NCBI RefSeq assembly: GCF_000017845.1
Contig: NC_010546.1
Location: 3,510,001-3,542,000, forward strand
Length of the DNA stretch: 32,000 nt
Origin: Crocosphaera subtropica ATCC 51142
GTDB taxonomy: Bacteria; Cyanobacteriota; Cyanobacteriia; Cyanobacteriales; Microcystaceae
Reading direction: 5' to 3'
The position numbers and the translations under genes were made by a program. Position 1 is the first letter of the stretch, and every line of letters begins with the position of its first letter. The notes beneath the pieces are model-generated. The model saw only the letters and a list, made by a program, of their open reading frames with translations, did not search any database and was not told the DNA's origin. This document shows, one piece after another, positions 1-32,000 of the stretch.

Positions 1-40
1 TTTTAACCATTCTTCGACGGCAGCAACTTGTTTAGCCGTA

Positions 41-499
41 ATGGCCACAACAAATTTAGTTTCCCAACCCGTTTCCACTAGCAAGATTAACTTAGATGCT
101 AGAACCCAACAGGCTATGATTGATGCTATCAATGATGAATATTATGCCCGTGCCTTGTATAATGCCATCATTGAGAAGTTTGGCCAGGTTCGTCCTTTTA
201 TTAACATTGTTCAAGCTGAAAATCGCCATGTACAGCTATGGAATAAGTTATTTAACCAATATGGCTTACCCATTCCTGAAGATGCTTATGCTGGAAAAAT
301 AGAAGCTCCTGACAGCCTCAAAACAGCCTGTCAGATGGGGGTTGAGGGAGAAATTGCCAATGTGCAAATGTACGATAAATTCCTGGAATTTGTCCAAGAA
401 AGGGATTTAAGGGCTGCCTTTACACAACTGCGTGAAGTATCTCAAAACAGACACAAAGTCGCCTTTGAACGTTGTCTATCAAGGTTTTCGGACTTCTAA
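41..499 (+). CDS. Ferritin-like domain protein (DUF2202/COG4902-like)
   Basis: 152-aa ORF with repeated helix motifs carrying E/H ligands (DEYYARALY, AENRHVQLW, EGEIANVQMY, SQNRHKVAF), as in ferritin-like four-helix bundles. Family name is from memory. Confidence 0.6.
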   Translation: MATTNLVSQPVSTSKINLDARTQQAMIDAINDEYYARALYNAIIEKFGQVRPFINIVQAENRHVQLWNKLFNQYGLPIPEDAYAGKIEAPDSLKTACQMGVEGEIANVQMYDKFLEFVQERDLRAAFTQLREVSQNRHKVAFERCLSRFSDF

Positions 500-1030
500 A
501 GCTAACCACTCCCACAACACAGTACGACATTGAAGACAAGTTAAATCTTTCAATAACTGATTAATTCCTTCGGAATGGTTGGGATAAGTTCTTCCCAACC
601 ATTGATCACGGATAATGGTATGAGGGGAAATTTCTGCCACAAAACCATATAGTTTTTGATTGGAAAAAGAGCTATTAATGGCCCAACCTATGTGATTAAG
701 AGGTGTTAATGTCAGAATATCTGAATGTAAGAGTCCTAGTTCTCGATGGAGTATTTCATAAGCATTAGCATGAAGACTTAACCCTTGAGTGACCCTTCCT
801 CCAGCAAAATCAAGGGTTACTTCTTTAACCCCAGGACGATAGGACAAATTTGGTAAAATAAGCTGATTATTTTGAATAGTAATAATAATCAAAGAATCAG
901 CTTTTTCGACTCGCCAATATTCTAAGATTTGTTGACGTTCATCTTCTAATTTTTCCCCGATGAAAGTTAGCCAAGGCGTATGAATTTCAATAAAACGTTC
1001 AAGGGTGTGCCAATGGGATTGCTCTTTCAT
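479..1030 (-). CDS. Nudix-fold protein with degenerate Nudix box (ADP-ribose pyrophosphatase-like)
   Basis: 183-aa ORF 29 nt downstream of cydB. 'LDFAGGRV...AYEILHRELGL' aligns to the Nudix box GX5EX7REUXEEXGU but lacks the EE pair. Its 3' end overlaps the convergent 41..499 ORF by 21 nt. Confidence 0.5.
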   Translation of the reverse strand: MKEQSHWHTLERFIEIHTPWLTFIGEKLEDERQQILEYWRVEKADSLIIITIQNNQLILPNLSYRPGVKEVTLDFAGGRVTQGLSLHANAYEILHRELGLLHSDILTLTPLNHIGWAINSSFSNQKLYGFVAEISPHTIIRDQWLGRTYPNHSEGINQLLKDLTCLQCRTVLWEWLALEVRKP

Positions 1031-1059
1031 GGTTCAATGATTTAGACTAAAGTATAAGT

Positions 1060-2073
1060 TTAATATCCCTCTCCTTCGTTAACAACCTTGCCCCGAAACA
1101 CCACATAATTATAGATATTATAAAACAACATGACTGGGATCAGAAAGCCGATAAAAATCAGCATAAAGACTAAAGCACTCGGAGCAGCAGCAGCTTGATA
1201 AATAGTGATTTCCGTGGGAATAATATAAGGAAAAACAATTAATCCTAACCCAATAAAACTCAATAAAAAGATAAGGATAGTCCAAATAAAAGGAGTGCTT
1301 TCTTCTCGTTGATTGAGACTTTGTAGAAGTAACCAAACTAACACCATCCCCAGAATCGGGATGGCAGCAAAAATATAAACCAAAGGCGCACTAAATAAGC
1401 GATCTCTGAGGCTTTCATAAAAAATTGGGGTGGTAATCGTAATTAAAATTGCCCCTAATAATGTGGTTATCCCTGCTAATTTAGCGGTTCGATAATGGGT
1501 GTTTTGTAGTTCTCCCTCTGTTTTCAAAATTAAGTAGGTTGAACCGATCAAGACATAACCCTGAATCAAGGTTAATGCCACCAATAGATTGCGCCAGTTT
1601 AACCAATCCCAGGTAGACCCGATAAAATGCCCCATTGCATCGACTTTGATTCCTTGAATCACCGTACCGAGAGCAAATCCTTGGCCTAAAGCGGCCAGAA
1701 AACTACCGATTCCAAAGGCAAAATTCCAAAATATCTTATTATTAGCCTGTTCTCGAAATTCAAAGGCAACTGCCCGAAAAATGAGGCCAAAAATCATGAT
1801 AAAAATGGGAATATACAGAGCATTGAGAATCGTCCCGTAAGCCAAAGGAAACGCCCCGAATAACCCGCCTCCCATCAAGACTAACCAAGTTTCGTTAGCA
1901 TCCCAGATATTCCCTAAACTGGTCATTAACAGGGTTCTTCGTTCTTCGTTAGAACTGGTGAGAGACAAGATACCGACTCCGAGATCAAAGCCATCTAACA
2001 TGACATAGAGAAATAAAAACAAAGCTAAAATGACAAACCAAACTTGGGGCAGAAAATGTAATAATGCGTCCAT
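1060..2073 (-). CDS. cydB: Cytochrome bd quinol oxidase subunit II
   Basis: 337-aa polytopic membrane protein starting 4 nt after the cydA stop. N-terminal 'FLYVMLDGFDLGVGIL' is typical of CydB. Confidence 0.9.
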   Translation of the reverse strand: MDALLHFLPQVWFVILALFLFLYVMLDGFDLGVGILSLTSSNEERRTLLMTSLGNIWDANETWLVLMGGGLFGAFPLAYGTILNALYIPIFIMIFGLIFRAVAFEFREQANNKIFWNFAFGIGSFLAALGQGFALGTVIQGIKVDAMGHFIGSTWDWLNWRNLLVALTLIQGYVLIGSTYLILKTEGELQNTHYRTAKLAGITTLLGAILITITTPIFYESLRDRLFSAPLVYIFAAIPILGMVLVWLLLQSLNQREESTPFIWTILIFLLSFIGLGLIVFPYIIPTEITIYQAAAAPSALVFMLIFIGFLIPVMLFYNIYNYVVFRGKVVNEGEGY

Positions 2074-2077
2074 TTGT

Positions 2078-3526
2078 TTATTGTTGTGCTTCTAAAGGCC
2101 GTTGATCTTTGACAAAATTGGCTTGTTCGGTTGACATAGCTACTTTATCCTCTAACCCAGGAATCGGGAGGGGTAAATCTAACTTAGGTCCTCGACGAAT
2201 AATCCGACTGCCAAAATATAAAGCTGCAATGAACAACATCGAATAAATCACAGCAAAACAGATTAAAGAAGTCAACACATTGCTTGCAGGAAGATGAGAC
2301 GCTGCATCAACGGTGCGAATCTCTCCATATAACGTCCAGGGTTGTCGTCCCACACACCGCACAATCCAGCCTGATTCTACGGCAATATAACCCAAGGGTG
2401 CGGCCAATATCCAAGTTCTTAACAGCCATTTTCGTTGGCTAATTGTTTCAGGGGAAAGATTACCCATTAGCCATTGCAGAAGACTCCACACCATCAAACC
2501 AGCTAAGAAAAAACCAATGCCACTCATCACCCGAAACGAATAGTAAATTAATCCCACCATCTTAGGCCGTTCATTCACGGGCCATTCTTTGAGTCCTTGC
2601 ACTGGTTCAGAGAGATTAGCTTTAAATTCTAAAACGTATCCCAGTCCTTGAGGAATAGTGATTTCCCATGAATTGAATTCCCGTTTTTCGTTGGGTAAGG
2701 CCAGTAAACTCCAATCCGCCGGTTGTCCGGCGGGGGAAGTCTCCCATTTCGCTTCCATGGCCGCTAACTTGGTGGGTTGATAACGATACACTTGTTCTGC
2801 ACTTAAGTGGCCGACGTAGATTTGTAGAGGGGTTACAGCAATGGCCACGGCTAACACAATTTTTAAAGAATGAGCAAAAAAGGCTTGATGTCGCTGATTA
2901 ATGATATACCAAGCACTGATTCCCCCAATGACAAATAAAGAGGTTTCTAGGGTGGCTAGAAACATATGGGAGACACTTTTGGCCATAAAGGGGTTAAGAA
3001 TGGCCTGAAAATAATCATTTACCACAAATTTTCCGTTAACCATCTCTCCCCCAGAAGGGGTTTGCATCCAAGAATTGGCTACTAAAATCCAGAAAGTGGA
3101 CAAATTAGCCCCAAAAGCAACCATAATGGTGGCCAGGTAGTGAATGGCTGGATGAACCCGTTCCCAACCAAATAACATGATGCCCAAAAAGCCGGCTTCT
3201 AGCATGAAGGCCATGGCCCCTTCAAATCCAAGAATACTACCAAAAAAGTCCCCCACTGCTTCTGAAAAAGGGGCCCAGTTGGTGCCGAATTGAAACTCCA
3301 TCGGTAAACCAGACGCTACCCCAATCCCAAAGTTAAGGACGTAGAGTTTGGTCCAAAAACGAGCATGATAGTAATAATTGGGATTTCGGGTTTTTAACCA
3401 TAACCCTTCAACCACTACTAAATAAATAGCCATCCCTGTGGTTAACACAGGCCAAAGCATATGGAAAATAGCAGTCAGGGCAAACTGCATCCGAGACAGT
3501 GTAACTGTATCTGAAAAAAGATTCAT
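2078..3526 (-). CDS. cydA: Cytochrome bd quinol oxidase subunit I
   Basis: 482 aa. N-terminal 'LSRMQFALTAIFHMLWP' and C-terminal 'GRQPW' motifs are diagnostic of CydA. Followed directly by cydB. Confidence 0.92.
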   Translation of the reverse strand: MNLFSDTVTLSRMQFALTAIFHMLWPVLTTGMAIYLVVVEGLWLKTRNPNYYYHARFWTKLYVLNFGIGVASGLPMEFQFGTNWAPFSEAVGDFFGSILGFEGAMAFMLEAGFLGIMLFGWERVHPAIHYLATIMVAFGANLSTFWILVANSWMQTPSGGEMVNGKFVVNDYFQAILNPFMAKSVSHMFLATLETSLFVIGGISAWYIINQRHQAFFAHSLKIVLAVAIAVTPLQIYVGHLSAEQVYRYQPTKLAAMEAKWETSPAGQPADWSLLALPNEKREFNSWEITIPQGLGYVLEFKANLSEPVQGLKEWPVNERPKMVGLIYYSFRVMSGIGFFLAGLMVWSLLQWLMGNLSPETISQRKWLLRTWILAAPLGYIAVESGWIVRCVGRQPWTLYGEIRTVDAASHLPASNVLTSLICFAVIYSMLFIAALYFGSRIIRRGPKLDLPLPIPGLEDKVAMSTEQANFVKDQRPLEAQQ

Positions 3527-3572
3527 TATGTGCGATCGCCTTTAAATCTACCGTTAGCCTAACAAATTTCTG

Positions 3573-5555
3573 TTAAGCTGCGGGTAAGGTTTTTTGAGGT
3601 TTAAGGGTTTCTTTGGGTTGATCAATTTCTAGTAGTAAGTTACGAATTAAACGAGCGACCATTTTTTGCATTAATCCTTCAGCAATTTTCTGACCCATTT
3701 GTTGCGTTTCGGGTTTTCCTAACAGTTTCATGACCAAAGGAACCAGACGCATGGGATCAAAACCGGGGGTATTTTGTAGAATTCTTAAGATATTTTGGAT
3801 ATGCTCTACACTTTCGCTTTGCCCTTGTAAATCTGGGGGGGTTTCTTGAACCGCTAAGCCAACTTGTTCACGAACTATACTAGACATATTAAACCAGGTT
3901 CGACGGCTATAGATATCTAACGCATTAATAATTTCTTTGACTAATCTTTCTCTAATAAATTCACCCCGTGAGGAGAAGAGAAAATCAGCAGCTTGATCCA
4001 CGACTTTATCAATGTCATAATCTTGGGAATCTTTAGCATTTCTCATCAAATTTTCTAGCCGATTCCAGCGAAAACTTCCTTCTTTAAATAATAAGTCTTT
4101 CAAAGAGGCTCGTAACTCTGGAGAGGAATCTGTTAATAATCGTTTAGCTACATAAGGATAGGCTTTACTTAAGACTTTAAAGTTAGGATCAATACCAATA
4201 GCAATCCCTTCTAACGTTACCATTGAGCGCAAAATTAAAGCATAATAGGCCGGAACTTTAAACGGAAATTCATACATCATTTCCGACATTTGATCCGTAA
4301 TACTTTTGAAGTTGAGTTCAGCAACACTTGAACCTAACGCATTACCAAATACTTCGTTTAGAGCAGGAATGATGGGGGTTAGATCCGTCTCAGGTTTCAA
4401 GAAGTCTAACTTGATATAATCGTAAGCTAACGCATCAAAATCTCGATTCACTAAATGAACAACTGCTTCGATTAAGCCGTATCTTTGATAAGGTTTAATC
4501 CGGCTCATCATGCCAAAATCCAGATAAGCTAATCGTCCATCTTTCATGGCTAATAAGTTACCTGGATGGGGATCAGCATGGAAAAATCCATGTTCTAATA
4601 ACTGCCGTAACGAACAATTAACCCCCACTTCTACTAAGTGAGTGGCTTCAATTCCTGCTGCTTGAATCGCTTGAATATTTGTCAGTTTTATCCCTTCAAC
4701 CCACTCCATCGTTAAGACTCGTCTAGCGGTGTATTCCCAGTAAATTTTAGGAACATAAATTTCAGGTAAATGACCATAAAGTTCAGCAAATTCTTCAGCA
4801 TTACGACCTTCTTGAAGATAATTAATTTCCTCAAAAATTCGTCCCGCTAATTCATCGGTAATGGCCACTAAATCTGAACGAATAAAAGAAAATGTATTTT
4901 GCGCCCAAATAGAAAGATTCCGTAAGATATAAATATCTAAAGTGATGCGTCTAATTAAGTCAGGACGCTGAACTTTAACGGCGACTTTTTCTCCTGTTTT
5001 TAATCTCCCTTTATACACCTGACCCAAAGAAGCAGCAGCAATGGGTTTTTCTGATAATTCAGCGTAAATAGCTTCGGGAGTTGCCCCTAATTCTTCTTCA
5101 ATAAAACGAAACGCAACTTCATTAGGAAAAGAGGGTAGTTTATCTTGTAATGTGGTTAATTCATCTAAATAAACCGGCGGAACTAAATCAGGCCGAGTCG
5201 ATAAAGCCTGTCCGACTTTAATATAAGTCGGTCCTAATTCTGTTAACATTTCCCGTAGATGAATCGCTCGTTTTCTTTCTTGTTTAGGATTTTTACCCCT
5301 AATTTTATCCCACCATAACCCGATGGCAAAACGGGAAAACAAGAAAAAAACATTGATTAAACGACCAATAACTTGAGGAAGACGTTGACGATAATACTCA
5401 TTGATAATATCGGGATGATATTGCCAACTCTCAGGAGATGTATCACTCATCGGACCTAAGTCTTCCATATGTCCTTTGGGAATGTGACGAGGTTCTACCG
5501 TAATCGTAATTTTATCAGCATTAACAGTGTCTGGGGAGAGGGTTGATTGAGGCAT
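3573..5555 (-). CDS. ABC1/UbiB (AarF) family atypical protein kinase
   Basis: 660 aa with 'AAASLGQVYKGRL', 'VAVKVQRP' and 'FFHADPHPGNL' motifs of the ABC1 kinase family. Confidence 0.88.
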   Translation of the reverse strand: MPQSTLSPDTVNADKITITVEPRHIPKGHMEDLGPMSDTSPESWQYHPDIINEYYRQRLPQVIGRLINVFFLFSRFAIGLWWDKIRGKNPKQERKRAIHLREMLTELGPTYIKVGQALSTRPDLVPPVYLDELTTLQDKLPSFPNEVAFRFIEEELGATPEAIYAELSEKPIAAASLGQVYKGRLKTGEKVAVKVQRPDLIRRITLDIYILRNLSIWAQNTFSFIRSDLVAITDELAGRIFEEINYLQEGRNAEEFAELYGHLPEIYVPKIYWEYTARRVLTMEWVEGIKLTNIQAIQAAGIEATHLVEVGVNCSLRQLLEHGFFHADPHPGNLLAMKDGRLAYLDFGMMSRIKPYQRYGLIEAVVHLVNRDFDALAYDYIKLDFLKPETDLTPIIPALNEVFGNALGSSVAELNFKSITDQMSEMMYEFPFKVPAYYALILRSMVTLEGIAIGIDPNFKVLSKAYPYVAKRLLTDSSPELRASLKDLLFKEGSFRWNRLENLMRNAKDSQDYDIDKVVDQAADFLFSSRGEFIRERLVKEIINALDIYSRRTWFNMSSIVREQVGLAVQETPPDLQGQSESVEHIQNILRILQNTPGFDPMRLVPLVMKLLGKPETQQMGQKIAEGLMQKMVARLIRNLLLEIDQPKETLKPQKTLPAA

Positions 5556-5739
5556 AGAAATAAAATTATAAAAATCCTTTTGTAAAATATTGTAACAAGC
5601 TCTGCTCAGATTGTAGCCAATTGTTCAAAGACTCAATCTTAAATCGAAGGTCAGGATATGTTATCATGAGGCGCAATTCATATAACTGATGTTCTCGTTT
5701 CCCTACAGTTCACAACTTAATTGAAGCTTGGTTTGAGCA

Positions 5740-6513
5740 ATGAGCAATTCTTCTTCTATCATTTTGGATGCGAAACAATTATCTAAAAGCTTTGGTGGCT
5801 TAAAGGCGGTAGACAATGCTCAAATACAAGTCAAACAAGGCAGTATTACTGGATTAATTGGACCCAATGGCGCAGGAAAGACCACCTTATTTAATCTTTT
5901 ATGCAATTTTATTCGTCCAGATCAAGGAGAAGTCATGTTTGATGGGGAACCGATCCAACATTTATCCCCCCATAAAATCGCCCTACAAGGCTGTATTCGC
6001 ACGTTTCAAGTGGCTAGAGTCTTATCTCGTCTGACTGTCTTAGACAATATGTTACTAGCGACGCAAAAACAAACCGGGGAAAATTTCTTACAACTCTGGT
6101 TAAAACGGGGACAAATTAAACAAGAGGAACGAGAAAATAAAGAAAAAGCCCTTTCTATTTTAGAATCGGTCGGGTTAATAGAAAAACGTCACGACTATGC
6201 CGGGGCGTTGTCTGGGGGACAGCGTAAACTCCTAGAAATGGCAAGAACCCTCATGACTCGTCCTAAACTTATTTTACTGGATGAACCGGCAGCCGGGGTG
6301 AATCCTACTCTGATTGGACAAATTTGTGAACATATTATTACTTGGAATAAACAACAGGGGATTTCTTTTTTAATTATTGAGCATAATATGGATGTCGTTA
6401 TGTCTTTATGTGATCATGTTTGGGTATTAGCTGAAGGAACCAATTTAGCCGATGGAACCCCGACAGAAATTCAACAAAATTCTACCGTTCTTGAAGCTTA
6501 TTTAGGAGAATAA
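5740..6513 (+). CDS. ABC transporter ATP-binding protein, LivG/NatA-like (branched-chain/neutral amino-acid type)
   Basis: 257 aa. Walker A 'GPNGAGKTT', signature 'LSGGQRKLLEMAR', Walker B 'LILLDEP', and the LivG-type C-terminal 'VLEAYLGE'. Confidence 0.85.
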   Translation: MSNSSSIILDAKQLSKSFGGLKAVDNAQIQVKQGSITGLIGPNGAGKTTLFNLLCNFIRPDQGEVMFDGEPIQHLSPHKIALQGCIRTFQVARVLSRLTVLDNMLLATQKQTGENFLQLWLKRGQIKQEERENKEKALSILESVGLIEKRHDYAGALSGGQRKLLEMARTLMTRPKLILLDEPAAGVNPTLIGQICEHIITWNKQQGISFLIIEHNMDVVMSLCDHVWVLAEGTNLADGTPTEIQQNSTVLEAYLGE

Positions 6514-6556
6514 AATTAAGAACTATAATCTAAAAACTATTATTAATTATCAAAAA

Positions 6557-7855
6557 ATGAGTAAATTAATTGATTTCAGTAAAGTGGCTTTATGGGGATT
6601 ATTAGGCTTAATCTTGAGTTTTCTAATTAGTTGTAACGGTGGTCAATCTCCCACCGCAGACCAAGAACTAGAATTTTGGACAATGCAACTACAACCCCAA
6701 TTTACTCCCTATTTTACCGAATTAATTAAACAATTTGAACAAGACCACGAAGGGATCAAAATTCGTTGGGTTGACATTCCTTGGGAAGCCATGGAAAGTA
6801 AAATTTTAACCGCCGTTTCTGCTAATACTGCCCCTGATGTGGTGAATCTTAACCCTAATTTTGCTTCTAAATTAGCCAGTCGTAACGCTTGGTTAAATTT
6901 AACCGAAAATAATTATCTTACCCCTGAAGAAAAACAAGAATATTTACCCAATATTTGGGATGCTGGAACCGTTAATAATATTAGTTTTGGTTTACCCTGG
7001 TATTTAACCACCCAAATTACCATTTACAATCAAGAATTACTCAAACAAGCAGGGATTGAAAAAGCCCCGAAAACCTTTCAAGAATTAGCAGAAATGGCTG
7101 CAACCTTAAAAGAAAAAACAGGAAAATATGCCATGTTTTTTACCTTTGTACCTGGAGATTCTGGGGAAGTTTTAGAATCCTTGGTACAAATGGGTGTTAC
7201 TTTATTTGATGAAAATGGAAAAGCTGCTTTTAATAGTCGAGAAGGGTTAGAAGCGTTCAATTATTGGGTCAATTTATATCAACAAGAATTATTACCCCCA
7301 GAAGTGTTAACCCAAGGTCATCGTCATGCGATCGACTTATATCAATCAGGAGAAATTGCCTTATTATCAACTGGTGCAGAATCGTTTCCAGTGATTATAA
7401 AAAATGCTCCTACCATTGCCGAAGTCTCTGCAGCCTCCCCTCAAATAACAGGAGAAACCGGCAAAAGAAATGTGGCAGTGATGAATTTAGTTATCCCTAA
7501 AAGTACCGATAAACCCCAAGAAGCAATTGAATTTGCCACCTTCGTTACTAATACGGAAAATCAATTGAAATTTGCCAAAGAAGCCAACGTTTTACCCTCC
7601 ACCATACAAGCCATAGAAACCTATATTAATGAGCAAGAAAACTCAACAGAAGCAACTCCATTATCACAAGCGATCGCTATTAGTGCTAAACAATTAAAAG
7701 AAGCTGAAGTTTTAGTACCACCCCAGGATAATATTAACCAATTACAAAAGATTATCTACGAAAATCTACAAGCTGCTATGTTAAACGAAAAAACCGTTGA
7801 ACAAGCCTTACAAGACGCTGCTGAGGCTTGGAATAATCTCAATAATAATGCTTAA
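6557..7855 (+). CDS. Extracellular solute-binding lipoprotein, family 1 (sugar-type ABC substrate-binding protein)
   Basis: 432 aa. Signal peptide with lipobox 'LISC'. 'ELEFWTMQ...' start and 'GLPWYLTT' are typical of family-1 SBPs. Confidence 0.8.
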   Translation: MSKLIDFSKVALWGLLGLILSFLISCNGGQSPTADQELEFWTMQLQPQFTPYFTELIKQFEQDHEGIKIRWVDIPWEAMESKILTAVSANTAPDVVNLNPNFASKLASRNAWLNLTENNYLTPEEKQEYLPNIWDAGTVNNISFGLPWYLTTQITIYNQELLKQAGIEKAPKTFQELAEMAATLKEKTGKYAMFFTFVPGDSGEVLESLVQMGVTLFDENGKAAFNSREGLEAFNYWVNLYQQELLPPEVLTQGHRHAIDLYQSGEIALLSTGAESFPVIIKNAPTIAEVSAASPQITGETGKRNVAVMNLVIPKSTDKPQEAIEFATFVTNTENQLKFAKEANVLPSTIQAIETYINEQENSTEATPLSQAIAISAKQLKEAEVLVPPQDNINQLQKIIYENLQAAMLNEKTVEQALQDAAEAWNNLNNNA

Positions 7856-7861
7856 TTCTCG

Positions 7862-8287
7862 TTAATCTTGTATATATTCTGTTCCTTGAATTAACGCTAT
7901 TTCCGCCTTCATAAATTCTCGACCCAAGTAAGCTGCATGATCTAACATTGTAATCGGACAATTTTCATTGTCTTCAATGACTTTGACACATAATTCTTTA
8001 GCACTACGTCCTGTAAAAAGGGTTTCGGCTGTGCGATTGGTTTTACCCCTTGCAGCAATGACTTCTCCCGTTTCTGGGTCAACCGCTAATCCTTTTTCAT
8101 TAATAATATTAGTGAAATGTTTAGCACAAATAAGCTCATTTTCTCGATCAAGGTAAATAATAAAATATCCCCCTGGATCAAGGTCAATGGGACGTTTTGA
8201 GAGTTGATCATCGAGTTGTTTAATGGTTTTTGCTAATTGATTCATCATCTTTTGTAAATAAAAATTCACTAGAGATAAAGTACACAA
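7862..8287 (-). CDS. Conserved small protein, DUF4346-like
   Basis: 141-aa ORF. 'LDPGGYFIIYLD' and 'LDHAAYLGREFMKAEIAL..G..YIQD' resemble DUF4346 (from memory). The true start may be the internal MMNQ near 8248. Confidence 0.45.
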   Translation of the reverse strand: MCTLSLVNFYLQKMMNQLAKTIKQLDDQLSKRPIDLDPGGYFIIYLDRENELICAKHFTNIINEKGLAVDPETGEVIAARGKTNRTAETLFTGRSAKELCVKVIEDNENCPITMLDHAAYLGREFMKAEIALIQGTEYIQD

Positions 8288-8319
8288 TCTTAGTTTTTCA
8301 AGTGTACTTATCTCTTTAA

Positions 8320-10098
8320 TTACATGGCACCATAATGACTGTTACTGGTCACAACACCCGAATACACTAACCCTTTTTGAGCATCCACCGTAATAATTGC
8401 CCCTTCTCGAATCTTTTGGGTTGCTTCTTTAAATCCCACAATAACGGGAACCCCTAAACGCAACCCAATCACAGCAGCATGACTGGTGAGACTGGATTCC
8501 TCGGTAATAATACCTGAAGCTTTACGCATCATGTCAACAAACTCGGCGTTGGTTCCTGGAACCACCAGAATATCCCCTGGTTCAAAATTACCTAATTCTC
8601 TGGCATGATGGGCGATTCTAGCTCGTCCACTCGCCGAACCCTGGCCAACGCCGACCCCCTTTCCCAAGATAGCTTTGACCATTTCTACTTTAATCAAATC
8701 CGTCGAGCCTGCTACCCCTTGTAGAGTTCCGGCGGTCATCACCACTAAATCTCCATCTTTGAGTAAATGATTCTCTTGAGCGACATTAACCGCCGATTGG
8801 AAGGTTTGAGTGGCTGAGGCTAAATCCAGCACCAATAAAGGTTTTACCCCCCATACTAACTGTAATTGTCGTGCCACGTCTACATGGGGAGTCACCGCTA
8901 AAATTGGAATTTGAGGACGGAATTTTGAGACATTTCGGGCTGTTGAGCCAGTTTTAGTCAAAGACATGATGGCCGCTGCATTGAGTTCTTGGGCAATATG
9001 ACTGACCGCCGAAGAAATAGCATTAGGAATGGATTGTTTCTCTTCAGACATCATTTTAGTGGTCGTGGGTTCCTTTTCGATGCGTTCAGCGATGGTGGCC
9101 ATGGTGGCCACCGCTTCCACCGGATATTTACCCACGGCGGTTTCATTGGATAACATCACCGCATCGGTTCCGTCCAAGATAGCATTGGCCACATCAGAAA
9201 CTTCCGCACGGGTAGGCCGAGGATTATTGGCCATACTATCCAACATTTGGGTCGCTGTAATCACAGGAATACCTAATTTATTGGCCGTCGCAATTAACCG
9301 TTTTTGCAGAATGGGAACATCTTCGGGGGGTAACTCTACCCCTAAGTCTCCCCGTGCTACCATAACCCCGTTACACAAAGAAAGAATTTCTTCCATATCT
9401 TCGATCGCCTCATGTTTTTCTATTTTGGCGATGACAGGCACATTTTTTCCTGCATTAGCGATGATTTCTTTAATTTCAAGAATATCTTGAGGATTTCTCA
9501 CAAAACTCAAAGCAATCCAGTCGACCCCTTGATCTAAACCAAACAGCAAATCTTTTTTATCTTTTTTGGTTAATGCTTTAACGGATAAATAAACCCCTGG
9601 AAAGTTGACCCCCTTACTATCAGACAACACCCCCCCCACCACAACCTGACAATGAAGGTCTTTATTCTCTTTATCTACCCGTTCGACCCGCATTTCGACT
9701 TTCCCATCATCCATTAAAATTCTGGCTTGTTCAGGAACTTCTTGAGAGAGGTATTCATAGCTGATAGAACTGATGGTTTGATTACATTCGACATCACGAC
9801 TGGTCAAAATAAAAGGATCACCCGGTTTTAGGGTAATCGGTCCATTGACAAATTTACCTAGACGTATTTTGGGTCCTTGTAAATCTTGTAAAATGGCAAC
9901 TGGTTGATTTAACTCATAAGCCGTTTGACGAATGAGACGAATACTATGTTTATGATAGTCATGATCACCATGAGAAAAATTAAGTCGTAGGGTAGTCGCC
10001 CCTGCTAAAATTAATTGACGTAAAATTTCTTTATTTTGGGTAGCAGGACCGATGGTTGCCACGATTTTGGTTCGGCGAGCTATAGAATTAAAGGACAT
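8320..10098 (-). CDS. pyk: Pyruvate kinase with C-terminal PEP-utilizer (swivel) domain
   Basis: 592 aa. 'RRTKIVATIGPA', 'LRLNFSHG', 'MVARGDLGVE' and 'ATQMLDSM' are canonical PK motifs. The ~110-aa C-terminal extension contains 'LTSHAAVIGLRLGVPVIVG'. Confidence 0.95.
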   Translation of the reverse strand: MSFNSIARRTKIVATIGPATQNKEILRQLILAGATTLRLNFSHGDHDYHKHSIRLIRQTAYELNQPVAILQDLQGPKIRLGKFVNGPITLKPGDPFILTSRDVECNQTISSISYEYLSQEVPEQARILMDDGKVEMRVERVDKENKDLHCQVVVGGVLSDSKGVNFPGVYLSVKALTKKDKKDLLFGLDQGVDWIALSFVRNPQDILEIKEIIANAGKNVPVIAKIEKHEAIEDMEEILSLCNGVMVARGDLGVELPPEDVPILQKRLIATANKLGIPVITATQMLDSMANNPRPTRAEVSDVANAILDGTDAVMLSNETAVGKYPVEAVATMATIAERIEKEPTTTKMMSEEKQSIPNAISSAVSHIAQELNAAAIMSLTKTGSTARNVSKFRPQIPILAVTPHVDVARQLQLVWGVKPLLVLDLASATQTFQSAVNVAQENHLLKDGDLVVMTAGTLQGVAGSTDLIKVEMVKAILGKGVGVGQGSASGRARIAHHARELGNFEPGDILVVPGTNAEFVDMMRKASGIITEESSLTSHAAVIGLRLGVPVIVGFKEATQKIREGAIITVDAQKGLVYSGVVTSNSHYGAM

Positions 10099-10467
10099 AG
10101 GAAGCTAAATTTAGGTAAGAAACAATCGATATACTAGAAGTCGGAGGTCAGAAGTAAAACTAGCTTTGTATCTAATTGTGATACAAAAGATACTGTCCTA
10201 ACCTTGGCTTCGACTGCTATGACGAGTAATTTATAAAAATAGGGTCTTTACTTAGGATCTCATGAATGGTTCCCCTCAGTTAGAAAATTTGCTATTTTTT
10301 TAGGGATCATTTGAATCAGAACACTCAAAAATCAGAATCCCTTCTCAGTGAGCAGTTATCAGTAACCCGTGACCAACTGTCTGACAAAATAAATAACTTA
10401 AGGGGTTGGCCAAAACCCAAACCAAGGGTAAGTTAATATTAATTTCAACTTTGAACTTGTAGACTGC

Positions 10468-11394
10468 ATGAGAATCTTAGTCACGGGTGGTGCTGGTTTC
10501 ATTGGGTCCCATCTCATTGATCGCTTAATGGAACAGGGACACGAAGTCCTCTGCTTAGATAACTTTTATACTGGCCACAAACGCAATATTCTTAAGTGGT
10601 TTGGTAATCCTTATTTTGAGTTGATCCGACACGATATTACGGAACCCATCCGTTTAGAAGTGGATCAAATCTATCATTTAGCTTGTCCTGCTTCTCCTAT
10701 TCATTATCAATTTAATCCCGTTAAAACCATCAAAGTTAATGTGTTAGGGACTTTGTATATGTTGGGTTTGGCTAAACGAGTAAATGCCCGTATCCTCTTG
10801 GCTTCGACTTCAGAAGTTTACGGTGATCCCGATGTTCATCCTCAACCAGAAGAATATCGAGGTAACGTCAGTTGTACGGGGTTACGAGCTTGTTACGATG
10901 AAGGAAAACGGGTGGCCGAAACCCTCGCTTTTGAATATCATCGAGAACACAAAACCGACATTCGAGTGGCACGCATTTTTAATACTTACGGACCAAGAAT
11001 GTTAGAAAATGATGGTCGGGTAGTTAGTAACTTTATTGTACAAGCCCTAAAAGGAAAACCCTTGACTGTTTATGGTGATGGCTCTCAAACTCGAAGTTTT
11101 TGCTATGTTTCTGATTTAGTTGAAGGGTTAATGCGTCTGATGAATGGAGATTATATTGGCCCTATTAACTTAGGAAATCCAGGGGAATATACCATCTTAG
11201 AACTAGCTCAAATGATTCAAGGAATGATTAATCCTGACACTGAGTTAGTGTATAAACCCTTACCTCAAGATGATCCCAAACAAAGACAGCCAGATATTAC
11301 TAAGGCAAAAACTTATTTAGGTTGGGAACCAACGATTCCTTTAAAAGAAGGCTTAGAATTAGCTATTAAGGATTTCCGAGAACGAGTATCTTAA
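10468..11394 (+). CDS. UDP-glucuronate decarboxylase (UDP-xylose synthase), SDR family
   Basis: 308 aa. '[14 protein letters not shown]', '[10 protein letters not shown]', 'STSEVYGDP' and 'YDEGKR' (YxxxK) are typical of UXS. Confidence 0.9.
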
Positions 11395-11514
11395 AGACAG
11401 TTAAACTGTTCCTAGGATAGCTTTGTTTAAAATACTTCTAACTCATATTTGAGGTTGTTGTATCATCCCTAGAATGTCTTGCTTTAAACAATATAAATTT
11501 AGAGGATAAAATTT

Positions 11515-12864
11515 ATGCGTGTTTGTGTCATTGGAACTGGTTATGTTGGCTTAGTGACTGGGGTTTGTTTATCTCATATTGGCCATCATGTTATTTGTAT
11601 TGATAATAATGAGGAAAAGGTTAAACTGATGAAGTCTGGTCAGTCACCTATTTATGAACCGGGCCTCTCTGAATTAATGCACGGTTGTATGGAAGCAGGC
11701 CGTTTAGAATTTACCTCAGATTTAGCAGCCGGTGTTGACCACGGAGAAATCCTCTTTATTGCCGTAGGAACCCCTGCTTTACCTACCGGAGAAAGCGATA
11801 CCCGTTATGTTGAAGCGGTAGCCAGAGGCATTGGTGAAAATCTAAATGGGGGTTACAAGGTCATTGTTAACAAGTCTACGGTTCCCATTGGTTCGGGAGA
11901 CTGGGTGAGAATGATTGTGATGGATGGGTTGGCTAAACGGGAAGAGTCACCTGCTACTGTCGAGTTTGATGTAGTCAGTAACCCTGAATTTTTACGGGAA
12001 GGTTCGGCGGTTTACGATACGTTTAACCCTGATCGCATTGTTCTCGGTAGCAATAGTGATCAAGCGATCGCTATGATGCAAGAACTCTATCAACCTTTGG
12101 TAGATCGCAAATTTGCTGAACAACAAGCCTTACCTCCGGTTCCTGTGGTAGTCACGGACTTAAACTCTGCTGAGATGATCAAATACGCTGCTAATGCTTT
12201 CTTAGCTACTAAAATTAGTTTCATTAACGAAGTAGCCAATATCTGCGATCGGGTTGGGGCTGATGTAACTCAAGTGGCTGCTGGTATTGGTTTAGATTCT
12301 CGTATTGGTAATAAATTCTTACAAGCTGGAATTGGTTGGGGCGGATCTTGTTTTCCTAAAGATGTTCTGGCTTTAATTCATACAGCCAGTGATTACAATT
12401 ACGAGACGGAATTACTCAATGCTGCTGTTCATGTGAACAAGCGACAACGATTAATTGCTGTTGAAAAATTACAACAAGAATTAAAAATTCTCAAAGGAAA
12501 GACCATCGGTTTATTAGGCTTAACTTTTAAACCAGATACTGATGATATGCGAGATGCACCGTCTTTAATTATCATTGAACAGTTAAACCGTCTAGGGGCT
12601 AAAGTTAAAGCTTATGACCCGATTGTATCTCAATCTGGCCTCAGTCACGGCTTATCAGGGGTTCTTATTGAAACAGACCCGGAAATGTTAGCTGATAGTT
12701 GTGATGCGCTGGTTTTAGTCACAGATTGGAAAGAATTCCTAACCTTGAATTATGGAAAAATGGCACAAGTGATGGCTAATCCTGTCATTATCGATGGCCG
12801 TAATTTCCTGGATCGTTCTAAATTAGAAATGGCTGGTTTCCATTATGTGGGAATTGGACGTTAA
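11515..12864 (+). CDS. ugd: UDP-glucose 6-dehydrogenase
   Basis: 449 aa. 'VIGTGYVGLVTG', 'NPEFLREG', 'GWGGSCFPKD' (catalytic Cys) and 'LTFKPDTDDMRDAPS'. Confidence 0.92.
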   Translation: MRVCVIGTGYVGLVTGVCLSHIGHHVICIDNNEEKVKLMKSGQSPIYEPGLSELMHGCMEAGRLEFTSDLAAGVDHGEILFIAVGTPALPTGESDTRYVEAVARGIGENLNGGYKVIVNKSTVPIGSGDWVRMIVMDGLAKREESPATVEFDVVSNPEFLREGSAVYDTFNPDRIVLGSNSDQAIAMMQELYQPLVDRKFAEQQALPPVPVVVTDLNSAEMIKYAANAFLATKISFINEVANICDRVGADVTQVAAGIGLDSRIGNKFLQAGIGWGGSCFPKDVLALIHTASDYNYETELLNAAVHVNKRQRLIAVEKLQQELKILKGKTIGLLGLTFKPDTDDMRDAPSLIIIEQLNRLGAKVKAYDPIVSQSGLSHGLSGVLIETDPEMLADSCDALVLVTDWKEFLTLNYGKMAQVMANPVIIDGRNFLDRSKLEMAGFHYVGIGR

Positions 12865-12898
12865 TAAGTTTTTATTTGTTTAATGAAAAATCATATTA

Positions 12899-12943
12899 AT
12901 GAGTAGAATAGCTTGATTAATTAAGATATTCTACTCATTTTTT
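12899..12943 (+). terminator. Rho-independent terminator downstream of ugd
   Basis: 12-bp perfect stem atgagtagaata (12899-12910) / tattctactcat (12927-12938), followed by a T-run. It begins 35 nt after the ugd stop. Confidence 0.75.
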
Positions 12944-13011
12944 CTTCGTCTGAATTGATATAGCCCTACCCATTCAATACGACTCGGTTAAGCGCAAAAC
13001 CTTAGTTAAGA

Positions 13012-13216
13012 CTGCAAGGGAGACGAGCGACCCCGGTCGGGTTCCCGGACCTAGGGAACCCGCAAGGATAGGGGAGCAGGGGGCGGGGAAGAAAACAGAA
13101 AATCTCTTAAGGTACGCAGTATTGCCAACCCATTAAGGTGAACTGATAGCTAGTCATCGCTGATGACTGATGACTGAACGCTTACAAACTAGCTAAGTTA
13201 ATCGAAGGTGCAAGAT
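13012..13216. repeat. Composite intergenic (MITE-like) repeat, copy A
   Basis: The 58-nt core at 13159-13216 matches the reverse complement of 30334-30391 at 52/58 positions (hand alignment). The G-rich module 'gcaaggataggggagcagggggcgggg' parallels 'gcaagggagcagggagtgggcagag' in copy B. Contains a tgatgac heptamer tandem. Outer boundaries are approximate. Confidence 0.55.
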
Positions 13217-13344
13217 TTCAGTAGAGAGATACGGTTTGTTCTACAATTGTGATCCGGTTCACTATTTATTTTTGTAAATATCACAGCGTTCCTTGTAGCA
13301 ACTGGGCATAATAATAACAACAGCACTTAACCATTATTACGACA

Positions 13345-13617
13345 ATGCTTGCAGATACAGTGATTAACCAATTTATTGTCAAACTTCGACTTCAAGCTGT
13401 GCTTGAAGGAATCGACGAAAAAGTTGCTTTGGGCTATGCGTCCGCTAGACTTCGTTTAGCAACAGGGGAGATTAGTAAAAATGATTACCATAGTTTAATT
13501 GATGAAATAAATCGAATTTTTTGTCTCTCAGCTTCATCAGATACAGATCAAGCTTCTCACTTGAACCATTGGATTGAGCAACAAATTGTTGATCTTAGAA
13601 TTGCTCAACTATCGTGA
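13345..13617 (+). CDS. Hypothetical small protein (90 aa)
   Basis: ORF only. Predicted helical, with no recognisable motif. Sits in an otherwise non-coding 860-bp interval. Confidence 0.35.
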   Translation: MLADTVINQFIVKLRLQAVLEGIDEKVALGYASARLRLATGEISKNDYHSLIDEINRIFCLSASSDTDQASHLNHWIEQQIVDLRIAQLS

Positions 13618-13731
13618 AAATAATAGATATTTAATTTCTTAAATAGTTAGAATTGTAGAAAATTAGTTAGGATTCAACAGCAAGGATGTATATTGTTTAT
13701 CAAGTAAATACTTGTATTCTGAAAATATAAA

Positions 13732-14697
13732 TTATCTTTCTACAATTTCTGGATTAGCAATTGAGAGCTTCCTAAGTTGATCACGAATAACCATACTATC
13801 AATATCAGCAGTGGAACCAATATTATTAATTTCTAACCTGGGATCAATCTGTTTCATGACCTTTAATAATCCTTGTCCACAACCAATTTGCAAAGCTTCT
13901 TGAATCCCTTGCATTACTAATGTTTCAGAAATCATTTGCCACCGAACCGGTTGACTAATTTGTTGAATCAAATTACGTTTTATTTGATTAATATTGAAAC
14001 TTAAAGTCAAATCTACACTACAAAAAACAGGAATAGAAAAAGGTTGAAAATCGACAGTGTCTAAAATCTCCTCAAATTCCTCGGCTGCAGTTTCTACTAA
14101 TGGTGTATGAAAAGCTGCACTCACTGGCAAAGGAACCACACGATCAATTGCAACACGAGATAAAACTGAAGTAATCGCCTCAGACGTTCCGGAAAGAATG
14201 GCATACTTTAAATTATCATTAGCTAACCAGACATTAGGAGTATCAAGAATTACTTGTTTCAGTTTTTCCCGATCGTATCCGATTAAAGTTACCATAGAAC
14301 CTTGGGGTAAACGAGACATAATTTCTGCTCGTTTTTTGATCAACTTAAGACCTGTTTCAAAATCGTAAGCTTCCGCAGCATACAAAGCAACATATTCCCC
14401 AAAACTATATCCTGAAACCACATTTGGTTGATATCCTGAACGTTTCAAAAAATCAACTAAAAGTGTCATAAAAACATAAAGACAAGGTTGGGTATATTGA
14501 GTATGAGATAGTTGATGATCATCGCTTTGCCATAGTTTAGAAATCGACCAACCCAGAATATATTCTGCTTGTTGCAATCTCAATTGGGTTAAGGGAAAGT
14601 TTAATAGTTCCCGTCCCATTCCTAACTTTTGAGAACCCTGTCCAGGGAAAACCCAAACGGTTGGTTTTTTCTCTGTTTGTAAAGAGGATAATAACAT
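13732..14697 (-). CDS. Malonyl-CoA:ACP transacylase-like acyltransferase (divergent FabD paralogue)
   Basis: 321 aa. 'VFPGQGSQKLGMG', 'YTQPCLYV', the active-site nucleophile motif as 'GYSFGEY' (canonical GHSLGEY), 'KKRAEIM' and 'SAAFHTPL' (canonical GAFHS). Confidence 0.8.
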   Translation of the reverse strand: MLLSSLQTEKKPTVWVFPGQGSQKLGMGRELLNFPLTQLRLQQAEYILGWSISKLWQSDDHQLSHTQYTQPCLYVFMTLLVDFLKRSGYQPNVVSGYSFGEYVALYAAEAYDFETGLKLIKKRAEIMSRLPQGSMVTLIGYDREKLKQVILDTPNVWLANDNLKYAILSGTSEAITSVLSRVAIDRVVPLPVSAAFHTPLVETAAEEFEEILDTVDFQPFSIPVFCSVDLTLSFNINQIKRNLIQQISQPVRWQMISETLVMQGIQEALQIGCGQGLLKVMKQIDPRLEINNIGSTADIDSMVIRDQLRKLSIANPEIVER

Positions 14698-15085
14698 AAT
14701 TTAAAATTCTTGTAAGAAAACTGGTTGCTCCTAGATCCTTCTTAATTGTAAATATAAAAATTAGTAAAATCTATGGTAAATTTACTGATTTAAACTGACC
14801 AATTAATAAACTGAAGAAACTCAGTATTTTTACTGGCTTATTACCCTTAATTTTCAAGATATTGGTATGATTGCATTAACATAAAAGCTATTGGTTAAGT
14901 AATCATACGGATAGTCTGAGAGAATACGGAAAACTTAATTACAATAAAGTTAATAAACATTTATGTTATGGTTATCAAATTGAATTCAATGGTGAGGAAT
15001 ATACTGAATAGTGATAATAAAGAAAAAAAAAGAAGCCCTTAAGAAGCCTCTTCTTTTTATACGATAGATTTATACGGAAGTCTCG

Positions 15086-17089
15086 TTATCGAGAAGGGGT
15101 CAAACTCCGTTGGAAACTCAACAACCGTAACCATAAACCTGGATATCGTTGTCGTAACTCGTCAGGGAGTTGTTTCAAAGCTTGGGGAAACCAGGAAGCA
15201 AACAGTAGATTTTTGATGCTATCAGCAGTAAATTCAAAATAAGATCCAAGCCAACGGAGTAAATCTTGATTACCTGCCATTTCCCAGATCCAAAGCAATA
15301 AAGCAGGGTTTTTACTGGCAGCTTTTAAAGCTAGTCGGGTGAACATCAACCAAGTTGTCCTATCCTTGATAAAGGTATCAGCTACTTCGGGGGAAGAGTC
15401 AGCCAATAGACCAAAAAACGTATTTAACATGGCATTAATACGCTCTGGTGGCAAGATTTTTCCTGTAGGAACCATCATTCCTTTAGAAAATAACCAAGTG
15501 ACTGCTACATTACTTTGATATGCCCGAATTTGGTTTAAATCCTTTGCTTTTACTAGATCATGTTTTAAACAAAAATCTAATAAATAGGTTAATTTATCTA
15601 AATTACGGACTAAAGAACCAAAACCAGTGAAAATTAAGGGGGATTGCAGGGAGGCTGCGTCTCCGATAGCGACCAGTCGATCAAAAGCTACCTTGCGATC
15701 GCTTTTACTGACACTGAAATGACCTGGAATATAACCAAAGGTTGGCTTTTTCCAAGTCAATTTTTCTGGGTCACATCGACGATATTCGGGCAAAATATTG
15801 AAGAAATCTTCATACATTTCTAATAACGAACCAGGGTTATTAGAATGAACTTGATGATAATGAAATAGATAAATAGTTAATTCATCTCCTTCCCCTGGAA
15901 ATAACTCCCAAATGAGTTGCCTCCCACGGGAAATATCACCATGAGAGTTTAAAACATCACCATATTTACTATCCCAAACTTCAGGGCTAAACCCTTCAAT
16001 AACAGCCCCAACTGTAGGACAAACACTGTCAAATGTCCGCTTACCATTGAGTTGCCAAGCAATAGGAGAAGCAGTTCCCATAGCATCAACTAATAAACGT
16101 CCTCTAACTGCTTTCGTTTCTGCTGTTTCTAAATCAACTAAACTAACTGTTACTCCTTCTGGATAAATTGTCCCTTTGATAAATTCCGTTCTCTCCCAAA
16201 TTTCTCCCCCTGCTTGTTTTAATTTTTGACCACAGAGGTTAAGAAATTTGGTTGTATCAATGGCGATATTTAAAACTTTTGGAGTATGTAATACATCGGC
16301 TTTTAAATGAGGAGGATTGTTACCATCAAAAAACTTATTAAATCCATCAATATATTCTTTAGCAATAATGGATTCAAATTCATCAAGAGTCAATAACCCC
16401 AAATCAATCAAACTTTGAAACTCAGACCGAGAAATATTCCACTCACGGTTCATGCGTCCAAATACTAACCGTTCTACCAGTAAAACTCGATAGCCTAATT
16501 GTGCCATGACAGCAGCGTGAATGACCCCTAAAGCCCCACCAACATAGATTAGGTCATAGGCAATGGTCGAAGGTTTGTAAGGCTGATTTTGTTGAAAAAT
16601 GACCTGTTTAGGTTCTTGGGGATTTTTGACCCCTTCTCGCCATCGTTTTTCCCACCAATAGACCCGTTGCAAATCTGTATCCCCTTGGGGCATTTTGCGA
16701 AAAAAATGCACTGTTTTAGGGTAATAAGCTTCTAAGGCATCAAAAATTGAGGAAGGGGAAGCATCGATTTCTGGTAACTCAGGATATTGCTGAGGAAATG
16801 CTGTTCTGATCTCATTTTCCAACTGACGACAGACGTTTGCTTGTGAGGGAAAAGGTTTGTTTCCCCAACGAAAAATTTTCAGATAAGTGGTTCGTTGTAC
16901 AGACCAGATGAAGATAGATAATTCTGTCTCTTCTGCTGAGGATGGAGAAATCTCAGAAACAACTTGTAAACGAACCCCATCTGGTGTAATCTTTTTTTTG
17001 CCGATTATGGGAGTCCAAGACTCTTGTAGCCAATGACACACCTCACGGGTGTTAGGGTTGGGAATTTCTAGATAAGTAATTTCCTTCAT
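15086..17089 (-). CDS. FAD-dependent oxidoreductase, CruA/CruP-type lycopene-cyclase-like, with long N-terminal extension
   Basis: 667-aa ORF. Dinucleotide-binding beta-alpha-beta motif 'YDLIYVGGALGVIHAAVMAQLGYRVLLVER' sits ~175 aa from the N-terminus. 'LLVDAMG' and 'VAIGDAA' are flavoprotein motifs. The CruA resemblance is from memory and unverified. Confidence refers to function; the CDS itself is near-certain. Confidence 0.5.
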   Translation of the reverse strand: MKEITYLEIPNPNTREVCHWLQESWTPIIGKKKITPDGVRLQVVSEISPSSAEETELSIFIWSVQRTTYLKIFRWGNKPFPSQANVCRQLENEIRTAFPQQYPELPEIDASPSSIFDALEAYYPKTVHFFRKMPQGDTDLQRVYWWEKRWREGVKNPQEPKQVIFQQNQPYKPSTIAYDLIYVGGALGVIHAAVMAQLGYRVLLVERLVFGRMNREWNISRSEFQSLIDLGLLTLDEFESIIAKEYIDGFNKFFDGNNPPHLKADVLHTPKVLNIAIDTTKFLNLCGQKLKQAGGEIWERTEFIKGTIYPEGVTVSLVDLETAETKAVRGRLLVDAMGTASPIAWQLNGKRTFDSVCPTVGAVIEGFSPEVWDSKYGDVLNSHGDISRGRQLIWELFPGEGDELTIYLFHYHQVHSNNPGSLLEMYEDFFNILPEYRRCDPEKLTWKKPTFGYIPGHFSVSKSDRKVAFDRLVAIGDAASLQSPLIFTGFGSLVRNLDKLTYLLDFCLKHDLVKAKDLNQIRAYQSNVAVTWLFSKGMMVPTGKILPPERINAMLNTFFGLLADSSPEVADTFIKDRTTWLMFTRLALKAASKNPALLLWIWEMAGNQDLLRWLGSYFEFTADSIKNLLFASWFPQALKQLPDELRQRYPGLWLRLLSFQRSLTPSR

Positions 17090-17208
17090 TGCGGTATGTT
17101 AAGAAAATCAAAATTAAGCAAAAGTACAGATTTCATTGGGTTGAAAGTAAGCTAAACTTTCCGTTACTGTATTCTGAGAGACGCTTAAAAAAAGTTTACA
17201 TTTTGTGA

Positions 17209-17469
17209 TTGATTCAGACAATTGACGATACCTTTATGCATTATCCCATTCCAGAGAGTCCAGAAGAAATATTTGCCCTCCGCAGTAAGCCAGTTGATGA
17301 GGAAATGATCGCCGTTGCCATTACTGGAGTTGTGAATCTTGCTCGTTCTCAGGGACAGTCCTTAGACGAGTTAACCGCTGAAGTGTTACAAGATGATCCC
17401 CTGTTGGATAGAGTCCAACGTCGTTGGTTAAGTGATTTAGTTCGCCAAGCATGGCAAGCTTTTCCTTAA
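17209..17469 (+). CDS. Hypothetical small protein
   Basis: 86-aa ORF from a TTG start. An ATG at 17236 (MHYPIPE...) is the more likely start. No recognisable domain. Confidence 0.4.
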   Translation: MIQTIDDTFMHYPIPESPEEIFALRSKPVDEEMIAVAITGVVNLARSQGQSLDELTAEVLQDDPLLDRVQRRWLSDLVRQAWQAFP

Positions 17470-17542
17470 ATCAGTCTCTATACTTGAAAGGGACAAAGTT
17501 TTCTAGTGTTGGAAAATAGGGAATCCCCTCGTTCTTTAATGA

Positions 17543-18013
17543 TTAAATATTACTGAGTAAAAATTTTTTCATTTTTAAACAGTTTCTTTCATAATCAACC
17601 CGAATATAATCTAATTGATCAGTTAATTTATCCATAAAAAAAAGCCCGCGCTCGCTCTCTAATTCTAAAGGATCAACATTTTGTTGTGTCAGTTCAGTTA
17701 ATTTAGCTTTTAGATCGAAAAACGGTCCTTGGTTCCAAATCAGAATATCAACCCAAGTCTGATAAAAATTAACATTGATAATAATAGGTGCTGTTACTGG
17801 TAAGTTTTCATGAGCATAGAGGACTGTATTAGTAAACCCTTCGGATAAAGCCAGTTTACACTCCCATAAGATTTTAGGGGGTAAATAGGGTTTAGCAATA
17901 GTTTCAAACCAAATTAATACTTTTTCTAATGCTATAATTTCAGTCTTAACAGTGAGTTGGAAAGGCTTAAGCAAAGATTGATTATTATTCCCTGTGTTAT
18001 TAGACGGCACCAC
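17543..18013 (-). CDS. Anti-sigma regulatory factor-type serine kinase (RsbW/SpoIIAB-like, GHKL HATPase_c_2)
   Basis: 156 aa. N-box-like 'LSEGFTNTVLYAH', 'ILIWNQGPFFD', and G2-like 'ERGLFFMDKLTDQLDY'. The GTG start at 18013 overlaps the upstream gene by 14 nt (an alternative TTG lies ~40 nt downstream). Confidence 0.7.
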   Translation of the reverse strand: MVPSNNTGNNNQSLLKPFQLTVKTEIIALEKVLIWFETIAKPYLPPKILWECKLALSEGFTNTVLYAHENLPVTAPIIINVNFYQTWVDILIWNQGPFFDLKAKLTELTQQNVDPLELESERGLFFMDKLTDQLDYIRVDYERNCLKMKKFLLSNI

Positions 18014-19010
18014 TATTCTTATGAAATAAAATTAACACAGTCTTCAAGATAAGTTGAAGATCGTACCAATGACTCCAATTTTTTTGATACCTGAGGTCTA
18101 GTTCAATCACCTGTTCAAAATTGGTAATTCGCGATCGCCCGTATACTTGCCACTCTCCTGTCATACCGGGTTTAACATTCAAGCGTTGCCATTGGGGAAC
18201 TTCATAGCGTTCGACTTCGTCAGGAGTTGGGGGACGGGTTCCCACTAAACTCATTTCTCCTTTTAAGACATTCCAAAATTGCGGTAATTCGTCTAAGCTA
18301 GTACGCCGTAAAAAACGCCCAACTCTGGTAATACGGGGGTCATGGGTATTTTTAAAGATAGCTCCTTGGGCTTGGTTGGGAACTTTCTGTTTTAGGGCTT
18401 CAGCATCGGCACACATGGAACGAAATTTAATAATTTGAAAGCGTTTTCCTAGCCAACCACAACGAGTTTGATAAAAAAAGACTGGACCTGGACTATCTAA
18501 CTTGATGGTGATAGCGATGGGGATATATAAAAAAGCGGTAATGAGCAAACCCACCAAACTGCCTACAATATCTATCGTCCGTTTTATCCAAGATCGAACA
18601 GAGGGATGGGTTTCTGGGGGTTGTGCAGAACCGATAGTAGATTGATAGGTTTCGAGGGTAGTGGTGATAGGAATCACCTCATCCAGTCCCGTCATGGATA
18701 ATACTGCCATGACTGGGGGAGGAGTTTGGTAAAGAATCAGAGAAACATTGTTATTTTTAGCGGCCTTAAAGTTATGGACTAAAGCACCTACCCCACTACT
18801 ATCCATAAATTCAGTTTGATTGAAGTCTAAAATTAGCTGTTTAGGAAGCGAACCAGAGGCTAAAAATCGATGACAGACCTGCTTGAAATGTACCGCCTCT
18901 AATACGGTGAGACGTTTGGGCATTTTCATTACAGGGTAATTGTCAACAATAACAATGGGGAAGGGAGTTTCTGGTGTTTGGATAGTCATCACCGGTTCTG
19001 GATTGTCCAT
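18000..19010 (-). CDS. STAS-domain / bacterial sugar transferase fusion (polyprenyl-phosphate phosphoglycosyl transferase)
   Basis: 336 aa. N-terminal ~115 aa is SpoIIAA/STAS-like with 'DFNQTEFMDSSGVGALV'. Next comes the hydrophobic helix 'IDIVGSLVGLLITAFLYIPIAITI'. The C-terminal part is a Bac_transf domain ('FYQTRCG', 'FRSM', 'DPRITRVGRFLRRTSLDELPQFWNVLKGEMSLVGTRPP', 'KPGMTGEWQV'). Confidence 0.85.
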   Translation of the reverse strand: MDNPEPVMTIQTPETPFPIVIVDNYPVMKMPKRLTVLEAVHFKQVCHRFLASGSLPKQLILDFNQTEFMDSSGVGALVHNFKAAKNNNVSLILYQTPPPVMAVLSMTGLDEVIPITTTLETYQSTIGSAQPPETHPSVRSWIKRTIDIVGSLVGLLITAFLYIPIAITIKLDSPGPVFFYQTRCGWLGKRFQIIKFRSMCADAEALKQKVPNQAQGAIFKNTHDPRITRVGRFLRRTSLDELPQFWNVLKGEMSLVGTRPPTPDEVERYEVPQWQRLNVKPGMTGEWQVYGRSRITNFEQVIELDLRYQKNWSHWYDLQLILKTVLILFHKNSGAV

Positions 19011-19015
19011 TGAGA

Positions 19016-19663
19016 TCAGCGCAGGGGACGCTTTCCTTTTTCCTGCTGCATTTTTTCTTTTGCCTTACTTGCACTGCGTCTAAGGGCTTGGAGACGAGAT
19101 TCATATTGCTTCCGTTGCCGGCGGTTAGGGGTTTGTTCGATGAGTGTTTTAAAGGCACTCCCAAGACTTTTATAGGCGTTGGGCAAAGTATAACCAAAAC
19201 GGGTGGCTAAGGCAATAGCTTTTTCATCCGCTTCAATAGATTCTTTTAATTTCCGTTCTCCGTTATTTTTTTGCCAAAGTCGATACCCAGAAATACCACA
19301 GAGGGATAAGGCTAAGAGGAGAAGCAACCCGTCTTGTACCCAAAGTTCTCCCACTGCCCCACCTAAACCGATAGCTAGGGCGGCCATCTCCCATCCTTCT
19401 CTGGGAATGGTATCGTTTTGAATACGGGCAACTTCGTGCCAGAATAATAGATTGCGCTGGTCAATGGCTAAATTTTCCCATTTAGCTAAGTCGATTTGAA
19501 TCTCTACTTCGTCTCTTCCTAATTCTTCACAGCGTATGAGGGGAGGATTGATTTCCGTACTCCCTTCTACCATTACCCAGTTTTGTAATTCTGGAGGCAG
19601 TAATGTTTTTAACCGCCTTAGCTCACTCATCTCTGCTCTAGCAGAAGAAGTTACATAGGTCAT
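19016..19663 (-). CDS. Conserved cyanobacterial membrane protein (possibly DUF3318)
   Basis: 215 aa. Two central hydrophobic helices (AALAIGLGGAVGELW / LLLLLALSLCGISGY) and a basic C-terminal tail. Its stop lies 5 nt before the start of the STAS-transferase gene. Family name is from memory only. Confidence 0.4.
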   Translation of the reverse strand: MTYVTSSARAEMSELRRLKTLLPPELQNWVMVEGSTEINPPLIRCEELGRDEVEIQIDLAKWENLAIDQRNLLFWHEVARIQNDTIPREGWEMAALAIGLGGAVGELWVQDGLLLLLALSLCGISGYRLWQKNNGERKLKESIEADEKAIALATRFGYTLPNAYKSLGSAFKTLIEQTPNRRQRKQYESRLQALRRSASKAKEKMQQEKGKRPLR

Positions 19664-19901
19664 AATCTTATAATACTTCTTTTATTCATTATCTCAGGAT
19701 TTTATCTTAGCAAAAATCTGGGTTTAAAGCCTTATGGTTTTCGAGGGACTTGCCTTAAAGAAATGGTTTTGTAAAAAACCGAACCTTTGGGGACGGGTTT
19801 CACCATAATTTCTAATTCTCCCAATTTTTACATTTCGTTACAATGGGATTAAGAAACAGCGATATAAGATAAAATCGCTGACACGATAGGAGGTTATTCA
19901 T

Positions 19902-21023
19902 ATGAATAACAATATAAGAGTTGGAAATTTATTTGGTATTCCTTTCTATGTTAACCCCTCATGGTTTTTAGTGTTAGGGTTAGTTACTTTTAGTTATGGA
20001 GGACAGTTAGCCTACTTTCAACAGTTGAATGGAATTGTCCCTTGGATTTTGGGTTTTGTTGCTGCTATTTTATTATTCGCTTCTGTATTAGCCCACGAAT
20101 TAGGTCATAGTTTTGTGGCGATTTCTCAAGGAATTGAGGTTAAATCTATTACCTTATTCTTGTTCGGAGGATTAGCTAGTTTAGAGAAGGAATCTGACAG
20201 TCCGTTAGAGGCTTTTTTAGTAGCGATCGCAGGTCCTGTGGTTAGTTTATTACTCGCTGCTATTCTTTTCATTGTTGCTTTTAATGTTTCTTTTCCGGCA
20301 CCTATTGAAGCCATTATTGAACTGTTAGCTTCGATTAACTTAGTGTTAGGATTATTTAACTTAATTCCTGGTCTACCTTTAGATGGGGGAAATATCTTAA
20401 AATCTCTTGTCTGGAAGATTACAGGAAACCCCAACAAAGGGATTATTTTTGCTAGTCGTGTCGGTCAAGTATTCGGCTGGTTGGCGGTTGGCGTTGGTGG
20501 TTTATCCATCTTAGGAATTATCCAATTTGGTAACTTTTGGACGCTATTAATCGGTTTCTTCTTATTACAAAATGCTGGTGTTTCTGCCCAATCTGCACAA
20601 GTACAAGAAACCCTCAATGGTTATACAGCAGAAGATGCCGTCATTCCTGATAGTCCCATTGTTTCGAGTGAGTTAACGATTCGTGAATTTGTCAATGAGT
20701 ATGTCATTGGTAAAAATCAGTGGAGAAAGTTTCTAGTTGTTAACGAAGAAGGGAATTTATCAGGGGTTTTAGAAGTAGAAGGATTGAAAAAGATTCCTAC
20801 CTCTGATTGGACTGAAATTAAGGTTTCGGAGGTCATGGAACCTGTCAAAGACTTAATTACGATTAAGTCAGATGAAACCCTGTTAGAAGTAGTAAAAATG
20901 CTAGAAAATGATCCTCAAAAACAACTAACTGTGATTGGAGATAATGGAAAAGTTCTAGGGTTACTTGAGAAAAATTCCATTATTAAGTTACTGGAAAAAG
21001 ACAAACAAGCTCAAGCTGCCTAA
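19902..21023 (+). CDS. Site-2 protease family (M50) zinc metalloprotease with C-terminal CBS pair
   Basis: 373 aa. 'HELGHS' zinc motif in a TM helix, 'NLIPGLPLDGG' second motif, and a CBS-like C-terminal ~130 aa. Shine-Dalgarno 'aggagg' lies 8 nt upstream. Confidence 0.88.
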   Translation: MNNNIRVGNLFGIPFYVNPSWFLVLGLVTFSYGGQLAYFQQLNGIVPWILGFVAAILLFASVLAHELGHSFVAISQGIEVKSITLFLFGGLASLEKESDSPLEAFLVAIAGPVVSLLLAAILFIVAFNVSFPAPIEAIIELLASINLVLGLFNLIPGLPLDGGNILKSLVWKITGNPNKGIIFASRVGQVFGWLAVGVGGLSILGIIQFGNFWTLLIGFFLLQNAGVSAQSAQVQETLNGYTAEDAVIPDSPIVSSELTIREFVNEYVIGKNQWRKFLVVNEEGNLSGVLEVEGLKKIPTSDWTEIKVSEVMEPVKDLITIKSDETLLEVVKMLENDPQKQLTVIGDNGKVLGLLEKNSIIKLLEKDKQAQAA

Positions 21024-21044
21024 CCAAAGATACTCAAAAAATAG

Positions 21045-21070
21045 TAGGGGTTAACAGTTGTTGACCCCTA
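21045..21070. repeat. 26-nt palindromic intergenic element, copy 1
   Basis: taggggttaacagttgttgaccccta, a near-perfect hairpin 22 nt after the protease stop. It is 21/26 identical to 25005-25030 with the same palindromic arms. Confidence 0.6.
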
Positions 21071-21249
21071 TAATATTTATGTAGGTATAACCACATTTTT
21101 CAGACTTATAGCCCTAGGTATGATTAGGAAGTAAAGGAGATTCTTGGTTTCCTCGGAATGACAATTAAAGATATTAAAAATGTGCTAACTAACTTTTGTA
21201 CTGCTATAGTATTAAGATATAAACATGGTTTAAGTTTCAAAGAAATTGT

Positions 21250-21930
21250 ATGGTAGTACACTTAGAAAAAGTTGTGCCAGTTGGCCGAACCCTTGATGAA
21301 TATATTAAAATGTTCAATCTGACAGAAGATGATTGTAAAAAATTTATTCTCAGTGTAGCCGATGGACCAGCTAGTTTTAATGCTGAAGGCACTAAACTAG
21401 GCTATAAAATAAAGTCAGTTGACCCCCTGTATGTTTTTAATAGTGAGCAAATTAAAACTCGTTTTTATGAGGTGATTGATAATATTATTAAACAAGTAGA
21501 AAATACCTCACATGACTGGGTTTGGAGTTATCATAAATCACCACAAAATTTAAGAAAAAATAGAGAAAAAGTGATTTCTTTATTTGGTGAAGATTATGAG
21601 CAAGGAAAAAGAGAACATCGTTACGAAATAGGAGACTTGCCTAAGTTAAAATATAAAGATAATGAATATGAATTAGGATTAATTTCTCATTTTCTCTTTC
21701 TGTATTCTGAGCATTTTAATCAACAGTTTCATTTAGATTCAATTAATGAAATGCTCAGAGTTTGTCAAGAAGTAAGAATATTTCCCTTATTAACTTTAAA
21801 CAATGAAATATCTCCGTACCTGTCTTTTATTATTGAAAGGTTAAACAATAAAGGTTACAGATGTAACATTGAAGAAGTTTCCTATCAATTACAACCTAAA
21901 GGTAATCAAATGCTAAAAATTATGAAGTAA
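21250..21930 (+). CDS. Putative SAM-dependent methyltransferase-like protein
   Basis: 226 aa. 'ILSVADGPASFNAEG' (degenerate motif I), 'LISHFLFLYSE' and 'VCQEVRIFPLL' resemble a widespread small class I MTase family (from memory). The gene is AT-rich. Confidence 0.5.
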   Translation: MVVHLEKVVPVGRTLDEYIKMFNLTEDDCKKFILSVADGPASFNAEGTKLGYKIKSVDPLYVFNSEQIKTRFYEVIDNIIKQVENTSHDWVWSYHKSPQNLRKNREKVISLFGEDYEQGKREHRYEIGDLPKLKYKDNEYELGLISHFLFLYSEHFNQQFHLDSINEMLRVCQEVRIFPLLTLNNEISPYLSFIIERLNNKGYRCNIEEVSYQLQPKGNQMLKIMK

Positions 21931-21957
21931 AAACAGAAAGTTTCATTTATTTTTGAG

Positions 21958-22551
21958 ATGAATAACTCACAAAAGCCTTCAAAAAAAAGATTTTTTATTG
22001 CTCTACTTCCTCCCAAGGATGTGCAAAAAGAGGCTACAAAAATAAAAAAATATTTTAAAGATATTTATAATAGTAAAGCAGCGTTAAAGTCTCCGCCTCA
22101 TGTTACCCTACAACCGCCTTTTGAATGGGAGATAGAAGACTTACCGAACTTAATTCAAGCGTTAAATCATTTCTCTCAATCTCAACAACCCTTTTTTATG
22201 ACTTTAAATGGATTTTCTGCCTTTAAACCTCGTGTTATTTATATCGATGTCTTAAAAACTTCTGAACTTTTATCCATTCAAAAATCATTAATGTCTCATT
22301 TAGAATCTAGTTTAAATCTTGTCCACTCAGTGTCTAAAAGTCGTCCCTTTGCACCTCATTTAACTGTTGCTTTTCGGGATTTAACGAAAAAGAATTTTTA
22401 TCAAGCTTGGCCAGAATTTAAAGATAAGGAATTTTACTACAATTTTATGATTAATGAAATAACTTTATTAATCCATAATGGTAGCAATTGGGATATTCAT
22501 TCCGAATATTGTTTTAATCAGCTAAACGATCTTCAAAAATTAATTTTATAG
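21958..22551 (+). CDS. 2H phosphoesterase (LigT/ThpR-like 2'-5' RNA ligase / 2',3'-cyclic phosphodiesterase family)
   Basis: 197 aa with the two HxTx motifs 'PPHVTLQPPF' and 'APHLTVAF' at the expected spacing. Starts 27 nt after the previous gene. Confidence 0.8.
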   Translation: MNNSQKPSKKRFFIALLPPKDVQKEATKIKKYFKDIYNSKAALKSPPHVTLQPPFEWEIEDLPNLIQALNHFSQSQQPFFMTLNGFSAFKPRVIYIDVLKTSELLSIQKSLMSHLESSLNLVHSVSKSRPFAPHLTVAFRDLTKKNFYQAWPEFKDKEFYYNFMINEITLLIHNGSNWDIHSEYCFNQLNDLQKLIL

Positions 22552-22681
22552 CACTTTTTAAGCTTTCTTTTGCCTCTTCAATGGTTTCTCCTTGACCATT
22601 GGCACCTGGGACTTCGGGACAAATTGCCCAGTATCCTCCTTCTGAGGCCGCTTCAATAATGGCGGTGAACTCTGCTTTCAT
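22514..22681 (-). CDS. hicB: HicB/UPF0150-like antitoxin-fold small protein (55 aa, not in supplied ORF track)
   Basis: Hand translation of the minus strand gives MKAEFTAIIEAASEGGYWAICPEVPGANGQGETIEEAKESLKSAIKLIFEDRLAD*. 'GGYWA.CPE.PG..GQGET.EEA..SL..AI' is the HicB N-terminal signature. Confidence 0.6.
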   Translation of the reverse strand: MKAEFTAIIEAASEGGYWAICPEVPGANGQGETIEEAKESLKSAIKLIFEDRLAD

Positions 22682-22793
22682 AACAATTTTATCGAATGGC
22701 TTAATTAATTATAGTTTGTAGATTTAGTTAAACAAAGTGCAACTCAACTAATATTAAGTTGGAAAACGAATAATTTATTCAATATTAAATAGT

Positions 22794-22820
22794 AAAAAAC
22801 AGGTGGGCATTGCCCACCCT
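22794..22820 (-). terminator. Rho-independent terminator downstream of the SH3-domain gene
   Basis: On the minus strand: ggtgggc-aau-gcccacc (7-bp GC-rich stem), followed by a single G and a six-T run (gtttttt). It starts ~8 nt after the stop at 22827. Confidence 0.65.
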
Positions 22821-22826
22821 ACTGAA

Positions 22827-23324
22827 TTATTCTTCTACTTTTTCCACATTGCCGGCTTTAACCCAACCTTCTTGTTGAGAGTCAGGGAGACGAACTTGCT
22901 GCCAACCGCCATCGGCAGTGGTTTGTAGTATGATCACCTCAGACTCGTAGTCAACACCGCCAATTCTTTCGGCATTTAAGTCAGGTTGCGATCGCACACT
23001 TAAACCGGTTGACCAGGTAACTTTTGCCCGATAGGCCCCGTCAGGTAGTTCTTCTATATCTTCTTCTGTTTCTTCTTCGATCACAGGTTCTTTAGCTACG
23101 ACTTCCTCAACGGGTTGGGTTTTGGTTTCCTTGTTAACAACCGGTTGCGTCTCAGCCTTAGCAGTGGTTTCTGGGGGTTTCTCTTCAGCAAAGGTGGGTT
23201 TTTCAGGGTTAGCATTCATGCGAGCAAAGACCACATAAGCTAAAGAAGCCGTTCCTCCCACTAATAGAAAGATACCAAGGAAAAATCCTAATAAAAATTG
23301 AAAAACGCCAGATAAACGATTCAT
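22827..23324 (-). CDS. Membrane-anchored SH3b-domain protein
   Basis: 165 aa. N-terminal TM helix (FLLGFFLGIFLLVGG), an E/P/T-rich linker, and C-terminal 'GLSVRSQPD...GWQQVRLPDSQQEGWV', typical of bacterial SH3. Confidence 0.6.
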   Translation of the reverse strand: MNRLSGVFQFLLGFFLGIFLLVGGTASLAYVVFARMNANPEKPTFAEEKPPETTAKAETQPVVNKETKTQPVEEVVAKEPVIEEETEEDIEELPDGAYRAKVTWSTGLSVRSQPDLNAERIGGVDYESEVIILQTTADGGWQQVRLPDSQQEGWVKAGNVEKVEE

Positions 23325-23412
23325 AATGATAACAGGATACGATAATAACTTTAAGGTTGAATCTTAACGTTGATTCCCCTAATTTAGCCACTGTTCAAAC
23401 GTAATTTATTTC

Positions 23413-24918
23413 TTAAGGAGTTAAAGAATTTAAACTACTTTGGCGAGAGGCTAACCGGGCTTTTCCGGCTGCGGCCCACTGCTGCAAAAATTCAATTTCT
23501 TCTTGGGCAGTTCGGGCTAAGGGGATAATTTGACTTGCTGCTTGTAAGATATCATCGGTGGTAAAGTCACGGTTTTGACTAAATCCGATGTGCATAGCTT
23601 CAATTAAGGTTTGTTCAATCTCTGCCCCCGAAAAATCTGGGGTTTCATAAGCAAGTCGCTTGATGTCGTAAGTTTTCAGATTATGGGGTCGCAGTCTAGA
23701 TAGATGGACGTTAAAAATGGCTTCTCGTTCCCTCTGGGTGGGTAAACCCACAAAGAAAATTTCGTCAAAGCGGCCTTTGCGTAACATTTCTGGGGGTAAG
23801 GCTTTGATATTGTTGGCAGTGGCGACGACAAACACGGGGGATTTTTTTTCCGCTAACCAGGTGATAAACGTCCCAAACACACGGCTAGTGGTGCCTCCGT
23901 CCCCTTTTCCTTCTACCCCTGCGAAGGCTTTATCAATCTCATCAATCCATAACACACAAGGGGCCAACGCTTCTGCTAAATTGACCATTTGACGGGTACG
24001 AGACTCGGACTCTCCCACTAACCCCCCAAACAGTCGCCCCACATCTAACCGTAATAAGGGTAAGTGCCAATGGTGAGAAATGGCTTTAGCGGTGAGGGAT
24101 TTTCCGGTGCCTTGGATACCCACCAAAAGCAGTCCTCTAGGGTGAGGTAAACCATAGGCCCTTGCTTTTTCGCTAAATGCTCCCCCACGACGCAGTAACC
24201 AGTCTTTGAGGTTGTCTAACCCCCCTATATCGGAGATTTGTTCAGTAGCAGGATAAAAATCGAGAATTTGGGTTTGACGGATGGATTGCCGTTTTTCTTC
24301 TAAAATCAGTTCTACGTCTTCGGGTTCGATGCGTCCATGACTGGCGATACAAAGGGTCAAAACACGGCGTATTCTCTCTAAAGACAGTCCTTGTGCCGAT
24401 CTGACTAATTCATCGACTAATGTATCAGATAAAGGCTGTCCTGTGGCTCCTAGAAGGCGTTCTATTTCGTTTTTGATTTCTGTGCCGGTGGGAAGGGGAA
24501 AGTCAAGGATGGTAAGGACTTCGGTTAATTCATCGGGAATTTGGACTTGTGGGGCAATAATAATGATATTTTTGGGTTGAGATTTTAAACTACGGGCTAG
24601 GTTTCGCAGTTTTCGGGAGATGGAAACATCTTCTAAAAAGCGTTGAAAGTCTCTTAAAATGAAGATTCCGCCGATATTATTGGGCAGTTTTTCTACAAAT
24701 TCTAATGCTTGGAGAGGGTTACGTCTGCCGACTCCTTCGTTATTGGGGTTATCTTGATAACCGTCTACGAAGTCCCAAATATAAACCGTGCGGTTTTGCA
24801 TGGTTTGGGTGCATTGAGCGATCGCATTTTCTAGTCTTTCTTCTTCGCTGGTGGAAATATAGATTAAAGGGTAGCAGGCCCGTAGTAGCAGTTCAAATTC
24901 TTCTCGAAATGTCATCAT
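23413..24918 (-). CDS. ycf46: AAA+ ATPase, Ycf46-like
   Basis: 501 aa. Walker A 'GIQGTGKS', Walker B 'VLWIDEIDK', 'ATANN' sensor and 'GRFDEIFFVGLP'. The N-terminal 'YPLIYISTSEEER' is typical of cyanobacterial/plastid Ycf46. Confidence 0.8.
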   Translation of the reverse strand: MMTFREEFELLLRACYPLIYISTSEEERLENAIAQCTQTMQNRTVYIWDFVDGYQDNPNNEGVGRRNPLQALEFVEKLPNNIGGIFILRDFQRFLEDVSISRKLRNLARSLKSQPKNIIIIAPQVQIPDELTEVLTILDFPLPTGTEIKNEIERLLGATGQPLSDTLVDELVRSAQGLSLERIRRVLTLCIASHGRIEPEDVELILEEKRQSIRQTQILDFYPATEQISDIGGLDNLKDWLLRRGGAFSEKARAYGLPHPRGLLLVGIQGTGKSLTAKAISHHWHLPLLRLDVGRLFGGLVGESESRTRQMVNLAEALAPCVLWIDEIDKAFAGVEGKGDGGTTSRVFGTFITWLAEKKSPVFVVATANNIKALPPEMLRKGRFDEIFFVGLPTQREREAIFNVHLSRLRPHNLKTYDIKRLAYETPDFSGAEIEQTLIEAMHIGFSQNRDFTTDDILQAASQIIPLARTAQEEIEFLQQWAAAGKARLASRQSSLNSLTP

Positions 24919-25004
24919 TAATTACAATCATTGGTAATAACCCTATCTCAACAATAATAAAGGTTAGCGGTTGATCTGACTATTTGGTGAGTTCAATGAT
25001 GATA

Positions 25005-25030
25005 TAGGGGTAAACGGCCATTGACCCCTA
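25005..25030. repeat. 26-nt palindromic intergenic element, copy 2
   Basis: taggggtaaacggccattgaccccta. Same arms as copy 1, with a compensatory change in the inner stem (a-t in copy 1, g-c here). Confidence 0.6.
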
Positions 25031-25129
25031 CTTATCGAAGTCTTAACTTGAAATTGATAGATTGGAAACCGTCATATTTTAAACTAATTAAATGCCATTA
25101 ACTCATAGCTAAATAGGAGTAAAATTATC

Positions 25130-25768
25130 ATGAGTTTAACGTTATATTTTTTACGTCACGGTGAAACAGAAAGTAGTCTTAAAGATAGTTTTTGTGGCAC
25201 CCTTGATCCTGATTTAACGCCTCAAGGAAAAGAAATGGCAAAAGCGTTTGCTGATGCTTATAAATCCTTTGATTGGTCTGCTATTTATGTGAGTCCCATG
25301 AAGCGGACTATTGCCACTGCAAAACCTCTTTGTGACGCAACAGGAATGGAAATGCAGATCAAAGATGGACTGAAAGAAATGAATTTTGGTCAATGGGAAA
25401 ATCGTACCCGTGACTGGGTTAAAGAGCATGATTTAGAGGCATATATTGACTGGATGACGGAACCGGCTTGGAACCCTCCTCCTGATGGAGAAACGGCGGT
25501 AGAAGTGGGTAGCCGTGCCATGTTAGTTATATCAGAAATTGAAGCAAACTATCCTGATGGTAAAGTGTTAGTGGTTGCTCATAAAACAACAATTAGAATT
25601 ATTTTATGTCATTTATTAGGCATTGATTTGGGACGTTATCGTGACCGTATTGATATGTTAGCAGCATCAGTAAGTATTATTGAATTCGGGTTACATGGTC
25701 CTTTATTGAAAAAATTAGGCGATCGCTCCTACATGAGTCAAGAATTACAAGATCGTGCAGGGACTTAA
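25130..25768 (+). CDS. Histidine phosphatase family protein (phosphoglycerate mutase-like)
   Basis: 212 aa. 'LYFLRHGET' catalytic RHG motif, 'VVAHKTTIR' second His motif, and an SD 'aggag' upstream. Confidence 0.85.
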   Translation: MSLTLYFLRHGETESSLKDSFCGTLDPDLTPQGKEMAKAFADAYKSFDWSAIYVSPMKRTIATAKPLCDATGMEMQIKDGLKEMNFGQWENRTRDWVKEHDLEAYIDWMTEPAWNPPPDGETAVEVGSRAMLVISEIEANYPDGKVLVVAHKTTIRIILCHLLGIDLGRYRDRIDMLAASVSIIEFGLHGPLLKKLGDRSYMSQELQDRAGT

Positions 25769-25774
25769 AAAAGA

Positions 25775-26040
25775 ATGGTTGATCACGGTCGCTTATTTAA
25801 AGAACTCCTTTCAACCTTTTTTATTGAATTTATTGATCTATTTTTTCCTCAAGTGATAACCTATGTTGATAAAAATTCTATCAACGTTTTGGATAAAGAA
25901 ATTTTTACGGATGTTACATAAGGAGAAAAATATGAAACTGATTTAATTGCTCAAGTTAAGTTTAAAAAATAGAAGCATTAAAAGAAGCTATTTTTGATTT
26001 TTCCAATGTAGAAGATTTAAGAAGTTGGTTAAATCAATAA
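25775..26040 (+). pseudogene. Relic of an Rpn-family recombination-promoting nuclease / putative transposase (DUF4351-type C-terminus)
   Basis: Hand translation gives MVDHGRLFKELLSTFFIEFIDLFFPQVITYVDKNSINVLDKEIFTDVT*GEKYETDLIAQVKFKK*. In another frame it gives EALKEAIFDFSNVEDLRSWLNQ*. Both ends resemble the cyanobacterial Rpn-like family (from memory); the middle ~250 codons are missing. Confidence 0.55.
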
Positions 26041-26064
26041 TTATACTTTCCCGAATCAATACTC

Positions 26065-27156
26065 TTAACTTACAACAGCAATGGTTGTTGGCATAGGAGG
26101 TTGCACTTGATCATCTAACCGTGCGCGATAAAGGTCTGAGAGACATCGCTCAAGGCGAGCTAGATTATCTTCAATGTCAGCCAAGATAGCCGCAGTTTGA
26201 GGATCGGTAAGCTGATTACAAAGATGATAAGTGTCAACCACCCCTGTTTGTAAATCCCCTAGAGCGCGGCGAAGGATTTCTGTTTCATGACTTGACTGGA
26301 TTAAACTTTGTAAACTGGCATAAACTTCACTACCAATGGCTTGCCAGGAAACTTTTTCATTAAAGTCACCTAGGCGAGATTCTAGTCGTTGAATGTGGTT
26401 TTGTTTAGTGGTGCAAACTTCGTTAAAGAGGGTTTTGAGTTGGGGATCAGAAGCTCGCTGTGTATATTCTTCAAAAGCTCGGATGGTGTAATGCTCACCC
26501 ATGATGGCAGTATTAAGAGCATTAATAATATCACTCCGTTTTGATCCGCCCCAAGCTTCTCCAAGTTTCCACCATTCATAATTAGACTCGGTGGATTCGG
26601 GTAATGTCGTTCCTTCTAAGCTTAAACCCAGTTGGGTCAAAATGATGGTGGTAAACATCGGTAAATCCCCAGGACGACGAGCAGTGATTAGGTTTTCTTG
26701 CACAATTACCGGTTCATCGATATAAATTGCACCTGCATTTTGCATATCCTTGCGAATAGCCTGAAACCCTGTAGCTCTCTTGCCTCGCAATTGGTCAGCT
26801 TCAATCAAGACTTGGGGACCATGACAGATAGCAGCAATCAATTTGTTCTGAGCCATGCCATTCATAACTAAGCGTACGGCGTTGGGATTGGCCCGAATTG
26901 CGTCAGGGGCTGCCCCCCCAGGAATGATAATGACATCAAAATCCTCAGAACGAACTTCAGTAGCTGTAGCATCAGGTTTAATAGAAACTTTACCTCGCTT
27001 ACCCTTATATGTGTCATTCATCCGTGAACCCAAGACCACAACCTCAGCGTTTGCCTGTTTTAATGCAGTGTAAGGAATCTGAAATTCTGAATCTTCAAAA
27101 TGATTTTCAATAAGAATTGCAACTCGTACTTGCTTGTATTCATGAGTCAATGTCAT
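26065..27156 (-). CDS. DJ-1/PfpI-family domain fused to a ferritin-like four-helix-bundle (DUF2383/PA2169-like) domain
   Basis: 363 aa. N-terminal 'VAILIENHFEDSEF', 'DVIIIPGG' and 'IAAICHGPQVL' (nucleophile elbow Cys-His). The C-terminal ~160 aa is helical with 'ALNTAIMGEHYTIRAFEEY' and 'KQNHIQRLESRL'. Confidence 0.75.
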   Translation of the reverse strand: MTLTHEYKQVRVAILIENHFEDSEFQIPYTALKQANAEVVVLGSRMNDTYKGKRGKVSIKPDATATEVRSEDFDVIIIPGGAAPDAIRANPNAVRLVMNGMAQNKLIAAICHGPQVLIEADQLRGKRATGFQAIRKDMQNAGAIYIDEPVIVQENLITARRPGDLPMFTTIILTQLGLSLEGTTLPESTESNYEWWKLGEAWGGSKRSDIINALNTAIMGEHYTIRAFEEYTQRASDPQLKTLFNEVCTTKQNHIQRLESRLGDFNEKVSWQAIGSEVYASLQSLIQSSHETEILRRALGDLQTGVVDTYHLCNQLTDPQTAAILADIEDNLARLERCLSDLYRARLDDQVQPPMPTTIAVVS

Positions 27157-27323
27157 CTGACTTATCTCCTGCTGCGCGATTATTTATAATGTGCTGAGTC
27201 AATGCTGTACTTTGTTCAAAAGGTCTGACGGTTCTATTTAAGGGGAACTCCACGTTTCAAGCTTAGTCAATTCAAACAGTTGTTGCCTATATCTTAGGAT
27301 TGATTTTTTGTCTAGATAGTTGG

Positions 27324-28949
27324 CTACACTTCAGGGGAGTTGTTCAAAAATACAAGAATCCCTTGAATGACGAGAATTTTAATTAAGGTACTGGTGGGAA
27401 AAATAAGCGCATAACCTAATTCTGGCTTGTTAGTAGGTACAACATTGGAAGCATAAGCCAGAATCGCTGGATTCCCCGTGACTCCTGCTATAATTCCTAA
27501 TACTTCATCAAAAGAAAGATGAAACAACCCATAACCTAAGATTAAAGAAGCGATCGCCACAGATAGGGTAATTGCCATCCCCATACCGATTAACAAAAAT
27601 CCTGTGGTTTGTACCGTTGACACAAATTGTTCAGCAGAGCGCATTCCAACAACGGCTAAAAACAGCGTCAAGCCCAAATTGCGTAAGGTAAGATTCGCTG
27701 AAGGAGGCATTGTCCAACGCAGATTACCAGAACGCCCTATTTTACCCAAAATTAATGAAACAATCATTGCACCTCCCCCTGCCCCAAAGGTGAATGTTCC
27801 CAACCCCGGCAAGGAAAAGGGAATTAAGCCAAATAACACACCAAGGGTTAAGCCAATTCCTAAACTAAGATAACTGACTTCTGCGGTACTGCGAGCCGAA
27901 TTGCCAAAAAAGTCCTGTACCTTCTCAAATTGTCCCGATTCTGTCACCACCCGAATTCGATCTCCGGCTTCAAGAATCAGGCCAGGGTGCGGATAAAGTT
28001 GGGCATCTCCCCGTTGAATCGATAATACAGTGCAACCAAGGGTGTCTCCTAGATTTAATTCTCCTAATTTTCGCCCAATTACTGACGGTTTAGACACATA
28101 AACATCTATATCATCCAAATCCTGATGATCTGCTACTATACTTTTCCCATCTTCTGCCCTATGTGCTAGAGGTTTTTCCTTTGATAACAGATGATGAACT
28201 TCCTCACGAGATAATCCTTCGCCAATGACCAGTAAACTATCCCCTGCTTGGAGTTGTAAATTATTCTTTGGCATTCGGTTTTGTCCCTCTTGTCGAACAG
28301 CGACAATTTGCAGGTCAGGAGGCATTTGAGTTTTGAATGCACCGAGTGATTTTCCTACCATCTGCGAACTAACCGCTACTTCATACTCTTGGATGGTTTC
28401 GGAACGATGAGGCTGAATTTGCGGTTTTAAAAGCGATGAAGCTAAATAGATAAACAATATTGGACCAAATACCCCAAAAGGATAAGCCACACTATACCCC
28501 ACCGAGGGCAAGTCTCCCCCCACTTTTTCAATGACCGATTGTAAGGCAGCGGTGTTGACTAACGCTCCTGTAAAAACCCCTGCCCCAATATTGGCAGAAA
28601 TCTGCAATTGATTTACCAGAACCAATGTGACTAACCCTGCCATGATTAAACTCATTACTGCAATGAAATTCTGTTTCCGTCCAGTTGGACTGACTAAGCC
28701 TTTAAAAAAAGGTTTACCATACTGAATACCGATACCATAAAAGAAGATAATTAGCCCTATGGTACTGAGAATGGCAGGAGGGGCTGATTGAGGAATAATT
28801 GCACCAATAAACAAACCCACAAATAAGACTGCTCCTGCACCAAGACTAAAACCAGCTAGGGATATTTCACCAACTGCATAACCCAACCCGATCACTAAAA
28901 ACAAGGTTAAAATAGGTTCTTCGGCTAAAAATGAGCGTATCCACTCCAT
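27324..28949 (-). CDS. AAE-family (aspartate:alanine exchanger / YidE-YbjL-like) transporter with two central RCK_C/TrkA_C domains
   Basis: 541 aa. Two ~170-aa hydrophobic halves flank two soluble repeats ('LQAGDSLLVIGE', 'LEAGDRIRVVTE'), as in the TC 2.A.81 architecture. Confidence 0.75.
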   Translation of the reverse strand: MEWIRSFLAEEPILTLFLVIGLGYAVGEISLAGFSLGAGAVLFVGLFIGAIIPQSAPPAILSTIGLIIFFYGIGIQYGKPFFKGLVSPTGRKQNFIAVMSLIMAGLVTLVLVNQLQISANIGAGVFTGALVNTAALQSVIEKVGGDLPSVGYSVAYPFGVFGPILFIYLASSLLKPQIQPHRSETIQEYEVAVSSQMVGKSLGAFKTQMPPDLQIVAVRQEGQNRMPKNNLQLQAGDSLLVIGEGLSREEVHHLLSKEKPLAHRAEDGKSIVADHQDLDDIDVYVSKPSVIGRKLGELNLGDTLGCTVLSIQRGDAQLYPHPGLILEAGDRIRVVTESGQFEKVQDFFGNSARSTAEVSYLSLGIGLTLGVLFGLIPFSLPGLGTFTFGAGGGAMIVSLILGKIGRSGNLRWTMPPSANLTLRNLGLTLFLAVVGMRSAEQFVSTVQTTGFLLIGMGMAITLSVAIASLILGYGLFHLSFDEVLGIIAGVTGNPAILAYASNVVPTNKPELGYALIFPTSTLIKILVIQGILVFLNNSPEV

Positions 28950-29418
28950 GTTAGTCTCCTATTAAACATTTCTGCAAAGCCTCTGATTTTAAAGTATCGA
29001 GCGGGAATTTCTGTCCCGTTTTAGGGAGCAGGAATAAAAGCAAGGGGGTCAACTTTTAAGAGAGACTTTCTGAGCTTATGTCTATGCTACCAATGTTCTT
29101 CATAAATTCTTTAAAGTATATGTTCTTATATTTCCACTAAATTAATTAAACACAAATTTACGATTGTTGGGTTTGTTTATTAACCCAACTTATGAGCAAG
29201 AGCGATTATTTAAACAACAATATTTGTGATTACACTTTATGATGTCATTGGAGTTTTTTTCTTATTATTCTTGGGTTAAATGTGTAATTTTCCACAATTC
29301 TAGTTTTCCTTCTGGTTTTGCTTCAATCAACATTTGTCCTGAATCATATTGCGATGGAATCGGAAAAAAGGCAACTTTAATCATTGCTTTTAAATCAATA
29401 ATACAAGAAAATATTTCG

Positions 29419-29462
29419 TCAGTATTTGATCTAATCTGATTCAGTATTTGATCTAATCTGAT
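29419..29462. repeat. Perfect 22-bp tandem duplication
   Basis: tcagtatttgatctaatctgat occurs at 29419-29440 and again, identically, at 29441-29462. Confidence 0.95.
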
Positions 29463-29538
29463 AAAGATGAATAACCAAGTGCAAACCTGACATTATAATA
29501 ATTATAAATTATGGCAATAAACCGACCAGGAGAGATCA

Positions 29539-30288
29539 GTGGAAGATTATCAACTTTTGATAGACCTTCATAAAAATGCCAATCGGCAAGGTCCAGGGGG
29601 TGATGCTGAAACGGAAATGGCTCTCGACCTGTCTATGGTAGATCGGTCTGCGCCATTAAAGATTGCCGATATAGGCTGTGGCACAGGGGCTTCCACACTG
29701 TTGCTTGCCCAACTATTGAATGCTCAGATTACAGCAGTGGACTTCCTTAAGGAGTTTCTAGAAGTGCTTGAAAGTAAAGCCGAAAATATGGGGCTTTCTG
29801 AAAAAATAGCAACCCTTTCCTGTTCAATGGATAACCTGCCCTTTGGAGATGAGGAATTTGATATCCTCTGGTCTGAGGGGGCGATATATAATATTGGCTT
29901 TGAAAGAGGGGTAAAAGACTGGAAACGTTATCTAAAAATGGGCGGACTACTGGTTGTTTCGGAGATTACCTGGATTACACGCTCCCGCCCATCGGAACTT
30001 CAAAAATATTGGGATAACGAATACCCCGAAATAGATATGGCATCCTCCAAGATTAGTCTACTGGAGAAAAACGGCTATTCCCCTATTGGCTACTTTATTT
30101 TACCAGAGGATTGTTGGCTGGCTAATTATTATCAGCCGATGCAAAATAGTTTTAAGGATTTCCTATACCGAAACGGCAATAGCGAAGAAGCACAAGCAAT
30201 AGTAGAAGCGCAGAACAAAGAAATCGAACTCTATGAAAAGTATAAATCATACTACAGTTATGGTGTATATGTCGCAAGAAAGTTATAG
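29539..30288 (+). CDS. Class I SAM-dependent methyltransferase
   Basis: 249 aa, GTG start. Motif I 'IADIGCGTGASTLLLA', motif II 'FDILWSEGAIY', and 'GGLLVVSE'. Its base composition is atypical for the window. Confidence 0.85.
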   Translation: MEDYQLLIDLHKNANRQGPGGDAETEMALDLSMVDRSAPLKIADIGCGTGASTLLLAQLLNAQITAVDFLKEFLEVLESKAENMGLSEKIATLSCSMDNLPFGDEEFDILWSEGAIYNIGFERGVKDWKRYLKMGGLLVVSEITWITRSRPSELQKYWDNEYPEIDMASSKISLLEKNGYSPIGYFILPEDCWLANYYQPMQNSFKDFLYRNGNSEEAQAIVEAQNKEIELYEKYKSYYSYGVYVARKL

Positions 30289-30333
30289 CAAGTTCCATAC
30301 TTGTGAAGTACAAAAGTTATTCCTTTAACTCAT

Positions 30334-30474
30334 ATCTTGCACCTTCGATTAAATTAGCTAGTTTGTAAGGGTTCAGCTATCAGCCATTAGCTATATTCTT
30401 ATATCGAATAGAAATAAGAATGCTACAAATTATCTCTCTGCCCACTCCCTGCTCCCTTGCCATCTTTTGTAGCA
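30334..30474. repeat. Composite intergenic (MITE-like) repeat, copy B (inverted relative to copy A)
   Basis: The core at 30334-30391 is the reverse complement of 13159-13216 (52/58). The C-rich module at 30435-30461 is enclosed by the 9-bp inverted repeat tgctacaaa (30421-30429) / tttgtagca (30466-30474). Confidence 0.55.
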
Positions 30475-30500
30475 AACATAAAGCAATTTCATATTAATTA

Positions 30501-32000
30501 TTACTTGGCTGGTGGAATACCTTTTAAAGAAATCAAGGCATCCATGACTAATTTTGCCACAGGGGCCGCTACAGTTGAGCCATAAGTGTTACCCCCTTTC
30601 GGTTCATCTACCACTACCAAAACCACATATTTAGGGGATTCTACAGGTAAAATAGAGACGAAACTGGTAATCTTCGCATTAGGTAAATAACCGCCCCTCG
30701 GCCCTGCTTTTTGAGCGGTTCCAGTTTTTCCTCCAATGCGATACCCTTCTGTTTTAGCCGGCTCTCCTGAGCCCTTATCAACCACAGTTTCCATCAATTC
30801 CACCACCGTTTGACTAACTTCTGAAGAAATAATTGGTTTGTTAGGATAGTCAGGTTGCCAGTGTAGGGTTCCTTCCACATCCACTAACCCTTTTACCAGA
30901 TGAGGGGTGACTAATTTCCCCCCATTGGCTAAAGCCCCGTGTAACTGGACTAATTTCATCGGGGTTAAGGAAAACCCTTGACCAAAAGAAGCGGTAGCTA
31001 CTTCAATAGACCGTTCTGTAAACACTTGTTTATTTTTCAGTCTTCCAGCCACTTCTCCAGGTAAATCAATGCCTGTTTTTTGGTTAATTTCTAACTGTTG
31101 TAAACGCTGATAATAATCCTCTTTTTTCAACCGTCGCATCATGTGAACCATGGCCACATTACTCGAAGTTTGCAGGATTTCAGCAATATTGATGGAGCCA
31201 TTACCCATCTTAGAGGCATTTTTAATGGGCCAACCATCCACGGTTACCAGTCCGGAATCATGGATTACGGTGTTAGGTTGAATAACCCCAGCTTCAAGGG
31301 CCAAGGCGACATTAATCGGTTTAAAGGTAGAACCGGGTTCGTATAAATCGCTAACGGTCCAATTTTTTAATAATTCGATGCTAGACTCGTAAAATTCATT
31401 GGGATCAAAGGTGGGTTCGCACACTAGAGATACAATAGAGCCATCGGTTGCGTCCATGACGATCACCGCTCCGCGTTTGGCGTTGAACTTTTTCACCTGT
31501 TGTTGTAAAGCAGCACGGGCAGCCCGTTGTAGACGCATATCCACCGTTAATTGAACCCGCCAATCATTGGACTTAAGTAAATCTTGGGGTAAGGAATTGG
31601 GAAGGATCGCACCGAGGGCAGTTCTTTGGACGTATAAGCTTTCTAGATCCCGTTGTAAGAGTTTTTCTTGACTTAATTCTACGCCGGCTTGGCCTTGTCG
31701 TTCATGGTCTACAAATCCCACTACATCAGCCATCATTTTTTCTTGGGGATAAAAACGGCGATAGGTTTCATTCACTTCTACCCCATCTAACCCTAGTCCT
31801 TCAATTTCTTTGGCTACTCCTTCGGTTAATCTTCGGGCGACGGGAATTCCTGTTTTCCGTTGTTTAAACCGTTCCATCAATTCTTGGGGCGTTCTATTTT
31901 CCAAAACACTACTCAGTTTGGCCGCCACCTCTGCCTGGGGTAGTTTAAATTGAATGGGATGGACATATAAAATATATTCAAGGCGATCAGTGGCTAGAAT
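30501..32000 (-). CDS. Class B penicillin-binding protein (peptidoglycan D,D-transpeptidase, PBP2/FtsI type), 5' end outside window
   Basis: Transpeptidase motifs 'GSTFKP' (SxxK), 'SSN' and 'GKTGTA' (KTG). The frame stays open from the listed GTG at 31928 to position 32000 (hand-translated ...ILATDRLEYILYVHPIQFKLPQAEV...), so the gene is truncated by the window. Confidence 0.9.
   Translation of the reverse strand: MLATDRLEYILYVHPIQFKLPQAEVAAKLSSVLENRTPQELMERFKQRKTGIPVARRLTEGVAKEIEGLGLDGVEVNETYRRFYPQEKMMADVVGFVDHERQGQAGVELSQEKLLQRDLESLYVQRTALGAILPNSLPQDLLKSNDWRVQLTVDMRLQRAARAALQQQVKKFNAKRGAVIVMDATDGSIVSLVCEPTFDPNEFYESSIELLKNWTVSDLYEPGSTFKPINVALALEAGVIQPNTVIHDSGLVTVDGWPIKNASKMGNGSINIAEILQTSSNVAMVHMMRRLKKEDYYQRLQQLEINQKTGIDLPGEVAGRLKNKQVFTERSIEVATASFGQGFSLTPMKLVQLHGALANGGKLVTPHLVKGLVDVEGTLHWQPDYPNKPIISSEVSQTVVELMETVVDKGSGEPAKTEGYRIGGKTGTAQKAGPRGGYLPNAKITSFVSILPVESPKYVVLVVVDEPKGGNTYGSTVAAPVAKLVMDALISLKGIPPAK

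Follow-up and report, generated by a model that had tools for sequence, protein, structure and literature searches.

What does an RsbW-type kinase control when the STAS domain encoded beside it is part of an enzyme? We met this question in a group of three genes of Crocosphaera subtropica (Cyanothece ATCC 51142), within the 32-kb stretch of DNA analyzed here (the window), where the STAS domain is fused to a phosphoglycosyl transferase (PGT). Polyprenyl phosphate is scarce, and PGTs commit it to a single glycan pathway; to our knowledge, little has been learned about how they are controlled at the post-translational level.

Gene content of the locus and architecture of the fusion

The three genes lie on the minus strand. 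The first one (19016–19663) codes for a predicted membrane protein of 215 aa with a DUF3318 domain; the second one (cce_3429, 18000–19010) is a 336-aa ORF in which a STAS and a Bac_transf domain are fused; and the third one (17543–18013) codes for an RsbW/SpoIIAB-type GHKL protein of 156 aa with a GTG start. The ORF coordinates confirmed the tight packing reported in a preliminary description of this DNA, with a 5-nt gap between the fusion and the DUF3318 gene (19011–19015) and a 14-nt overlap between the fusion and the kinase gene (18000–18013). This overlap suggests translational coupling. A scan for promoters and terminators between positions 17000 and 20100 was uninformative (9 promoter-like sites against 7.8 expected, and 0 terminators), and literature searches for cce_3428, cce_3429, cce_3430 and DUF3318 gave no papers.

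The fusion ORF is a 100% match to the C. subtropica protein WP_024750362.1 (ACB52777.1, cce_3429), whose RefSeq start corresponds to Met8 of the ORF (coordinate 18989), giving 329 aa. Its STAS domain covers ORF residues 24–120 (18651–18941, minus strand) and matched PF01740 with an E-value of 3.3e-14 and 53 bits, over a Pfam cutoff of 22.6. It also scored 60.5 against the anti-sigma-antagonist superfamily model TIGR00377 of NCBIfam, above the cutoff of 53.45, and its matches in a sequence search of the PDB were the anti-sigma antagonists TM1442, SpoIIAA and RsbV. The FMDSSGVG motif is indeed retained, as initially noticed, and is encoded at positions 18786–18809. The first serine of FMDSSG, Ser71 (codon at 18798–18800, minus strand; Ser64 in the 329-aa numbering), is the predicted phospho-acceptor. 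It aligns with Ser74 of All4160 from Anabaena and is equivalent to Ser58 of SpoIIAA. This serine was invariant in the 40 homologues aligned (40/40) and was present in every fusion ORF with a STAS match at the genome loci, so the DSSG serine is conserved in orthologues.

Regarding the transferase, the Bac_transf catalytic domain occupies residues 143–329 (18024–18584, minus strand) and matched PF02397 with an E-value of 3.9e-67 over profile positions 1–178 of 179. Against TIGR03025 (NCBIfam), the fusion reached 295.0 bits for a cutoff of 295.55. The Asp-Glu pair of its SLDELPQ motif (D233/E234) is invariant in the alignment, and WbaP structures matched the domain at 4e-43 in the PDB sequence search. 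Hydropathy revealed a single hydrophobic segment between both domains, at residues 145–173 (TIDIVGSLVGLLITAFLYIPIAITIKLDS; 18492–18578, minus strand). Its Pro157 (329-aa numbering) is invariant among the aligned homologues, and it is here that the WbaP and PglC matches of the PDB search begin. Homology with these two proteins makes it a probable counterpart of the re-entrant membrane helix that monotopic PGTs carry. The window enzyme thus shares with PglC and with the C-terminal domain of WbaP/WcaJ the full Bac_transf domain, the Asp-Glu pair and a Pro-containing hydrophobic helix at the N-terminal end of the catalytic domain. It differs from them in what precedes this helix: a cytoplasmic STAS domain, where WbaP carries a four-helix membrane bundle and a DUF, while PglC lacks any N-terminal domain. 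The proposed architecture of STAS domain, membrane helix and complete Bac_transf domain is therefore correct, and the three profiles suggested at the outset for the three proteins of the locus (STAS, Bac_transf and, for the kinase, HATPase_c_2) all gave matches.

An AF2 model of the fusion was built from the 40-sequence alignment. The STAS domain was modeled with confidence (pLDDT 80–90) and the hydrophobic segment as one long helix with moderate confidence, while the linker was disordered, parts of the PGT domain scored low and the overall pTM was 0.38. The model offers no usable interdomain geometry, as no contact from the STAS to the PGT domain was placed with confidence.

The protein encoded upstream matched DUF3318 (PF11780) at 1.5e-48. 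It presents a hydrophobic hairpin at approximately residues 90–125 and a C-terminal tail rich in Lys and Arg. Its identity across cyanobacteria is 78–98%, with a dN/dS of 0.02–0.03.

To describe the surroundings of the trio, we considered every ORF of 90 aa or more in the 32-kb window (30 in total) and scanned the plausible ones with Pfam. As stated in the preliminary description, no SpoIIE/PP2C domain and no sigma-70 family member was found among them; a free single-domain STAS antagonist was not found either, the sole STAS domain of the window being the one fused to the PGT. Two other sets of genes were considered and rejected. The sugar-nucleotide genes at 10468–12864 were discarded as members of the system: more than 4.6 kb and two unrelated genes separate them from the trio, and genes of this kind do not recur beside fusion orthologues. 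The His_Phos_1 gene at 25130–25768 was discarded as the missing phosphatase because it belongs to the wrong superfamily and is non-syntenic.

Conservation of the trio and orthology with All4160

The STAS-PGT fusion recurs throughout cyanobacteria, and the kinase and DUF3318 genes recur beside it in several orders. Hence, the arrangement is not due to chance. The DUF3318-fusion-kinase trio is conserved in Chroococcales, and is kept amid differing flanking genes in Crocosphaera, Rippkaea PCC 8801, Aphanothece sacrum, Gloeothece PCC 7424 and Microcystis. Even the 14-nt overlap between the fusion and kinase genes is identical in C. chwakensis, Microcystis, Aphanothece and Gloeothece. All three genes of the trio are under purifying selection, as judged by dN/dS. 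The linkage between kinase and fusion, for which a survey had been proposed, proved to be partial: the kinase gene was found directly downstream of the fusion in 18 of the 49 informative loci, from several orders, and was absent from that position in the other 31. It is unlinked to the fusion in Nostocales and, leaving aside Chroococcales and some Oscillatoriales, is not next to it in most loci.

In Chroococcales the DUF3318 gene directly adjoins the fusion, and most Nostocales loci have it upstream; in total, it was found upstream and on the same strand in 32 out of 51 fusion loci. This conserved synteny supports the earlier suggestion that the upstream membrane protein is part of the system, and makes this uncharacterized and very highly conserved protein a candidate third component. 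No other neighboring family appeared in more than 4 of 30 fusion loci. Across the same number of orthologous neighborhoods (30), no phosphatase or sigma factor recurred beside the fusion.

A relative of the fusion has been studied experimentally. Harada, Matsuoka and Ehira (Mol Microbiol, June 2026; preprint April 2026) worked on All4160 of Anabaena sp. PCC 7120 (PMC13555669). In their study, Ser74 of All4160 was phosphorylated in vitro by the RsbW-type kinases Alr3423 and All2284, an S74A substitution bypassed the loss of the phosphatase HenR, and deletion of alr3423 suppressed the henR defect (PMC13555669). The genetics thus indicate that phosphorylation turns All4160 off and that the SpoIIE phosphatase HenR reactivates it, the direct evidence for phosphorylation being in vitro (PMC13555669). 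The claim that no functional characterization of such an arrangement existed has therefore been superseded by this work. The mechanism advanced in the preliminary description is essentially right and sound, but it has already been published and is no longer new.

We found the All4160 sequence through cluster membership as BAB75859.1 (P0350) of Nostoc sp. PCC 7120, with 351 aa. The first serine of its MDSSG motif is residue 74, the same residue mutated in the published study. The window fusion is 62.9% identical to All4160, versus 49.7% to XssP (over 314 residues for XssP). In a neighbor-joining tree of the PGT domain, the window fusion and All4160 fell in one clade that follows the species groups, with XssP outside; All2285 was not part of the tree or of the identity comparison. 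According to the identity, the tree and the shared DUF3318 synteny, the window fusion is the Crocosphaera orthologue of All4160. Both modules have the STAS and Bac_transf domains, the same phospho-acceptor serine, a DUF3318 gene upstream and an RsbW-type kinase as partner, a candidate one in the window. There are also differences between them. In Anabaena, neither alr3423, which encodes the in vivo kinase, nor the phosphatase gene henR is linked to all4160, whereas the window kinase gene overlaps that of the fusion; and between all4160 and the DUF3318 gene there is a radical-SAM gene, where the window has a gap of 5 nt. Besides, the glycan produced in Anabaena is the polysaccharide of the heterocyst envelope; Crocosphaera, being unicellular and devoid of heterocysts, must make a different or a more general one.

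Two further STAS-glycosyltransferases are useful for comparison. The adjacent all2284/all2285 genes of Anabaena are a kinase/STAS-glycosyltransferase pair of a kind of fusion that is widespread in cyanobacteria, and the All2284 kinase has been proposed as the cognate regulator of its neighbor (PMC13555669). In the all2283-all2284-all2285 group (free STAS protein, RsbW-like kinase and STAS-glycosyltransferase) the kinase gene adjoins the fusion, as in the window. However, these genes sit in the large all2283-all2293 EPS cluster and include an extra free STAS protein, whereas the window trio lies outside any glycan cluster, has no free STAS protein and contains a fusion that groups with All4160. 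The second one is XssP, the priming glycosyltransferase of synechan biosynthesis encoded on pSYSM of Synechocystis (Maeda et al. 2021, PMC8205485). It also has a STAS-like N-terminus and a Bac_transf domain, but it is a paralogue, with DSAA in place of DSSG (the first serine is kept). Its gene is located inside the xss cluster and has neither a kinase nor a DUF3318 gene next to it, and its known regulation is transcriptional, via XssS/R/Q (PMC8205485).

Taking these data together, we consider it likely that the locus encodes a small monotopic PGT of the All4160 type that primes a polysaccharide on polyprenyl phosphate, with its N-terminal STAS domain as a built-in phospho-switch and a coupled kinase. 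The translationally coupled RsbW-type protein would bind the STAS domain and phosphorylate Ser71 (Ser64 in RefSeq), which, by analogy with All4160, would turn the transferase off. A HenR-like SpoIIE/PP2C phosphatase encoded elsewhere in the genome would strip the phosphate and turn the enzyme on again, while the co-transcribed DUF3318 membrane protein would act as a conserved accessory, possibly a scaffold or a signal input. This reading is based on the domain architecture, the conservation of the serine, the orthology with All4160 and the synteny established in this analysis, and on the published experiments with All4160. How phosphorylation acts on the Crocosphaera enzyme, which glycan is made and what DUF3318 does are inferred; the adjacent protein would be the cognate kinase, active despite the substitution described below.

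The RsbW-type kinase and its G1-box asparagine

The downstream protein matched HATPase_c_2 (PF13581) at 1.3e-15, in agreement with the small GHKL kinase of RsbW/SpoIIAB type initially described, although its scores fall far below the RsbW and SpoIIAB equivalog cutoffs: the match to the RsbW model NF003144 was weak (9e-08; 31.6 against a cutoff of 145), and the scores for TIGR01924 and TIGR01925 were 25.5 against 155 and 15.8 against 135, respectively (NCBIfam). It is hence a member of the HATPase_c_2 family, and not an RsbW or SpoIIAB equivalog. The closest solved relative is the RsbW structure 6m36_A (E-value of 0.0045). A search of 1.84 billion representatives showed that the kinase subfamily is small, with 212 representative clusters. 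Its members often travel with the fusion. The clusters of the 10 top matches include Crocosphaera sp. Alani8, Allocoleopsis and Stenomitos, and contain no PCC 7120 entry.

Both the N-box (EGFTNTVLYAH) and the G2-like motif (RGLFF) of the kinase are intact. At the G1-box site (motif LIWNQG) it carries Asn94 (codon AAC, 17732–17734, minus strand), a position occupied by Asp in nearly all relatives: among 146 representatives of the family, 142 have Asp and 2 have Asn. This residue was not mentioned in the preliminary description. The Asn is found in C. subtropica and in three of the four other Crocosphaera genomes examined (C. chwakensis, UHCC 0190 and the metagenome-assembled genome L087), so that a sequencing error was rejected on the grounds that four genomes carry it. 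The Asp is kept in Crocosphaera sp. Alani8, whose kinase is 78% identical to that of the window, as well as in Rippkaea, Aphanothece, Gloeothece, Microcystis and others. In GHKL proteins the G1-box Asp binds the N6 of adenine, and its change to Asn generally abolishes nucleotide binding, as in Hsp90 D79N and GyrB D73N. Phosphorylation by the window protein is therefore uncertain. The proposal that the kinase gates the initiation of glycan synthesis thus stands for the orthologue All4160, through the phosphorylation of Ser74 in vitro, the S74A allele and the alr3423 genetics, while the competence of the Crocosphaera kinase is in doubt due to Asn94.

One could argue, then, that in C. subtropica and its nearest relatives the RsbW-like protein no longer binds ATP productively and has become a pseudokinase. 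It would control the transferase as a stoichiometric partner of the STAS domain in its unphosphorylated form, much as SpoIIAA is held by SpoIIAB-ADP, and Ser71 would be phosphorylated, if at all, by another kinase. The replacement of an almost universal Asp and its presence in four Crocosphaera genomes speak for this reading. So does the dN/dS of the kinase gene, about 0.10 within Crocosphaera, as purifying selection indicates that the protein is used. Furthermore, in Anabaena the S74A substitution strengthens the binding of the STAS domain to its kinases (PMC13555669), which makes tight non-catalytic complexes plausible. On the other hand, the side chain of Asn can still accept the hydrogen bond from adenine N6, and activity may persist; the N-box and the RGLFF motif show no decay; and the phospho-acceptor serine is invariant in the Crocosphaera fusions. 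In addition, the Asp retained in Alani8 implies that one transition is enough to switch the residue back and forth within the genus, which suggests that this is perhaps a tolerated change and no functional shift. For these reasons, we regard a protein that only binds as unlikely.

A broader version of this idea, which we find quite unlikely, is that the DUF3318 protein, the STAS-PGT and the RsbW-like protein form an ancestral membrane module for a housekeeping envelope or EPS glycan. Nostocales would have recruited it for the heterocyst envelope, the Crocosphaera protein would be a pseudokinase deficient in ATP binding that acts by reversible binding, and DUF3318 would provide the signal input.

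The output of the proposed switch and its meaning for the family

The phospho-switch that we favor resembles canonical partner switching (SpoIIAA/SpoIIAB/SpoIIE-sigmaF, or RsbV/RsbW/RsbU,P-sigmaB) in the DSSG serine of the STAS domain and in the HATPase_c_2 GHKL Ser-kinase, and a PP2C phosphatase is equally expected in it. However, the canonical output is a sigma factor, whereas here it would be the enzyme fused to the STAS domain, and the window locus, unlike the canonical systems, has no sigma factor or phosphatase encoded nearby. Still, the RsbW-like protein might have as its main target a sigma factor encoded elsewhere, with the STAS domain of the transferase sequestering it at the membrane and thereby reporting the state of glycan synthesis to transcription. 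Its closest solved relative is an anti-sigma factor, and, by our own reasoning, the Anabaena genetics (henR-, S74A, alr3423- and all4160-) are equally compatible with such a circuit and with direct enzyme control, for which no PGT activity assays have been reported. For the earlier statement that no anti-sigma factor is titrated by this STAS domain, neither the Anabaena genetics nor other data give support. Nevertheless, control in cis is the simplest reading of a STAS domain covalently fused to the enzyme, of the translational coupling and of the lack of any free partner. A sigma factor is missing from the window and from the recurrent neighbors in the 30 loci, and the kinase subfamily is small and often accompanies the fusion. 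Altogether, this membrane-tethered antagonist seems very unlikely to us.

Finally, the three genes could be neighbors with no functional link, the STAS domain serving only for oligomerization or membrane targeting, next to a HATPase_c_2 protein from an unrelated partner-switching circuit, as the frequent non-adjacency of the kinase gene beyond Chroococcales and some Oscillatoriales, and the DSAA of the paralogue XssP with no kinase beside it, might suggest; but the identical overlap in distant genera, the retention of the trio amid unrelated flanking genes, the invariant serine and the direct experimental evidence from the All4160 orthologue (PMC13555669) make this extremely improbable.

A phospho-switch of the partner-switching type acting directly on a PGT was established by the All4160 work (PMC13555669), and the Crocosphaera locus leaves this concept unchanged. 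What it adds is the same module in a unicellular diazotroph, with the kinase gene physically coupled to that of the enzyme, and two leads: DUF3318 as a candidate third component, and a kinase residue that varies naturally between Asp and Asn. It also places the ‘heterocyst’ enzyme within an orthologue family that spans non-heterocystous cyanobacteria.

Organization of the trio and its surroundings

The trio consists of three minus-strand genes, encoding a 215-aa DUF3318 protein (19016-19663; Pfam DUF3318, 1.5e-48), the 336-aa STAS + Bac_transf fusion (18000-19010), which is cce_3429 of Crocosphaera subtropica (Cyanothece sp. ATCC 51142), and, from a GTG start, a 156-aa RsbW-like protein (17543-18013). 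ORF coordinates confirmed the spacing given in the preliminary description, with a gap of 5 nt between the DUF3318 and fusion genes, and the kinase gene overlapping the fusion gene by 14 nt. The composition proposed for the middle gene also held: Pfam places a STAS domain at the N-terminus (residues 24-120, 3.3e-14) and a full-length Bac_transf domain at the C-terminus (residues 143-329, 3.9e-67), a single hydrophobic segment (residues 145-173) lies between them, and the FMDSSGVG motif is indeed kept, encoded at 18786-18809 on the minus strand. The downstream product was correctly read as a small GHKL protein of the RsbW/SpoIIAB type (Pfam HATPase_c_2, 1.3e-15) and, as had been stated, no SpoIIE/PP2C or sigma-factor domain was detected in the remaining window ORFs of at least 90 aa. 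Using NCBIfam, the fusion scores over the cutoff of the anti-sigma-antagonist superfamily model and gives 295.0 bits against a cutoff of 295.55, half a bit short, for the EPS polyprenyl glycosylphosphotransferase model TIGR03025 (EPS_sugtrans). This narrow miss probably accounts for its RefSeq name, which is 'anti-sigma factor antagonist' and not glycosylphosphotransferase.

A plus-strand ORF of 86 aa (17209-17469), for which Pfam gave no match, is convergent with the kinase gene. Small convergent genes (77-93 aa) occupy the matching position in C. chwakensis and Rippkaea, and a FeThRed_A gene (ferredoxin-thioredoxin reductase variable chain) does so in Crocosphaera UHCC 0190 and a Crocosphaera MAG (L087). 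A 667-aa protein, whose only match is a weak one to FAD_binding_3 / the geranylgeranyl-reductase family, adjoins the trio in C. subtropica (15086-17089, minus strand) and C. chwakensis (L082:4812-6815). Around 5 kb from the trio lie NAD-dependent epimerase/dehydratase and UDP-glucose/GDP-mannose dehydrogenase genes (10468-12864, plus strand), for which we found no synteny with the fusion at other loci.

Relationship of cce_3429 to All4160

Harada, Matsuoka and Ehira (Mol Microbiol 2026; preprint April 2026; PMC13555669) have shown that heterocyst envelope polysaccharide in Anabaena needs All4160, whose STAS domain is bound by the RsbW-type kinases Alr3423 and All2284. Both phosphorylate its Ser74 in vitro, the REC-SpoIIE phosphatase HenR is no longer needed when the S74A allele is present, and deletion of alr3423 suppresses the henR defect; the authors conclude that All4160 is inactivated by phosphorylation and reactivated by HenR. 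They also report that all2284 adjoins all2285, another STAS-glycosyltransferase gene, that Synechocystis XssP has the same domains as All4160, and that STAS-glycosyltransferase fusions are common among cyanobacteria but seldom occur outside them (PMC13555669). The kinase-gated mechanism of the preliminary description is essentially the one published there, and its statement that this arrangement lacked functional characterisation is outdated.

By cluster membership, we identified All4160 as BAB75859.1 (P0350; Nostoc sp. PCC 7120, 351 aa), in which residue 74 is the first Ser of MDSSG, the residue mutated in PMC13555669. No kinase gene adjoins this locus, which therefore fits all4160 and not all2285. 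The window fusion shares its architecture (STAS + Bac_transf), matching All4160 at 62.9% identity and XssP at 49.7%. In a PGT-domain neighbour-joining tree, All4160 and the window fusion fall in one clade, with internal branching that matches taxonomic groups and with XssP and the STAS-less small PGTs outside it. Because of this identity, the common clade and the same-strand DUF3318 gene that also lies upstream of all4160, we conclude from comparison with All4160 and XssP that cce_3429 belongs to the All4160 orthologues.

XssP (L081:6019-6972, Synechocystis pSYSM) reads VLDSAAIV in place of FMDSSGxG, so that its STAS-like domain retains the first Ser but not the Gly residues, and neither a kinase nor a DUF3318 gene adjoins it. 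Given these differences, XssP may not be regulated as All4160 is. In Nostoc sp. TCL26-01, a second STAS-PGT copy, 76% identical to All4160, is found on the same 6.77-Mb replicon (P0320 and P0235), pointing to recent gene duplication in part of the Nostocales.

Conservation across fusion loci

We compared 51 fusion loci, 43 from a genome scan and 8 from look-ups of encoding contigs. The expected synteny of kinase and fusion stood in 18 of them, where the kinase gene is directly downstream (Crocosphaera, Rippkaea, Aphanothece, Gloeothece, Microcystis, Spirulina, Planktothrix, Limnothrix, Laspinema and several MAGs), and failed in 31, including every Nostocales locus examined, where it is missing from the downstream flank; flanks were too short to judge in the other two. 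DUF3318 lies upstream in 32/51 loci; Chroococcales have it 16-200 nt away and Nostocales 0.3-3 kb away. Chroococcales retain the full trio while the flanking genes vary, and the 14-nt overlap is seen again in distant genera. When 136 further neighbour ORFs from 30 loci were scanned with Pfam, every family was confined to four loci or fewer, and the recurrent families included no phosphatase or sigma factor. Hence, the kinase and DUF3318 are the sole conserved partners of the fusion, and the phosphatase gene evidently lies elsewhere in the genome, like henR in Anabaena.

Some loci depart from this layout. Aphanothece sacrum carries DUF3318 genes of 204 and 216 aa in tandem (L088:984-2472) upstream of the fusion-kinase pair. 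In Pseudanabaena sp. Salubria-1 (L049:2879-5095), the STAS-PGT aligns within a 738-aa ORF with ~400 additional N-terminal residues, which may make it a triple fusion that includes another glycosyltransferase-like domain. A 352-aa ORF with a HATPase_c_2-like region (L008:5397-6452, minus strand) and a second STAS-like ORF (L034:8250-8585, minus strand), each ~3 kb from the fusion gene, mean that further partner-switching components may be close by in some lineages. Cyanobacteria-typical fusion/kinase genes also carry the MAG labels Tabrizicola sp. (Alphaproteobacteria; L035) and Candidatus Gracilibacteria (P0021), where we take wrong binning or labelling to be likelier than true presence outside cyanobacteria.

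Kinase divergence and the proposed switch

The explanation that we favor, and hold to be fairly probable, is a phospho-switched monotopic PGT. The co-translated RsbW-like protein would bind the cytoplasmic STAS domain and shut priming off by phosphorylating Ser71, a PP2C/SpoIIE phosphatase encoded at a distance would turn it on, and DUF3318 would act as an accessory membrane component. The AF2 model of the fusion gave no confident STAS/PGT interdomain arrangement. Unlike Anabaena, Crocosphaera is non-heterocystous, and its glycan would be other or more general than the heterocyst envelope polysaccharide.

The kinase subfamily is small (212 representative clusters at E ≤ 1e-3 among 1.84 billion proteins). 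The nearest solved structure is RsbW (6m36, E 0.0045), and the protein falls far under the NCBIfam RsbW and SpoIIAB equivalog cutoffs. Its N-box (EGFTNxVxxAH) and G2-like RGLFF motif are intact. In GHKL proteins, the G1-box Asp contacts the adenine amino group; here this position is Asn94 (LIWNQG; 17732-17734, minus strand). Among 146 representatives covering the column, 142 have Asp, two Asn and one Ser, the remaining one being a probable misalignment. Asn is common to C. subtropica, C. chwakensis, one Crocosphaera MAG and Crocosphaera sp. UHCC 0190, and Asp is retained in Crocosphaera sp. Alani8 (78% identical), Rippkaea, Aphanothece, Gloeothece, Microcystis and the rest. Within the genus, dN/dS is ~0.10 for the kinase, ~0.07 for the fusion and 0.02-0.03 for DUF3318. 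This purifying selection indicates that the putative kinase is a functional protein, with its predicted ATP-contacting Asp replaced by Asn; that it is a pseudokinase which only binds its partner is unlikely. We consider it improbable that the fusion is a membrane-tethered antagonist, acting on a distal sigma factor by releasing or sequestering its anti-sigma factor, even if by our reading the Anabaena genetics fit this and direct enzyme control equally and do not separate them, since PMC13555669 reports no enzyme assay. Finally, it is very hard to believe that the trio genes are unrelated neighbours.

Published work already covers the STAS-PGT architecture, its regulatory logic and the adjoining kinase/STAS-glycosyltransferase pairs, and the cce_3429 locus is an uncharacterised All4160 orthologue. 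To this, our analysis adds the placing of the locus among the All4160 orthologues, a conserved DUF3318-fusion-kinase trio that is broken up in Nostocales and a lineage-specific Asp-to-Asn change in the kinase, which are useful leads, if unsurprising to a specialist.
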